Virus record (IMG/VR): IMGVR_UViG_3300046030_000054
Location: 1 to 64,000 of that record
Source: a virus
Lineage: Duplodnaviria > Caudoviricetes
Reading direction: 5' to 3' (one strand)
DNA: 64,000 bases
In this document: positions 1 through 64,000 of the stretch, one piece after another
How positions within the stretch are numbered: position 1 is the first letter of the stretch
Layout of the letters: each line of letters starts with the position of its first letter
Program-made: the position numbers and the translations under genes
Notes under the pieces: generated by a model
Database searches by the model: none
What the model saw: the letters and a program-made list of their open reading frames with translations, nothing else
Told to the model about the DNA's origin: nothing

Positions 1-30
1 ATTCGTTCAAGTTATTTCTTGCAATCTGCC
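1..30 (-). mobile_element. Probable IS30-family terminal inverted repeat (IS body would lie left of the window)
   Basis: Reverse complement GGCAGATTGCAAGAAATAACTTGAACG resembles lactobacillus IS30-family ends as I recall them (GGTAGATTGTAAAATTAATCCGAACG); 20 bp recur inverted at 36683-36702. Confidence 0.5.
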
Positions 31-287
31 TTAAATTATAGTTAAGTGTTCTATTCTGTTCAATCATGGTGACTAAATTAAACAAAATCCGACACCGTGA
101 CAGTGCCCTAATCCACTCGGCTTGAGCACCCCAAAATCGGAATTTTGGCACCTCACATTATCCCTGTCATACCAACCATTACAGCTTCTTCCATAATCTT
201 AATCAACTCAACTCTCTAAAACTGACACTTGCATACTCAACCCCAAAATCCAGCATGCTGTCCACTCAACCCTCTAGTTGAATAAGC

Positions 288-336
288 AAAAAGTGTACTA
301 ATTCCAATCATCAATAGAAAAATTAGTACACTTTTT
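288..336. terminator. 16-bp perfect inverted repeat, bidirectional terminator-like, at a unit end
   Basis: AAAAAGTGTACTAATT (288-303) / AATTAGTACACTTTTT (321-336); homologue at 39923-39969. Confidence 0.7.
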
Positions 337-372
337 ATCTATCAGGAATGCCATTACGCCGGCATTTGTGAG

Positions 373-445
373 CTATTTTCCTACCCGTTTCAGCACCGTT
401 ACGCACTCAACATGCCACGAGCTTAATTGATTAATTACACATTCT
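373..445 (-). other. Unit junction 1 (att-like): conserved arm fused to an rlmD/rumA-like 3' remnant HVECVTVLKRVGK*
   Basis: Minus strand GAATGTGTAATT..CTCGTGGCATGTTGAG; translation of 414-373 resembles the RlmD C-terminus; same structure at 40008-40080. Confidence 0.65.
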
Positions 446-621
446 TGCTGAACCGCTTTATTCGGTAGCTTTTGTTATTTACAATGAATTAGCACAGTTA
501 TTAACTCGGGAACACAATGCCGGATTTCAGCTAAAATTCGACATGAATTGTAGAGCTCAAATTCTAGTGGTTTGTGGGAACAAGCAAGTATCAAAAAATG
601 GATTAGGTAATTTGTGGAAAA

Positions 622-1020
622 CTAGATTCCCATTTGATGCTTTATGATTTGTGTAATCACCCCAGCTGCTACATTAGAAACTAATGTCAGCGAAACACTA
701 GAAAATTTGGACAAAATATTTTTAGTGTCTTTCCACACTCCGTCATCTCTGATGTTATCTAAGAATTTATGACCTTCATAAGTTAAGTTCCCTGGAGAAA
801 TAATAACAGGTTGATTATTTCCCCATTGTACATCACCAGTAATGTATTTTGCCTCCTTTAATTTCATCACTGTATAGGCAATTTGATTTCTATCATATTC
901 ACCATAATTACTAAGATTAGCTAACAGCTCATCTTCCAGAGGCCCTGTTATATTTTTACTTGACTCAATTGAAAGCATTGTATATCTCACCAAATCATGA
1001 TTTAACTTCAAATTATTCAC
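622..1020 (-). CDS. DUF2513-family protein
   Basis: KLNHDLVR start and LTYEGHKFLDNIRDDGVWKDTK motif. Confidence 0.75.
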   Translation of the reverse strand: MNNLKLNHDLVRYTMLSIESSKNITGPLEDELLANLSNYGEYDRNQIAYTVMKLKEAKYITGDVQWGNNQPVIISPGNLTYEGHKFLDNIRDDGVWKDTKNILSKFSSVSLTLVSNVAAGVITQIIKHQMGI

Positions 1021-2991
1021 CTACTTTACCGCATACGAAACCTGATCAGTAATATCACAAATTTCAGAAATCTTAGCAATGATAGCTAAAATCACTGTTG
1101 CTGAGAAGTTAGTTTCTACCACTGTTCCATTTTCCAATTTTTCTGGCGCATTCCCTGGCCTAAAGAGCATCCGGCTCAACTGGCGATTTTCTTTGATACG
1201 ATCAAAGTTAAGGCTATCCTTATTCCAAATATCATTAAGGAAAGTAACTAGCATTTGACGCCAAGTTTTTACCGGATATTCATTTTCACTAATCGTGATT
1301 TGAACTGGTTTTTTACCAGTAACATCAGTGGTCTGATCAATAGTATATTCACCAGTAACTTCTTCTTCATTAACCTCTTTGATATCAGGCATTGGGAAGA
1401 TTTGGATTAACTCTTTCGTCAATTTTTCAGTTCGATCAACGATAGAGTCTTTCCCCCACTTATCATATGTTTCTGCAACTTCCCGGGTAAGAGATACATT
1501 CGATTCCTTATAGAATTCTTTTTTCTCACTGTAAGGTTTGTTGCTCATTTCTTGGTTGTATTTCGTGAGAGTTAAATTTCCCAGCGTACCACCATATTGT
1601 TCCTTCACCTTGTCGGCATTAGTGACTTGAAGTCGCCATTCGGCATTGAGTCTTTGTGGCATAATGTGCTCAACCTGGGCATCATCAAAGTTTATTGTTT
1701 CCCTGGTCCGATATTCTTCTAGAACAACCAAAGATAATTTAGCCAGGTGATTCCTTTGATGATATAAATCTACTTCCATCAAGCCATTCGCTAATTTACG
1801 GTCATCAGGAAAATTAGCCTTGAGTAGTCTAAGTAGTCTGAGTCTTAAATTACCTGCTTCCTTGGATAGATCACATAGTCCTACAACAATTTTATTTAGC
1901 CCATTGGTTGGCATTTGGCATGCTTTCAACCGGAATAAATAACTTTCTAGAATATGCGCCAGCTTATTGGCTTCCTCCTGATCGGTTTCACCTGTATCAA
2001 CTAAATCCATTAACAGCATCAAATAAGGAAATACAACCTTGCTATCCATTACGTTGATATGCTCTAAGATTTTGTTAAAGACATCATCATCGGATTTATA
2101 ATTTAGAATCTGATCATAGTAGGTAGCAAACTTAAACAGATCAGCCAAAGCATCTTCCGAACTTAATCCTTGAGAGATGAAATAGTCCTTGTAGCTGTTA
2201 TAAACACCATTTCTTTTAACAGACACATGCGTTTTTACAACTAGATAATGTCGGATGAATTCAGCAAAAGTCTTAGTTGCAAACATCCGCTCTATCTTAA
2301 CCCAGTATTTTTTATAAAGGTCCGACTGCTCCTGCGAATCTAGTTTCATTAAAAGAAAGTTTCGCACTAGATCCGAGGATGAGAGTGAAACCCCAGTTGA
2401 GTTTAAACTTTCAAAAATGACTTGCGGATTTTCTTCATTAGGATCACTACTTAACTCAATATAAACCATGTTGAAGTGATTCATTGCTTCATACAATTTA
2501 GAACTATCAATGTCTGAATTACTAATCAATTTTTGAAACAGTCGATAGTTATCGATGACTTTTGACGGCTGATCGTAATCAGCCATTTCATTCATAACAG
2601 ATTCAAATGCTTCATAGTCATGCTCGACCGGCTTTAACTTAAGGTGATTATTATCATCAAGATATTTATTGGTTAAATATTCTTCCTCAATTTCAGCGTG
2701 GTCTTGTTTATCAGCATCTGATAATGCCTTTAGTAGCAGAGTCAAACTAGTTAAACGTTGCTGTCCATCAATGATGCGATAGATATGACTCATCTTATTT
2801 CCAGTTTCAGTAACATAAACAATCGCGCCTATAAAATGATCAGTATCGTTTTGTGCAGCTATCGTTAAATCCTTAAAAAGCTGCTCACACTGTGCTTTAT
2901 CCCATTCATAATTTCGCTGAAAAACAGGGATTTCAAAAATAGTTTTCCCACTTCCTAGGAAATCAAACAGATGGATACTATCAGCTTTCAT
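1021..2991 (-). CDS. gmrSD: GmrSD-like type IV restriction endonuclease (DUF262 + DUF1524 HNH) with extra C-terminal domain
   Basis: IPVFQRNYEW, IIDGQQRLT, IFESLNSTG motifs; C-terminal EHIMPQ..LGNLTL..N. Confidence 0.85.
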   Translation of the reverse strand: MKADSIHLFDFLGSGKTIFEIPVFQRNYEWDKAQCEQLFKDLTIAAQNDTDHFIGAIVYVTETGNKMSHIYRIIDGQQRLTSLTLLLKALSDADKQDHAEIEEEYLTNKYLDDNNHLKLKPVEHDYEAFESVMNEMADYDQPSKVIDNYRLFQKLISNSDIDSSKLYEAMNHFNMVYIELSSDPNEENPQVIFESLNSTGVSLSSSDLVRNFLLMKLDSQEQSDLYKKYWVKIERMFATKTFAEFIRHYLVVKTHVSVKRNGVYNSYKDYFISQGLSSEDALADLFKFATYYDQILNYKSDDDVFNKILEHINVMDSKVVFPYLMLLMDLVDTGETDQEEANKLAHILESYLFRLKACQMPTNGLNKIVVGLCDLSKEAGNLRLRLLRLLKANFPDDRKLANGLMEVDLYHQRNHLAKLSLVVLEEYRTRETINFDDAQVEHIMPQRLNAEWRLQVTNADKVKEQYGGTLGNLTLTKYNQEMSNKPYSEKKEFYKESNVSLTREVAETYDKWGKDSIVDRTEKLTKELIQIFPMPDIKEVNEEEVTGEYTIDQTTDVTGKKPVQITISENEYPVKTWRQMLVTFLNDIWNKDSLNFDRIKENRQLSRMLFRPGNAPEKLENGTVVETNFSATVILAIIAKISEICDITDQVSYAVK

Positions 2992-2994
2992 CTA

Positions 2995-5900
2995 TTATTC
3001 CTCCCCAAATTCTCGTTGGACGACTTCCTGCAAAGTACCTTCTTGGGCATATTTAGCAGCATCAATTTGCTTAAAGTGCTTTTCCATCAAGGAATCCTTT
3101 ATTTCTTTATCAAAGCCAAAAATATAGTTAGTAGCGATCAGATAAATAATCCGCGTTGGTGCAAATCCATAAACCTGATGCTCCATAATATGCCTAATTC
3201 GTTCATGATCATCAGGGAAAAGTTGCTTCATCTTCTCGCTTCGGAAGAGACGCTTTACAATCTCGGTGATATATAATCCAGATTTCATGTAAAGGTCAGC
3301 AAAAGTCTTATCTGGATCATCAAAGATCCCTGGATTATTTGTTTCAAGATCATCCACCATATGTTTAACAACTGCTTTTGGTGTAAAAATCTGATTGGTC
3401 TTTTGAGGTGGGATGTAATCGAAAATATCCTCTTTGCTACTATCATCGAAATAGTTACTTAATTGCTCCATCTTCTCCAGGAATTGTTGAATAGAGTCGT
3501 TAAAGACATCCTTGTCAAATAAGTGACCATCAAAATGTTTCTTTTCATTAGTGTTGGCATCAACATAGTCACCACCATCACGTAAGAAACGGAATTGATC
3601 CTCAGTGATACCTGTCACTTCTTTGAACACATCGTCCTCAGTGTAGTCATCAAAATTCTGAAGTGTCAGATTTTTATCACCATAGGCCATGATAAAACTA
3701 GGAATTGTACGAGAAAAGCCACGCAGGTGTGCCCGAGCGTCCTCTTCAACGTTGTTCAACTTCTTTTGTTCTTCGTTCTTCTCAACACGTTCAACTACTT
3801 TAGCCGGAACATCTTCAATAGTCTGTTTTACGTGGTCTTGCACTCTTTTACCAAAATCATCCACAATATTTTGAACAGTGGTTTCGTATTTTACCTTGGC
3901 TTCGTTAAGTTCTGCTTGGTCACGTGCAGCATCTTGTTCCTTCTTATAATTAACTTCGGCTACTTTCTTCTGATCGTTAAGTTCGTCAGCAATCTTATTT
4001 AGAGCCTGTTCATTTTCTTTCTCAATCCGTTGCTGTTGCTTTTTAGCTTCTCTCTTTGACAAACCATAATCGTTAGCGACTCTGTTAACAACTTCTTTAT
4101 TTAAGGAGTCATTAACCTTCTTAGAAATAGACTTAGCAGCTGACTTAAAATCAGTGCTATCCGTATCAGATACTGAATAAACCAATTGATTTCCTAAATC
4201 AGAGTAAACCTTATCACCAAAAAGCTCCTTCGATTTGCCAATTACCCTTTCCTTAGGAATTTCAACTTCACCATCGTCATTAACAGAAACTTCTTCTGCA
4301 CCTTCGATGGCATCTTCATCACTTTTCTTAGCTTTACCCTCTTTAGCAGCTACTAAGCCATTCAAAATTTCACGTACTTCTGCAGGTGCTGCAAAGATTC
4401 GAGAAATATTGGTAAATAGGAAATTACTCATAAAGCCACGTTTAACAACTTCTTGTGACTTTAGCTGACGAGGAATAGACATTACTTGCTTAGCATCAAG
4501 TTCAACCATCTTCCCATTGTCATCTTCACCGATAACTGGGAAAAAATTCAGTAGTTTACGAATGTTCGTTTCATGCTCAGCAGCGGTCCCTTTGCCATTT
4601 GAAGTTTCAGCCATTAAGTCATTAGCAAATTCGTCAAAGATAGTCAGTGTCCGTGTTGGGTCAAAATCAAAAACATAGGCATTTTCTTTTTGTATTAACT
4701 CGCCATTACGCTCAAAAGTATATGGATTTTGTGCTCTAAAGGCAGCCTGCATGTACTCGGCGGGACTCTTCATACTGGAAAGCATCAAAACGGCCGACCA
4801 AGGTTTAACTGTTACACCAGTAGTCAGTTGGCCCACGCTTAAAGTGATAGTTTTATCGTATTCTTTAGTTGCTTTTTGAACTTTATCAAAGGCTTTCTCA
4901 TTGGCCTTATCAAGTTGATCATCATTTAATTGGTCATCATCAAGTTTGCCATCACCTGCCGCAAGAATAATATGATAATGTTTAAAAACAGGATGCTGCT
5001 TCAGTTTCTTTGCCAGAGCTTTAGCACTATCTACTCGGTTAAGCAGCCAAAAAGTATGTGCAAGTTCTGTTCTTAATTCTGGAGTTGAGAATGGGTATTT
5101 TTCTCCAGTAGTTAATGTATCAAGAAAATGATCCACTGCTTTATCGTAAACAAATTTATCATTCTGCGTTTTGAAAAATTCATTTAAATCAAATGCTGGA
5201 TCTGCTTTGTCACCATTGTCTAAATCAACACCCTGTTTTAAAGTGTCTGCTATCATTTCTGATAATTGGTAAGTAAACATGTTTAAGCGTGGCATTACGG
5301 CATATGGATTGCTACCACCTTCAGCATCTTCATTCCAATCGGCTTTGGCTTGTTGTTCATCAGCATAAGACCAGTTGTAGATTTGATCTGCAGCAAATTT
5401 ACCTTTGGCTAGGGCCTTAAACGGTGTACCAGTAAGATGAAGTGTATACTTACGTTTGATTTTGTCGAATGCCTTATCCGTCTTATAAGTATCCACACCT
5501 TCATGGGCCTCATCAATGATCAATAAATCCCAGTTAAGATCTTCAATCCACTTTAATTTGTCGTATTCTCCACCAAAGTAAACCGAACCTTTTAACCCTT
5601 GAAGACTCTCAAAAACAACCTGACCATAATCATTGCCATCAGAAATGGAATCAATAAATTCCTGACGAGAAAGTACTGGCTTATCTTTTAAGGCATCCGT
5701 TTCACTAACGAATTTAAGATTAGTTTGCCAGGCAATAAATTTGTCAAAATCATCAAACCAGGAGTTTGCAATACTAGGCCGATTTGTAACTACCAGTACA
5801 TTCTGCATCTGCATCTTACGGATTAAGTCATAAGTAGTGAGTGTCTTACCAAACCGTGGCTTAGCATTCCACAAGAATTCGCTGCCTTCACCATTTTTAA

Positions 5901-6339
5901 GAAAGTAAGCAATTGTTTGATCAACTGCCTTTTGCTGTTCTTTACGAAGCTCATACTGAACATGCTTATCATTACCTTGAACATTCCCATAATCACGGTC
6001 AGCAAATTCGTGAAAGTAATGATGTGAAGTTGGACCATCAATGTGAAACCACTCTGTCCTAGGTTTCCGTTCAATCTGCTTTTTCTGGGTTAAGTAATCA
6101 TGAAAATCATGGTCGGTAAAGGTTTCATCGGACCCATCTTCATATCGAGCATTGCCACGCCATAACAATTTAACTTTGGCATCAACGGTATGGCTCTGTT
6201 GCTTAATTCGATCTTCAACAGATTGTGATGCAGTGTAACCTATCTTAGTCCATCCATTATGTGAAATATCGTTAGGAGTGGTGTAGGCATAAATCATTGG
6301 AATGATTCGTTTGAATGATTTAATTTTAGGCATTGCCAT
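2995..6339 (-). CDS. Restriction helicase-nuclease: N-terminal GIY-YIG/T5orf172-like domain, SF2 helicase, coiled coil, C-terminal MTase-like half
   Basis: TKIGYT..R..EWF; AKPRFGKT; IIDEAH; LTGTP; C-terminal QIFTP..FADLYMKSG. Confidence 0.8.
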   Translation of the reverse strand: MAMPKIKSFKRIIPMIYAYTTPNDISHNGWTKIGYTASQSVEDRIKQQSHTVDAKVKLLWRGNARYEDGSDETFTDHDFHDYLTQKKQIERKPRTEWFHIDGPTSHHYFHEFADRDYGNVQGNDKHVQYELRKEQQKAVDQTIAYFLKNGEGSEFLWNAKPRFGKTLTTYDLIRKMQMQNVLVVTNRPSIANSWFDDFDKFIAWQTNLKFVSETDALKDKPVLSRQEFIDSISDGNDYGQVVFESLQGLKGSVYFGGEYDKLKWIEDLNWDLLIIDEAHEGVDTYKTDKAFDKIKRKYTLHLTGTPFKALAKGKFAADQIYNWSYADEQQAKADWNEDAEGGSNPYAVMPRLNMFTYQLSEMIADTLKQGVDLDNGDKADPAFDLNEFFKTQNDKFVYDKAVDHFLDTLTTGEKYPFSTPELRTELAHTFWLLNRVDSAKALAKKLKQHPVFKHYHIILAAGDGKLDDDQLNDDQLDKANEKAFDKVQKATKEYDKTITLSVGQLTTGVTVKPWSAVLMLSSMKSPAEYMQAAFRAQNPYTFERNGELIQKENAYVFDFDPTRTLTIFDEFANDLMAETSNGKGTAAEHETNIRKLLNFFPVIGEDDNGKMVELDAKQVMSIPRQLKSQEVVKRGFMSNFLFTNISRIFAAPAEVREILNGLVAAKEGKAKKSDEDAIEGAEEVSVNDDGEVEIPKERVIGKSKELFGDKVYSDLGNQLVYSVSDTDSTDFKSAAKSISKKVNDSLNKEVVNRVANDYGLSKREAKKQQQRIEKENEQALNKIADELNDQKKVAEVNYKKEQDAARDQAELNEAKVKYETTVQNIVDDFGKRVQDHVKQTIEDVPAKVVERVEKNEEQKKLNNVEEDARAHLRGFSRTIPSFIMAYGDKNLTLQNFDDYTEDDVFKEVTGITEDQFRFLRDGGDYVDANTNEKKHFDGHLFDKDVFNDSIQQFLEKMEQLSNYFDDSSKEDIFDYIPPQKTNQIFTPKAVVKHMVDDLETNNPGIFDDPDKTFADLYMKSGLYITEIVKRLFRSEKMKQLFPDDHERIRHIMEHQVYGFAPTRIIYLIATNYIFGFDKEIKDSLMEKHFKQIDAAKYAQEGTLQEVVQREFGEE

Positions 6340-6342
6340 TGT

Positions 6343-7380
6343 CTAGTCCATCTCCTTTACTTTGGTTTCAATAAAATTGATTTCTTCCTGGTTTAATCCA
6401 TATTTCTTGTACAGTTGCTGATCAATATCATGAACGGATTTTGACCAATCTATATCAGAATGTTGGGTAAAGTCTTGCAATGGAATATTAACCCAAGTGC
6501 GTTTCTTATTATCCTGCGTTACTTTCAGCGTACCTAGCATCGCTCGTGCAAATTTCGACTTAATATATTTCATAGCCGCTTTCGTACAATTTATATCTTG
6601 AAAGTTACCAATTGTAATAAATGTTTGAGTTCCCCCGATTAGGGGTTCCCCGATTAGGGGTGTGGTTAAAACCTCTCCAAGTGCACCGCTACCATTTGAT
6701 TTAGGAACTAAAATTTTGTAATTTTCCAGATTATCCGGTCCCTTAACATACTTACTCTTGATCCATTTTAACGTTCTTCGATTATTTTGCCGACCGTATA
6801 ATCCTACATATTGCTCTGAACTACCAGAAGGCTTTACATTTTGAAAAATATCACCTAATTTATCAAAAATGTTAGTAGTAATATCAAATTTATGTCCCTT
6901 ACTTAATCGCGACCCTATATCTGGAAAATCGTCATGTAATTTTTGGGTAAGCTTATAGCTTTCTGGCGCATAAATAAGTTCACTAAATGATTTAAAATTG
7001 CTTGTTTTTACTTTTTTTAGTATAGAATTTAATTCTGCATAGGGTGTAAATGTACCAATTGCGCCAAAACTCGAATCTACATCTCGATATGTAACACAAA
7101 CTCCACCTTTAATATCTGTATTACTAAAAACTTTACTACTATCCTGCTCGAAAAAAAGTACTTTTAAATGAGGATCTTTTAACATCTTCTCATTCCATTT
7201 TTTGGGCGTTTTTCCTGCATTAGATAAGAATTTAGCGGGTGTTATTAGCTCAACCTTTTTTCCAATTTTATAGGCCTGATCCATAAAATATGGAAAAATC
7301 TGTTTATCACTAGTTCCCTCAACTTCTTCTTGATATGGTGGATTACCAATTACAACATCAAATTTAAATTCTTTACTCAT
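6343..7380 (-). CDS. Eco57I-type adenine methyltransferase catalytic/target-recognition subunit
   Basis: FDVVIGNPPY at the N-terminus, LITPAKF, TRD-like C-terminus; no SAM-binding motif I seen. Confidence 0.8.
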   Translation of the reverse strand: MSKEFKFDVVIGNPPYQEEVEGTSDKQIFPYFMDQAYKIGKKVELITPAKFLSNAGKTPKKWNEKMLKDPHLKVLFFEQDSSKVFSNTDIKGGVCVTYRDVDSSFGAIGTFTPYAELNSILKKVKTSNFKSFSELIYAPESYKLTQKLHDDFPDIGSRLSKGHKFDITTNIFDKLGDIFQNVKPSGSSEQYVGLYGRQNNRRTLKWIKSKYVKGPDNLENYKILVPKSNGSGALGEVLTTPLIGEPLIGGTQTFITIGNFQDINCTKAAMKYIKSKFARAMLGTLKVTQDNKKRTWVNIPLQDFTQHSDIDWSKSVHDIDQQLYKKYGLNQEEINFIETKVKEMD

Positions 7381-7383
7381 TTT

Positions 7384-8121
7384 CTATCCCATCCTAAATA
7401 CTTTAGTAATAATAATTTTCTGCTTACTCGTATCATCACTATTTTCTAAGTCATCAAATAGACTTAATTGACCTTCATTAGCGCCTATATCATTTGCATC
7501 ACTATTATTGAACAATGATTTAAAAGTAAAAATCTCTCGTTCAACTTTTGATCCAGACGGAATCCAGTTGCTAAAAGTAATTAACTTTCCATCATCATTT
7601 CTATAGGTAAGTGTATTACCCTGGACGATATTTAAATTGATTACATATTTTGCTGATTTATAAACATCAGTTTTTGAACTCAAACTTTTCTGCATAAAGG
7701 CTTGATAATGATTGACAAAAATATTCATCATTGCTTCTTTTGATCGAGCTAAATTATCTTTCAACAATTCAATAGCGTAAATGCTCATTAATGACCATAA
7801 TGCGTTACTTTTCCAAGTTGTTTTATTAGAAATTTGGTCTACATAGTTCAGCTTCTGATGTAGGATTTCTTTCAAGAAAGCACCCTCACCTGCACTAGGT
7901 TCAAAAAAAGTGGCATGCAGATCATGAAGCTTTTCTTGAATAGCCGGTTCAGACAGCATCTTTTTCACCATCCATTTAGGGGTAAAAACTTCACCATGAT
8001 GTTGAACTCGTTCCTTAGACTTAATTAGGTGACCATCATCACCTATTGCTTTTAATTCAAATTTTTTATGATCGGTTTCAAATTTTTGATCATCGAAAAG
8101 GCTTATTTCTTCCTTGCTCAT
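7384..8121 (-). CDS. Methyltransferase N-terminal half (SAM-binding motif I)
   Basis: HGEVFTP..FFEPSAGEGAFL..IYAIEL..NIVQGNTL; lacks NPPY. Confidence 0.8.
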   Translation of the reverse strand: MSKEEISLFDDQKFETDHKKFELKAIGDDGHLIKSKERVQHHGEVFTPKWMVKKMLSEPAIQEKLHDLHATFFEPSAGEGAFLKEILHQKLNYVDQISNKTTWKSNALWSLMSIYAIELLKDNLARSKEAMMNIFVNHYQAFMQKSLSSKTDVYKSAKYVINLNIVQGNTLTYRNDDGKLITFSNWIPSGSKVEREIFTFKSLFNNSDANDIGANEGQLSLFDDLENSDDTSKQKIIITKVFRMG

Positions 8122-8164
8122 TTTAAATAAATGTCACCTCTATCCTCCTGTATTATTCCTTCTG

Positions 8165-8383
8165 TTACTTTCGTACGATCTCCATAATGTCACTAATATC
8201 GCAGTCTAAGGCCTTACAAACCTTTAGTAATACCTCAATCGTAACATTACCATTCCTACCCAACTTAGCAATTGAAGCGGCACTAACTCCACTAGCCTGT
8301 TGTAGATCTTTCTTTTTCATGCCACGATCAATTAATAGCTTCCATAATTTGTTGTAACTGATGCTTAAGTTTTCGTTATTCAT
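8165..8383 (-). CDS. Cro/C1-type HTH regulator (HTH_26-like)
   Basis: ISYNKLWKLLIDRGMKKKDL..SAASIAKL..CKALDC; paralogue at 48920-49165. Confidence 0.85.
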   Translation of the reverse strand: MNNENLSISYNKLWKLLIDRGMKKKDLQQASGVSAASIAKLGRNGNVTIEVLLKVCKALDCDISDIMEIVRK

Positions 8384-8394
8384 GATTACTTCCT

Positions 8395-11007
8395 CTAAAT
8401 AAAAATTTCTGGAACGTTTATTTCAATTTCCTTAGTCTCACTAACAGCATCAAGATCGTTCGCTTTTAAAATATTCTTGGAGACAAAGTAATTATTATCG
8501 GTTTGAATGATAAATTCATCTTTATTGTCTTCTATATATTCTGAGGATTCTCTGGAATAACCATTCTGCTGTAACCAAATCCGTAAGTCACTATCTGTTC
8601 CATACTCCATGAAACGATACCAGTCATTCTGAGGTGGCATTCCACTCTTAGTTAACTCCTGGGTAACTTTCAAGAAATATTTACCTAATACAAACTGAAG
8701 ATTTTGCAATCTTTTCATCACTAAATTAATGGTTATAGTCTCCCAGTCAATATTAGGGGTATTCTCATGGTATTGCCTTACCCTATTAAGAAATCTTGTA
8801 TCTCCACGCTCAGGATCACGGATTTGAATTGCAAAGTCGCAAATCCGTTGCAGGCTGTACCCACTCATCCAAAGTAAGGCTATTTTAGCGTCATCCTCGA
8901 TGACCTTATCTTGAGTTTCCTTGTCTTGTTTTGACTTAACAAAGTCGGATTCATAAATAGCCCAGTTAAATATTTCTGATAGTTTGAGTAAAAAAGCTTT
9001 GGCTTCCGGCCACCTCAATTTTTCCCCATCATGAATATTAGGATATCCTTTAATATTTTCCTGACTAATCTTGTTTCTAAGACTTTCAGACTGATCAGAA
9101 GAGAAGTTAATATCATCCTCTAATTCGTCAACATATCGTTCTTGTAAGGATTGTAAAATTTTTCGTTCTTCTTTGTAGGTTATATGTTTTGCTAAATGGG
9201 TTCTAACTACTCCATGATGATCATTCCGTAATTCCTTGACATAAAGTAATGATAATTTTCGAATTAAATCATAGTTCTTATCTTTTTCAATGTTATCTAA
9301 ACGCACATCGCCTTTCTCCAGGCTCTTCTTAATTGCTGCCGCTTGCTTAGGCTTAATAACATCAACAGATGACTTAGCTTTTTTTAGTCTGTTATTCATC
9401 CTAGATAAATAAGCAGCACGGTTACTATGCGAATTCGCTGTATCACCAGTAATTAGAAAGACATTTCCTAGCATGGAGTGACCTAACCTACCCACTCGAC
9501 CAATTAAGTTCAAGAAGTCTAATTGACTGAGCGTCCTTTTTCCATTTTGCAGCGTAGTAACGAAAATATTATCAGCCAGCAAATTTACTCCCTCTAGTAG
9601 GGTACTGGTGCAGAAAACCAGCTTTAAGATTCCTTGCCGACAGGCTTCCTCGATTCTAATGCGAACGTCAACTGGCAATTCTCCAGTGTGGAAGGCTATT
9701 CCTTTTCTAACTAGTTTTACCAAGATGTATTTAGGGTGAATTTTACGTGAAATATAATCAGCTAACTCTATCAACCTTAGATCGTTACTTTCTTCCATTG
9801 AACGACTAACAACCACAGCATCTGAAATAGCATTTACTTTTGAACCGTAATAAACCAAATTGCAATTACTATTCCCTAAAACTCTCATCATCTTCCGAAT
9901 AATATCTGGTACTGATAGCGTTTCTTTAAATTTACCTATCGGAATAGTATTTTGATTCAAATCATCATATACTTCCGCTTTATTAGCATAGCGATCAAAG
10001 ATAATTTCCACCTGGGTTACTGGGGATTCGACAATGCGAAGGCCATCATTCGATGCGGCTGTTTGTACTAACTTTTTAAATATTCCTGGATTTGGAATCA
10101 ATGGTGAGGCAAAGGTTACCTTCGGTCGATTTTTCCATGCACTAACCCTGTCAAATATTTCATAGTAAAAGACACTACGCGAACTTGCTTCTGTAACTTT
10201 TTGAGACTCATCAATAAACAGGTGTATTAACCGTGCTTCTGAATATTGTGTTAAAAGGGCTAATAGGCGTTCAGGAGTCATTACGCAAATATAGCTTCCC
10301 TCGTAATCTATCCTGTACTCTTCAGGATGAGAAATGACTCGATATTGTTTTTCGCCTAATTTTGCCCCTAAATCCTTAATAAGCCGAACCTTTACTTCGG
10401 TAATGAGTGCCTTGCTTGGTACAGTGATCGCAAAGTTGCCTACGACACCCTCCTTCACTTGAAGCTCAATATACTTCTCAATTAAAAAGGTCTTCCCCAT
10501 TGATGTTGGAGCTGAAAAACTAGTAAGTTCATTGCTCAAAGACTTAAAAAGTATATCTTGCTTACCGATAAACGACTTACTTTCTTCTCCAGGAATCTGG
10601 CGTTTCTCTTTTTGATAGTTTACCAAGGCTTCGTTCCATAACTGCTCAATTGTTGGAACTAGCGTATAGCTTTGTCCTTGACGAGGCAAAAAGTTGTTAA
10701 AGCTGGTCAAAACCTCATTAGTAATCAGTGAAACCTCAGGATCGTTAGGATACATTTTGGATAGAGTAGCAACAATTTTCAAGGCACTATTTTTTTGCCT
10801 ACTGTCTCCCTTTTTATTGATTGATTTTGATAGCAAATCAGCGAAGCGTAGAAGATCATGTTTCTGCTTTCCTGTTAACTTCCAATCTAGATGAAATAGC
10901 CAGCAACCATACTGCTTAGACAAAATACTCATCAGCTTGTGTAAGTAATCATCATTTTCTAAATACTCGTAAAGATATTCGCCCAATCTTTTTTCTTGTT
11001 GTGGCAT
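8395..11007 (-). CDS. hamB: Hachiman HamB-like DEAD/DEAH helicase
   Basis: SAPTSMGKT, FIDESQK, GIAFHTGELP, CTSTLLEGVNL, NLIGRVGR; directly downstream of a HamA-like gene. Confidence 0.8.
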   Translation of the reverse strand: MPQQEKRLGEYLYEYLENDDYLHKLMSILSKQYGCWLFHLDWKLTGKQKHDLLRFADLLSKSINKKGDSRQKNSALKIVATLSKMYPNDPEVSLITNEVLTSFNNFLPRQGQSYTLVPTIEQLWNEALVNYQKEKRQIPGEESKSFIGKQDILFKSLSNELTSFSAPTSMGKTFLIEKYIELQVKEGVVGNFAITVPSKALITEVKVRLIKDLGAKLGEKQYRVISHPEEYRIDYEGSYICVMTPERLLALLTQYSEARLIHLFIDESQKVTEASSRSVFYYEIFDRVSAWKNRPKVTFASPLIPNPGIFKKLVQTAASNDGLRIVESPVTQVEIIFDRYANKAEVYDDLNQNTIPIGKFKETLSVPDIIRKMMRVLGNSNCNLVYYGSKVNAISDAVVVSRSMEESNDLRLIELADYISRKIHPKYILVKLVRKGIAFHTGELPVDVRIRIEEACRQGILKLVFCTSTLLEGVNLLADNIFVTTLQNGKRTLSQLDFLNLIGRVGRLGHSMLGNVFLITGDTANSHSNRAAYLSRMNNRLKKAKSSVDVIKPKQAAAIKKSLEKGDVRLDNIEKDKNYDLIRKLSLLYVKELRNDHHGVVRTHLAKHITYKEERKILQSLQERYVDELEDDINFSSDQSESLRNKISQENIKGYPNIHDGEKLRWPEAKAFLLKLSEIFNWAIYESDFVKSKQDKETQDKVIEDDAKIALLWMSGYSLQRICDFAIQIRDPERGDTRFLNRVRQYHENTPNIDWETITINLVMKRLQNLQFVLGKYFLKVTQELTKSGMPPQNDWYRFMEYGTDSDLRIWLQQNGYSRESSEYIEDNKDEFIIQTDNNYFVSKNILKANDLDAVSETKEIEINVPEIFI

Positions 11008-11011
11008 ACTC

Positions 11012-12411
11012 TTATTCTCCTATCAAATCCTTCATTATCGCATGAGTATCCTCTTCAGCATTAGTAAAAGGTAACAAGTACACATAAAACGACGATTTTT
11101 GCCAATGATGCTGCTGAATAACTATATTCAATTGCCTAATCGCTTGTTCCAAATCACAATTAATAGCTTGACGACACTTCTGTTTTGCTTCTTCTTGCGT
11201 GCAATCGTCTAAATCTAATTGGGTTCTAAACTTATAGCCAATAAAGATCCCATATGATGCAATATCTTCAAAGTCTGTTTCAGTTGGTGCCATTAACTTA
11301 ATAATGGTATTACTCTTATCTTCACCAAATTGTGTCCGAAGAATGGAACGGTCAACTATGTCAGTAGCCAGTACCATCTCATTGGACCGATTATTATCAA
11401 AAGTTGCTATCTTCTTCACTACATTATTAATTGCATCCTCGAGATTATTGTTTAATTGTGATGCCCCAAGGATTAGTTGATTTTTACCTTGGTCTCTTTT
11501 TAGGTATATGCCTTCGCTGTCGATCGTTCGCTTGAATTTTAAAATTTCCGCCCTGGTATAGAGTTTAAGTGCGTTATCCTCATGCTCTAAAAAATATATG
11601 CTAGCAATTCACCTAGTAAATTATTTGGAATACCACTTTTAGCATATTTTCTTAGTAAATTGGCTGCCCGTAAACCTACAACAGCTGTTTTACTAACTCC
11701 ACGGGCTATTGCGTAGCTAGTAATATTGGATGTCACTAGATTCTTTAAATTCGTATAGCTAAAAGGCAACAACTCTGGCTTCAAAACAAAAGCATGAATT
11801 GAGTTTCTATTTTTTACAGCATCTATCTCACTAGCATTAACCTGACGAAAGACTGTTGAGAACGTCTCATCTGAAACAGTTTTTGTAAATATATCCTTAT
11901 CCTCACTTTTTGTGGGGATTTTTTGTTTTCGCCTATTTTTTCTGCTCGCTACTTTTTCAAACTCTTCAGTAAATAAGTTGGCTAATAATGCTGGTACTTT
12001 ACCTCGATACACATCTGGTGAAATTCCATCCTTCTTCAATTTCTTAGCAATCAAAGTTAACTGATCTGCGCCAATTTTGTTGAAATATTCTTCCAGCGAA
12101 GATGTTTCTTTGTTTATTAAGTTCAGCAGTTTTTTAGAAGCAGATCTGGAGATTCCATCAGTGGCATACGTATTCAATGTTGATGAGGCAGGCATGGGTG
12201 AGTATTGGTTATCTGACGCATGCTCGATTATCAAGCTAACTGTTTCTTCTTTTGAAGTATCTGCCGCATCCGGTAAATAAGGATTGACCAAATCTATTAA
12301 ATAAGTGAAATTAGCTTCTTTTGCCATTTTGCTTCCCAGCTTTTTTGGAGTTTTTCGGAGTTTCATATAAAAACTCGGAGGTTGATTTATGCCCATCTTG
12401 TTATTATTCAA
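11012..12411 (-). pseudogene. hamA: Hachiman HamA-like nuclease with long N-terminal extension, split by a 1-nt frameshift in a T6 run (ORFs 11587-12411 and 11012-11419)
   Basis: Adding one T at 11589-11594 gives LGELLAYIF-LEHEDNALKLY..DSEGIYL..LILGASQL running in frame into the 11419 ORF; probable start 12327. Confidence 0.8.
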
Positions 12412-12554
12412 ATATCAGCTAGAGATTAGTGCTTAACAATAATAATTATACCAGACTGACACCGCTTTCTCGGATAATTATTTTTGCATTCGCACATTTT
12501 TTTGGCTGATAAGCATGGGATGAGTGATTAACATCCATTACTAGCATGCGCCGA

Positions 12555-12700
12555 ATTGAATAACACTCTGTAACAAAGCCACTAGTAAGGCGCTGTTGCA
12601 GTACCCAAGCGATCTCTTCGTTTAGGTCTGTTTAACACACCCTAGTGGCTTTTAATGTGCCTTCGATTCCTTCGCTTGGGAGATCCCAAACGGAGGTTTT
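12555..12700 (+). ncRNA. Putative structured 5' leader RNA (nested helices plus pseudoknot) upstream of the sigma gene
   Basis: AAGCCACTAG/CTAGTGGCTT, TGTT/AACA, loop CCCAAGCGA pairing with downstream TCGCTTGGG; compensatory changes versus the E2 copy. Confidence 0.6.
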
Positions 12701-12705
12701 ATTAA

Positions 12706-13224
12706 ATGAAGACAAATAATAGTGAGTACGAATTAGTCGGTGAACAAAATAACAAGCTAATCGTCCGTGTAAAGCATATGGGCAACCAAACAGTAGTGAT
12801 CACTAAAGCTGAAGGCAATGTCATTTTCGACTTTGACCATCAACAATATAATTCCGATCACCGAAACGAACGTCACCAAGATAAGTTCTTCAAGCAAGAT
12901 CCATCTGATCCAGATATGAATATGATGGACACCCTGGCGGACCGCGAATCTATTGAAGTCACCTCGATTTATGGTGAGGATAGCCTACTCGACAAAATCG
13001 TTGAAAAAGAGGGCCGTCAAAGTCGACAAATGTTAGCTGGGCAATTATCGACTGCCTTAGCTACCTTAACGAATAAACAAAAATATGCCGTGACTCAGTA
13101 TTACTATAATGGCGTCAAGAAAAATCAAATTGCCAAGAAGATGGGTATCAGCAAGGTTATGGCCGGTCGACATGTGAAAGCTGCTATCAAAAAGCTACGC
13201 CAATTTTACAACATTGAAGATTAA
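12706..13224 (+). CDS. Sigma-70 region-4 / ECF-like sigma factor
   Basis: C-terminal LTNKQKYAV..YYY..KKNQIAKKMGISKVMAGRHVKAAIKKLR HTH. Confidence 0.8.
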   Translation: MKTNNSEYELVGEQNNKLIVRVKHMGNQTVVITKAEGNVIFDFDHQQYNSDHRNERHQDKFFKQDPSDPDMNMMDTLADRESIEVTSIYGEDSLLDKIVEKEGRQSRQMLAGQLSTALATLTNKQKYAVTQYYYNGVKKNQIAKKMGISKVMAGRHVKAAIKKLRQFYNIED

Positions 13225-13247
13225 TTTGAGAAAAGTGGACCACAGTA

Positions 13248-13286
13248 GGTTCACTTTTTTGCTGTTTCTGGCTAATAGATGTGAGG
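13248..13286 (+). promoter_or_regulatory. Conserved motif GGTTYACTTT-N10-CTGGCWWAT, putative element-sigma promoter (overlaps a terminator-like hairpin)
   Basis: Five copies with identical spacing in the window. Confidence 0.6.
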
Positions 13287-13319
13287 AGTAACTCACGAAA
13301 CCTAACGAAAGGAGACCAG

Positions 13320-13526
13320 ATGATGGCAAATAAGGTATCAATCAAGGTCACTAAGCACCCTCACCAAGAAGGTGTTGTCATTATGCGCAACATCACTATC
13401 CGGGAACGATTGCTCCGGCTACTGCTTGGCAAGCCGCATCACTTGATGGTGATTGCGCCCGGCAAGGATGTTCAGCAGCTACAGATTAATAAGGTAAAGG
13501 AGGCTTCACATGAGTACAATGAATGA
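13320..13526 (+). CDS. Small conserved hypothetical protein
   Basis: RBS AAAGGAG before ATG 13320; near-identical paralogue 53211-53414. Confidence 0.7.
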   Translation: MMANKVSIKVTKHPHQEGVVIMRNITIRERLLRLLLGKPHHLMVIAPGKDVQQLQINKVKEASHEYNE

Positions 13527-13845
13527 TTTGGATCTGCAAATAAAAGAACGCGAAGAATTCTATCATCGCATGGCTGAAGAGGCGGTGGAAGGTCTTAAAA
13601 CCATTCAGGCCGTTCGTCAGCAGTTATCCGGCGGCAACAATAATCAAGATGTTAATGAAAAGCCGAAACGTAATCCGGTTCAAGATAAGGTCACGATCCG
13701 TCAACTGCTGGCTAAGAGGTGCCAAGAAGGTTATACCAACCAGGTCAAGGACCTCCTTCACAAGTTCGGTGCTGACAAGCTGTCAGATGTCAATTCTAAG
13801 GATTACGAGGATCTCTATTACAGCGCAGAGGGGATTGGACAATGA
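13510..13845 (+). CDS. Hypothetical protein typical upstream of DUF2800 in phage replication modules
   Basis: C-terminal VKDLLHKFGADKLSDV motif; paralogue in E2. Confidence 0.7.
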   Translation: MSTMNDLDLQIKEREEFYHRMAEEAVEGLKTIQAVRQQLSGGNNNQDVNEKPKRNPVQDKVTIRQLLAKRCQEGYTNQVKDLLHKFGADKLSDVNSKDYEDLYYSAEGIGQ

Positions 13846-14981
13846 GTTCACCTAAACACCATGCCTTACTATCGGCTTCCAGCGCCAATCGCTGGTTAAG
13901 TGCTCCACCGCTGCCACGTTTAGAACAATACTTCCCGCACTCCACTTCAAGTGCAGCCGCCGAAGGAACTGCTGCCCACGCCTTGGGTGAATACAAGATC
14001 CATCGACTGCTCGGTGACCAATTCAAACGTCCTGTTTCTGATTACCAATCGGATGAAATGGAAAGCCTGACTGACGACTACGCCAGTTATGTCTTGGAGC
14101 AATACCAAAAGGCTAAACGGTATGCTAAGGATGCCACCATCAGCGTTGAACAGAAGTTGGACTTCTCCAAATATGTCCCAGATGGCTTCGGCACTGGTGA
14201 CTGTGTGATTGTTTCTGACCACCTGCTCCATATCATCGACTTCAAATATGGTAAAGGTGTCCGTGTTGAAGCTAAGAATAACCCACAAATGAAGCTTTAC
14301 GCGATCGGAGCCCTTGAGATGTTCGGCAGCCTTTACAACGTCGATGAAGTCGAAACAACGATCTTTCAACCCCGCATGGCCAACATCAGTACCTGGACTA
14401 TTAATGCTAAAGAACTAATGCATTGGGCCAATACCGAATTAAAAGCAAAGGCCGAACTCGCCTTTACTGGCAAAGGTACTGTCCATTATGGTCCTTGGTG
14501 TCAATTTTCCACTTGTAATGCGGTACTGCGAGCACGTTTTGACTATCATCACAAGCTCACCCGCTTTCAACTACGGTCACCGAACTTGCTAACAGATAGT
14601 GAGGTTACTGAAGTACTAGAGCACATTGATGATCTAAACCGCTGGGCTCACGAAGTTAAAGACTATGCTGCCAACTTAGCCATTAACCATGGGAAACAGT
14701 GGCCCGGCTACAAAATCGTTGAAGGACGATCTGTTCGTCATTATAAAGATGAAGCAGCTATAGCAAAAATTGCTGAAGAACACGGCTACCATGATATTTA
14801 TCAAAAGAAGCTACTGCCAATTACAAAACTAGAAAAACAGCTCGGTAAGAAGAAATTCACTGAACTGTTTAGTCAAGAAATTGTAAAACCTGCGGGTAAG
14901 CCAACCTTGGTGCCAAATTCCGATCAACGTCAGAGTATTAGCAAATCTAACCCACAAGATGAATTTAAGGAGGAAAAATAA
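13842..14981 (+). CDS. DUF2800 PD-(D/E)XK (Cas4-like) nuclease
   Basis: HALLSASS..W, EGTAAH, FGTGDC..IIDFKYGKG, CQFSTC. Confidence 0.85.
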   Translation: MSSPKHHALLSASSANRWLSAPPLPRLEQYFPHSTSSAAAEGTAAHALGEYKIHRLLGDQFKRPVSDYQSDEMESLTDDYASYVLEQYQKAKRYAKDATISVEQKLDFSKYVPDGFGTGDCVIVSDHLLHIIDFKYGKGVRVEAKNNPQMKLYAIGALEMFGSLYNVDEVETTIFQPRMANISTWTINAKELMHWANTELKAKAELAFTGKGTVHYGPWCQFSTCNAVLRARFDYHHKLTRFQLRSPNLLTDSEVTEVLEHIDDLNRWAHEVKDYAANLAINHGKQWPGYKIVEGRSVRHYKDEAAIAKIAEEHGYHDIYQKKLLPITKLEKQLGKKKFTELFSQEIVKPAGKPTLVPNSDQRQSISKSNPQDEFKEEK

Positions 14982-14982
14982 T

Positions 14983-15534
14983 ATGTCACAACAAACTAAG
15001 GTCGTTACCGGTATCAACACTCGTCTCTCTTATGCCAACATCTGGGAACCTAAGTCTATCAATGGTGGTAAGGAAAAGTATTCAGTTAGTCTAATCATCC
15101 CCAAGTCCGATCAAAAGACAGTCACTGCCATCGAAAAAGCTATCGATGCTGCCATTCAGGAAGGAATTGGAAAGTTTGGTGGTAAGAAGCCTAATAAGGC
15201 CACTCTCAAGCTACCTCTTCGAGATGGGGATGTGGAGCGTGATGATGCCGCCTACCAAGATAGTTACTTTATCAATGCTAATTCGATCACGGCACCACAG
15301 ATTGTGGATAAGCATGTCCAACCAATCCTTGATCGTGATGAAGTTTACAGTGGCTGCTATGCCCGAGTATCGATTAACTTCTATGCTTTTAACACCAACG
15401 GTAACCGTGGAATTGCCTGTGGCCTGGGTAACATCCAAAAGATCCGTGATGGAGAACCACTAGGTGGACATGCTAGTGCCAGCGATGACTTCACAGCGAT
15501 TGATGGTAGCAATGACGATGATTTCTTAGCTTAA
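14983..15534 (+). CDS. DUF2815 phage single-stranded DNA-binding protein
   Basis: KYSVSLIIPK, LPLRDGD, YSGCYAR, GLGNIQKIRDGEPLGG, acidic DDDF tail. Confidence 0.88.
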   Translation: MSQQTKVVTGINTRLSYANIWEPKSINGGKEKYSVSLIIPKSDQKTVTAIEKAIDAAIQEGIGKFGGKKPNKATLKLPLRDGDVERDDAAYQDSYFINANSITAPQIVDKHVQPILDRDEVYSGCYARVSINFYAFNTNGNRGIACGLGNIQKIRDGEPLGGHASASDDFTAIDGSNDDDFLA

Positions 15535-15589
15535 ACCAAAAGATGGGCAGTCGACTTTGACTACCCATTTTTTGTAGAAAGGATTTCTA

Positions 15590-17524
15590 ATGAAACAGCT
15601 TTCGATTGATATTGAAACTTATTCCAGCACCAACCTAAATCAGACTGGCGTCTATCGATACGCTGATAGCGATGATTTTGAGCTTTTGCTCTTTGGTTAT
15701 GCTACCGACTTTGGCCCCGTCAAGGTGGTGGACTTAACCCAGGGTGAAAAGATTCCACCACAGATTATTGAAGCCCTAGATAATCCCAACATTATTAAGA
15801 GTGCTTTTAATGCTCAATTTGAACGGGTCTGTCTGTCATGCTTTGTTGGTCACCGCTTAAAGCCAACTGGTTGGCATTGTTCTCGCGTTTGGTCTGCCAC
15901 TCTCGGCTTGCCATTATCACTACGAGATGTTGGAAGCGTGTTAGGGTTACCACGGCAAAAGATCACTGCTGGTAAAGAGCTTGTGCGCTACTTCTGTACA
16001 CCTTGCAAACCTACGAAGGCCAATCAAAATCGCACTCGTAACTTCCCCTACCATGCTCCTGATAAATGGCAACAGTTTAAGCAATACAATCAGCGTGACG
16101 TCGAGGTTGAAATGGAAATCACCCAGAAGCTCGAATGCTTCCCCGTCCCACAGAATGAATGGGAAAACTACTGGATGGATCAAGACATTAATGATCGCGG
16201 TATCCGGATTGACCAACAACTGGTTAACAATGCGATCAAATGTCAAAACGTCTTCCATGACCAGTACTTACAGACTGCTAAAGAATTAACAGGTCTAGCA
16301 AATCCTAACTCTCCATTACAGCTAAAAGACTGGCTCCAGCAGCAAGGTATTAAAACTAATTCACTATCCAAAGCATCAGTGGCACAGCTATTACAAACAA
16401 CTACCGGCACGGTTCATCAAGTATTAGCTCTCCGTCAGTTACTCTCCAAATCAAGTGTCAAAAAGTACCAGGCTATGCAGAAAGCTATGTGCCAAGATGG
16501 TCGTGTCCATGGTCTTTTACAATTTTATGGTGCAAACCGTACCGGTCGCTGGGCTGGTCGCCTTGTACAAGTACAAAATCTGCCCCGTAATTCAATGCCA
16601 GACCTCGAAGAAGCTCGCGAATTAGTTAAGCAAGGCAACGTACCAGCACTTGCAATGCTTTATGATTCAGTGCCAGACGTCTTATCACAATTGATTCGCA
16701 CTGCTTTTATCCCTAGCAAAAATCATCATTTCTACGTGGCTGACTTCTCAGCGGTTGAAGCACGGGTGATTGCTTGGCTATCTAATGAAAAATGGCGACA
16801 AGAATCCTTTGCCAAGAATGAAGATATCTATTGTGCATCCGCGAGTCAGATGTTTGGTGTCCCGGTCGTCAAACATGGCATCAATGGTGAACTCCGTCAA
16901 AAGGGTAAAATTGCCGAACTCGCCCTGGGCTATGGCGGTTCCATTGGTGCCCTCAAAGCCATGGGTGCCACTAAGCTTGGCTTAACTGATGATGAATTAC
17001 CGCCACTGGTTCAAATGTGGCGTATTGCTAGTCCTCACATTGTGCAGTTTTGGTGGGACGTTGATAAAGCGGCTAAAGCTTGTATTAAAACCCACCTTCC
17101 TCAAGAATCTCACGGTATGAAATTCGCCTACCGCAGTGGTTGTATGTTTCTAAAATTACGTTCTGGTCGATCTCTTTGTTATCCCCAACCTAAGATCGGC
17201 ATTAACCGCTTTGGTAGTGAGTCCATTACTTTCATGGGCATTAACACCGTCAAGAAATGGTCACGAATTGAAACCTATGGTGCTAAGTTAGTCGAAAACA
17301 TCGTCCAGGCCACTAGTCGTGATCTCTTAGCTGAAGCCATGCGCCGTTTAGAAGCAGCCGGCAACCCGGCCGTAATGCATATTCATGACGAAGCCGTAAT
17401 TGACGCCCCTTCCAATCGGTCACTTGACACCATGGTTCAGCTCATGACCGAAGTTCCAGACTGGGCCAATGGCTTAATCCTCAACGCTGCTGGTTTTGTT
17501 AGCGACTTTTACAAAAAAGATTAA
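15590..17524 (+). CDS. Phage family A DNA polymerase
   Basis: SIDIETYS exonuclease motif, RTGRWAG, ADFSAVEAR, KIAELALGYG, MHIHDE. Confidence 0.92.
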   Translation: MKQLSIDIETYSSTNLNQTGVYRYADSDDFELLLFGYATDFGPVKVVDLTQGEKIPPQIIEALDNPNIIKSAFNAQFERVCLSCFVGHRLKPTGWHCSRVWSATLGLPLSLRDVGSVLGLPRQKITAGKELVRYFCTPCKPTKANQNRTRNFPYHAPDKWQQFKQYNQRDVEVEMEITQKLECFPVPQNEWENYWMDQDINDRGIRIDQQLVNNAIKCQNVFHDQYLQTAKELTGLANPNSPLQLKDWLQQQGIKTNSLSKASVAQLLQTTTGTVHQVLALRQLLSKSSVKKYQAMQKAMCQDGRVHGLLQFYGANRTGRWAGRLVQVQNLPRNSMPDLEEARELVKQGNVPALAMLYDSVPDVLSQLIRTAFIPSKNHHFYVADFSAVEARVIAWLSNEKWRQESFAKNEDIYCASASQMFGVPVVKHGINGELRQKGKIAELALGYGGSIGALKAMGATKLGLTDDELPPLVQMWRIASPHIVQFWWDVDKAAKACIKTHLPQESHGMKFAYRSGCMFLKLRSGRSLCYPQPKIGINRFGSESITFMGINTVKKWSRIETYGAKLVENIVQATSRDLLAEAMRRLEAAGNPAVMHIHDEAVIDAPSNRSLDTMVQLMTEVPDWANGLILNAAGFVSDFYKKD

Positions 17525-17531
17525 TTTTAAT

Positions 17532-17576
17532 GGTTTACTTTCTGCCCTCATCTGGCTTATTGGTGAGGGCTTTTTT
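17532..17576 (+). promoter_or_regulatory. Second copy of the sigma-promoter-like motif, overlapping a hairpin (GCCCTCA/TGAGGGC + T6)
   Basis: GGTTTACTTT-N10-CTGGCTTAT. Confidence 0.6.
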
Positions 17577-17590
17577 AGTTCTCTAATTTA

Positions 17591-17995
17591 ATGAAAGGAT
17601 CTGAATCTATGTCAGAAGCAACCATAGCAATTACCAAGCTGCGCCAAGATAAACTGAATCCACACTACCGACCAATGATCTTTGTCATTGCGCCGTTTAC
17701 AGAAGTAGTAAAGAGCGATGCTAAAAGTACCATGACAGTGCGCTCTTACTGCCGTTTTATCTATCAACATGGTGGCATCCCCGTTTGTCCACAGCTTTAC
17801 CTACCTCAATTTATTAACCTGCACCATTCACAGGAATTTCAAGTAGCCACTTTTATTAACATTGTGCTACTGACTAAATGCGCCGAAGCCTGGTCATTTG
17901 GTAAACCGACGCACGATATGTGCTACTTCATCCGCTTTGCCAAACGTAAAAATAAAAATATCCGCTACTTTAATAATGAAATGGAGGCCAACTAA
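17591..17995 (+). CDS. Small phage protein (DUF4406/DUF7768-like)
   Basis: IFVIAPF..YCRF..GGIPVCPQLYLPQF..LLTKCAEAWSFG. Confidence 0.65.
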   Translation: MKGSESMSEATIAITKLRQDKLNPHYRPMIFVIAPFTEVVKSDAKSTMTVRSYCRFIYQHGGIPVCPQLYLPQFINLHHSQEFQVATFINIVLLTKCAEAWSFGKPTHDMCYFIRFAKRKNKNIRYFNNEMEAN

Positions 17996-17997
17996 AG

Positions 17998-20253
17998 ATG
18001 CATTTTACTTTATCGACGGCAGTTAATTCCGGTCAGGCTAGCAATACGATCTATCCTCATCAACAAGCTATTACTAATGCACAGGAATTAGAACAAGCTG
18101 TCCGCTATGACCATGTCTGCGGTCAATTTCAAAATAACCAACGCACCATTGCCAACTTCATCAAAGCCGATTGCCTAATTATGGACTGCGATAACGATCA
18201 TTCTGACGATCCGACTACTTGGATCAAACCTGCAAACATTGCTAACTATTTCGATGATGTTTCCTACGCCATTACTTTCTCGCGAAACAATATGAAGGCC
18301 AAGCACCATAAAACACCCCGGCCTAAGTTTCACGTCTACTTTCCGATTACTGAGATTACGGATGCTAAAACCTACGCCGAACTAAAACACGAAATTCAAG
18401 AATACTTTCCCTATTTTGATGACAATGCGCTTGATGCGGCCCGGTTTGTCTTTGGTGTGCCTAGTACTAAAGCCATCTGGCATGAAGGATCACAAGCCGT
18501 GGACAAATTTATGATGGCCCAGCGTTACTTTGCTCAGCAAAACATCGGATCAATCCATGAAGGCAAACGTAATGCTACCCTTTCGCATTTTGCCGGTCGC
18601 ATCATTATGCGTCTTGGCAATACTGCTGAAGCTCGTCAGGCATTTCAGGAAGAAGCTGCTAAATGTGATCCACCACTAAGCAAGCAGGAATTAAAAAACA
18701 TCTGGCATAGTGCCACCAAATTTGGTCAACGCATGGCTAATCAAAAAGATTATATTCCGCCCGAAAAATACAATCAGCCCAATGATGACTTACAGCCAGC
18801 TGACTACTCGGACACTGGGGAATCTTATGTCTTTGTAAACAACTGTAAAGAGCGGGTCTGCTACACCAATCAATCAGGTTTTATGTGGTTCGACGGTAAG
18901 GTCTGGCAAGAATCGGAACCTTTAGCTCTCGGCGAAGTCCAACGTTTTACCGATAAACAATTAACTGATGCTCAGCTTCGTGTCACTAATAGTTATAAGA
19001 AGATTCAGCAAAATGGTGTGACATCCGCTTTGCAAGCAATGGGTAAAACTAAAGCTAGTCGGACTTTTAACGATGAACAACAGGCAGCGTTCAAGAATTA
19101 CGAAAATGCTAAAGCTTACGAAGCCTTCATTCTCAAGGAACGCAGCACCCGTGGTATTAACGGGATCTTAACTAATTCTCGACCAAAGCTCGTCAAAGAG
19201 ATTAATGATTTTGATGCTGATCCGTTTTTGTTGAACACGCCCAACGGACCTTTCAATTTAAAGAAAGGGATGCACGGTCAACAGGAAATTCAAGCTGATG
19301 AATTAATCACCAAATCCACATCCTGTATTCCTGGTAATCAAGGAGCTTCACTCTGGCAAGAAGCACTCACTACTTTCTTCTGTGGTGACCAAGCGTTGAT
19401 TAATTACGTCCAAGAAATTGTGGGACTGGTGGCGATCGGTCAGGTGTACCTGGAAGCTCTGATTATTGCTTACGGCAGCGGGAGGAATGGTAAGTCAACC
19501 TTCTGGAACACCATCGCTAATGTACTCGGCACTTATACCGGTCACCTCTCAGCTGATGCCTTGACCACTGGTGTCCGGCGAAACGTCAAACCAGAGATGG
19601 CCGAAGTCAAAGGCAAGCGACTAATCATCTCCGCGGAATTGGAAGAAGGTAAACGCCTGAACACTTCCATCGTCAAGCAACTTTGTTCAACTGATGAAAT
19701 CTATGCCGAAAAGAAATACATGAAACCTTTCTCCTTTACGCCCAGCCACACCATCGTGTTATACACCAATTACCTGCCCCACGTAGGTGGTAATGATGAA
19801 GGAATCTGGCGACGGTTAATTGTGATCCCCTTTAAAGCTACGATCGCTAAACGCAATGATATTAAGAATTACGCCCAGTACCTAACCGAAAAAGCTGGGC
19901 CGGCAGTCTTGCAGTGGATCATTGAAGGCGCACAGCGAACCATTCAGCAAAATTACCGATTAACTACTCCGGCGGCAGTCGAAAAAGCGGTCAATGCTTA
20001 CCATGCTGACAATGATTGGCTCGGACATTTTCTCAACGAAAAATGCGAATTAAACCCAGAATATGAGCAAAAGTCCGGTGACCTCTATCAAAAGTATCGC
20101 GAATACTGCCAAGGCATCGGTGAATATATCCGCAGCACGACTGACTTTTACACCGCCCTCAAAAATGCTGGCTTTCAACGTCAACATAAACAAAACGGTC
20201 GTTTCATCGAGGGACTGCGATTAAAAGTTGATGCCGACGAATTCCTCAGTTGA
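17998..20253 (+). CDS. P4-family phage primase/helicase (PriCT-1, D5-like SF3 helicase)
   Basis: DCDNDH, EGKRNATL, YGSGRNGKST Walker A, GIWRRLIVIPF. Confidence 0.9.
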   Translation: MHFTLSTAVNSGQASNTIYPHQQAITNAQELEQAVRYDHVCGQFQNNQRTIANFIKADCLIMDCDNDHSDDPTTWIKPANIANYFDDVSYAITFSRNNMKAKHHKTPRPKFHVYFPITEITDAKTYAELKHEIQEYFPYFDDNALDAARFVFGVPSTKAIWHEGSQAVDKFMMAQRYFAQQNIGSIHEGKRNATLSHFAGRIIMRLGNTAEARQAFQEEAAKCDPPLSKQELKNIWHSATKFGQRMANQKDYIPPEKYNQPNDDLQPADYSDTGESYVFVNNCKERVCYTNQSGFMWFDGKVWQESEPLALGEVQRFTDKQLTDAQLRVTNSYKKIQQNGVTSALQAMGKTKASRTFNDEQQAAFKNYENAKAYEAFILKERSTRGINGILTNSRPKLVKEINDFDADPFLLNTPNGPFNLKKGMHGQQEIQADELITKSTSCIPGNQGASLWQEALTTFFCGDQALINYVQEIVGLVAIGQVYLEALIIAYGSGRNGKSTFWNTIANVLGTYTGHLSADALTTGVRRNVKPEMAEVKGKRLIISAELEEGKRLNTSIVKQLCSTDEIYAEKKYMKPFSFTPSHTIVLYTNYLPHVGGNDEGIWRRLIVIPFKATIAKRNDIKNYAQYLTEKAGPAVLQWIIEGAQRTIQQNYRLTTPAAVEKAVNAYHADNDWLGHFLNEKCELNPEYEQKSGDLYQKYREYCQGIGEYIRSTTDFYTALKNAGFQRQHKQNGRFIEGLRLKVDADEFLS

Positions 20254-20420
20254 CTGTCATCGACTGTCACACTTTAAAACTCTAAAAGCTTGATACATCA
20301 GTGTTTACCAACCCTAATGACAGTCGTGACACTCTTTTACATTACTTGTATATAGGAATAAAAATAGAAAAAAAGAGTATAGAGAAGAGTAGTAAAACAA
20401 CTGTCACGACCGTCATTAAC
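20250..20420. repeat. Iterated TGACAGTCGTGAC-like direct and inverted motifs, putative replication origin
   Basis: CTGTCATCGACTGTCAC, ATGACAGTCGTGACAC, CTGTCACGACCGTCAT flanking a purine-rich tract; conserved at 60125-60295. Confidence 0.55.
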
Positions 20421-20465
20421 CCTGACGAATCACCGATATATCAACGTTTAGGAAGGATTTTACAA

Positions 20466-20747
20466 ATGTTAGAAAAACAAATCGAAACTACTTTTGTCAA
20501 AGCTACCCACCAACGCGGAGGTCTTTGCCTAAAGTTCACCTCCCCATCGATGGCCGGAGTACCTGATCGATTGGTCCTCCTGCCTGATGGTCACATGGGC
20601 TTTGTGGAGATGAAGGCTCCTGGTAAACATCCCCGCCCGTTACAAGTGCAAAGACTCAACCAGTTAAAACAACTTGGTTACCAGGTTTTTGTTTGCGATC
20701 AGTTTGATCAGATTGGAGGAATGCTAGATGCAATACAAACCGCATGA
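20466..20747 (+). CDS. VRR-NUC nuclease
   Basis: EKQIE..GGLCLKF.SP..GVPDR..FVEMKAPG. Confidence 0.88.
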   Translation: MLEKQIETTFVKATHQRGGLCLKFTSPSMAGVPDRLVLLPDGHMGFVEMKAPGKHPRPLQVQRLNQLKQLGYQVFVCDQFDQIGGMLDAIQTA

Positions 20748-22083
20748 ATACCAACAATACGCAACTCAGTTTATTCTGGATCATCCTGTGGCAGCAATCT
20801 TGCTTGATATGGGACTAGGTAAAAGCGTCATTACCCTAACTGCTATTAAACAACTTATTCAGCAGGGGAAAGTTCAACGGGTATTAGTTGTCGCTCCACT
20901 GCGTGTGGCTAAACAAACCTGGCCAGAAGAAATTGAAAAATGGGACCACTTAAAAGGCCTTAACTATTCAGTCGTCACTGGTTCTAAGTTTCAAAGGATC
21001 AAAGCACTGCAGCAAGATGTCGACATTTATATCATTAATCGGGAAAACTTAAAATGGCTAATTGAATCCTCTGGTACTTCCTTTGACTACGACATGTTGG
21101 TGATCGATGAACTCTCCAGTTTTAAGTCTTACCGCTCGCAACGCTTCAAAGCCCTCAAACGAGTGCGACCACTGATTAAGCGCGTAGTTGGCTTAACAGG
21201 CACACCGTCGTCTAATGGCTTGATGGATTTGTGGGCAGAGTTCCGCGTACTAGACATGGGCCAACGACTCGGCCGTTTCATCTCATCTTACCGAATGAAC
21301 TACTTTGACCCTGACAAGCGAAACATGTATCAAGTTTTTACCTACAAACCTAAGCCCGGTGCTGAACAAAGTATCTACCGCGCCATTGATGATATCACCA
21401 TTTCTATGAAGTCTAAGGACTACTTGAATCTGCCACCATTAACTATGAACACCGTTCCGGTAAAAATGAGTAATAGTGAGCAGGCAATCTATGATGAGCT
21501 TAATGCCCAGCTAGTAGTTTCAACCCAGGGTAAACAAATCGATGCCCTCAACGCAGCCAGTTTATCGAATAAACTTTGCCAGATGGCAAATGGTTGTGTC
21601 TACGACGACCAGCAGCAGATTGTTCAAATTCACCAGCGAAAACTTGATGCCCTTGAAGATTTGGTTGAAGCTGCTAATGGTAAACCTGTCTTGGTAGCTT
21701 ACTGGTTCAAACATGATCTAATCCAGATTAAAAGTCGTTTCAAGGTTCGTGAGATCAAAACACCCCGTGACATTCAGGACTGGAATGCCGGTAAGATTCC
21801 TTTAGCTTTGATCCACCCCGCTTCTGCTGGTCATGGTCTTAACCTGCAGGCTGGTGGTGCCACCTTGATTTGGTATGGATTGACTTGGAGCCTGGAGCTT
21901 TACCAGCAAACCAACGCTCGGCTCTGGCGACAAGGACAGCGTCAGCCAGTAGTTATCCACCACATCATCACCGAAGGAACCATTGACGAAAACATTCTGG
22001 CCGCCTTGAAACGTAAAGATAAAACCCAGCTAGCGTTAATCAATGCGGTGAAAGCCAACCTGAAAGGAAGTGTTGTGGCATGA
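20728..22083 (+). CDS. SNF2-family phage helicase
   Basis: DMGLGKS, VIDELS, GLTGTP, GHGLNLQ, QTNARLWRQGQ. Confidence 0.9.
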   Translation: MQYKPHEYQQYATQFILDHPVAAILLDMGLGKSVITLTAIKQLIQQGKVQRVLVVAPLRVAKQTWPEEIEKWDHLKGLNYSVVTGSKFQRIKALQQDVDIYIINRENLKWLIESSGTSFDYDMLVIDELSSFKSYRSQRFKALKRVRPLIKRVVGLTGTPSSNGLMDLWAEFRVLDMGQRLGRFISSYRMNYFDPDKRNMYQVFTYKPKPGAEQSIYRAIDDITISMKSKDYLNLPPLTMNTVPVKMSNSEQAIYDELNAQLVVSTQGKQIDALNAASLSNKLCQMANGCVYDDQQQIVQIHQRKLDALEDLVEAANGKPVLVAYWFKHDLIQIKSRFKVREIKTPRDIQDWNAGKIPLALIHPASAGHGLNLQAGGATLIWYGLTWSLELYQQTNARLWRQGQRQPVVIHHIITEGTIDENILAALKRKDKTQLALINAVKANLKGSVVA

Positions 22084-22547
22084 GTATCATGTGGAACTAC
22101 TTAGACAAACGACGAGCGACCGTCGCAGCCTTGAAAGATTACGATGGTATGAAGTTCATCATTGACTCTTACCAAGACGAACTGAAACTAGCTAAGGAAC
22201 AAATGGTTGGTGTCAGTTCGCCTCGCTATGGTTTCTCACCCAGTGGCAGCAAAAAGGATAACCCGACTGAACATCGCCTGCTGCATGGCATCGATGAGAC
22301 AACCAAGCTGAATGAACGCTACCAACAAGCCCAACTTTACTTCAAGTGGTTCGAGCCAGCCTGGCAAGAGTTATCTGAAGACGAGCGCTTTGTTTTAGAT
22401 GTCTGCTATCGTACTCCAAACCAGTCAATGAACGAGGGACTAACCATCGTGATGGACAAGTACTTCATTGCGAAAACCACTGCTTACAATCGAAAGAACA
22501 AAGCACTCGATCACCCCACGCTCTTACTTTATGGATCCCATCATTAG
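22080..22547 (+). CDS. ArpU/RinA-like late transcription regulator
   Basis: Position before the HNH/terminase module; C-terminal LSEDERFVL..YFIAKTTAYNRKNKAL HTH-like. Confidence 0.65.
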   Translation: MSIMWNYLDKRRATVAALKDYDGMKFIIDSYQDELKLAKEQMVGVSSPRYGFSPSGSKKDNPTEHRLLHGIDETTKLNERYQQAQLYFKWFEPAWQELSEDERFVLDVCYRTPNQSMNEGLTIVMDKYFIAKTTAYNRKNKALDHPTLLLYGSHH

Positions 22548-22695
22548 AAAGGTAAAACGCAGAACAAACAATCGGCTTATCTATGTTACGATGGTAGTGT
22601 AGAAAATTAGGATAAAGGCATTTGCTTTATAACATTGAAGCCTAGCGGTGCAAAACTGCTGGGCTTTTCTTATACCCTCAGAAAGGAGGAGTGTC

Positions 22696-23073
22696 ATGCC
22701 CTACTCACCCAAGAAACCCTGTCGTTACCCTGGCTGCCCGCGACTAACCCACAACACTTATTGTGACGTCCATGCTAAGCAAGTCAGCTCTCACTATAAT
22801 CGTTACCAACGACCAAAGCGTAGTCGTCCGCGCTATCATCACGGCTGGCCAAAGATCCGTCAACGCTACTTGCTCCACCATCCCTTCTGTGAGATGTGCC
22901 TGAGCCAAGGAAGGTATACCCAAGCCACCGAGGTCCATCACGTTCTGCCTCTGGAGCATGGTGGCACCAACGAGTTCAAGAACCTGATGGCATTATGTAA
23001 GCCATGCCACTCCCGCATCACTGCTCAGATGGATGATCGTTGGCATAAAAAGCCACGTCGATATCATTACTAA
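22696..23073 (+). CDS. Packaging-associated HNH endonuclease
   Basis: PKKPCRYPGC, CEMC, EVHHVLPL, NLMALCKPCHS. Confidence 0.9.
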   Translation: MPYSPKKPCRYPGCPRLTHNTYCDVHAKQVSSHYNRYQRPKRSRPRYHHGWPKIRQRYLLHHPFCEMCLSQGRYTQATEVHHVLPLEHGGTNEFKNLMALCKPCHSRITAQMDDRWHKKPRRYHY

Positions 23074-23192
23074 ACCACGGAGGGGACCATCAAATCCTTA
23101 AAAATTTTTCGCGCGGGAGCGGGCCTGGGCCTTCGTGTACAAAAAATCGAAATCAAACGGGGTATTAACCCCTGCCGAAAGGAGGGAGAGAT
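23074..23192 (+). other. Putative cos/packaging-site region
   Basis: GC-rich GGAGGGG..AAATCC..GCGCGGGAGCGGGCC between HNH and terS, the usual cos location in HNH/P27 phages; nearly identical at 62949-63067. Confidence 0.6.
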
Positions 23193-23735
23193 TTGGCTAA
23201 GGATGGTACGAATCGTGGTGGATCGCGGGTCGGCGCTGGGAGAAAATCTAAATCACTGCATGACAAGCTCGAAGCTGGCCAAGAAGCAACTGTTATCGAT
23301 TTGCCTGAACCAGCTAATCTGGAAGGACACGTGATGCCGCCAGTCAAGAAATACCTCAAGGCCAAACAGAAGAATGGTTTAGAATTTGACGCCGCTGATA
23401 TTTTTAAAGAAACCTGGGAATGGTTGGTCGAACGTGGTTGTGAAAAGCTAGTTAACACTCAGCTGATTGAACAATATGCCGTTAGCGTTAGCCGGTGGAT
23501 CCAGTGCGAAGAATGTATCTCTAAGTTTGGTTTTCTCGCTCGCCACCCTACCACTGGTAATGCAATTGCTTCACCATATGTTTCCATGAGTCGTGACTAC
23601 ATGAAGCAATCGAGCCAATTATGGTTTCAGATTTTTCAAGTGGTTAAAGAAAACAATGCCACGACTTATCAAGGATCAACACCCCAAGATGATGTCATGG
23701 AACGACTCTTAAGAAGTCGGAAAGGAATGAACTAA
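23193..23735 (+). CDS. terS: P27-family terminase small subunit
   Basis: GGSRVGAGRK, LIEQYA..RWIQCE, ASPYV. Confidence 0.85.
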   Translation: MAKDGTNRGGSRVGAGRKSKSLHDKLEAGQEATVIDLPEPANLEGHVMPPVKKYLKAKQKNGLEFDAADIFKETWEWLVERGCEKLVNTQLIEQYAVSVSRWIQCEECISKFGFLARHPTTGNAIASPYVSMSRDYMKQSSQLWFQIFQVVKENNATTYQGSTPQDDVMERLLRSRKGMN

Positions 23736-24961
23736 TGAAATTTATCAAGAAAAAAATTGCTGATCTAATTCCTGCCGATTACAATCCGCGTAAAGATCTC
23801 AAGCCTGGCGATCCTGATTACGAAAAGTTAAAACGTTCAATGAAAGAATTCGGTTATGTCGATCCAATCATCTGGAACCAACAAACTGGTCGCATAGTTG
23901 GAGGACACCAGCGGTTAAAGATTCTCCAGGATGAAGGGATCGAAGAAGCTGAGTGCGTTGTTGTTGACCTTAATGAAGAAAAAGAAAAAGCGTTGAATAT
24001 TGCGCTCAACAAGATCAGTGGTGATTGGGATAAGGATAAGTTAGCCCTCCTAATGACTGACTTACAAGCCAGTGATTTAGATGTTTCATTAACGGGATTT
24101 GACGAGAATGAGATCTCCGACCTTCTTGGCACGGCTGACGACACGCATGATGATGACTTTGACGTTGATAGCGAATTGGATAAACCGACCTTTTCAAAGC
24201 CTGGTGACTTATGGCACTTAGGTAAACACACTTTATTATGTGGTGACGCTACTAAAACAGAAAGCTACCAGAAATTACTGGGTGATCATAAGGTCAACCT
24301 AGTATTAACCGATCCTCCATACAATGTCGATTACTCTAGCAAAGCTGGCAAGATCAAGAATGATCATCAAGCCGATGACAAGTTCTACCAGTTTCTGCTT
24401 GCTGCTTTTCAAAATATGAATCAAGCAATGGCTAACGATGCCAGCATCTATGTATTTCACGCCGATACGGAAGGCCTTAACTTCCGCCGTGCTTTCCAAG
24501 ATGCTGGTTTTTATTTATCCGGTTGCTGTATCTGGAAGAAGCAATCATTAGTACTTGGTCGCTCTCCCTATCAGTGGCAACATGAACCCGTACTCTATGG
24601 ATGGAAGAAAGATGGCAAACACGAATGGTACACCGGGCGAAAGGAATCCACCATCTGGGAATTTGATCGCCCAAAGCAGAGTAAGGAACACCCAACGATG
24701 AAACCAATCCCACTATTAGCCTATCCAATCATGAATTCCACCATGTCCAACTGTACCGTTCTCGATCCATTCGGTGGTTCCGGTTCAACTCTGATTGCAT
24801 GCGAGCAAACTAATCGGATTTGTAACATGATGGAACTCGATCCTAAATATTGCGATGTGATTGTGCAACGTTATATTGAACAGGTTGGTTCAAGCAAAAA
24901 CGTTAGTGTGGAAAGAAATGGTAAAACTATTCTTTACAGCAAAGTAAAAAAGCCGGCTTAA
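23735..24961 (+). CDS. ParB-N domain + N4/N6 DNA methyltransferase
   Basis: PADYNPR, VGGHQR, TDPPYNV, HPTMKP, DPFGGSGST. Confidence 0.88.
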   Translation: MKFIKKKIADLIPADYNPRKDLKPGDPDYEKLKRSMKEFGYVDPIIWNQQTGRIVGGHQRLKILQDEGIEEAECVVVDLNEEKEKALNIALNKISGDWDKDKLALLMTDLQASDLDVSLTGFDENEISDLLGTADDTHDDDFDVDSELDKPTFSKPGDLWHLGKHTLLCGDATKTESYQKLLGDHKVNLVLTDPPYNVDYSSKAGKIKNDHQADDKFYQFLLAAFQNMNQAMANDASIYVFHADTEGLNFRRAFQDAGFYLSGCCIWKKQSLVLGRSPYQWQHEPVLYGWKKDGKHEWYTGRKESTIWEFDRPKQSKEHPTMKPIPLLAYPIMNSTMSNCTVLDPFGGSGSTLIACEQTNRICNMMELDPKYCDVIVQRYIEQVGSSKNVSVERNGKTILYSKVKKPA

Positions 24962-25033
24962 ATCGTCGAAGTTCCTTGCTATCTGTACCCTTTAGAGTGA
25001 TGTATACAGTGATCAAACAAGGAGGTACAGAAG

Positions 25034-25654
25034 ATGGAAATTAAATTTAATGTACACGGCCAGCAACGAAAAGAATTGGTGACGAAGCTGGCTGACTATA
25101 CTCATCGAAAGGCCGAATATCAATACACACCTACCTACGCTTATCAGATTGGCAAGTACACTGTTAACAAAGATGGAGTCCTAACATCCCCGGATGAGAT
25201 CCCGGCCAATTTACTCGATTATCTTGAACAGCAAGGCTTCCACCCTACTGAAATAATCAAGTTGAACCTAGCCTACCAGCGAGATAAGTTTACAGATCAG
25301 GCTCTTGATAACCTGCGCCACCTAATCTGGGCTAAGGGGCAGTTAATTAAGGACGCTTGCCAGCTGGAAGCCCTCCCCTTAAACGTCGATGAAAAACAGG
25401 TATCCTTCGATTGGTTTAAAGAAGTGAAACTTGACGATGCTTTTGCTTATCAACAATTTGTCGACAAGCTGGTCCAATATGCCATCAGCCACCAGCGAAT
25501 CATGTCAGAACCACACGAAGAGAGTAATGAAAAATATGCTTTCCGCTGTTTCCTGCTACGCCTAGGATTTATCGGTCCCAAGTTTAAAGACCAACGGAAA
25601 GTATTGTTACGCAACTTAACTGGATCAGCTGCTTTTAAGAACCAGGGGGACTAA
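25034..25654 (+). CDS. Conserved phage 'virulence-related' hypothetical protein
   Basis: YQYTPTYAYQIG, NEKYAFRCFLLRLGFIG..RKVLLRNLTGSAAFK. Confidence 0.7.
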   Translation: MEIKFNVHGQQRKELVTKLADYTHRKAEYQYTPTYAYQIGKYTVNKDGVLTSPDEIPANLLDYLEQQGFHPTEIIKLNLAYQRDKFTDQALDNLRHLIWAKGQLIKDACQLEALPLNVDEKQVSFDWFKEVKLDDAFAYQQFVDKLVQYAISHQRIMSEPHEESNEKYAFRCFLLRLGFIGPKFKDQRKVLLRNLTGSAAFKNQGD

Positions 25655-25656
25655 TC

Positions 25657-25863
25657 ATGAATCGAATTAAGGACGAATTAGCTAAACGTAACCGAATCCG
25701 CCAGCAGGTCTTAAAAATCCGCAACACTGGTGAAGCCAATATGTTTGATGTGGAAAATGTCAAAAGACTGGCATACTACTATAACTACCATGACTTAATC
25801 GATTACTTGAATACTGACCGCGCCGGATACGTAAATTTGATATTAACTGGCAAGTTTAATTAA
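25657..25863 (+). CDS. DUF5049-like small protein
   Basis: IRQQVLKIRNTGEANMFD..YVNLILTG. Confidence 0.7.
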   Translation: MNRIKDELAKRNRIRQQVLKIRNTGEANMFDVENVKRLAYYYNYHDLIDYLNTDRAGYVNLILTGKFN

Positions 25864-25872
25864 TCATCAATC

Positions 25873-25902
25873 AAGCATTGAGTTAACACTCAGTGCTTTT
25901 TT
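25873..25902 (+). terminator. Rho-independent terminator
   Basis: AAGCATTGAG/CTCAGTGCTT hairpin + T-run. Confidence 0.65.
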
Positions 25903-25930
25903 AGTACAACTGAAAGGATGTGATGCCCTC

Positions 25931-27529
25931 TTGCGAAAACTAAAAGATTACAAGCCAACTAGGTTCATGGCCAAGGACTCTACTTATAACAAAGACGCAG
26001 CTGATTTTGCAGTTTCATTTATCGAATGCCTATGCCATACCAAGGGAACCTGGGCGGGTAAGCCTTTTGACCTCATTGACTGGCAGGAAAAAATTATTCG
26101 CGACATTTTTGGCATCTTAAAACCTGATGGGTATCGTCAATTCAATACTGCTTACGTCGAAATTCCAAAAAAGCAAGGCAAATCAGAACTGGCGGCGGCT
26201 GTTGCTCTACTGCTTTGCTGCGCTGATGGTGAAGAACGTGCAGAAGTTTATGGTTGTGCTGCTGATCGCCAGCAGGCCGCCATTGTTTTTGACGTCGCCG
26301 CTGATATGGTGCGGATGAACCCAGCCTTAAAAAAGCGTTGTAAGATCCTCGCTTCCCAAAAACGGCTGATCTATGAGCCAACTAATAGTTTCTATCAAGT
26401 CCTATCTGCTGATGCTTATTCCAAGCACGGTTTCAACGTGTCAGGAGTAATTTTTGATGAATTACACACTCAACCCAATCGTAAACTCTACGACGTCATG
26501 ACTAAGGGTTCCGGCGATGCTCGAACGCAGCCGCTCTACTTTTTAATCACGACTGCCGGTAATGATGAACACTCTATCTGTTACCAGGTTCATCAAAAAG
26601 CAATCGACATCATGAAGGGCCGTAAACATGACCCCCGTTTTTATCCGGTTATTTACGGTGCCGGGCGTGATGAAGATTGGTCGAGTCCTGAAGTTTGGAA
26701 GAAAGCTAATCCCTCCCTGGGTATTACCGTCAAGATGGAGAAGGTTAAGGATGCTTATAATTCAGCTAAGGAGAATCCGGCTGAAGAGAACACCTTCCGA
26801 CAACTACGGTTAAATCAGTGGGTGAAGCAAGATGTTCGATGGATGCCGATGGACAAATGGGATGCTTGTGCCTTTCCTGTTGATCCCGATGAATTACGTG
26901 GCCGCGATTGCTATGGTGGCCTTGACCTGTCATCAACTACTGATATTACGGCTTTTGTACTGGTGTTTCCTCCTAGAGATGATTCAGAAGGTTACACCCT
27001 GCTACCTTACTTCTGGATTCCCGAGGATAACGTTGATTTGCGGGTTCGCCGTGATCATGTCCCCTACGATATTTGGAAGCAGCAGGGATATCTACAAACC
27101 ACAGAAGGTAATGTCGTCCACTATGGCTTCATAGAACACTTCATTGATGATCTCGGAAAGAAATACCATATCAAGGAAATTGCCTTTGACCGTTGGGGTG
27201 CAGTCGAAATGGTCCAGAATCTTGAAGGAATGGGCTTCACGGTAGTGCCATTTGGCCAAGGGTTCAAAGATATGACTCCACCAACCAAAGAGTTGATGCG
27301 CTTAACTTTGGAAAAGAAAATTGCTCACGGTGGACACCCAGTTTTGCGTTGGATGATGGACAACATCTACATTCGAACTGATCCGGCAGGCAACATCAAA
27401 CCAGATAAAGCAAAATCAACTGAAAAGATAGATGGCGTTGTCGCTACTATCATGGGATTGGATCGCGCCATTCGCAATGAAGACAGTGGTGATTCTGTTT
27501 ATGATGGTCGAGGTTTATTGATGTTGTAA
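25931..27529 (+). CDS. terL: Terminase large subunit (Terminase_1 type)
   Basis: EIPKKQGKS, VIFDELH, ITTAG, GGLDLS, KIDGVVA. Confidence 0.93.
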   Translation: MRKLKDYKPTRFMAKDSTYNKDAADFAVSFIECLCHTKGTWAGKPFDLIDWQEKIIRDIFGILKPDGYRQFNTAYVEIPKKQGKSELAAAVALLLCCADGEERAEVYGCAADRQQAAIVFDVAADMVRMNPALKKRCKILASQKRLIYEPTNSFYQVLSADAYSKHGFNVSGVIFDELHTQPNRKLYDVMTKGSGDARTQPLYFLITTAGNDEHSICYQVHQKAIDIMKGRKHDPRFYPVIYGAGRDEDWSSPEVWKKANPSLGITVKMEKVKDAYNSAKENPAEENTFRQLRLNQWVKQDVRWMPMDKWDACAFPVDPDELRGRDCYGGLDLSSTTDITAFVLVFPPRDDSEGYTLLPYFWIPEDNVDLRVRRDHVPYDIWKQQGYLQTTEGNVVHYGFIEHFIDDLGKKYHIKEIAFDRWGAVEMVQNLEGMGFTVVPFGQGFKDMTPPTKELMRLTLEKKIAHGGHPVLRWMMDNIYIRTDPAGNIKPDKAKSTEKIDGVVATIMGLDRAIRNEDSGDSVYDGRGLLML

Positions 27530-27557
27530 TTGCGAAGAACTGAAAGGAGTTGATGCC

Positions 27558-28823
27558 ATGAGTCTATTTAATAAATTGTTCCATACCAATAAAGCTTCAC
27601 CCAAAAACACCCTATCCAGCACCATGTCATTTTTCTTCGGCAGTTCGATGGCTGGCCAAAATGTGACCGAACGCACCGCAATGCAGAATACTGCAGTTTA
27701 TGCTTGTGTTCGAGTCTTGGCTGAAGGATTAGCTGAACTGCCACTCCATATTTATCAATATACCAGCGATGGTGGGAAAAAGCGGGCAACTAACCACCCG
27801 CTTTATTTTTTGCTTCATGATGCGCCAAATCCAGAAATGACCAGTTTTATCTTTCGCGAAACCATGATGAACCATTTATTACTGTGGGGTAATGCCTATG
27901 CACAAATCATTCGAAACGGTCAAGGCAAGATCACTGGGCTCTATCCTTTGATGCCAGATCGAATGGACGTTAACCGTGCTGCTAACGGTGAAATCTACTA
28001 CACCTATACTCGCAACTATGATGATTACCAGGCAAAGAATAAATCGAAGCAAGTAATTCTCTTGTCCGATGAAGTCCTTCACATCGCAGGGTTAGGATTT
28101 GATGGTTTGATTGGTTACAGTCCTATTGCTATGGCTAAGAATGCTATTGGATTATCCATGGCTGCCGAACAATATGGGGCCACCTTTTTCAAAAATGATG
28201 CCACACCTGGTGGTGTTCTCGAGCATCCTAATGTAGTCAAAGATCCCGAACGGCTCCGGAAAAGTTGGCAATCACAATTTTCGGGATCTAATAATCACAG
28301 CATTGCTGTCTTGGAAGAAGGAATGACTTTTCATCAGCTTTCCATTCCACCCGACCAAGCGCAATTTCTTGATACTCGAAAATTCCAACTCGACGAAATC
28401 GCCAGAATTTTTCGTGTACCACCGCATATGGTTGGTGACCTAGATCGTTCGACATTCTCAAATATCGAGCAACAATCACTAGAATTTGTAAAGTACACCC
28501 TGAACCCTTGGTGCATTCGCTGGGAACAAGCTATGAATCAACAGCTTCTTTCCGCTGATGATCAACGAAAGTTTTTCGTCAAATTCAATGTTGATGGATT
28601 ACTACGTGGCGATTACGAAAGCCGAATGAATGGCTATGCTATTGGGCGCCAAAATGGTTGGCTGTCTGCAAATGACATTCGAGAACTTGAAGATCTAAAC
28701 CGCATCCCTACTAATGAAGGCGGTGACGAATACTTGGTAAATGGCAATATGCTGCCACTCAACCAAGCTGGTAACTTCTATAGTTCTCAACCATCTAAAG
28801 AAAGTGAGGAACCAAAAGAATGA
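27558..28823 (+). CDS. HK97-type portal protein
   Basis: AVYACVRVLAE, LLWGNAY, PGGVLEHP, IARIFRVPPH, SNIEQQ. Confidence 0.93.
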   Translation: MSLFNKLFHTNKASPKNTLSSTMSFFFGSSMAGQNVTERTAMQNTAVYACVRVLAEGLAELPLHIYQYTSDGGKKRATNHPLYFLLHDAPNPEMTSFIFRETMMNHLLLWGNAYAQIIRNGQGKITGLYPLMPDRMDVNRAANGEIYYTYTRNYDDYQAKNKSKQVILLSDEVLHIAGLGFDGLIGYSPIAMAKNAIGLSMAAEQYGATFFKNDATPGGVLEHPNVVKDPERLRKSWQSQFSGSNNHSIAVLEEGMTFHQLSIPPDQAQFLDTRKFQLDEIARIFRVPPHMVGDLDRSTFSNIEQQSLEFVKYTLNPWCIRWEQAMNQQLLSADDQRKFFVKFNVDGLLRGDYESRMNGYAIGRQNGWLSANDIRELEDLNRIPTNEGGDEYLVNGNMLPLNQAGNFYSSQPSKESEEPKE

Positions 28824-29491
28824 AACGTTTCTGGAACTGGAGTGGCCCTCAGAATCAACGTGTATTAACTATTAACGGTACAATTGCTGAAGATAGCTGG
28901 GTTGATGATGAAGTCACTCCTCAATTATTTCAAGATGAATTAAGTCAAGGGAAAGGGCCGATCGATCTCTGGTTAAATTCTCCCGGTGGTGACTGTGTCG
29001 CTGCCAGTCGCATTTACACGATGCTAATGAATTATCCCGATAACGTGAACGTCAAAATTGATGGTATTGCTGCTTCGGCAGCATCAGTCATCGCCATGGC
29101 AGGCACAAAAGTTTCCATGGTCCCAACCGCGATGATCATGATCCATAATCCATTAACCATTGTTGGTGGACAAAAAGAAGATCTTGATCAAGCTGCACAA
29201 ATGTTAGCTGAAACCAAAGAATCAATTATCAATGCCTATGAACTTAAAACAAACCTTCCTCGAGAAAAAATTTCATCCATGATGGATGATGAAACCTGGA
29301 TGAATGTCAATAAAGCGATTGAGTTGGGGTTCGCTGACGATATGCTAGGTCAAAACAAAGATGTCACGGATTGTTACTCATATTCAGATAAACAATCTGA
29401 ATTGGTTCTATTGAACAAGCTAAAACCACAAGCAAAATCTAATATCTCTGTAAAGTCGCTGCAAAAGCGGCTTTCTTTGTTATCACACTAA
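28820..29491 (+). CDS. ClpP-type head maturation protease
   Basis: LNSPGGD, GIAASAASVI, MIHNP, ETWM. Confidence 0.9.
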   Translation: MKRFWNWSGPQNQRVLTINGTIAEDSWVDDEVTPQLFQDELSQGKGPIDLWLNSPGGDCVAASRIYTMLMNYPDNVNVKIDGIAASAASVIAMAGTKVSMVPTAMIMIHNPLTIVGGQKEDLDQAAQMLAETKESIINAYELKTNLPREKISSMMDDETWMNVNKAIELGFADDMLGQNKDVTDCYSYSDKQSELVLLNKLKPQAKSNISVKSLQKRLSLLSH

Positions 29492-29510
29492 TTTTTAGGA
29501 GGACTTATCA

Positions 29511-30689
29511 ATGAGTAAAATTACTGAATTACAAGAAAAGCGTGCCCGTATTTGGAAACAAGCAAAGGATTTCCTAGATGCTAAGCAAAAGGAATCAGAT
29601 GTACTCTCAGCCGAAGACAATGCCCGTTATGAAAAGATGGAGCAAGAAGTTGTCGACTTAGGTAAGGAAATCAATCGACGGCACAAGCAGGCAGAAATTG
29701 AAGTGGCACTGAACCAACCTACCTGTAAGGCCCTTACTAATTCCCCAACTGCTGATCAGCTACCAAAGAGACAGGATGCTTATGCAAAAGATTTCTGGCA
29801 AATGATGCGTGGACATGCCGTCGTGGATGCTCTTAAGGAAGGTGCGGACCCCGATGGTGGTTTCTTAGTGCCCGACGAATTTGAAAACCAACTTATCCAA
29901 AAGTTGCAAGAAGCAAACGTGCTGCGAACGATCAGTCATGTCATCCAAACCAATAGCGGCGAACACAAAATTACAGTGGTAGCCAGTGAAGGTACTGCAG
30001 CCTGGCTCGAAGAAGAAGCGGCCTACACAGAGTCCAACACTCAATTTAGTCAGGTGTCACTAGGCGCACATAAGTTGGGGACCCTGATCAAAGTATCAGA
30101 AGAATTACTAAACGATTCCGCATTTGATTTGATGTCTTATCTCTCCGATGAATTTGGACGCCGACTCGGTAATGCTGAAGAACAGGCCTTTTTAACCGGT
30201 ACCGGTACTGGTCAACCTACTGGTATCCTAACCGACACTAATGGCGCTTCAGCCGGATCCACAGCTGCCAAGGCCGATGCGTTAACTTTTGATGATTTAA
30301 TTGACCTTTTCTATTCCTTAAAGGCGCCATATCGTCAAAACGCTGTCTTTTTGATGAACGATGATACCGTGAAAGCCATCCGCAAAATGAAAGATAAGAA
30401 CGACCAATACATTTGGCAACCTTCCGTTCAGGTAGGCCAACCAGACCGAATTCTTAACTGTCCGGTTTACACTAGTCCATTCATGCCGACATTGGCTGCT
30501 GCTAATAAGCCAGTTCTTTTCGGTGACTTTAACTACTACTGGATTGCAGATCGAGAAGGACGAACCTTCAAACGTCTGAATGAACTTTATGCCGTAACTG
30601 GTCAAGTTGGCTTCTTAGGCTCACAACGAGTTGACGGTAAAGTTATCCTACCAGAAGCAATTAAAACCTTGTCCATGGCTGCTAAATAG
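29511..30689 (+). CDS. HK97-fold major capsid protein
   Basis: Coiled-coil delta domain, DGGFLVPDEF, VSEELLNDS, PVLFGDF. Confidence 0.92.
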   Translation: MSKITELQEKRARIWKQAKDFLDAKQKESDVLSAEDNARYEKMEQEVVDLGKEINRRHKQAEIEVALNQPTCKALTNSPTADQLPKRQDAYAKDFWQMMRGHAVVDALKEGADPDGGFLVPDEFENQLIQKLQEANVLRTISHVIQTNSGEHKITVVASEGTAAWLEEEAAYTESNTQFSQVSLGAHKLGTLIKVSEELLNDSAFDLMSYLSDEFGRRLGNAEEQAFLTGTGTGQPTGILTDTNGASAGSTAAKADALTFDDLIDLFYSLKAPYRQNAVFLMNDDTVKAIRKMKDKNDQYIWQPSVQVGQPDRILNCPVYTSPFMPTLAAANKPVLFGDFNYYWIADREGRTFKRLNELYAVTGQVGFLGSQRVDGKVILPEAIKTLSMAAK

Positions 30690-30705
30690 AAAGGATTGAT
30701 GAAAT

Positions 30706-30984
30706 GTGGCTGCTATTACTTTGGCCGAAGCAAAAGCCTACCTGAGGGTGGATAACACTGTTGAGGATGACCTAATTACGAAGTTAATTGGATCGGCAAC
30801 AGCTACAGTCGAGAATGTACTTCGTCAACCACTATCCGCATTCGACCCCCTCCCCGATGATATTCATACCGCAATTCTTTATACCGTGGCTTACCTTTAC
30901 GAATATCGGGAAACCGCCGATTTTGATGCCATGATCAAATTTCTCCGGGCCATCTTGTCTCCTTACCGGAAGGAGGAGTTTTAA
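30706..30984 (+). CDS. Head-tail connector (gp6-like)
   Basis: ITLAEAKAYLRVD..EDDLITKLI..YEYRE. Confidence 0.85.
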   Translation: MAAITLAEAKAYLRVDNTVEDDLITKLIGSATATVENVLRQPLSAFDPLPDDIHTAILYTVAYLYEYRETADFDAMIKFLRAILSPYRKEEF

Positions 30985-31367
30985 TGCAACAACAAAACAA
31001 ACGTGTTAGTAAGATTGTTGATATTGGTGAATTAGACCGGCGCATAACGCTAATGAAGAAGAAATATGTCGGCGAAAATCCTAATACTGGAATGTCAATG
31101 TACAAGGATGTACGTCTGGGTGATGTGTGGGCAAAAGTTTCCGCCCTGCACGGACAAGAGTATTACACCGCTGTCACCGTAAAATTGGAAAAGCAATTAT
31201 CATTCATCATTCGATATCGCGATGATATTGATGAAGAAACCAATATATGGTTTGAAGGACGTGGCTACAATATTGGCTTCATTGACGATGTTAAATACAA
31301 CCACGAGTATATGGAGATCAAGGCCGAATATTCGAAAGGAGTTGATAATCCAAATGAAGACAACTAG
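30984..31367 (+). CDS. Head-closure / head-tail adaptor protein
   Basis: GELDRRITL..VWAKV..FIIRYRDDI..I.F.GR.YNI. Confidence 0.8.
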   Translation: MQQQNKRVSKIVDIGELDRRITLMKKKYVGENPNTGMSMYKDVRLGDVWAKVSALHGQEYYTAVTVKLEKQLSFIIRYRDDIDEETNIWFEGRGYNIGFIDDVKYNHEYMEIKAEYSKGVDNPNEDN

Positions 31368-31764
31368 TTTAACGGTAATCAATACGTGTTTCGGAGCTAT
31401 TGGCGCTTTCCTTGGCTGGTTTTTAGGAGGACTCGATGGTTTCCTATATATTCTCCTGATTTTTATGGTCGTGGACTATATCACCGGAGTTCTTTGCGCC
31501 GTTAGTGAACATAAATTATCCAGTGAGATTGGATTTCGCGGGCTTACCCGCAAGGTTTTAATTCTATTATTGGTTGGCATTGCTCACTGTCTTGATGTGT
31601 ATTTACTAAAAAATGGCTCCGCAATTCGCACAGCAACCATTTTCTTCTATATCTCTAACGAAGGTATTTCTCTATTAGAAAACACGAGTCGATTAGGATT
31701 ACCTGTACCCGATAAATTAAAAAATGTTCTTCAACAACTTCATAATAAGGATGGTGACAAGTAA
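31354..31764 (+). CDS. Holin (phage_holin_4_1-like)
   Basis: GWFLGGLDGFL..DYITG..GFRGL..FYISNEGISLLEN..GLPVP; probable start 31354. Confidence 0.88.
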   Translation: MKTTSLTVINTCFGAIGAFLGWFLGGLDGFLYILLIFMVVDYITGVLCAVSEHKLSSEIGFRGLTRKVLILLLVGIAHCLDVYLLKNGSAIRTATIFFYISNEGISLLENTSRLGLPVPDKLKNVLQQLHNKDGDK

Positions 31765-32642
31765 TGATTCCAGGAATCGATATTTCTGAATGGCAAGGTC
31801 ACGTTGATTTTAATGCAGTCAAAGCAAGCGGCGTAAAATTCGTCCTAATTAGAGCTGGCTACGGTCGTTCTGCTAGCCAAGTAGATCATTATTTTGCGGA
31901 ACACTATGCACAAGCCAAAGCGGCAGGTTTGCAAGTTGGGGCCTACTGGTGCTCCTATGCAGTTTCACCTGCTGATGCAGCCAACGAAGCTCGGGCTTGC
32001 TTAACCGTCCTTGGTAATCGGCACTTTGATTATCCAATCTACTTTGATTTGGAAGAAAAGTGGCAATTTGCTAACGGACGCAACTTTTGTGATAGCTTAG
32101 TAAAAAGCTTCTGTAGCGTTTTGGAACAGAATGGTTGCTATGCGGGTTTATATATTTCTCGTTCACCACTGCAAAATTACATCTCTCCCACTGTTGCTCA
32201 GCGTTATGCAATCTGGATAGCCGAATATGGTCCACGTTGTAACTATGGTGGTAATTACGGAATCTGGCAACATTCCTCTACTGGTTCTGTTCCAGGTGTC
32301 AATGGCAACTGTGATCTAGATTATGCCTATATCGATTACGCAGCAGTTATTAACAAAAAACAGCCAGTTACCAGGAAGAACCCTGATCAGCTGGCTGCAG
32401 AAGTATTGAATGGGCAATGGGGTAATGGTGTCGATCGTCAAAAACGTTTAACTGCTGCGGGTTACGACTACTCAGTCGTGCAAGAAAAAGTTAATAAATT
32501 ATTGAATCGTAAGTCAGTCGACCAAATTGCCCGTGAAGTTATCCGTGGTTCCTGGGGAAATGGTAATGAGCGAATTACCCGTTTGAAACAAGCTGGTTAT
32601 GATCCAATTCAAATTCAAAAACGTGTCAATCAATTACTCTGA
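31764..32642 (+). CDS. GH25 endolysin with two C-terminal Cpl-7 repeats
   Basis: GIDISEWQG, YFDLEE, WQHSSTG; two DQ.A.EV..G.WGNG repeats. Confidence 0.92.
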   Translation: MIPGIDISEWQGHVDFNAVKASGVKFVLIRAGYGRSASQVDHYFAEHYAQAKAAGLQVGAYWCSYAVSPADAANEARACLTVLGNRHFDYPIYFDLEEKWQFANGRNFCDSLVKSFCSVLEQNGCYAGLYISRSPLQNYISPTVAQRYAIWIAEYGPRCNYGGNYGIWQHSSTGSVPGVNGNCDLDYAYIDYAAVINKKQPVTRKNPDQLAAEVLNGQWGNGVDRQKRLTAAGYDYSVVQEKVNKLLNRKSVDQIAREVIRGSWGNGNERITRLKQAGYDPIQIQKRVNQLL

Positions 32643-32647
32643 TTTAT

Positions 32648-32676
32648 GCCTGTGGACTCCGGTCTGCAGGCTTTTT
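32648..32676 (+). terminator. Terminator after the lysin gene
   Basis: GCCTGTGGAC/GGTCTGCAGGC + T5. Confidence 0.65.
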
Positions 32677-32796
32677 GTTGTTTCTATGATAAAATGCTAT
32701 TAGGTCGGACTTGATGGGTCGCTCCCATCATGAAAGACTTAGCAGTTAACGTGGCTACACACCCCTCAAATAATCTGAACTGTGGAGGTGAGAGTC

Positions 32797-32924
32797 ATGT
32801 TATTTAGGAAAGGACTGGAGGAGCAGCAATTAATGCCGCCTTAGTTATCGTGGCAATCGGCCAGCTAGTCATTGACTGTGCTAAAGCCTACGCGATAATA
32901 AAAAAAGCTAACCATAACGGTTAG
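32797..32924 (+). pseudogene. Putative type I toxin peptide, apparently frameshifted (MLFRK/RTGGAAINAALVIVAIGQLVIDCAKAYAIIKKANHNG)
   Basis: Strong RBS GGAGGTG; ATG frame stops at 32844 but another frame encodes a hydrophobic helix with a basic tail. Confidence 0.55.
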
Positions 32925-32989
32925 CTATCCTTCAGTCACCTGAACTGCGTTTGAGGGTAACGAGATGCCGCTCGTTGCTCTCTTTTCAT
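32899..32989 (-). ncRNA. Putative convergent antitoxin sRNA (~90 nt)
   Basis: Minus-strand TTGAAA-17-TATCAT promoter (33024-32996) and terminator AGCTAACC/GGTTAGCT + T7 overlapping the toxin 3' end. Confidence 0.6.
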
Positions 32990-33066
32990 TTACTAATGAT
33001 ATCTGATATATTTTGATTTTTCAACTTTTAGCTGGCAGTTTTCTGTCAGCTTTTTTCTTTTACCAT

Positions 33067-33104
33067 GGTTTACTTTTCCGCTTGTTCTGGCTTATCAGTG
33101 GAGG
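33067..33104 (+). promoter_or_regulatory. Third copy of the sigma-promoter-like motif, upstream of the SHOCT-recombinase operon
   Basis: GGTTTACTTT-N10-CTGGCTTAT-CAGTGGAGG. Confidence 0.6.
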
Positions 33105-33113
33105 TAATTAAAC

Positions 33114-33353
33114 ATGGTAAAAAAAGTACAACCAGTGACTCATCAACCACTAATAGCAACAAGTACGAATATTAGTTCAGAGCAATTATTGAACGATTTG
33201 CATTATCAACAAGCAAAACAGATCATCCAGACTCTACTTAATAAAGGCCTTATTTCGCCCACCGAATTTAAAGACATTGATTCCTTAAATAAACAATCAT
33301 TTCCACCATTATTAGGGCCCGGAAACGTTGATACATCAAGCCTCCAGAGCTAA
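33114..33353 (+). CDS. SHOCT-domain small protein preceding the recombinases
   Basis: YQQAKQIIQTLLNKGLISPTEFKDI..F.P. Confidence 0.7.
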   Translation: MVKKVQPVTHQPLIATSTNISSEQLLNDLHYQQAKQIIQTLLNKGLISPTEFKDIDSLNKQSFPPLLGPGNVDTSSLQS

Positions 33354-33382
33354 CATACCACACTGACGAAAGGAGGGTTGTC

Positions 33383-35044
33383 ATGTCAACCATTACTAAA
33401 ATCCAAAGCTACCACCGTAATGTCAAGCAACTCCGTGTAGCAGCTTATTGTCGAGTTTCGACGGACAATATTGAACAGCTGGAGAGTCTTGAAAATCAAC
33501 GTGCCCATTATCAAAAGTACATTAACAACCACCCTAATTGGGAGCTGGCTAAGATCTACTATGATGAAGGAATCTCAGGCACCAAGATGACCAAGCGGAA
33601 CGCCTTAAAAGAATTACTAACTGATTGTCATAATCACCGGATTGACCTCGTGGTGACCAAATCAATTAGCCGTTTGTCACGAAATACAACTGATTGTTTG
33701 CAGATTGTCCGGGAATTACAGCAATTGAATATTCCAATTATCTTTGAGAAAGAGCATATCAATACTGGAGCAATGGCCAGTGAGTTATTTCTATCGATTC
33801 TTAGCAGTATTGCCCAGGATGAATCCCACTCAACTGCCGGAAATCTACGCTGGGCAATCAGGAAACGTTTTGCTAGTGGCAAATTCCATGTATCCTCAGC
33901 ACCCTATGGATATTCAATTGAGGATGGCAACTTAGTTATCAACCATACTGAAGCAAAGACTGTACGACAAATCTTTCAACGATTTCTAAGTGGAACATCA
34001 GCCAGTCGGATTGCTAAAGGATTGAACCATAAACACGTAGCAACAAAGCGTGGTGGACAATGGCGAAGCAACACCGTGATTAACATTTTACGAAACAGTA
34101 ATTACACCGGTGATATGCTCTGCCAGAAGACTTATAGTGATGATCAATATCACCGTCATTTTAACCAAGGTGAACTCACCCAATACTTAATTGAGGATCA
34201 TCACCCTAGTTTAGTTAACCACGAAACTTTTAACAGAGTTCAAGTTCTGCTTAAAGAAGCGGTCCAAAAGTGCCATATTGAAACTGGCAGCCATAAGTAC
34301 CAACACCACTACTTATTTTCTGGGAAAATCACTTGTGGCAATTGTGGCACTATTTTTAAGCGGCAAACACGTCCCAATAAAATTTGCTGGGCTTGTCAAA
34401 GACATCTAAGTTCCGCTAAGCAATGTCCTGTTAAAGCAGTAACTGAAGTAAGCCTAGAAGCAGCTTTCTGCAACATGATGAATAAACTCATTTACAGTAG
34501 GAAATTCTTATTACAGCCATTGTTAGCAAATTTACAAGTTCAAGCTAACAGTGATACCAACGGTCAGCTAAGTTCATTGGTCAATCAGGTTAAGGCAAAT
34601 GACCGCAAAGCAGAAACGCTAACCGAATTGATGCAATCAGGATTGCTGGATAAAGCCATCTATGTAAATCAAACGGCTCAGCTCGAACAGGATACCTACC
34701 AATGCCGCGAAAAGATTAAACAGTTTAATAGCAACAATACTGATTCGGCAAATAATTTTGAAAACGTGCGAACCCTGCTTCATTGGTGTCAACAAGGTCA
34801 AAAACTGTCAGGCTTTAATAAAGCCCCATTTCAGGACTTCGTTCAACAAATTGTAGTGAACAGTCCAAAAGAGGCGGTTTTCAAACTGAAATGCGGGTTG
34901 AGATTAACTGAGAAGTTAACCAAAGCAGCTTGCCTTGATGAACACTTTTACCGTGGGGTAATCCGCCAACGTTTCAGCGAACCAATTCGGCAAGCAGAAT
35001 ACTTGTACAGCATTATCGAAAGTGAAGGTGATTTAATTGGGTAA
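33383..35044 (+). CDS. Large serine recombinase 1
   Basis: AYCRVSTD, KSISRLSRN, recombinase domain, CGNCG zinc ribbon, coiled coil. Confidence 0.92.
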   Translation: MSTITKIQSYHRNVKQLRVAAYCRVSTDNIEQLESLENQRAHYQKYINNHPNWELAKIYYDEGISGTKMTKRNALKELLTDCHNHRIDLVVTKSISRLSRNTTDCLQIVRELQQLNIPIIFEKEHINTGAMASELFLSILSSIAQDESHSTAGNLRWAIRKRFASGKFHVSSAPYGYSIEDGNLVINHTEAKTVRQIFQRFLSGTSASRIAKGLNHKHVATKRGGQWRSNTVINILRNSNYTGDMLCQKTYSDDQYHRHFNQGELTQYLIEDHHPSLVNHETFNRVQVLLKEAVQKCHIETGSHKYQHHYLFSGKITCGNCGTIFKRQTRPNKICWACQRHLSSAKQCPVKAVTEVSLEAAFCNMMNKLIYSRKFLLQPLLANLQVQANSDTNGQLSSLVNQVKANDRKAETLTELMQSGLLDKAIYVNQTAQLEQDTYQCREKIKQFNSNNTDSANNFENVRTLLHWCQQGQKLSGFNKAPFQDFVQQIVVNSPKEAVFKLKCGLRLTEKLTKAACLDEHFYRGVIRQRFSEPIRQAEYLYSIIESEGDLIG

Positions 35045-36614
35045 AGTACGCATTATTCCCGCCCATCAGCAAAAAGGAAACAGTGTCCATCATCCACGTA
35101 GTCCACAATCTTTTGGAAAGCTTCGAGTGGCTGCATACTGCCGGGTTTCGACCGATTACGATGAGCAGGCCAGTTCTTACGAAACTCAAGTAGATCATTA
35201 CAAAGAACTAATTCAAAAGGAGCCATCCTGGGAATTTGCAGGTATTTATGCCGATGATGGGATCTCCGGAACCAATACCAAAAAACGGGAACAATTCAAT
35301 AAAATGATTGCAGCCTGTAAAGTCGGTAAGATTGACCTGATCGTTACCAAATCAATTAGCCGATTTGCCCGGAATACCATCGACTGTTTGAAATATATCC
35401 GTGACTTAAAAGCTATCAATGTTGCAATCTTCTTTGAAAAAGAAAATATCAACACCATGGATGCCAAAGGTGAAGTTTTGATTACCATCATGGCTTCCCT
35501 TGCTCAACAAGAAAGTGAGTCCTTATCGCAAAACGTCAAGATGGGGATTCAATATCGTTACCAACAAGGGAAAGTTTTCGTGAACCATAATCACTTTCTG
35601 GGTTATACCAAGGATGCTCAAGGTAACTTGGTGATTGAACCAGAAGAAGCAAAGGTCATTAAGCGTATCTTCTATAGCTACCTAAACGGAATGACGATGA
35701 AGCAAATAGCTGATTCTCTTAAAGCAGATGGTATTTTAACTGGTGGCAAAACAAAGAATTGGCGTTCTAGCAGCGTGGCCAAAATCCTGAAGAATGAAAA
35801 ATATATGGGTGATGCTCTATTACAAAAGACTTACACTGTGGACTTTCTGAACAAAAAGCGCGTAAAGAACGAAGGAATCATGCCACAGTACTATGTGGAG
35901 AACGACCACCCAGCGATTATTCCTAAATCAGTGTTCATGCAAGTCCAGCAAATTATCAAACAGCGACGTAACGGAATCACGACTAAGAACGGCAAGCACC
36001 GGCGAATTAACGGAAAATACTGCTTTTCTCAAAAAGTATTCTGCGGTAAATGCGGTGATATCTTGCAACGGAACATGTGGTATCGACCGGAAAAAGTGGC
36101 AGTCTGGCGATGTGCAAGCCGCGTAAGACGCAATAAGACTGGCCGGCGATGCATGATTCGAAACGTCAAAGAACCATTGCTGAAGGAAACCACCGTTGAA
36201 GCATTCAACCAGCTCATTGAAGGGCATGAGCTGGTCAGTAAACAAATCAAAGCTAACATCATGAAAGTCATTAAAAACTCCAAAGGTCCAACACTTGATC
36301 AAATCGACCAACAGCTGGAAGAAGTGCAAATGAAGTTGATTCAAGCTGCCAACCAGCATCAAGACTGCGACGCGCTAACCCAGCAAATTATGGACCTTCG
36401 CAAACAAAAAGAAAAAGTACAGAGTCGGGAAACTAATCAACAAGCCAAACTACACAACCTTGATGAAATCAACAAATTAGTCGAATTGCACAAGTATGGC
36501 TTAGTTGACTTTGATGAACAATTGGTTCGTCGCTTGGTAGAAAAAATCACCATCTTCCAACGCTACATGGAATTCACGTTCAAAGATGGTGAAGTAATTA
36601 GAGTTAATATGTGA
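35037..36614 (+). CDS. Large serine recombinase 2
   Basis: AYCRVSTD, KSISRFARN, CGKCG zinc ribbon, coiled coil. Confidence 0.92.
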   Translation: MGKVRIIPAHQQKGNSVHHPRSPQSFGKLRVAAYCRVSTDYDEQASSYETQVDHYKELIQKEPSWEFAGIYADDGISGTNTKKREQFNKMIAACKVGKIDLIVTKSISRFARNTIDCLKYIRDLKAINVAIFFEKENINTMDAKGEVLITIMASLAQQESESLSQNVKMGIQYRYQQGKVFVNHNHFLGYTKDAQGNLVIEPEEAKVIKRIFYSYLNGMTMKQIADSLKADGILTGGKTKNWRSSSVAKILKNEKYMGDALLQKTYTVDFLNKKRVKNEGIMPQYYVENDHPAIIPKSVFMQVQQIIKQRRNGITTKNGKHRRINGKYCFSQKVFCGKCGDILQRNMWYRPEKVAVWRCASRVRRNKTGRRCMIRNVKEPLLKETTVEAFNQLIEGHELVSKQIKANIMKVIKNSKGPTLDQIDQQLEEVQMKLIQAANQHQDCDALTQQIMDLRKQKEKVQSRETNQQAKLHNLDEINKLVELHKYGLVDFDEQLVRRLVEKITIFQRYMEFTFKDGEVIRVNM

Positions 36615-36628
36615 AAACTTGGGATATT

Positions 36629-36662
36629 CAGCACTCACTTATTTGAGTTGGGTGCTGTTTTT
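36629..36662 (+). terminator. Terminator after the recombinases
   Basis: CAGCACTCA/TGGGTGCTG + T5. Confidence 0.65.
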
Positions 36663-36682
36663 AGATTGTAGTTTTTTAATTT

Positions 36683-36702
36683 GGCAGATTGCAAGAAATA
36701 AC
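36683..36702 (+). repeat. 20-bp perfect inverted copy of 11-30; probable truncated IS30-like end
   Basis: GGCAGATTGCAAGAAATAAC. Confidence 0.55.
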
Positions 36703-36776
36703 AGCCCCGATGAAAAGAACTAATTTTAATTTTCAAGTACTGGGGTTCTTACTTCATAGCAGGCAGTCAAAATTCA

Positions 36777-43980: not shown

Positions 43981-46956
43981 CTAATTCAACTCCCCGTTTT
44001 CCAATTTATTAATTAAATCATGCACCTCTTGTTCACTTGTTGCCATCCGGTAGTAAACACCTGATTCTTTAAGATGATCAAAATATTTCTGCTGAATAAT
44101 ATGAATTTCTTCATCACCCAAGCGCATGTTTTCAGCCTTAGTTTCAATCACTAAGTAAATTGGCTTTTTACCATGTTCAATCTTAAAAATGAAGTCTGGT
44201 GTAGTTGTTCCATTATCAAAACGTGGAATCTTGATTGCTTTCTTTGGTAATTTCCCAAAGACACTAATCTTCGGGCCATACGACCGTTGTAAAATTTTTA
44301 ATTCTGGATCAGCACTGTCATAACGCAGCGGTGGCCGGTCATACAAGTACTTTTCATCAGAAGTCGAATCTGACTGGTATACGCCAAGTACGCTAGCCGG
44401 AATCGAATCCACAAACTCTTGCTTTTTAGCATTGTAAATCGATGTTGAAGATGAAAAGTTCAGTGGTTCATAGCTATAAGAAGTCTTAATTCGTTCATTA
44501 AATTGATTGTTAAAAGTGCGAATTAAATTGCCAAGTGTCTTCTCATTGATGTAGTTAGTATTATTTTTCAAACGCTTAATCGCTTTGATCATCAAATTGT
44601 TAAGCAAATTAACCGGTAAATCAGTACCCTTAGCCAAGAGTTTAAGAAATTTACCATAATTCATGGTTAAGAATTCAGTACTATAATCCGACTGCGTTTC
44701 CCGAACGGAAGCCACATTCTCATCAGTTACCACTTCTTGGTGAACCACCTGCGGCCGTTGCAAAACAAAGATCTTATTATCGCTATCGTTAAAGACGTTC
44801 CGGGCAACAGTTTCGGCATCTTGATTAACCGATGGATCAAACTTGATCATTTGCCGCTTAGCCAATTGCAACCACAAATTCTTCAATTGCTGCCAATTTT
44901 GCTTGCGTAGCTTAACATTTGTGCTGTCTTTTGAATTTTTATCTCGAACCTTATCCTTAGCAACTTTAGTTTCTTGGACTAATTCTGGATAAAGATGACA
45001 CAACGCATCATAGCCGGTCATCATTTGACCATCTAATTCAACGTTTTCTTTAAATTTGTTAGAACGAGTAATCACATTATGGGCATCTAAATCATCAAGT
45101 AGCTGGTCCTCATCAAACTTAGGATCAGTTTTTTGTTTAGCTTTAACAATCAGCTTGATCATGTCATCAGTTAATTCTTCTTGGTTCAGTTTTATCGGTG
45201 AATCATCATTAATTTCACCTACTAACTTTTGAGCAAAATCTCGTTCATCATAACCTATTAAGAAAGATAGACGACTCTGCCACTCATCCTGATTCAAACG
45301 GTGACCAGTTTCATCAACTGGAAGCCGTAAACCACGACCAACTTCCTGAATCTTACTAATTTCGGAACCGGAAGTACGTAACTTGGCAATTGTGAAAACA
45401 TTTGGATTATCCCAACCTTCACGCAGCGTCCACTTTGAAAAGAGGAAGCGACGAGTTAGCCAGTTACCATCTTTATTCTTAAAGCTGAGCAGTTTTTCCT
45501 TATTACTAAGAATATCCTCAACTTCAGCTTGAATATCAGCATCTGAACTGCCGCGATCTTCACTAAAGTAGCCAGCATATACGTCCTGATGTTCTGACTG
45601 CAAGCTCCTTAAAGTAGCTTGTAAGAATGAACAATAATCTTTTTCTCGATCATCAATTGCCATCTCATACCGACCAATCAGTCTATTTAATTTTTCAGTT
45701 AAAAGTCGTTCAAATTCTTTGGCAAGCCAGCCTTTACTGCTATTTTCCCCTCGAAAGCTTGAAATACTATCAATGAAAAACAAGGACAAGGTTTTTATTT
45801 TAGGCGCATTATCCCCAGAGTTAGGACGTAGAAAATTTTCCTCTTCGGCCTTAAAGTGGCAGTCCAAGGCTTGCGAAATAATCTCTTTCTGGTAACTTTG
45901 CGCGAAAGTGCCCGGGATTAATTTCATGTCTTTAGCCAGCGCTAATCCATTAGATAACTCACGATCCGTGCCACCGGCATAAGTAATATCTCCTTGAAAG
46001 CCTGGATCGACATCTGCAAGGTTTTCACCAACACCTAGAGAATATTCTTTTTTTCCTTGGGAAAGGATCAATTCTTTAGCTTTAACCTGTTTAACCTTGT
46101 ACAAGTTGCTTGCTTGCTCTTCTGGCATATCTGGGTAATCGATATCGATTCCCTTAACTAAACCTTGATTAAAGCTATCGACGGCATCCAAGTTGAACTG
46201 AGGTTCACCACGGTAATAATCAATCTTAGTAACCTTGTTTTTGCCACGCCCACTTGTTGTTTCCGGGAAAGTAGCTCCAAAACGGACAATTAATTGGGGC
46301 TTCATTGCTTTAATATCTTCGTAAAACTTTTTACCCCGTGGGAATCGCTGCGGCTCGTCAATAATGACTACAGGTCTAGTTGCCGCAATGGCTTTAATTG
46401 GTGAAGTTTCGCCACCAAGCAAAGTCTGATCATAATCATCACGGTGCATGGACTTAGAATGAAGCATCCCTTGATTAACCAGCAGCACCTCAATTTGATT
46501 AGTATTCTGTCTAGTTGACTCCACAAATTCAGATAGCTGTGCCGGGAAGTTACGTCGCCCTGAACGTGCACTAAAATCGCCTGCGTTAATGACGTTTAAT
46601 TGCACCCTGGTATTTTCATAGAATTCACTAAAATGCTGTTTAGCATAATCACTGGTAATGAAACTACGAGTACCTTCTTTAATACTTGGACTGGGCACTG
46701 CAATGACAAACTTAAAGAGCCCATACTTTTGATGTAATTCATACATCATCCGGGTATAAACATAGGTCTTCCCTGTACCTGTTTCCATCTTTATGTCAAT
46801 ATTAGCTTTATCGTTGTAGCGGTACTTAATCAGCGGATTGGCATAGATGTAGTTTGCATTGGGATCATTACTCATCGTATCCATTCCAGGAAAAGATTTA
46901 TCAATGGCAGCCAGAGCGTCAGTTTGATGCTGTAAAGTTTCTAGTTTAATCTTCAT
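43981..46956 (-). CDS. res: Type III restriction endonuclease Res
   Basis: METGTGKT, IIDEPQ, LREGWDNPN, QEVGRGLR, PDF..IETK. Confidence 0.92.
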   Translation of the reverse strand: MKIKLETLQHQTDALAAIDKSFPGMDTMSNDPNANYIYANPLIKYRYNDKANIDIKMETGTGKTYVYTRMMYELHQKYGLFKFVIAVPSPSIKEGTRSFITSDYAKQHFSEFYENTRVQLNVINAGDFSARSGRRNFPAQLSEFVESTRQNTNQIEVLLVNQGMLHSKSMHRDDYDQTLLGGETSPIKAIAATRPVVIIDEPQRFPRGKKFYEDIKAMKPQLIVRFGATFPETTSGRGKNKVTKIDYYRGEPQFNLDAVDSFNQGLVKGIDIDYPDMPEEQASNLYKVKQVKAKELILSQGKKEYSLGVGENLADVDPGFQGDITYAGGTDRELSNGLALAKDMKLIPGTFAQSYQKEIISQALDCHFKAEEENFLRPNSGDNAPKIKTLSLFFIDSISSFRGENSSKGWLAKEFERLLTEKLNRLIGRYEMAIDDREKDYCSFLQATLRSLQSEHQDVYAGYFSEDRGSSDADIQAEVEDILSNKEKLLSFKNKDGNWLTRRFLFSKWTLREGWDNPNVFTIAKLRTSGSEISKIQEVGRGLRLPVDETGHRLNQDEWQSRLSFLIGYDERDFAQKLVGEINDDSPIKLNQEELTDDMIKLIVKAKQKTDPKFDEDQLLDDLDAHNVITRSNKFKENVELDGQMMTGYDALCHLYPELVQETKVAKDKVRDKNSKDSTNVKLRKQNWQQLKNLWLQLAKRQMIKFDPSVNQDAETVARNVFNDSDNKIFVLQRPQVVHQEVVTDENVASVRETQSDYSTEFLTMNYGKFLKLLAKGTDLPVNLLNNLMIKAIKRLKNNTNYINEKTLGNLIRTFNNQFNERIKTSYSYEPLNFSSSTSIYNAKKQEFVDSIPASVLGVYQSDSTSDEKYLYDRPPLRYDSADPELKILQRSYGPKISVFGKLPKKAIKIPRFDNGTTTPDFIFKIEHGKKPIYLVIETKAENMRLGDEEIHIIQQKYFDHLKESGVYYRMATSEQEVHDLINKLENGELN

Positions 46957-46959
46957 GGC

Positions 46960-48909
46960 TTAGTACCTCTTGATCAAAGTGACTTTACTATCTAACTGCT
47001 TCAGACCATTTTCTAGTTCGCGAAGTTCGGCGACGTTAAAGGAATAGCCAAAGATAACCACACTTTGAACGTTTAACTGATGTGTACCAAGTTGATTTAA
47101 CAGCTCTCTGGTCTGGTCAGCTCCCCAGCCTTCATTAATCAGATAGAGACGATTATTTTCAACTTGATGAGCCATGTAATTGCCAAACTTAAGATCTTGA
47201 ACGTTAGTATTAAATGAATAACCATCTTTAGCTAACCAAGTAGTTAAAATTGTTTCTTCACCTGTAGCATCTCCATCAATACCTAAGCTCTTACTAGAAA
47301 AGCCATCAACCATATTTGTAAACAGGTTAGTATTGTTAGGATCAAAGTCATCAATTTCTTCCAACGTCTGTTTAACAGGCTTAACTACACGATAATGCTT
47401 AAAGCTGCCATCAAAATCTTCTGGTAAAGTTAATTCATTATCCTGACGAATCTTTTTAGCAGCGCGCCGGATGCGTTCCCGCGAGATCTCGTCAATAGAA
47501 CGGAAGCCTGCTTCATAGGCGGCTTTACCGCCTTTAGTCGGCACTTCGGAACCATCGCTGTTGGTATGGTAAGTTTTTTCGGGCAGTTGCACCATGATGA
47601 ACTTACGGTGTCCACCATCTTCAGCATTAAGCTGCATGACGGCATCGGCAGTGGTGGAAGAACCAGCAAAGAAATCAAGGACAAGAGAATCTGCATGACT
47701 ACTATATTGAATAATCTTTTTAATAAGACTTACAGGTTTGGGACTTGAAAAGAAATCTCTGCCATCAAAAATTTTATCTCGTAGGTATTTTGTTGCAGCT
47801 TGGTTCATAAAAATATTATCAGTAGCAAACAATGAATCAACTTGCTTATGCGTACTCTTTAACTCACTGGCATATTTTTTTATGAAAAAACCTCTTTGTG
47901 ATTCAGAATACTGCTTTTTAAATACAAATTTACCGTTTTGAATCCAATTTTCCATGGTACTTTTTGAAAAAGCCCAATATCGTCCTTTGGGTGGTAAATC
48001 TATTAAACCAGTATAGGGATTTTTAATTTCAAAAAATGTACTCTCAGAACCGCTCCTTGCGCTTGGGTTATCAGTTGACCACGGACCTCTTGGATCATTG
48101 TCAGGATTCTTGTAACCTTCAAGACTTTTTTTCTCACCCTTCAATTCCGCAGATTGTATATTTTGGGCATAGACATATAATGATTCGTGCTGTTGATTGA
48201 AACCAGATGAAGAGTCATTTGCAGTTGAACGGGTTTTGCGGATAATTTGACCAATAAAATTAGCTTCTCCAAATATTTCATCTAAAAGTTCTTTTAAATT
48301 GGTATCTTCATTTTCGTCTATTGATACTAAAAAGATTCCTTTTTTTGAAAGTAATCTTTTAGCTAAAAATAACCTTGGATACATAAAAGTAAGCCAAGAC
48401 GAATGGCTAGAGCGCCCTTGAATACTCTTTAATCGAGCGACTTGATCATCATCCAAGCCAAACATATCTTTTAGTTTCTCATCACTATATTCAAAAGAAT
48501 CTGGATAAACAAAGCCATCGCTGCCTGTGTTATACGGCGGATCAATGTAAATAACATCAATCTTATTCTGGTAATTGTTCTGAAGATGACGTAAGACTTC
48601 TAGGTTATCACCAGTGAAGAATAAATTTTTGCTGTTCTTACCTTCGCCCTTGTTTTGCTTTTCATCAGGAACAATAACTGTGCTTGGCACTTCACCAGCT
48701 TGACGACGTGCGTAATCTTTACCAATGAAGTCAAGCTGATAGCCCTCACTAAGTTCATTGACGTTCTTTTGTTTCAATTCATTTTTAAATTTTTCTAAAT
48801 CAAAAGATCCCTCCTTCGTAAAAAATTCTGGTAACTTATCTTTAAGTTCATTTAAGAAAGCTGTGTTTGATTGTACAGTTTCATTATATTTTTCGTTATC
48901 TGTTTGCAT
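46960..48909 (-). CDS. mod: Type III methyltransferase Mod
   Basis: GDNLEVL, IYIDPPYNTG, LDFFAGSSTT; probable start 48909. Confidence 0.92.
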   Translation of the reverse strand: MQTDNEKYNETVQSNTAFLNELKDKLPEFFTKEGSFDLEKFKNELKQKNVNELSEGYQLDFIGKDYARRQAGEVPSTVIVPDEKQNKGEGKNSKNLFFTGDNLEVLRHLQNNYQNKIDVIYIDPPYNTGSDGFVYPDSFEYSDEKLKDMFGLDDDQVARLKSIQGRSSHSSWLTFMYPRLFLAKRLLSKKGIFLVSIDENEDTNLKELLDEIFGEANFIGQIIRKTRSTANDSSSGFNQQHESLYVYAQNIQSAELKGEKKSLEGYKNPDNDPRGPWSTDNPSARSGSESTFFEIKNPYTGLIDLPPKGRYWAFSKSTMENWIQNGKFVFKKQYSESQRGFFIKKYASELKSTHKQVDSLFATDNIFMNQAATKYLRDKIFDGRDFFSSPKPVSLIKKIIQYSSHADSLVLDFFAGSSTTADAVMQLNAEDGGHRKFIMVQLPEKTYHTNSDGSEVPTKGGKAAYEAGFRSIDEISRERIRRAAKKIRQDNELTLPEDFDGSFKHYRVVKPVKQTLEEIDDFDPNNTNLFTNMVDGFSSKSLGIDGDATGEETILTTWLAKDGYSFNTNVQDLKFGNYMAHQVENNRLYLINEGWGADQTRELLNQLGTHQLNVQSVVIFGYSFNVAELRELENGLKQLDSKVTLIKRY

Positions 48910-48919
48910 CAAATTTCTC

Positions 48920-49165
48920 CTATTCTTCGTTAATTGGTACAGTTTCACAAATGTCATTAAGATTGCAGTCTAAGCCAGTGCATATCTTCATTAAAAGATC
49001 AGTAGTAACATTAGCATCTTTTCCTAACTTAGCAACGGAAGCAGCGCTAATATCGCATTCAGTTTGCAAATCTTTTTTCTGTAATCCCCGATCAATTAAC
49101 AATTTCCACAATTTCTTGTAACTAACCTTATATTTAATTTTTAAGTTATTTGGTTGCTTGCTCAT
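48920..49165 (-). CDS. Cro/C1-type HTH regulator (HTH_26-like)
   Basis: VSYKKLWKLLIDRGLQKKDL; paralogue of 8165-8383. Confidence 0.85.
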   Translation of the reverse strand: MSKQPNNLKIKYKVSYKKLWKLLIDRGLQKKDLQTECDISAASVAKLGKDANVTTDLLMKICTGLDCNLNDICETVPINEE

Positions 49166-50801
49166 TCCATGATCTCCCAAACAGTTCTTTACCACCACGT
49201 TCAAGTGTCAGAACTGTATTCTCTCTAATAATCTCTTGTGCTTTTTCTGATAATACTTCAATACTATCAATCGAAATAAATATCTGCTTAGTTTCTTGAG
49301 CATACATTTCAATAATTCTATTTCTACGATCAATCTCAATATTTGAAAATAGTAGTGAATCATGAACAAAAAATGGTAGATGTGTTAAGTCAAGACAAGC
49401 TTGATCGAAAATAATTAATCCCTTGAATGATGTACCTGTACCTTGGTCATTAATCGTCTCAAAATTGTATCCTGTTGGTTTTAATTCAATTCGTGGAGGT
49501 TGAAATGAACTAGATCCGCAGACCTGCACATTTAAACTAGCCATTTTGGTGTTCAAAGAGTGCTGTACCTCTGCCAATTCAGTATTGATAGTCGCTTTTA
49601 AAGCATCTTGCTGATCTTTCTTGTCTTGTTGTAGCTTTTTCTTCTTCTGATAATTTTTATTTTCGTCTTCTAATTGCTTCAATTCTGCTTTTTTATCAGC
49701 ATACTCATTAAGTAAAGCAGTTTGGACATTTGGCCCTTGTTGATTCTTTATTTTTTGTGCTTCATTAACTAGTTGAGAAATATGATGACTTAAATCCTCA
49801 ACATTTTCTTCAATAGTATTTTTCTCTCGTTCAAACTCTAGTTTAAGGAACTTAGTAATTTGATGATGGAATTTATCTATTTTTTCAATTCTTTGGATAT
49901 CTACATCAGGAAAGAATTGCTCTAATTCATGATAATTATTTCGATACCTTTTAGGTCCGGCTTCTTCATTAGACTTTATGACATTTAATCTACTCAAGTA
50001 GATATTCTTCTGTTCCCTAAGTTGGGATAGATCATTTCTTATTTCTCTTAAACGTGCTGCTTGCATATCATCTAAGTTTAATGAGCCTTCATTATTTTCA
50101 GATTGTAAGTCTGACAGCTTTTGTTTAAGGTGTTCAATTTTGTTTAGATTTTCGTTAAACCGTCTTTTTGTATCAACTATTGGAACATACCTGTATGTCC
50201 CTGCATTTTTAAATGCTGTGTAAGCTTCCTCGGCTTTTTTTGCTGCCTCTTCTCTATTCTCAATAGGAGAATATTTGTCAAACAACTTCAGTAATCCATA
50301 GACCTGCTGTTTAGCCGGCTCTTGATTGCTATTTTGCAAGGGTCTTTTTTCATTTGTAGTTTGACGATTATAAACCCTCATAAAACGGCCAACTGCACCT
50401 CTAAATGTTAGTCCGGGTAAATCCAAATTATATTGCTCAGACAAAAAATCGAGATACTCCTCGACAGTTATTTTCTTATTATCTTTAGGGATGAATTTCT
50501 CGTTACAAATATAGATGTATTGAAAATCTTCTGTTGACCTTGAAAAATAATACTTTTTATCATTAAACTCAAAAGCGAACTTTATAATATGAGGACCTAC
50601 ATTTTTCTGGACATCAAGGTCCTTTTTCACATAATCAGTTCCACCAAATACAAAGTCGATAATCATCAAAAGCGTTGATTTCCCAATTGAATTAGTTCCG
50701 CTATGACCACCTAAAATCACATTTAGCCCTTTATTAAAATAAATTGGTCCACGTGGGTGCCCATCGACCATAAACTGATCACAACTAATTTGTTTTAACA
50801 C
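49146..50801 (-). CDS. lmuB: ABC-three-component / Lamassu ATPase (DUF2326-like)
   Basis: GTNSIGKST Walker A, coiled coil, QGTGTSF signature, FVHDS Walker B. Confidence 0.8.
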   Translation of the reverse strand: MLKQISCDQFMVDGHPRGPIYFNKGLNVILGGHSGTNSIGKSTLLMIIDFVFGGTDYVKKDLDVQKNVGPHIIKFAFEFNDKKYYFSRSTEDFQYIYICNEKFIPKDNKKITVEEYLDFLSEQYNLDLPGLTFRGAVGRFMRVYNRQTTNEKRPLQNSNQEPAKQQVYGLLKLFDKYSPIENREEAAKKAEEAYTAFKNAGTYRYVPIVDTKRRFNENLNKIEHLKQKLSDLQSENNEGSLNLDDMQAARLREIRNDLSQLREQKNIYLSRLNVIKSNEEAGPKRYRNNYHELEQFFPDVDIQRIEKIDKFHHQITKFLKLEFEREKNTIEENVEDLSHHISQLVNEAQKIKNQQGPNVQTALLNEYADKKAELKQLEDENKNYQKKKKLQQDKKDQQDALKATINTELAEVQHSLNTKMASLNVQVCGSSSFQPPRIELKPTGYNFETINDQGTGTSFKGLIIFDQACLDLTHLPFFVHDSLLFSNIEIDRRNRIIEMYAQETKQIFISIDSIEVLSEKAQEIIRENTVLTLERGGKELFGRSWNEQATK

Positions 50802-51033
50802 TGCTTATCACACCTGTTTCTTCATCAATGCAAATCCTGTTTAATATAAACAAACAATCCAACGCCTCCACAAACTCACCCACATCATCAAAATATCTTC
50901 TTGTTCTCTTATAAAGATCTTGTGGGTTCATAGCTTGTTCGTTTAGTTTTTTCATTATTTTAGGAAGACTTGCTAATGTACTTTCCTTATAGTCAGTAAC
51001 TTTACTGGGCATTTTCAACTTCAAACACCTCAC
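50785..51033 (-). CDS. lmuC: ABC-3C middle component
   Basis: Small ORF between effector and ATPase: PSKVT.YKES..ALDCLFILN.I. Confidence 0.7.
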   Translation of the reverse strand: MRCLKLKMPSKVTDYKESTLASLPKIMKKLNEQAMNPQDLYKRTRRYFDDVGEFVEALDCLFILNRICIDEETGVISSVKTN

Positions 51034-52219
51034 AATTTTGAACGAAAAAAGCCACTATAATTCTGGAAGCTTCTGAATAATCCTGAGGCAATTGTTCTTT
51101 AGCAAGAATCCAATCAGCCAAGTGATTAAATATTTCTTCCTGATCTAGTTGCTCACGCTTAAATTTAAAATAGGCTAACTTTATGGTGGTAGCTAATTCA
51201 TCAAAAGAAAAATCTGGACCTTCCAAATTAGAAAATTGATCTTTGATTTTGTTGTAATAACCCGAAACGTAATAACTAACAGCCCCTTGTAAGGCATAAT
51301 CATGACTTATCTTTTCTTCTACGGTATGTGCATCATAATCAATAACAGAATTCGCTAAGTTTGGTTTAACCTTCTTTAGCCCCTGAATCACTTTAGTCAA
51401 TTTTGCTTCTAAAGTTAGCTGATTTAGGCCTTGAGCGATTTGTTTTTCATTAATAACATGTTGTTTTTTCTGAATCAACCGTTGATAATCATTTAAGTTA
51501 GGATTATTGAGATAAACATTCGCACAATTTAAACATAATGGGATTTTATTTTCTAAGGCATCTGAATTTTCAGGTGCCTTTTTTATTTTGGCAAATTTAG
51601 CTTTTTCCTTTTCATTTAAGTTGTCAGGAAAGATATGGACAACATCATATCCTGCTATGGCATTGCTAATACCATTCTTAATCAAGCTCTCTCCACATAA
51701 AGGGAATTCTATATCGACATCATGAAGTAAACGCAAGTTATCGATGAAATTCTGATTTGTTTTGACATCATTAGTTTTTACAGAGGTTTCACCATTTTTG
51801 AACTTATTCAAAAAAGCTTTCATTATTTTGAAGCATACTTCACCCAAAGAACTTGTAGTTACTTCAAATTGCTCCTCACGCAACTTATTTCGAATGCTTT
51901 CTCTTGCTCCTGGGGCTGAAAAATTAATTTCGTCTACAAACTTTTTCCCATTACTAATTCTGCTAAGTAACTCTTTTGCATCTTTTTTAGGGATTGGCCT
52001 GGAGCCAATACAGTACTTGTTAATGGTGTCGGCTACTCTGCCTGCAAAAGGATTCAAGTCCCCACTTTGTGCTTTTTCATCCTCCACATCAGTCTGTGGA
52101 GTACGAATGATCAAATCTATTAAATGACAAAAGAATTTAGGACGCCCCTTATTATCTTTGCTCTCATCAGGGCTACCTAAATATGTCCATAGCATGTCAA
52201 AAAAATCAGAGAATTCCAT
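51002..52219 (-). CDS. lmuA: ABC-3C effector: N-terminal regulator-like domain + HNH-like nuclease + ABC-3C C-terminal domain
   Basis: PLCG..VVHIFP..IPLCLNCAN; C-terminal A.RIIVAFFVQNCEVFE. Confidence 0.7.
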   Translation of the reverse strand: MEFSDFFDMLWTYLGSPDESKDNKGRPKFFCHLIDLIIRTPQTDVEDEKAQSGDLNPFAGRVADTINKYCIGSRPIPKKDAKELLSRISNGKKFVDEINFSAPGARESIRNKLREEQFEVTTSSLGEVCFKIMKAFLNKFKNGETSVKTNDVKTNQNFIDNLRLLHDVDIEFPLCGESLIKNGISNAIAGYDVVHIFPDNLNEKEKAKFAKIKKAPENSDALENKIPLCLNCANVYLNNPNLNDYQRLIQKKQHVINEKQIAQGLNQLTLEAKLTKVIQGLKKVKPNLANSVIDYDAHTVEEKISHDYALQGAVSYYVSGYYNKIKDQFSNLEGPDFSFDELATTIKLAYFKFKREQLDQEEIFNHLADWILAKEQLPQDYSEASRIIVAFFVQNCEVFEVENAQ

Positions 52220-52303
52220 ATCAATCACGCTCAACTTTCGGACAAAAAAGGGCAGATTTTGTCCCAAACTGTCCGAGTTCATATTTTCTTTTCAAATATA
52301 CTG

Positions 52304-52337
52304 ATTGTGAATTAAAGATAATAATTCAATTCACAAT
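52304..52337. promoter_or_regulatory. Inverted repeat in the divergent promoter region (candidate operator)
   Basis: ATTGTGAATT-N14-AATTCACAAT. Confidence 0.45.
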
Positions 52338-52449
52338 TTAAGTATATCGTTTACATACACGGTTCTCAATATTTAATATGCGAACGCGAATTTTATCTAT
52401 TGATTCAGCATGCATCGTCAAGCTAACGGTGTTCCAGCATGCTTCTTAA

Positions 52450-52585
52450 TTGAATACTTTTACTGCAACCAGCCACTGGAAGGTTTGCTGCAGTCCCGAA
52501 ACGAATGAGTTTTGGACTGCTTAGCACACTACCAGTGGCTCTTTTGGTCCTTTGCCTTCGTTTCGGGAGACCGGAACGGAGGCTT
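52450..52585 (+). ncRNA. Putative structured leader RNA, paralogue of 12555-12700
   Basis: AGCCACTGG/CCAGTGGCT, TGCT/AGCA, GCAGTCC/GGACTGC, pseudoknot CCCGAAACGAA/TTCGTTTCGGG. Confidence 0.62.
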
Positions 52586-52591
52586 TTATTA

Positions 52592-53110
52592 ATGAAGAAA
52601 AGTAACAGTGAGTACGAATTAATCGGTGAAGAAAATGGAAAGCTAGTCGTTAGAGTCAAGCACATGGGAAACCAAGTAATCACTATCACCAAGGAACAGG
52701 GTAACGTTGCCTTTGACTTTGATCATAAGCAATATAATTCAGATCATCGAAACGAACGGCATCAGGATAAATTCTTCGCTAATTCACAGGATGATCCAGC
52801 TATTAATGCAATCGACACAATAGCGGATCGTAGTTCCATGGAAATCACATCTGTTTACAGCAAGGATAACTTATTGGATTCATTAATTGAAAAGGAAGAC
52901 CAGCGGTACCGCCAGCAATTGATTGTACAATTACCAGCTGCCCTGGCAACTTTAACTAATAAACAACGAAATGCCGTCCTCGGCTATTACTGCAAGGGAC
53001 TTAAGAAGAAAGAAATTGCTGAGAAAATGAGTATTAGCCCAACCATGGTGGGAAGACATGTTAAAGCTGGATTAGTAAAATTGCGTAGTTTTTATAACAA
53101 AAAAGAATAA
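52592..53110 (+). CDS. Sigma-70 region-4 / ECF-like sigma factor
   Basis: Paralogue of 12706-13224; RBS CGGAGG before ATG 52592. Confidence 0.8.
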   Translation: MKKSNSEYELIGEENGKLVVRVKHMGNQVITITKEQGNVAFDFDHKQYNSDHRNERHQDKFFANSQDDPAINAIDTIADRSSMEITSVYSKDNLLDSLIEKEDQRYRQQLIVQLPAALATLTNKQRNAVLGYYCKGLKKKEIAEKMSISPTMVGRHVKAGLVKLRSFYNKKE

Positions 53111-53134
53111 TTTTCGTAAAAGTGAGCCAGATAT

Positions 53135-53172
53135 GGTTCACTTTTTTTCTGCTCCTGGCAAATAGGTGTGAG
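53135..53172 (+). promoter_or_regulatory. Sigma-promoter-like motif (E2 copy a)
   Basis: GGTTCACTTT-N10-CTGGCAAAT. Confidence 0.6.
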
Positions 53173-53210
53173 AAATGGCTCACCTAACTTAATGAAAGGA
53201 GCTAGCAAGA

Positions 53211-53414
53211 ATGGCTAACAAAGTATCAATCAGTGTTACCAAGCATCCCCGCCAAGATGGCGTCGTCAGCATGCGCAACGTCACGATCCGTGAACGACTG
53301 CTACGTTTACTGCTCGGTAAACCGCATCACTTGATGGTGATCGCACCTGGCAAGGATGTTCAACAGTTGCAAATTAACGAAGTTAAGGAGGATTCCTATG
53401 AGCGCAATGAATGA
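53211..53414 (+). CDS. Small conserved hypothetical protein
   Basis: Paralogue of 13320-13526. Confidence 0.7.
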   Translation: MANKVSISVTKHPRQDGVVSMRNVTIRERLLRLLLGKPHHLMVIAPGKDVQQLQINEVKEDSYERNE

Positions 53415-53715
53415 CCTCGATTTACAACTCAAGGAAGCTGAGAACCAGCTTGATCAAACCCAGGAAACCATTCGGTCCATTCGCCAATTGTTATCAAGCA
53501 ACGAAAATGAAGCTTCAAGTGATGATGAGCAACCAAAGCGTGACTCAATTGAAGACAAAGTAACGGTTCGCAAGATGCTGGCAAAGAAGAGTGCCGAAGG
53601 TTATACCGACCAAGTGAAAGAATTGCTTCATAAATTTGGTGCGGAGAAACTCTCTGATGTGGATCCCAAGGATTACGAGGATCTTTACTACAGTGCGGAG
53701 GGATTAGGACAATGA
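53398..53715 (+). CDS. Hypothetical protein
   Basis: Paralogue of 13510-13845. Confidence 0.7.
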   Translation: MSAMNDLDLQLKEAENQLDQTQETIRSIRQLLSSNENEASSDDEQPKRDSIEDKVTVRKMLAKKSAEGYTDQVKELLHKFGAEKLSDVDPKDYEDLYYSAEGLGQ

Positions 53716-54851
53716 GTTCACCAACCCACCACGCATTATTATCGGCTTCCAGTGCTCATCGTTGGCTAAGTGCTCCACCACTACCACGACTAGAGCAGTA
53801 CTTTCCGCACACCACTTCAAACGCTGCCGCTGAAGGAACAGCTGCCCACGCACTAGGAGAATATAAGATCCATCGATTGCTCGGTGATAGGTTCAAGCGT
53901 CCTACTTCTGATTACCAATCAGATGAGATGGAAGACCTAACCGATGATTACGCTAGCTATGTCCTGGGACAATACCACCAAGCTAAGAAGTATGCTTCTG
54001 ACGCCACCATCAATGTGGAACAGAAACTAGACTTCTCCAAGTACGTTCCAGAAGGCTTCGGTACCGGCGACTGCGTGATCGTTTCTGATCACCTACTCCA
54101 CATTATCGACTTCAAGTATGGCAAGGGTGTCCGGGTGGAAGCCAAGAACAACCCTCAGATGAAGCTCTATGCCGTTGGAGCATTAGAGATGTTTGGCAGT
54201 CTGTACAACATCGATGAAGTTGAAACTACAATCTTTCAACCTCGCATGGCCAATATCAGTACCTGGACCATTAATGCCCAAAAATTGATGCACTGGGCCA
54301 ATACCGAACTGAAAGAAAAAGCCGAACTTGCCTTTGCTGGTCAAGGTACCGTCCATTATGGTCCCTGGTGCCAATTCTCTTCTTGCAATGCTGTACTGCG
54401 AGCTCGTTTTGACCATCATCACAAGCTCACCCGCTTCCAGCTACACTCACCCAACCTGCTCACTGACGCGGAAGTTACCGAAGTACTGGAGCATATCGAT
54501 GATTTGAATCGCTGGGCTCACGAAGTTAAAGACTATGCTGCTGACCTTGCCATTAACCATGGTAAGCAGTGGCCCGGCTACAAGATTGTCGAAGGACGGT
54601 CCATCCGCCATTACAAGGATGAAGCTGCCGTAGCAAAAATTGCTGAAGAACATGGCTACCATGATATTTACCAAAAGAAGCTATTACCGATTACAAAACT
54701 AGAAAAACAGGTCGGTAAGAAGAAATTCACCGAACTGTTTAGTCAAGAAATTGTTAAGCCTGCGGGTAAGCCAACCCTGGTGCCAAATTCAGATCGACGT
54801 CAGAGTATTAGCAAATCTAACCCACAAGATGAATTTAAGGAGGAAAAATAA
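53712..54851 (+). CDS. DUF2800 PD-(D/E)XK nuclease
   Basis: Paralogue of 13842-14981. Confidence 0.85.
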   Translation: MSSPTHHALLSASSAHRWLSAPPLPRLEQYFPHTTSNAAAEGTAAHALGEYKIHRLLGDRFKRPTSDYQSDEMEDLTDDYASYVLGQYHQAKKYASDATINVEQKLDFSKYVPEGFGTGDCVIVSDHLLHIIDFKYGKGVRVEAKNNPQMKLYAVGALEMFGSLYNIDEVETTIFQPRMANISTWTINAQKLMHWANTELKEKAELAFAGQGTVHYGPWCQFSSCNAVLRARFDHHHKLTRFQLHSPNLLTDAEVTEVLEHIDDLNRWAHEVKDYAADLAINHGKQWPGYKIVEGRSIRHYKDEAAVAKIAEEHGYHDIYQKKLLPITKLEKQVGKKKFTELFSQEIVKPAGKPTLVPNSDRRQSISKSNPQDEFKEEK

Positions 54852-54852
54852 T

Positions 54853-55404
54853 ATGTCACAACAAACTAAGGTCGTTACCGGTATCAACACTCGTCTCTCT
54901 TATGCCAACATCTGGGAACCTAAGTCTATCAATGGTGGTAAGGAAAAGTATTCAGTTAGTCTAATCATCCCCAAGTCCGATCAAAAGACAGTCACTGCCA
55001 TCGAAAAAGCTATCGATGCTGCCATTCAGGAAGGAATTGGAAAGTTTGGTGGTAAGAAGCCTAATAAGGCCACTCTCAAGCTACCTCTTCGAGATGGGGA
55101 TGTGGAGCGTGATGATGCCGCCTACCAAGATAGTTACTTTATCAATGCTAATTCGATCACGGCACCACAGATTGTGGATAAGCATGTCCAACCAATCCTT
55201 GATCGTGATGAAGTTTACAGTGGCTGCTATGCCCGAGTATCGATTAACTTCTATGCTTTTAACACCAACGGTAACCGTGGAATTGCCTGTGGCCTGGGTA
55301 ACATCCAAAAGATCCGTGATGGAGAACCACTAGGTGGACATGCTAGTGCCAGCGATGACTTCACAGCGATTGATGGTAGCAATGACGATGATTTCTTAGC
55401 TTAA
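54853..55404 (+). CDS. DUF2815 single-stranded DNA-binding protein
   Basis: Identical protein to 14983-15534. Confidence 0.88.
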   Translation: MSQQTKVVTGINTRLSYANIWEPKSINGGKEKYSVSLIIPKSDQKTVTAIEKAIDAAIQEGIGKFGGKKPNKATLKLPLRDGDVERDDAAYQDSYFINANSITAPQIVDKHVQPILDRDEVYSGCYARVSINFYAFNTNGNRGIACGLGNIQKIRDGEPLGGHASASDDFTAIDGSNDDDFLA

Positions 55405-55459
55405 ACCAAAAGATGGGCAGTCGACTTTGACTACCCATTTTTTGTAGAAAGGATTTCTA

Positions 55460-57394
55460 ATGAAACAGCTTTCGATTGATATTGAAACTTATTCCAGCAC
55501 CAACCTAAATCAGACTGGCGTCTATCGATACGCTGATAGCGATGATTTTGAGCTTTTGCTCTTTGGTTATGCTACCGACTTTGGCCCCGTCAAGGTGGTG
55601 GACTTAACCCAGGGTGAAAAGATTCCACCACAGATTATTGAAGCCCTAGATAATCCCAACATTATTAAGAGTGCTTTTAATGCTCAATTTGAACGGGTCT
55701 GTCTGTCACGCTTTGTTGGTCACCGCTTAAAGCCAACTGGTTGGCATTGTTCTCGCGTTTGGTCTGCCACTCTCGGCTTACCATTATCACTACGAGATGT
55801 TGGAAGCGTGTTAGGGTTACCACGGCAAAAGATCACTGCTGGTAAAGAGCTTGTGCGCTACTTCTGTACACCTTGCAAACCTACGAAGGCCAATCAAAAT
55901 CGCACTCGTAACTTCCCCTACCATGCTCCTGATAAATGGCAACAGTTTAAGCAATACAATCAGCGTGACGTCGAGGTTGAAATGGAAATCACCCAGAAGC
56001 TCGAATGCTTCCCCGTCCCACAGAATGAATGGGAAAACTACTGGATGGATCAAGACATTAATGATCGCGGTATCCGGATTGACCAACAACTGGTTAACAA
56101 TGCGATCAAATGTCAAAACGTCTTCCATGACCAGTACTTACAAACTGCTAAAGAATTAACAGGTCTAGCAAATCCTAACTCTCCATTACAGCTAAAAGAC
56201 TGGCTCCAGCAGCAAGGTATTAAAACTAATTCACTATCCAAAGCATCAGTGGCACAGCTATTACAAACCACTACCGGCACGGTCCATCAAGTTTTAGCTC
56301 TCCGCCAGTTGTTATCTAAATCAAGTGTCAAAAAGTATCAGGCTATGCAGAAAGCTATGTGCCAAGATGGCCGCGTGCATGGTTTACTGCAATTCTATGG
56401 TGCTAACCGTACCGGTCGTTGGGCCGGCAGATTAGTACAAGTTCAAAATCTCCCCCGTAATTCAATGCCCGACTTAGAAGAAGCGCGTGCGCTGGTCAAG
56501 CAAGGAAACACAACGGCACTAGCAATGCTTTACGATTCGGTCCCAGAGGTCTTATCCCAGTTAATCCGGACTGCCTTTATTCCAAGTGAAAGTCATCATT
56601 TTTACGTTGCTGACTTTTCAGCTGTAGAAGCGCGGGTCATCGCCTGGCTTTCTGGTGAACAGTGGCGCCAAAAGGCCTTCGCTAATAACGAGGATATCTA
56701 CTGTACATCCGCTAGTCAGATGTTTGGTGTTCCAGTCGTGAAATACGGGATTAATGGTGAGCTCCGCCAAAAAGGCAAGATTGCTGAATTAGCTCTCGGC
56801 TATGGCGGTTCTATTGGAGCACTTAAAGCCATGGGTGCCACCAAACTCGGTTTAACTGAAGATGAATTACCACCCCTAGTTGAGATGTGGCGGCAGGCTA
56901 GCCCTCACATTGTGCAATTTTGGTGGGACGTTGATAAAGCAGCTAAAGAATGCATTAAAACCCACCTTCCTCAAGAATCTCACGGTATGAAATTCGCCTA
57001 CCGCAGTGGTTGTATGTTTCTAAAATTACGTTCTGGTCGATCTCTTTGTTATCCCCAACCTAAGATCGGCACCAATCGCTTTGGTTCTGAATCGATTACC
57101 TTCATGGGAATCAACACCGTGAAAAAATGGGATCGAATTGAAACCTATGGGGCCAAGTTGGTAGAAAACATTGTCCAAGCAACTAGTCGTGACCTGCTAG
57201 CTGAAGCAATGCGGCGGTTAGAAGCTACTGAGAATACGGTGGTAATGCATATTCACGATGAAGCCGTAATTGACGCCCCAACTGGGCGTTCACTCGCTAC
57301 CATGGTCAAGATTATGACTGAAGTGCCTGATTGGGCAAATGGTCTAATTTTGAACGCTGCTGGTTTTGTCGGTGATTTTTACAAAAAAGATTAA
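55460..57394 (+). CDS. Phage family A DNA polymerase
   Basis: Paralogue of 15590-17524. Confidence 0.92.
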   Translation: MKQLSIDIETYSSTNLNQTGVYRYADSDDFELLLFGYATDFGPVKVVDLTQGEKIPPQIIEALDNPNIIKSAFNAQFERVCLSRFVGHRLKPTGWHCSRVWSATLGLPLSLRDVGSVLGLPRQKITAGKELVRYFCTPCKPTKANQNRTRNFPYHAPDKWQQFKQYNQRDVEVEMEITQKLECFPVPQNEWENYWMDQDINDRGIRIDQQLVNNAIKCQNVFHDQYLQTAKELTGLANPNSPLQLKDWLQQQGIKTNSLSKASVAQLLQTTTGTVHQVLALRQLLSKSSVKKYQAMQKAMCQDGRVHGLLQFYGANRTGRWAGRLVQVQNLPRNSMPDLEEARALVKQGNTTALAMLYDSVPEVLSQLIRTAFIPSESHHFYVADFSAVEARVIAWLSGEQWRQKAFANNEDIYCTSASQMFGVPVVKYGINGELRQKGKIAELALGYGGSIGALKAMGATKLGLTEDELPPLVEMWRQASPHIVQFWWDVDKAAKECIKTHLPQESHGMKFAYRSGCMFLKLRSGRSLCYPQPKIGTNRFGSESITFMGINTVKKWDRIETYGAKLVENIVQATSRDLLAEAMRRLEATENTVVMHIHDEAVIDAPTGRSLATMVKIMTEVPDWANGLILNAAGFVGDFYKKD

Positions 57395-57401
57395 TCTTCA
57401 T

Positions 57402-57446
57402 GGTTTACTTTCAGTCCTCATCTGGCTTATCAGTGAGGACTTTTTT
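57402..57446 (+). promoter_or_regulatory. Sigma-promoter-like motif (E2 copy b) overlapping a hairpin
   Basis: GGTTTACTTT-N10-CTGGCTTAT; hairpin GTCCTCA/TGAGGAC covaries with E1 GCCCTCA/TGAGGGC. Confidence 0.6.
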
Positions 57447-57460
57447 AGTTCTTAAATTTT

Positions 57461-57874
57461 ATGAAAGGATCTGAATTAATGTCAGAAGTCATTCAAGCCC
57501 AAGCGGCAATCGACAAGCTGCGGATTGATAAGTCAAATTCTCACTACCGGCCCTTTATCTTTGTCATCGCTCCATTTACAGAGGTTGTGAAAAGACAGGA
57601 TAAAGCAATTCAGGCAGTTCAAAGCTACTGCCGCTTTGTCTACCAAGCAGGTGGTATTCCAATCTGTCCACAACTTTATCTACCGCAATTCATTAACATG
57701 CACCGTTCGCGAGAATTTCAAATCGCTGCTTTTATTAATATCGTGCTGCTCACCAAATGCTCTGAAGCCTGGTCATTCGGTCAACCAACTCATGACATGC
57801 GATATTTCTGCCGTTTAGCTAAACGCAAGGGCAAAAAGGTTCGTTACTTTAATTTGAAAATGGAGGTTCATTAA
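57461..57874 (+). CDS. DUF4406/DUF7768-like protein
   Basis: Paralogue of 17591-17995. Confidence 0.65.
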   Translation: MKGSELMSEVIQAQAAIDKLRIDKSNSHYRPFIFVIAPFTEVVKRQDKAIQAVQSYCRFVYQAGGIPICPQLYLPQFINMHRSREFQIAAFINIVLLTKCSEAWSFGQPTHDMRYFCRLAKRKGKKVRYFNLKMEVH

Positions 57875-57875
57875 G

Positions 57876-60125
57876 ATGCACTTTACCTTATCCACTGCCC
57901 TGGTAACTGGTCAGGCTAGCAACACTAGCTATCCTCAACAGATCATCATTACCAACCAAGATGAATTGCTCAAAGCAGTTAGCCACGACCATGTCTGTGG
58001 AATTTTCAAATCTAACCAACGAAATATTGGGAACTTTATCAGTGCGGACTGTCTAGTCATGGATTGCGATAATGATCACTCCGAAGATCCGTCAGCCTGG
58101 ATTCATCCGAGTGATCTGCCAAATTATTTCGATAGCGTGGCATATGCGATCACTTTATCTCGCAACAATATGAAAGCCAAGCATGGTAAAAAACCACGAC
58201 CGAAGTTTCATATCTACTTTCCTATTAAACCAATTAAAAATGCGAAAACCTATGCTGAATTAAAGCACGAAATTCAAGCTTACTTTCCTTATTTTGATGA
58301 CAACGCCTTGGATACAGCCCGCTTCGTGTTTGGTGTTGCTACCACTAAAGTTATCTGGCATGAAGGCAGCCAAACGATCGACCAATTCATGATGGCCCAG
58401 CGCTTCTTTGACCAGCAAAAAATTGGTGGCATCCCCGAAGGAAAACGCAATGCCACCCTTTCTCACTTTGCTGGCCGTTTAGTAATGCGCTTAGGTGATA
58501 CCGCTGAAGCTCGTCAGGCATTTCAGGAGGAAGCCGCTAAGTGCAATCCACCACTAAGCAAGCAGGAGTTAAAAAACATCTGGCACAGTGCCATTAAATT
58601 CGGGCAGCGAATGGCTAGTCAAAAAGGCTATATTCCGCCTGAAGAATACAATCAGCCCAATGACGATCTACAACCGGATGATTACTCGGATACTGGTGAA
58701 TCTTATGTCTTTGTCAACAACTGCAAAGAGCGGGTTTGCTATACCAACCAATCAGGTTTTATGTGGTTCGATGGGAAGGTTTGGCAGGAATCGGAACCTT
58801 TAGCTCTCGGTGAAGTCCAGCGCTTTACCGATAAACAATTAGCCGATGCCCGACTTCGAGTCACTCAAAGTTACCAAGCAATTCAGAACAATGGTGTGGC
58901 ACAGGGCTTACAAGCTATGGGTAAAACCAAGGCCCGGCGCACCTTTAGTGATGAGCAATTAAAAGCCTTAAACGAATTTGAAGCAGCCAAAGAATATGAA
59001 GCCTTTGTATTAAAGGAACGCAGCACGCATGGCATTAGCGGAGTGTTAGTCAATGCTCGGCCCAAGATCAATAAGAAAATCAGTGAGTTTGATGCCGATC
59101 CATTTTTGTTAAACACCCCCGCTGGTCCTTATAACCTGCAAAAAGGGATGCATGGCCAACAAGACATCAAGGCCAGTGAATTAATTACTAAGTCCACCTC
59201 TTGCATCCCCGGAGACAAAGGTAAGGAGCTCTGGCAGGAAGCGTTGAACACGTTCTTTTGTAATGATCAAGAGTTAATCAATTATGTTCAAGAAATTGTG
59301 GGACTTGTTGCTATCGGTCAAGTTTATTTGGAAGCCTTAATTATCGCCTATGGGGATGGACGCAACGGAAAATCGACCTTCTGGAATACGATTGCCAATG
59401 TGCTCGGCACTTATACTGGCCACCTATCTGCTGATGCTTTGACTACTGGTGTGCGGCGCAATGTCAAACCGGAAATGGCCGAGGTTAAAGGCAAGCGACT
59501 GATCATCTCCGCGGAATTGGAAGAAGGTAAACGCCTGAACACTTCGATTATTAAGCAACTCTGTTCAACCGATGAAATCTATGCCGAAAAGAAATACATG
59601 AAGCCGTTCTCGTTTACTCCGAGCCATACGATGGTTCTTTATACTAACTACCTGCCCCATGTCGGTGGCAACGATGAAGGTATCTGGCGCCGCCTAATCG
59701 TGATCCCCTTTAAGGCCAAGATTACTAAACGACAAGATATTAAAAACTATACCCAGCACTTAACCGAAAATGCTGGTCCGGCTGTTTTGCAGTGGATTAT
59801 CGAGGGCGCCCAGCGGATCATTCAGCAAAATTACCAGTTAAGCACTCCGCCTGCGGTAGTGAAAGCGGTGGAAGCCTACCAAGCTGATAATGATTGGCTC
59901 GGTCATTTTCTCAACGAAAAATGCGAATTAAACCCAGAATATGAGCAAAAGTCCGGTGACCTCTATCAAAAGTACCGGGAATACTGCCAGGGTATCGGTG
60001 AATATATCCGCAGTACTTCAGACTTTTACACGGCGCTACAGAATGCTGGCTTTCAGCGTCAAAGAAAGCACAGTGGACGTTTCGTGAAGGGGTTACGACT
60101 AAAGACTAAGGAATTTCTTAATTGA
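57876..60125 (+). CDS. P4-family primase/helicase
   Basis: YGDGRNGKST; paralogue of 17998-20253. Confidence 0.9.
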   Translation: MHFTLSTALVTGQASNTSYPQQIIITNQDELLKAVSHDHVCGIFKSNQRNIGNFISADCLVMDCDNDHSEDPSAWIHPSDLPNYFDSVAYAITLSRNNMKAKHGKKPRPKFHIYFPIKPIKNAKTYAELKHEIQAYFPYFDDNALDTARFVFGVATTKVIWHEGSQTIDQFMMAQRFFDQQKIGGIPEGKRNATLSHFAGRLVMRLGDTAEARQAFQEEAAKCNPPLSKQELKNIWHSAIKFGQRMASQKGYIPPEEYNQPNDDLQPDDYSDTGESYVFVNNCKERVCYTNQSGFMWFDGKVWQESEPLALGEVQRFTDKQLADARLRVTQSYQAIQNNGVAQGLQAMGKTKARRTFSDEQLKALNEFEAAKEYEAFVLKERSTHGISGVLVNARPKINKKISEFDADPFLLNTPAGPYNLQKGMHGQQDIKASELITKSTSCIPGDKGKELWQEALNTFFCNDQELINYVQEIVGLVAIGQVYLEALIIAYGDGRNGKSTFWNTIANVLGTYTGHLSADALTTGVRRNVKPEMAEVKGKRLIISAELEEGKRLNTSIIKQLCSTDEIYAEKKYMKPFSFTPSHTMVLYTNYLPHVGGNDEGIWRRLIVIPFKAKITKRQDIKNYTQHLTENAGPAVLQWIIEGAQRIIQQNYQLSTPPAVVKAVEAYQADNDWLGHFLNEKCELNPEYEQKSGDLYQKYREYCQGIGEYIRSTSDFYTALQNAGFQRQRKHSGRFVKGLRLKTKEFLN

Positions 60126-60295
60126 GAGTGTCACCGACCGTCACTTTCAATTAACGAGAAAGCGTGTTCCATTAACATTCATCTGTAATGGTGACAGTCG
60201 TGACAGTCTATTTCTTTACTTGTATATAGGAATAAAAAATAGAAAAAAAGAGTATAGAAAAGAGTAGTAAATCGACTGACATGACCGTCACAAAC
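60125..60295. repeat. Putative origin iterons
   Basis: GTGTCACCGACCGTCAC, GTGACAGTCGTGACAG, CTGACATGACCGTCAC. Confidence 0.55.
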
Positions 60296-60341
60296 TCTCT
60301 TAATACCTTGATGAATCAACACATAGAAAGGATTATCGAAA

Positions 60342-60623
60342 ATGCTAGAAAAACGAATCGAAACAGCTTTTGTGAAAGCTACTCAAAGTCGCGGCGGTTT
60401 ATGCCTGAAGTTCGTTTCGCCATCAATGGCTGGAGTTCCCGATCGAATTGTCCTTTTACCTGATGGTCATCTGGGCTTCGTGGAAATGAAAGCTCCCGGC
60501 AAGCATCCCCGCCCGCTGCAGGTACAAAGACTAATGCAATTAAAACAACTTGGTTTCCAAGTCTTTGTTTGCGATCAGCTTGATCAGATTGGAGGAATGC
60601 TTGATGCAATACAAACCGCATGA
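60342..60623 (+). CDS. VRR-NUC nuclease
   Basis: Paralogue of 20466-20747. Confidence 0.88.
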   Translation: MLEKRIETAFVKATQSRGGLCLKFVSPSMAGVPDRIVLLPDGHLGFVEMKAPGKHPRPLQVQRLMQLKQLGFQVFVCDQLDQIGGMLDAIQTA

Positions 60624-61959
60624 ATATCAACAATATGCAACTCGGTTTATTTTGGACCATCCCGTAGCAGCCATCTTGCTTGATATGGGCCTTGGCAAAA
60701 GTGTCATTACCCTCACGGCTATTAAGCAGCTCATTCAGGAAGGCAAGGTTCACCGGGTCCTAGTTGTGGCGCCGCTAAGAGTTGCTAAACAAACCTGGTC
60801 AGATGAAATAGAGAAGTGGGACCACTTGAAAAGCCTGACTTATTCAGTCGTAACAGGTCCCAAAATACAACGCATTAAAGCTCTGCAACAAGACGTTGAC
60901 ATTTACATTATCAATCGGGAAAACCTAAAGTGGCTGATTGAATTCTCTGGTATAAACTTTGATTATGACATGCTGGTAATTGATGAATTGTCGAGTTTCA
61001 AGTCCTATCGATCCCAACGCTTCAAGGCACTGAAACGAGTCCGTCCCCTGATTAAACGTGTGGTTGGCCTAACCGGCACGCCATCTTCTAATGGGCTAAT
61101 GGATTTGTGGGCAGAATTCCGGGTGCTGGACATGGGCAAAAGACTTGGCCGCTTCATCTCATACTACCGGACTAATTACTTTGATCCTGACAAGCGCAAT
61201 ATGTATCAAGTCTTCACTTACAAGCCAAAGCCGGGTGCTGAGCAAAGTATTTACCGGGCCATTGATGACATCACCATCTCCATGAAGTCTCAGGATTACT
61301 TGGATCTTCCACCGCTAACCATGAACAAAGTGCCGGTCAAGATGAGCAATAGCGAACAAGCAATCTATGATGAACTCAAGACTCAGCTGGTGGTTTCGAC
61401 CCACGGCAAACAGATCGATGCGCTGAACGCGGCTAGTCTGTCTAACAAACTTTGTCAGATGGCCAATGGCTGTGTTTACGATGATCAGCAGCAGGTTGTT
61501 CAAATCCACCAGCGTAAACTCGATGCCCTGGAAGATTTAGTCGAAGCTGCCAACGGCAAGCCAGTACTCGTTGCCTACTGGTTCAAGCATGACTTAGTGC
61601 AGATCAAGCAACGTTTTAATATGCGTGAAATTAAAGACACTCAAGACATTAAAGATTGGAATGCCGGTAAGATTCCGCTCGCACTAATTCATCCTGCCTC
61701 TGCGGGTCACGGACTTAATCTGCAAGCTGGAGGTGCTACTTTGATCTGGTATGGACTGACCTGGAGCTTGGAGCTTTACCAGCAAACCAACGCTCGGCTC
61801 TGGCGACAAGGACAACGTCAGCCAGTAGTTATCCACCACATCATCACCGAAGGAACCATTGACGAAAACATTCTGGCCGCCTTGAAACGTAAAGATAAAA
61901 CCCAGCTAGCGTTAATCAATGCGGTGAAAGCCAACCTGAAAGGAAGTGTTGTGGCATGA
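60604..61959 (+). CDS. SNF2-family phage helicase
   Basis: Paralogue of 20728-22083. Confidence 0.9.
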   Translation: MQYKPHEYQQYATRFILDHPVAAILLDMGLGKSVITLTAIKQLIQEGKVHRVLVVAPLRVAKQTWSDEIEKWDHLKSLTYSVVTGPKIQRIKALQQDVDIYIINRENLKWLIEFSGINFDYDMLVIDELSSFKSYRSQRFKALKRVRPLIKRVVGLTGTPSSNGLMDLWAEFRVLDMGKRLGRFISYYRTNYFDPDKRNMYQVFTYKPKPGAEQSIYRAIDDITISMKSQDYLDLPPLTMNKVPVKMSNSEQAIYDELKTQLVVSTHGKQIDALNAASLSNKLCQMANGCVYDDQQQVVQIHQRKLDALEDLVEAANGKPVLVAYWFKHDLVQIKQRFNMREIKDTQDIKDWNAGKIPLALIHPASAGHGLNLQAGGATLIWYGLTWSLELYQQTNARLWRQGQRQPVVIHHIITEGTIDENILAALKRKDKTQLALINAVKANLKGSVVA

Positions 61960-62423
61960 GTATCATGTGGAACTACTTAGACAAACGACGAGCGACCGTC
62001 GCAGCCTTGAAAGATTACGATGGTATGAAGTTCATCATTGACTCTTACCAAGACGAACTGAAACTAGCTAAGGAACAAATGGTTGGTGTCAGTTCGCCTC
62101 GCTATGGTTTCTCACCCAGTGGCAGCAAAAAGGATAACCCGACTGAACATCGCCTGCTGCATGGCATCGACCAGACAACCAAACTGAATGAACGTTACCA
62201 ACAAGCCCAGCTTTACTTCAAATGGTTCGAGCCAGCCTGGCAAGAACTATCTGACGACGAGCGGTTTGTTTTAGACGTTTGCTACCGCACTCCAAACCAG
62301 TCAATGAACGAGGGACTAACTATCATGATGGACAAGTATTTCATTGCGAAAACCACTGCTTATAATCGAAAGAACAAAGCACTCGACCACCTTACCCTTT
62401 TGCTTTATGGATCCCACCATTAG
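61956..62423 (+). CDS. ArpU/RinA-like regulator
   Basis: Near-identical to 22080-22547. Confidence 0.65.
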   Translation: MSIMWNYLDKRRATVAALKDYDGMKFIIDSYQDELKLAKEQMVGVSSPRYGFSPSGSKKDNPTEHRLLHGIDQTTKLNERYQQAQLYFKWFEPAWQELSDDERFVLDVCYRTPNQSMNEGLTIMMDKYFIAKTTAYNRKNKALDHLTLLLYGSHH

Positions 62424-62570
62424 AAAGGTAAAACGCAGAACAAACAATCAACTTATCCATGTTACGATGATAGTGTAGAAAATTAAGATAAGGCATTTGC
62501 TTTATAACACTGAAGCCTGGCAGCTTAGAACTGCTGGGCTTTTCTTATAACCTCAGAAAGGAGGAGTGTC

Positions 62571-62948
62571 ATGCCCTACTCACCCAAGAAACCATGTCGT
62601 TACCCTGGCTGCCCACGATTAACACACAATATGTATTGTGACCAACACGAAAAGATAGTCTCTTCTTATTACAATCGCCACCAACGACCAAAGCGCAGTC
62701 GTCCTCGTTATCATCGTGGCTGGCCTAGGATCAGACAAAGATACTTACTCCACCATCCCTTCTGTGAGATGTGCCTGAGCCAAGGAAGGTATACCCAAGC
62801 CACCGAGGTCCATCACGTTCTGCCTCTGGAACACGGCGGCACCAACGAGTTCAAGAACCTGATGGCATTATGTAAGCCATGCCACTCCCGCATCACCGCC
62901 CAGATGGATGATCGCTGGCATAAAAAGCCACGTCGATATCATTACTAA
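62571..62948 (+). CDS. Packaging HNH endonuclease
   Basis: Paralogue of 22696-23073. Confidence 0.9.
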   Translation: MPYSPKKPCRYPGCPRLTHNMYCDQHEKIVSSYYNRHQRPKRSRPRYHRGWPRIRQRYLLHHPFCEMCLSQGRYTQATEVHHVLPLEHGGTNEFKNLMALCKPCHSRITAQMDDRWHKKPRRYHY

Positions 62949-63067
62949 ACCACGGAGGGGGCCATCAAATCCTTAAAAATTTTTCGCGCGGGAGCGGGCC
63001 TGGGCCTTCGTGTACAAAAAATCGAAATCAAACAGGGTATTAACCCCTGCCGGAAGGAGGGAGAGAG
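62949..63067 (+). other. Putative cos region
   Basis: Nearly identical to 23074-23192. Confidence 0.6.
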
Positions 63068-63610
63068 TTGGCTAAAGATGGTACAAATCGTGGTGGCGCT
63101 CGGGTTGGGGCTGGCAGAAAATCTAAATCACTTCACGATAAGCTCGAAGCTGGCCAAGAAGCAACCGTCATCGATTTGCCAGAACCAGCTAATCTGGAAG
63201 GTCACGTGATGCCGCCAGTCAAGAAGTACCTCAAGGCCAAACAGAAGAATGGTTTAGAATTTGACGCCGCTGATATTTTCAAAGAAACCTGGGAATGGTT
63301 GGTCGAGCGTGGTTGTGAAAAACTAGTTAACACTCAATTGATTGAACAATATGCCGTTAGCGTCAGCCGGTGGATTCAGTGTGAAGAATGTATCTCTAAG
63401 TTTGGTTTCCTCGCTCGCCACCCTACGACTGGTAACGCAATTGCTTCACCATATGTTTCCATGAGCCGCGACTATATGAAACAGTCCAGCCAATTATGGT
63501 TTCAAATTTTTCAAGTGGTTAAGGAAAATAACGCCACAACTTATCAAGGATCAACACCACAAGATGATGTCATGGAACGGCTCTTAAGAAGCCGGAAAGG
63601 AATGAACTAA
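63068..63610 (+). CDS. terS: P27-family terminase small subunit
   Basis: One amino-acid difference from E1 TerS (S/A near the N-terminus). Confidence 0.85.
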   Translation: MAKDGTNRGGARVGAGRKSKSLHDKLEAGQEATVIDLPEPANLEGHVMPPVKKYLKAKQKNGLEFDAADIFKETWEWLVERGCEKLVNTQLIEQYAVSVSRWIQCEECISKFGFLARHPTTGNAIASPYVSMSRDYMKQSSQLWFQIFQVVKENNATTYQGSTPQDDVMERLLRSRKGMN

Positions 63611-64000
63611 TGAAATTTGTTAAAAAGAAAATTACCGATTTAATCCCTGCCGATTACAATCCACGGAAAGATCTCAAACCCGGCGATCCTGATTATGAAA
63701 AACTAAAACGCTCGATGCATGAATTTGGCTATGTCGATCCAATCATTTGGAACCAACAAACCGGTCATGTAGTTGGTGGGCACCAGCGCTTAAAAATTCT
63801 CCAGGATGAAGGCATCAAAGAAGCAGAGTGCGTGGTCGTTAATCTGAATGAGGACAAAGAAAAGGCCCTTAACGTAGCTTTAAACAAAATTAGTGGTGAC
63901 TGGGATAAGGACAAGTTAGCTTTACTGATGACTGATCTGCAGGCCAGCGACCTTGATGTTTCATTAACCGGTTTTGACGAAAATGAGATCTCTGACTTAC
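63610..64000 (+). CDS. ParB-N + DNA methyltransferase (partial, truncated by window end)
   Basis: ATG 63610, MKFVKKKITDLIPADYNPR; colinear with 23735-24961. Confidence 0.85.
   Translation, partial: MKFVKKKITDLIPADYNPRKDLKPGDPDYEKLKRSMHEFGYVDPIIWNQQTGHVVGGHQRLKILQDEGIKEAECVVVNLNEDKEKALNVALNKISGDWDKDKLALLMTDLQASDLDVSLTGFDENEISDL

Follow-up and report, generated by a model that had tools for sequence, protein, structure and literature searches.

The DNA analysed here (the window) is a 64,000-nt stretch of an IMG/VR provirus record of 75,951 bases, and it holds two diverged copies, E1 and E2, of one type of tailless phage-like element. The plus strand of both elements carries early genes (a sigma-like gene, DUF2800, an Enc34-type SSB, a family A polymerase, a D5_N primase, VRR-NUC and SNF2), packaging and head genes (HNH, TerS, ParB-methylase, TerL, portal, ClpP protease, capsid and a head-completion protein) and lysis genes (holin and a GH25/CW_7 lysin). 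Two large serine recombinases close E1, and pncA, pncB and nrtR (36777-39643) stand between the elements. The defence genes lie on the minus strand, leftward of sigma in both elements. In E1 these leftward genes are hamA, hamB, a 72-aa HTH_26 gene, an Eco57I-type restriction-modification (RM) set and a GmrSD-like gene, and in E2 they are an ABC-3C effector gene (CTD11), MC7, an ABC ATPase gene, an HTH_26 gene, a type III RM system and others.

The sigma-like genes are located at 12706-13224 in E1 (plus strand; Pfam Sigma70_r4_2, E 1e-6; NCBIfam sigma70-ECF superfamily, E 3e-10) and at 52592-53110 in E2 (plus strand, with the ORF open from 52505; Sigma70_r4_2, E 9e-10). Their products are 64% identical, and region 4 is the sole part recognised in either. 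The E1 divergent intergenic region (12325-12705) was delimited using alignment, mosaic breakpoints and inverted repeats. It contains a palindrome at 12437-12486, with ATAATTAT cores, and a structured sigma leader at about 12545-12700. An Rfam search of the window at gathering thresholds returned no match.

The first leftward gene of E1 is a frameshifted hamA (11012-12324, minus strand), with a likely ATG start at 12324, that encodes an N-terminal domain (hereafter the N-domain) followed by DUF1837. The 436-position PADLOC model PDLC00151 matches it in two parts, with positions 1-244 in the ORF at 11587-12411 (E 4e-115) and positions 303-436 in the ORF at 11012-11419 (E 8e-71). The ORF at 11587-12411 is thus the 5' fragment of hamA. 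The break is a -1 frameshift in a T6 run (A6 on the plus strand) at about 11589-11594; the frame is not continuous there and meets a TAG after ..LLAYIF. An intact 461-aa homolog that is 99% identical to E1 HamA (P0016) continues as ..AYIFLEHED.. and matches Pfam HamA with an E-value of 3.4e-36. The extra base at this run is also present in relatives and in RNA-library contigs from three runs. Adjoining hamA is an intact hamB helicase gene (8395-11007, minus strand; PADLOC HamB1 PDLC00190, E 0, positions 2-869 of 870), and the pairing of DUF1837 with a neighbouring HamB helicase identifies the system as Hachiman.

The closest solved relative of the HamA body is AbpA (PDB 9wh1, E 3e-8), whose nuclease site has been reported as inactive (PMC12278908). 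In a profile alignment to AbpA, the HamA family consensus reads QLILGASQL on the strand expected to hold E-x-K. The E1 HamA body therefore seems, from its sequence, to be devoid of the E-x-K residues, and DUF1837 may serve as a scaffold, as was proposed for the fused types (PMC11914072; PMC12278908). Among RNA-library contigs from four runs in three studies, hamB, hamA and the N-domain were found together in single contigs of 2.2-2.5 kb that end at 12337-12467, and the sigma region was thinly covered or uncovered. This is a weak hint that the E1 leftward operon is transcribed; carry-over of DNA is possible, and the contigs give no ranking of expression.

The first leftward gene of E2 (51002-52282, minus strand) encodes an ABC-3C effector that consists of an N-domain, an HNH-like region and CTD11 (Pfam CTD11, E 8e-47, residues 283-420). 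PADLOC PDC-M68A spans residues 193-421 of this protein. The HNH part has no Pfam match and its assignment rests on motifs together with PDC-M68A. The next genes encode the middle component MC7 (50785-51033, minus strand; Pfam MC7, E 4e-30) and an ABC/SMC-like ATPase (49146-50801, minus strand; Pfam DUF2326, E 1.7e-14; PADLOC PDC-M68B, E 5.6e-19, and LmuB, E 5e-10). A CTD effector, a middle component and an ABC ATPase thus lie in one operon, as in ABC-3C/Lamassu type II systems.

A first-pass annotation of this DNA had proposed that both genes divergent from sigma start with a similar extension fused to unrelated effectors, HamA in E1 and HNH plus an ABC-3C CTD in E2. The named partners are borne out for HamA, as a frameshifted gene, and for the CTD, which is CTD11. 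The extensions, described there as 150-180 aa long, are shorter at approximately 135 aa in E1 and 155 aa in E2. Their relatedness, which had been suggested by eye, could be confirmed: the first 135 or so residues of E1 HamA and the first 155 or so of the E2 effector are homologous, as judged from profiles, PADLOC models and structure models. Pairwise BLASTP between the E1 and E2 proteins was not significant. Positions 1-154 of the PADLOC LmuA model PDLC03857, however, match both N-termini, at residues 35-179 in E1 (E 3e-6) and residues 22-187 in E2 (E 1.3e-17). A family profile of 39 members, stripped of its HamA-type rows, finds E1 residues 36-171 with an E-value of 3.2e-14, and hhalign between the HamA-type and LmuA-type alignments gives 3e-4. 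The objection that the two N-termini might be unrelated to each other therefore fails.

The N-domains map to 11917-12318 in E1 and 51758-52222 in E2, both on the minus strand, and the E1 domain ends in a basic linker, RKNRRKQKI. AlphaFold models (AF2) of the two domains were built from disjoint alignments. The E2 model has nine helices (pLDDT 93.9, pTM 0.87) and the E1 model has a pLDDT of 86.9; the order of helices is identical in both, with one extra helix in an E2 insertion. Both models match the same three uncharacterised BFVD proteins (TM 0.58-0.79) and no others. Seven to nine helices in about 140 residues make up the predicted all-alpha fold. The domain contains no invariant polar residues; what is conserved is the hydrophobic core and the segment T-L-x-K-Y-x-x-G-x-R-x-I-x-K-x-A-x-K-I.

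The extension had been interpreted as the immunity repressor or anti-sigma of the element, a claim that the fold comparisons do not uphold. Foldseek against the PDB gave a best E-value of 1.7, with no HTH, anti-sigma or other fold prominent, and VIA gave best Z scores of 4.1 and 4.2 for the two models, which are low even for helical domains. Pfam and NCBIfam had no match on the N-termini of the window proteins, Pfam placed no family on the N-domain of 43 members (EAD models included), and a PDB sequence search with the intact homolog produced chance matches only. A CI-like DNA-binding role, in which the domain would act as a repressor or autoregulator that silences sigma, its own operon or both, would suit its place at the 5' end of a gene beside divergent promoters. 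The conserved segment also resembles helix 3-loop-helix 4 of XRE domains, a relative (L086) has a Pfam HTH_3 match that falls below the cutoff (E 0.0067; 16.9 bits, with the cutoff at 23), and a shape search of the Atlas returned, besides the same family, weak HTH_3 rows (3 of 10 rows, TM 0.27-0.33). In both models, however, the helix that should precede the "recognition" helix is missing or predicted as coil, and the pI of the domain spans 4.6 to 9.8, with many members acidic (pI 4.6-5.3). The missing helix and the spread of pI make a conserved DNA-binding role unlikely.

A more conventional regulator is encoded in the same operon, which is a further argument against a CI-like N-domain. The first-pass annotation was correct in that no HTH gene abuts the divergent promoter; its statement that there is no stand-alone CI repressor does not hold, since each unit has an HTH_26 gene of the Cro/C1 type directly after its first defence system. 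In E1 this gene (8165-8383, minus strand; Pfam HTH_26, E 7e-20) follows hamB and encodes a VanU-like protein (NCBIfam VanU, E 8e-25; PDB 3tyr, E 1.6e-21). In E2 it lies at 48920-49165 on the minus strand, with a likely ATG start at 49165 (Pfam HTH_26, E 2.6e-15), and the two proteins are 60% identical. An HTH_26 gene is found downstream at most Lactobacillaceae loci that have the N-domain and sigma, L064 not being among them. We considered whether HTH_26 is the backbone repressor of the element and have reduced it to a candidate regulator, as the flanks fetched for five related elements (L021, L024, L028, L064 and L094) showed no such gene. Its targets may instead be the RM genes downstream of it.

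Comparison of DNA among relatives indicated that the N-domain is a cassette with sharp borders, one at 11930 in the basic linker (RKQKI) and the other at 12394. The flanks are 94-98% identical on the side of the hamA C-terminal part and hamB, and 79-87% identical on the side of the intergenic region and leader. Variants of the domain are 17-37% identical while the HamA body stays at 94-98%. Relative to E1, two loci (L018 and L019) have a 94% identical hamB and hamA body and an N-domain with no nucleotide similarity, and the region from 12394 to 15000, with the intergenic region and sigma, is 87% identical although the domain has been replaced. In two others (L006 and L023) the N-domain is replaced and the sigma ORF (12713-13303) is replaced separately, with a leader between them that is 79% identical. 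Pairings of domain and effector differ among proteins as well: one protein (P0033) has a 77%-identical N-domain on CTD6 instead of HamA, and another (P0043) has a 33%-identical N-domain on a nearly identical HamA body.

The exchange of the domain was compared with that of its neighbours. Sigma and N-domain identities are discordant: 29% for sigma and 74% for the N-domain between L006 and L018, 88% and 31% between E1 and L018, and 95% and 35% between L006 and L025. The overall Spearman correlation between the two is 0.25, a value that linkage alone could give. E1 and L006 share 98% identity in the HTH_26 region and 24% in the N-domain, and L006 retains the palindrome together with the same HTH_26. 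Within the intergenic region, the 70 bp adjoining the start codon (12325-12394) are exchanged along with the domain, and 12395-12705 is conserved across N-domain variants. Co-evolution with the adjacent sigma and co-variation with operators in the divergent region were thus not observed. Because of the discordant identities and the retained palindrome, a specific partnership of the N-domain with sigma, the operators or HTH_26 is not supported. The joint exchange of those 70 bp is what a CI-like repressor with a neighbouring operator might show, but the conserved intergenic block with its palindrome is unchanged when the domain changes; we regard this as the weakest of the readings and a very improbable one.

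A hypervariable cassette on conserved flanks could also be a phage-sensing or decoy specificity domain under diversifying selection, and the variable surface charge and a fold that has no enzymatic signature would agree with this. In ABC-3C, Hachiman and STAND systems, however, it is the ATPase, helicase or repeat part that is normally credited with sensing, the N-terminus being the effector side, and no phage partner is known. The domain also occurs in matched copies on adjoining proteins, which suits an adaptor better. In L034/L035, an 804-aa TPR protein and the adjoining 268-aa gene product both begin with an N-domain, and these copies are 73% identical to each other, compared with 17-35% between branches of the family. 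The pair fits the pattern of matched adaptor domains. A specificity domain is accordingly an unlikely reading in our estimate.

The N-domain is rare. Searching 1.84 billion cluster representatives with a profile recovered 52 clusters, in which it occupies residues 1-140 or so of full-length matches; a few short partial entries look like fragments. Pfam assigned C-terminal partners in a minority of 43 members (CTD11 in eight, CTD6 in three, HamA in three, and also Sel1, TPR and STAND NTPase), and most had none. In the fetched loci, the remainder of the protein was HamA in 11 distinct proteins, HNH-CTD11 in 10, CTD6 in 4 and an unknown tail in 8. In all partner architectures found (CTD11, CTD6, HamA, Sel1, TPR and STAND NTPase), the N-terminus is the effector position. 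The suggestion that the domain is fused to whichever effector is captured therefore holds well beyond the window.

Among 401 Lactobacillaceae species genomes, the N-domain occurs in 15 places in 13 genomes and the sigma of the element in 19 places in 16 genomes. The N-domain gene is divergent from the element sigma in 14 of the 15 places, and 14 of approximately 17 intact sigma loci carry the domain in the divergent gene. A 401-genome sample of the Clostridia-type phylum gave the same picture. Six genomes have the domain there and four of the six copies are beside a sigma gene, with DUF2800 confirmed downstream in L091 and L094; one copy lies where a contig begins, ahead of MC7, ATPase and HTH_26 genes, and one adjoins a lysin fragment and HTH_26. 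The domain thus stays in the leftward first gene while the effector changes, as had been claimed from two examples, and it marks this element family. A two-way association between the N-domain and the sigma locus over at least four effector architectures exceeds what is expected for random defence cargo and hints at an element-linked role.

This strong tie to the sigma slot keeps such a role alive. The N-domain might couple the infection sensors (HamB, ABC-3C ATPase) to the life cycle of the element via sigma, HTH_26 or the leader RNA. Infection by a phage would then set off, or prevent, the tailless element's replication, packaging and lysis. The near confinement of the domain to the first gene divergent from sigma, whatever the effector, speaks for this coupling, as does the lack of any other obvious active effector domain in proteins of the HamA and CTD6 types. 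The N-domain and HTH_26 also tend to co-occur, and L021, L024 and L028 are without both in their fetched flanks. The lack of co-variation with sigma, the intergenic region or HTH_26 counts against it, as does the failure of Foldseek and VIA to find a known anti-sigma or HTH fold. Four elements (L021, L022, L024 and L028) have the sigma with no N-domain detected: L024 has HamA with another extension of 225 aa and L022 has CTD6 with another N-terminus. The first-gene N-termini of three of them, compared with the N-domain profile by hhalign, gave E-values of 0.21 (L022), 0.036 (L021, a faint motif match) and 0.41 (L028), which points to N-termini that are either unrelated or very distant. The domain also occurs in contexts with no sigma, namely within a BREX-like locus, on a 961-aa protein and on the 804-aa TPR protein, all three outside the element, and beside a holin. 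Sigma-bearing elements that do without the domain likewise weigh against the immunity repressor or anti-sigma of the first-pass annotation. We consider the coupling possible but doubtful. Its most specific form, in which the N-domain is the output by which co-opted defence sensors switch a tailless capsid-forming element on or off when they sense an infecting (helper) phage and release the domain, is somewhat more doubtful still. If true, the "effector" of these systems would be the element's own programme of induction and lysis.

We give roughly an even chance to the reading that we prefer, namely that the N-domain occupies the effector position as a compact all-alpha module that binds proteins and is not catalytic. 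We infer protein binding, and the mechanism of release and assembly outlined below, from the missing enzymatic signature, its place as effector in three sensor architectures unrelated to one another, the fast variation and the matched pair of neighbours. The operon to the left of sigma encodes a sensor-effector system in each element, HamAB in E1 and a three-gene system of the ABC-3C/Lamassu type in E2. In Lamassu, the CTD anchors LmuA on the SMC-like LmuB, the N-terminal domain extends outward and the effector oligomerises once it is released (bioRxiv 10.1101/2025.06.23.660979). In Hachiman, DUF1837 binds HamB and DNA damage frees HamA (PMC12278908). By this scheme the C-terminal part (DUF1837 or CTD11/CTD6) would dock the first protein on the sensor ATPase or helicase and the N-domain would project freely. 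Firing of the sensor would release the effector, and the N-domain would then most likely assemble homotypically or bind a variable phage or host partner. Either outcome, homotypic assembly or a variable external partner, would explain why the domain is exchanged as a hypervariable cassette. A protein-binding N-domain would belong to the defence system and would not be the CI-like repressor of the element; more plausible controllers of sigma are the palindromes conserved in the intergenic region, the HTH_26 protein encoded on its own and the structured leader RNA of sigma.

Both architectures have counterparts among described systems. HamA types I-B, I-C and I-D carry extra N-terminal domains, some of them unidentified and termed "X", and their nuclease site is reported as lost (PMC11914072). 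E1 HamA resembles these fused types and AbpA in having an extra domain before DUF1837 and a paired HamB helicase, and PADLOC PDLC00151 already spans the N-domain and DUF1837 together. The N-domain is neither Cap4 nor a peptidase; as an uncharacterised all-alpha domain it would be filed under "X" (PMC11914072). It differs from the fused types in being common to ABC-3C effectors and in being exchanged as a cassette. E2 has CTD11, MC7 and the ABC ATPase in the canonical order of Lamassu type II/ABC-3C systems. PDC-M68A and PDC-M68B match its HNH-CTD11 part and its ATPase, and an N-domain homolog sits in a BREX locus as PDC-M systems do. The difference from PDC-M68A is that the N-domain has been added before the HNH-like region, which PDC-M68A has without it. 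In CTD6 proteins, the N-domain is the only N-terminal domain, although it has no catalytic signature.

Small adaptor domains also offer a parallel. Effector-associated (Death-like) adaptor domains of bacterial conflict systems have reportedly been described by Aravind and co-workers. The N-domain is likewise small, helical and N-terminal on unrelated sensors and effectors (STAND, TPR, ABC-3C), and matched copies on adjoining sensor-type and effector-type genes occur in L034/L035, outside the window. It matches no described EAD or Death-like family, however, and each element in the window has one N-domain gene. No sensor partner could be recognised for several N-domain proteins, those of L061, L093 and L094 (278-354 aa). 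The operon as a whole may be compared with the cI-rexA-rexB immunity operon of phage lambda, in which a Cro/C1-type regulator and defence genes are divergent from lytic and replicative genes. By analogy, the leftward operon here also joins defence genes to a Cro/C1-type regulator and is divergent from replicative genes. The order is reversed, with defence first and HTH last, and the HTH_26 protein is a VanU-like candidate regulator that was not found in the fetched flanks of several related elements.

Since PADLOC models (PDLC00151 and PDLC03857) include the N-domain and the literature already holds a type I-D "X", the gene types themselves are known. What appears to be new is that one uncharacterised fold is common to Hachiman, ABC-3C and STAND/TPR proteins, and that its evolution is that of a cassette, with nearly all copies at a single position in a single family of elements. 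HamA with "X" domains and the "hypothetical" effectors of Lamassu are recognised categories, and the N-domain serves both, along with a few STAND/TPR proteins. It thereby provides a testable handle on how a non-enzymatic effector domain works and on whether satellite-like elements wire defence sensors to their own regulation.

A stand-alone VanU-like HTH_26 gene of the Cro/C1 type follows the first defence system in both phage-like elements, at 8165-8383 in E1 and 48920-49165 in E2, and the two copies are 60% identical. The gene is conserved between the defence modules of E1 and E2, which are otherwise unrelated. Most related elements also carry it, placed after the first system, whichever system that is; none was found in the fetched flanks of the relatives L021, L024, L028, L064 and L094. 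Operator-like palindromes were located in the divergent region of each element (12437-12486 in E1 and 52304-52337 in E2), and the E1 version is unlike that of E2. In the related locus L006, the E1 palindrome is kept, the HTH_26 protein is the same as in E1 and the ~140-residue all-alpha N-terminal domain (N-dom) is different.

A conserved leader of about 150 nt lies 5' of the sigma-like gene, at 12545-12700 in E1 and 52420-52590 in E2, and had no match among Rfam families. Pairing in two helices is kept by compensatory changes between the elements: helix 1 reads GCCACTAG/CTAGTGGC in E1 versus GCCACTGG/CCAGTGGC in E2, and helix 2 reads CCCAAGCGA/TCGCTTGGG versus CCGAAACGA/TCGTTTCGG. The predicted layout of these helices is pseudoknot-like, or else one of alternative pairing. 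The sigma ORF itself (12713-13303) is an exchangeable cassette: its type A version (172 aa) and its type B version (152 aa), about 21-29% identical to each other, both occur with this conserved leader on one side and a common set of downstream genes on the other. A Y-N-x-x-H-R-x-x-R motif in the N-terminal half is invariant across all sigma types.

The E1 hamA gene, which encodes N-dom joined to DUF1837, is split by a frameshift at a homopolymer (11589-11594), a T6 run in the coding strand. In three metatranscriptome runs from two studies, contigs that are 98-99% alike have an extra base at this tract and hence an intact hamA, so the break is either strain-specific or an assembly error. Between E1 and E2 lie NAD-salvage genes (36777-39643) encoding isochorismatase/PncA-like and NAPRTase/PncB-like proteins and an NrtR-type regulator. 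These may be host genes with integrations on both sides, or possibly cargo.

Other arrangements of N-dom were observed among the relatives. In L012/L013 and L093, the N-dom operon is divergent not from sigma but from lysis genes (a holin and a CW_7-LysM lysin fragment), a pattern compatible with these loci having arisen from the element by deletion. In L034/L035, an 804-aa N-dom-TPR protein is followed by a 268-aa N-dom protein; the two domains are 73% identical and have the same terminal linker, KRNSK-x-KI. Finally, L007-L011 encode a homologue of the E2 system (N-dom-HNH-CTD11, MC7 and ATPase; 53% identical) that lies inside a BREX-type locus, with PglX-like and PglZ genes as its neighbours on either side.

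Follow-up and report, generated by a model that had tools for sequence, protein, structure and literature searches.

The question raised by this locus is whether two related regions, each in front of a putative regulator gene, encode an RNA that controls the gene behind it, and through which structure. The window, i.e. the whole stretch of 64,000 nt that was analysed, corresponds to positions 1–64,000 of IMGVR_UViG_3300046030_000054, and the two leader copies compared in it are referred to as E1 and E2. Leaders and downstream genes were located as follows:

12513–12705, + strand: E1 leader, ~190 nt
12706–13224, + strand: gene putatively regulated by the E1 leader, 172 aa, with matches to Pfam PF08281 and PF04545 (sigma-70 region-4 HTH domain only)
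52407–52591, + strand: E2 leader, ~190 nt
52592–53110, + strand: gene putatively regulated by the E2 leader, 172 aa, region-4 HTH, 64% identical to the E1 protein

The first-pass annotation had spoken of a sigma gene at this place; the region-4 HTH domain is indeed present, and the protein carries that domain only. Using tblastn, the sigma protein gave no match in the INPHARED phage collection.

The helices reported by the same annotation were all read in the sequence of both copies, namely the outer helix (E1 12578–12585/12642–12649; E2 52472–52479/52532–52539), the inner 4-bp helix (TGTT/AACA in E1 versus TGCT/AGCA in E2), in which pairing is kept upon exchange of T/C and A/G, and the loop-to-tail pairing (E1 12604–12612/12672–12680, 9 bp; E2 52495–52505/52557–52567, 11 bp). 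The 3′ strand of the latter was found 10 nt (E1) and 9 nt (E2) ahead of CGGAGG, near the 10–12 nt originally given. In a pattern scan, the outer-helix pattern occurred exactly twice in 64 kb at an expectation of 0.00, and folding z-scores against shuffles were −5.7 for E1 and −7.2 for E2. The proposed extent of 12555–12700 had to be enlarged, as a further hairpin (P0) and a linker start upstream of it. The following parts were assigned:

12513–12549, + strand: E1 hairpin P0, outer stem 12513–12517/12545–12549, inner stem 12518–12522/12532–12536
12554–12563, + strand: E1 single-stranded linker AAUUGAAUAA, from alignments
12575–12652, + strand: E1 long hairpin P1, from MFE fold, alifold and pair counts
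12604–12612, + strand: E1 strand X, 5′ side of the P1 apex, with X′ (12618–12627) or Y as partner
12669–12680, + strand: E1 strand Y (anti-SD arm), of which 12672–12680 pairs with X and all of 12669–12680 with Z
12685–12696, + strand: E1 strand Z, containing the RBS GGAGG (12692–12696); T-run at 12697–12700, start codon at 12706
52407–52443, + strand: E2 hairpin P0, 9-nt loop 52418–52426 with AGCU core
52448–52457, + strand: E2 conserved linker, from alignments
52471–52540, + strand: E2 long hairpin P1, with X at 52495–52505 and X′ at 52509–52517
52554–52583, + strand: E2 RBS-sequestering hairpin, 13 bp, Y arm 52554–52566, Z arm 52571–52583, GGAGG at 52578–52582

P1 of E1 is composed of the outer helix, a variable middle helix, a GCAG/CUGU helix and an apical stem (12603–12612/12618–12627). 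The hairpin Y:Z, which buries the RBS, is present in the minimum-energy and in the consensus folds of the leaders, and GGAGG stands 9–10 nt before the start codon. In E2 this hairpin is followed by a T-run and the start codon (52592), and it was scored as terminator-like by the terminator scan, whereas the E1 hairpin was not. Upstream ORFs in the leader are just ATG frames of 2–5 codons, which are not conserved across E1, E2 and the members of the Rfam family RF02960 discussed below.

Since strand Y is common to both helices, X:Y and Y:Z are mutually exclusive. The pairing that had been described as a pseudoknot is real. Its 3′ strand doubles as the anti-SD arm of the RBS hairpin, and for this reason the pairing is better understood as one arm of a switch. 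Calculated duplex energies (kcal/mol) were as follows:

X:Y: E1 −15.3, E2 −16.6
X:X′: E1 −6.9, E2 −9.1
Y:Z: E1 −15.6, E2 −22.8

By these values X complements Y better than its local partner X′. The masked state (X:X′ together with Y:Z) is the MFE fold, and forcing X:Y in a nested fold costs 11–18 kcal/mol.

From this arrangement the following course of events is proposed. A promoter ~20 nt upstream would transcribe each element with its ~190-nt leader; in the ground state X would be locked in the apex of P1 and Y:Z would mask the RBS, so that the region-4 regulator is not made, and in the Lactobacillaceae clade, where a T-run follows the hairpin, transcription may end there too. Capture of Y by X (the loop-to-tail pseudoknot, possibly formed between two RNA copies) would free the RBS, upon which the first early gene could be translated. 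As a whole explanation, a diverged leader of the DUF2800-RNA lineage (RF02960) that acts as an off-by-default translational switch, with X:Y capture freeing the RBS, is considered probable; within it, the off-by-default state, the action in cis and the direction of switching are what we infer from the competing helices. A pairing of X′ with Z is also open to RF02960-type members, in which the RBS would therefore not necessarily be released by X:Y capture, and something more may be required for the open state.

Riboswitches of the ZTP/pfl, SAM-II and preQ1-II types have a pseudoknot that competes against the expression platform. The window leaders resemble them in setting a loop-to-tail pairing against a terminator or RBS-sequestering hairpin, with one strand contested, and differ in that X itself is locked in a local stem; similarity in sequence or fold and an Rfam match to these classes were not found. 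The put RNAs of phage HK022 are two-hairpin, cis-acting RNAs that modify RNA polymerase. A cis-acting two-hairpin RNA just downstream of a phage early promoter is the common trait here, whereas put RNAs are without an RBS-masking platform, and no similarity to them was detected.

Alternatively, X:Y might be constitutive within one compact, static structure that confers stability, acts as a ribosome standby site or enhances translation, with Y:Z as a folding intermediate or irrelevant. X:Y is indeed a perfect 9–11 bp duplex, stronger than X:X′ and kept in every class of leader, as such a fold would predict; Y:Z, however, is equally conserved with compensatory changes, always spans GGAGG and belongs to the minimum-energy state, and X:X′ covaries between classes. 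That three mutually exclusive helices are all conserved argues for a switch and renders a static fold unlikely.

Support for an RNA, as opposed to a DNA element, was obtained from 24 distinct leaders, which were collected from Lactobacillaceae genomes and IMG/VR proviruses via the sigma-like protein and a core DNA pattern. In these, 88–91% of cells were paired versus 32–45% with slid partners; for the nested structure the values were 88.5% versus 37–45%, and changes on both sides were counted at 16 pairs, including all 10 pairs of P0. For X:Y the paired share was 99.1% of cells, two columns being compensatory, and X:X′ also covaries between classes. Cells with G·U outnumbered those with A·C by 140:20 in these leaders, and a second count gave 78:40. 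A covariance model built from the Lactobacillaceae-type leaders (R1) scored the window copies with 203 and 180 bits on the + strand versus ~20 bits on the − strand, and found only the E1 and E2 copies in the 76-kb provirus record. The excess of G·U together with the strand-asymmetric scores indicates that the structure is an RNA read from the + strand.

These data bear on a DNA-level reading, in which the inverted repeats would serve as operators, origins or recombination sites and be recognised as double-stranded DNA or cruciforms. It would fit the location in the space separating a divergent gene pair, where the conserved module has its left edge, P0 being an inverted repeat with a palindromic centre, and the separate operator-like palindrome of E2 (52304–52337). 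A 7:1 excess of G·U over A·C, strand-asymmetric scores, a long-range three-way complementarity that is preserved with its bulges by compensatory change, and the coincidence of the 3′ arm with the RBS all speak against it, and we regard a DNA-level element as very improbable.

For the 151 Lactobacillaceae species genomes sampled, strong R1 copies were obtained in seven. The genome of Lactobacillus selangorensis (G001 contig C23) contains an E1-type and an E2-type leader at 562–765 and 13203–13395 (L173, L179), on the same strand and 12.6 kb apart, which means that paired sister elements recur outside the IMG/VR record.

The assignment to a known family was approached via Rfam. At gathering thresholds the whole window gave no match, and to this extent the earlier statement that the leader could not be assigned to a known Rfam family is correct; it does not stand at relaxed thresholds, where the search leads to RF02960, the DUF2800 RNA (model length 158 positions, gathering cut-off 60.2 bits). 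With this model, E2 gave a full-length match of 22.6 bits, well apart from the cut-off of 60.2, and E1 gave no match at E ≤ 10. We attribute RF02960 to Weinberg et al. 2017 (PMC5737381), a survey of 224 motifs. The DUF2800 RNA is not named in its main text, and in the literature searched DUF2800 was not mentioned as an RNA motif. Rfam types RF02960 as Cis-reg.

For comparison, true RF02960 members were fetched from IMG/VR by a core pattern derived from the Rfam consensus, giving 36 loci, 18 of which were tested and all scored 112–161 bits. R1 finds true RF02960 members at the right place and over the full length with 16–37 bits. Conversely, a covariance model built from 16 true RF02960 members only, plus their downstream platform (R2), scored E2 with 46.7 bits (E = 6e-9), E1-type relatives with 24–35 bits and E1 itself with only 11 bits (filters off; E = 0.004 in 601 nt). 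E1 was placed in the DUF2800-RNA lineage because its kinship with E2 and with the E1-type relatives is clear.

The likeness comprises two hairpins, the first of which has a 9-nt loop and is aligned with P0 of E1, and an A/U-rich linker that E1, E2, RF02960 (ACAAnUnAAUA) and every other class seen have in common. An apical core of the GCAnUCC...GGACUGC type follows in hairpin 2 (GCAAUCCGAAACGG...GGACUGC), to which E2 is a close match; the core of E1 is more diverged, yet homologous to E2 column by column. The reciprocal covariance-model matches, the position at the head of a regulator/DUF2800/SSB/PolA module and the same X/Y/Z platform downstream complete the picture. The synteny of leader, small regulator, small ORF, DUF2800, Enc34-type SSB and PolA is the same in the window and at RF02960 loci, and across 80 DUF2800 loci from IMG/VR leader-model matches lie ~1.1 kb upstream of the DUF2800 gene. 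Differences from RF02960 are a longer, continuous outer helix of P1, smaller internal loops, an X without SD-like GGAG in the E1 type, the Lactobacillaceae host clade, and a loop palindrome that is degenerate in both window copies. On these grounds we classify the window leaders with the DUF2800-RNA lineage, within which they form a subfamily that has diverged; by Rfam's own criterion they are not members. A hit to a described Rfam family had been named in advance as something that would remove novelty, and with this diverged kinship most of it is gone. What is known is an orphan Rfam motif, RF02960, which is extended here by the subfamily, the platform and the palindromic loop.

A search with RF02960 of 151 sampled genomes of the phylum yielded no member above the cut-off and two weak matches (L028, L029). 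L028 was discarded as a relative, being a pair of terminator-like hairpins. L029 (1497–1692, G009 contig C21) represents a further leader class with the same linker, a UCGCGA loop palindrome, the X/Y pair AAGAGGA/UCCUCUU and an RBS hairpin without T-run.

The X/Y/Z platform is family-wide and absent from the catalogued Rfam model. In true RF02960 members it lies directly past the last position of the model. Counted back from the start codon, an apical X stands at ~100 nt and Y, perfectly complementary to it, at ~35 nt; a Z strand with GGAGG pairs with Y. Among the 16 true members 98.6% of the X:Y cells were paired and two columns showed compensatory change, and Y:Z and the apical stem covary too. 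X:Y is also kept in other leader classes in front of DUF2800 modules, though with wholly different letters: X reads CCCAAGCGA in E1, CGAAACGGAG in RF02960, and GGAAUGGAG, GCCGAAACAGAG, GCCGAAAUGGAG and GAGAUGGAGA in the further classes, each with an exact complement at Y. A permutation test was carried out on 32 sequence classes; the X and Y windows were defined by a covariance-model alignment in which X:Y is not encoded. The own X:Y duplex averaged −16.6 kcal/mol versus −11.7 kcal/mol for foreign pairs, and 0 of 20000 permutations were as good (p < 5e-5, a value that overstates independence as the classes are related). In a merged alignment the model sets the E2-type X one column out of register.

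A different leader architecture was observed upstream of other DUF2800 modules (L108 1320–1556, L129 1080–1314, L104 1330–1563 and L101 540–771), in the order SD-like GGAGCC strand, terminator-like hairpin, complement of the GGAGCC strand and AAGGAGCC RBS. These leaders follow the same decoy/anti-SD/SD logic, with a fold that appears unrelated.

The presence of T-runs raised the possibility that transcription ends at the Y:Z hairpin. T-runs of at least 4 follow the hairpin in 22 of the 24 Lactobacillaceae leaders, and T-runs of at least 5 in 8 of 16 RF02960 members; as half of the true members are without one, RBS masking, and not termination, is the conserved feature. The same counts enter the view that the product is a stable, stand-alone ncRNA of ~200 nt, which ends at the Y:Z hairpin with its T-run and acts in trans or as a dimer on, e.g., RNA polymerase, host factors or the sister element; any control over the gene behind it would then be secondary. 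Besides the terminator-like hairpin of E2 and the T-run in 22 of 24 clade members, the palindromic P0 loops found family-wide, the joint occurrence of two sister elements here and in one sampled genome, and an RNA-library contig spanning just 12506–12722 agree with it. Contig ends, however, say nothing on RNA ends, half of the RF02960 members have no T-run, the 3′ arm of the hairpin is the RBS of the next gene in every class, and the leader always lies immediately 5′ of the region-4 regulator gene. A stand-alone ncRNA is thus improbable as the general account; a released stand-alone RNA within the Lactobacillaceae clade is possible.

The RNA-library contig matches the window with zero differences and, being assembled, is uninformative on starts, ends and strand; contigs of this kind over the leader are weakly compatible with transcription. 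Promoter-like sites were found by consensus scan only, and such matches occur at about chance frequency:

12456–12484, + strand: E1 promoter-like site, CTGACA, 17 nt, TATTTT
52350–52379, + strand: E2 promoter-like site, TTTACA, 18 nt, TAATAT

The predicted start of E1 is near 12491, ~20 nt before P0, and its −10-like block is conserved in position in the relatives.

A structured, cis-acting RNA in front of the regulator gene, as the first-pass annotation had proposed, is hence well supported by compensatory changes, a 7:1 ratio of G·U over A·C, strand-specific model scores and a predicted promoter upstream, and moreover by the leader being conserved better than the downstream protein. Between E1 and L033 the leaders are 76% identical and the region-4 proteins 22% identical, which marks the leader as an independent module. 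Pairwise BLASTP of the first ORFs of the window versus those of RF02960 loci gave no significant similarity. The ribozyme offered as one option of that proposal found no support: nothing beyond the presence of a pseudoknotted fold would suggest self-cleavage, no Rfam ribozyme family matched even at E ≤ 10, and architecture and context are those of RF02960 with its Cis-reg type, which leaves a self-cleaving ribozyme hardly credible. For a tRNA or tmRNA reading no support was found.

As the trigger of the off-by-default switch preferred here, a small ligand is conceivable and is put forward tentatively. Of the features of a metabolite-binding riboswitch, conserved unpaired positions and a switchable platform are present in the leaders. 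A protein is a rather doubtful candidate, and RNA–RNA kissing or concentration on the one hand and a purely kinetic or co-transcriptional mechanism on the other are both unlikely, to the same degree.

The kissing option arises from the loop of P0, which, in the model-defined alignment of the whole family, nearly always comprises 9 nt with a central self-complementary hexamer. Loop palindromes of hexamer length or longer include UGAUCA, UUGAUCAA, UGGCCA, UCAUGA, GCAUGC, GUGCAC, UCGCGA and CUGGCCAG, and a Watson–Crick palindrome of at least 6 nt was present in 19 of 32 unique model-defined loops versus 2.6 expected from shuffles. The feature is weak in the window: the E1 loop (12523–12531, 9 nt) has a central UGAUUA that is self-complementary only via G·U pairs, and E2 has a 4-nt AGCU core. 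In RF02960, hairpin 1 has an internal 3′ bulge and a conserved 9-nt loop with the consensus CUGAUCA, set against UGAUUA in E1 and AAGCUA in E2, both on a 9-nt loop of hairpin 1, and the near E1-type relatives carry UGAUCA.

The HIV-1 DIS is a kissing loop of 9 nt with a central self-complementary sequence of 6 nt. The P0 loop of the family shares with it the 9-nt length, the 6-nt palindrome and the 2+6+1 layout, and it covaries yet stays palindromic; there is no homology between the two, dimerisation is a hypothesis here, and the window copies show G·U pairing only (E1) and a 4-nt core (E2). ROOL, GOLLD and OLE RNAs form homo-oligomers partly via kissing loops (bioRxiv 10.1101/2024.12.08.627333). 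They, too, are orphan structured bacterial RNAs, with intermolecular contacts conserved through covariation, but they are far larger, are not 5′ leaders and have no demonstrated relation in sequence or fold to the window leaders. The palindromes suggest RNA–RNA kissing between two copies, with dimerisation itself taken as a hypothesis only. An extended version, in which kissing of the P0 loops of two copies lets X capture Y, perhaps in trans, and thereby unmasks the RBS, would make a concentration-sensing switch, and its probability is judged low. If it were true, synthesis of the first early regulator would wait until leader transcripts exceed a threshold, giving an ultrasensitive commitment step in a phage-like element without an obvious CI/Cro pair.

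Across a large group of phages and phage-like elements of Firmicutes, the early/replication operon is headed by the DUF2800 RNA, an orphan motif. The family extends well past the detection range of the Rfam model, into Lactobacillaceae elements and several further classes, and the catalogued RF02960 model ends just short of the conserved RBS-masking platform. With three mutually exclusive helices conserved throughout the family, the motif can now be tested as an off-by-default switch on the first regulator, and the palindromic loop offers a concrete, testable hypothesis of RNA–RNA recognition. An extended seed alignment would let annotation pipelines detect DUF2800-type leaders.

Concerning the genetic context, element E1 runs in the order leader, region-4 regulator, DUF2800 nuclease, SSB-like protein, PolA, DUF7768, D5-type primase, SNF2 helicase, HNH, small terminase, methylase, large terminase, portal, capsid and two large serine recombinases; the latter are adjoining genes at 33383–36614, with which the element ends. 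No CI-like gene adjoins either window leader. The genes divergent from the leaders (11012–12411 and 51002–52282, − strand) are of defence type and not of repressor type, encoding a HamA fragment (E1) and an ABC-3C CTD11 protein (E2). The divergent E2 genes have a perfect 10-nt inverted repeat (ATTGTGAATT ... AATTCACAAT, 52304–52337) between them, shortly before the promoter-like site, and it looks like an operator; a match of this stretch to CRISPR-DR50 was rejected as spurious. Directly past the stop codon of the E1 regulator, a hairpin between an A-run and a T-run (13223–13275) scored 25.9 bits on the − strand with STnc320, the model of a terminator-like sRNA. Possibly it stops transcription from both sides and thereby insulates the regulator gene against the replication genes.
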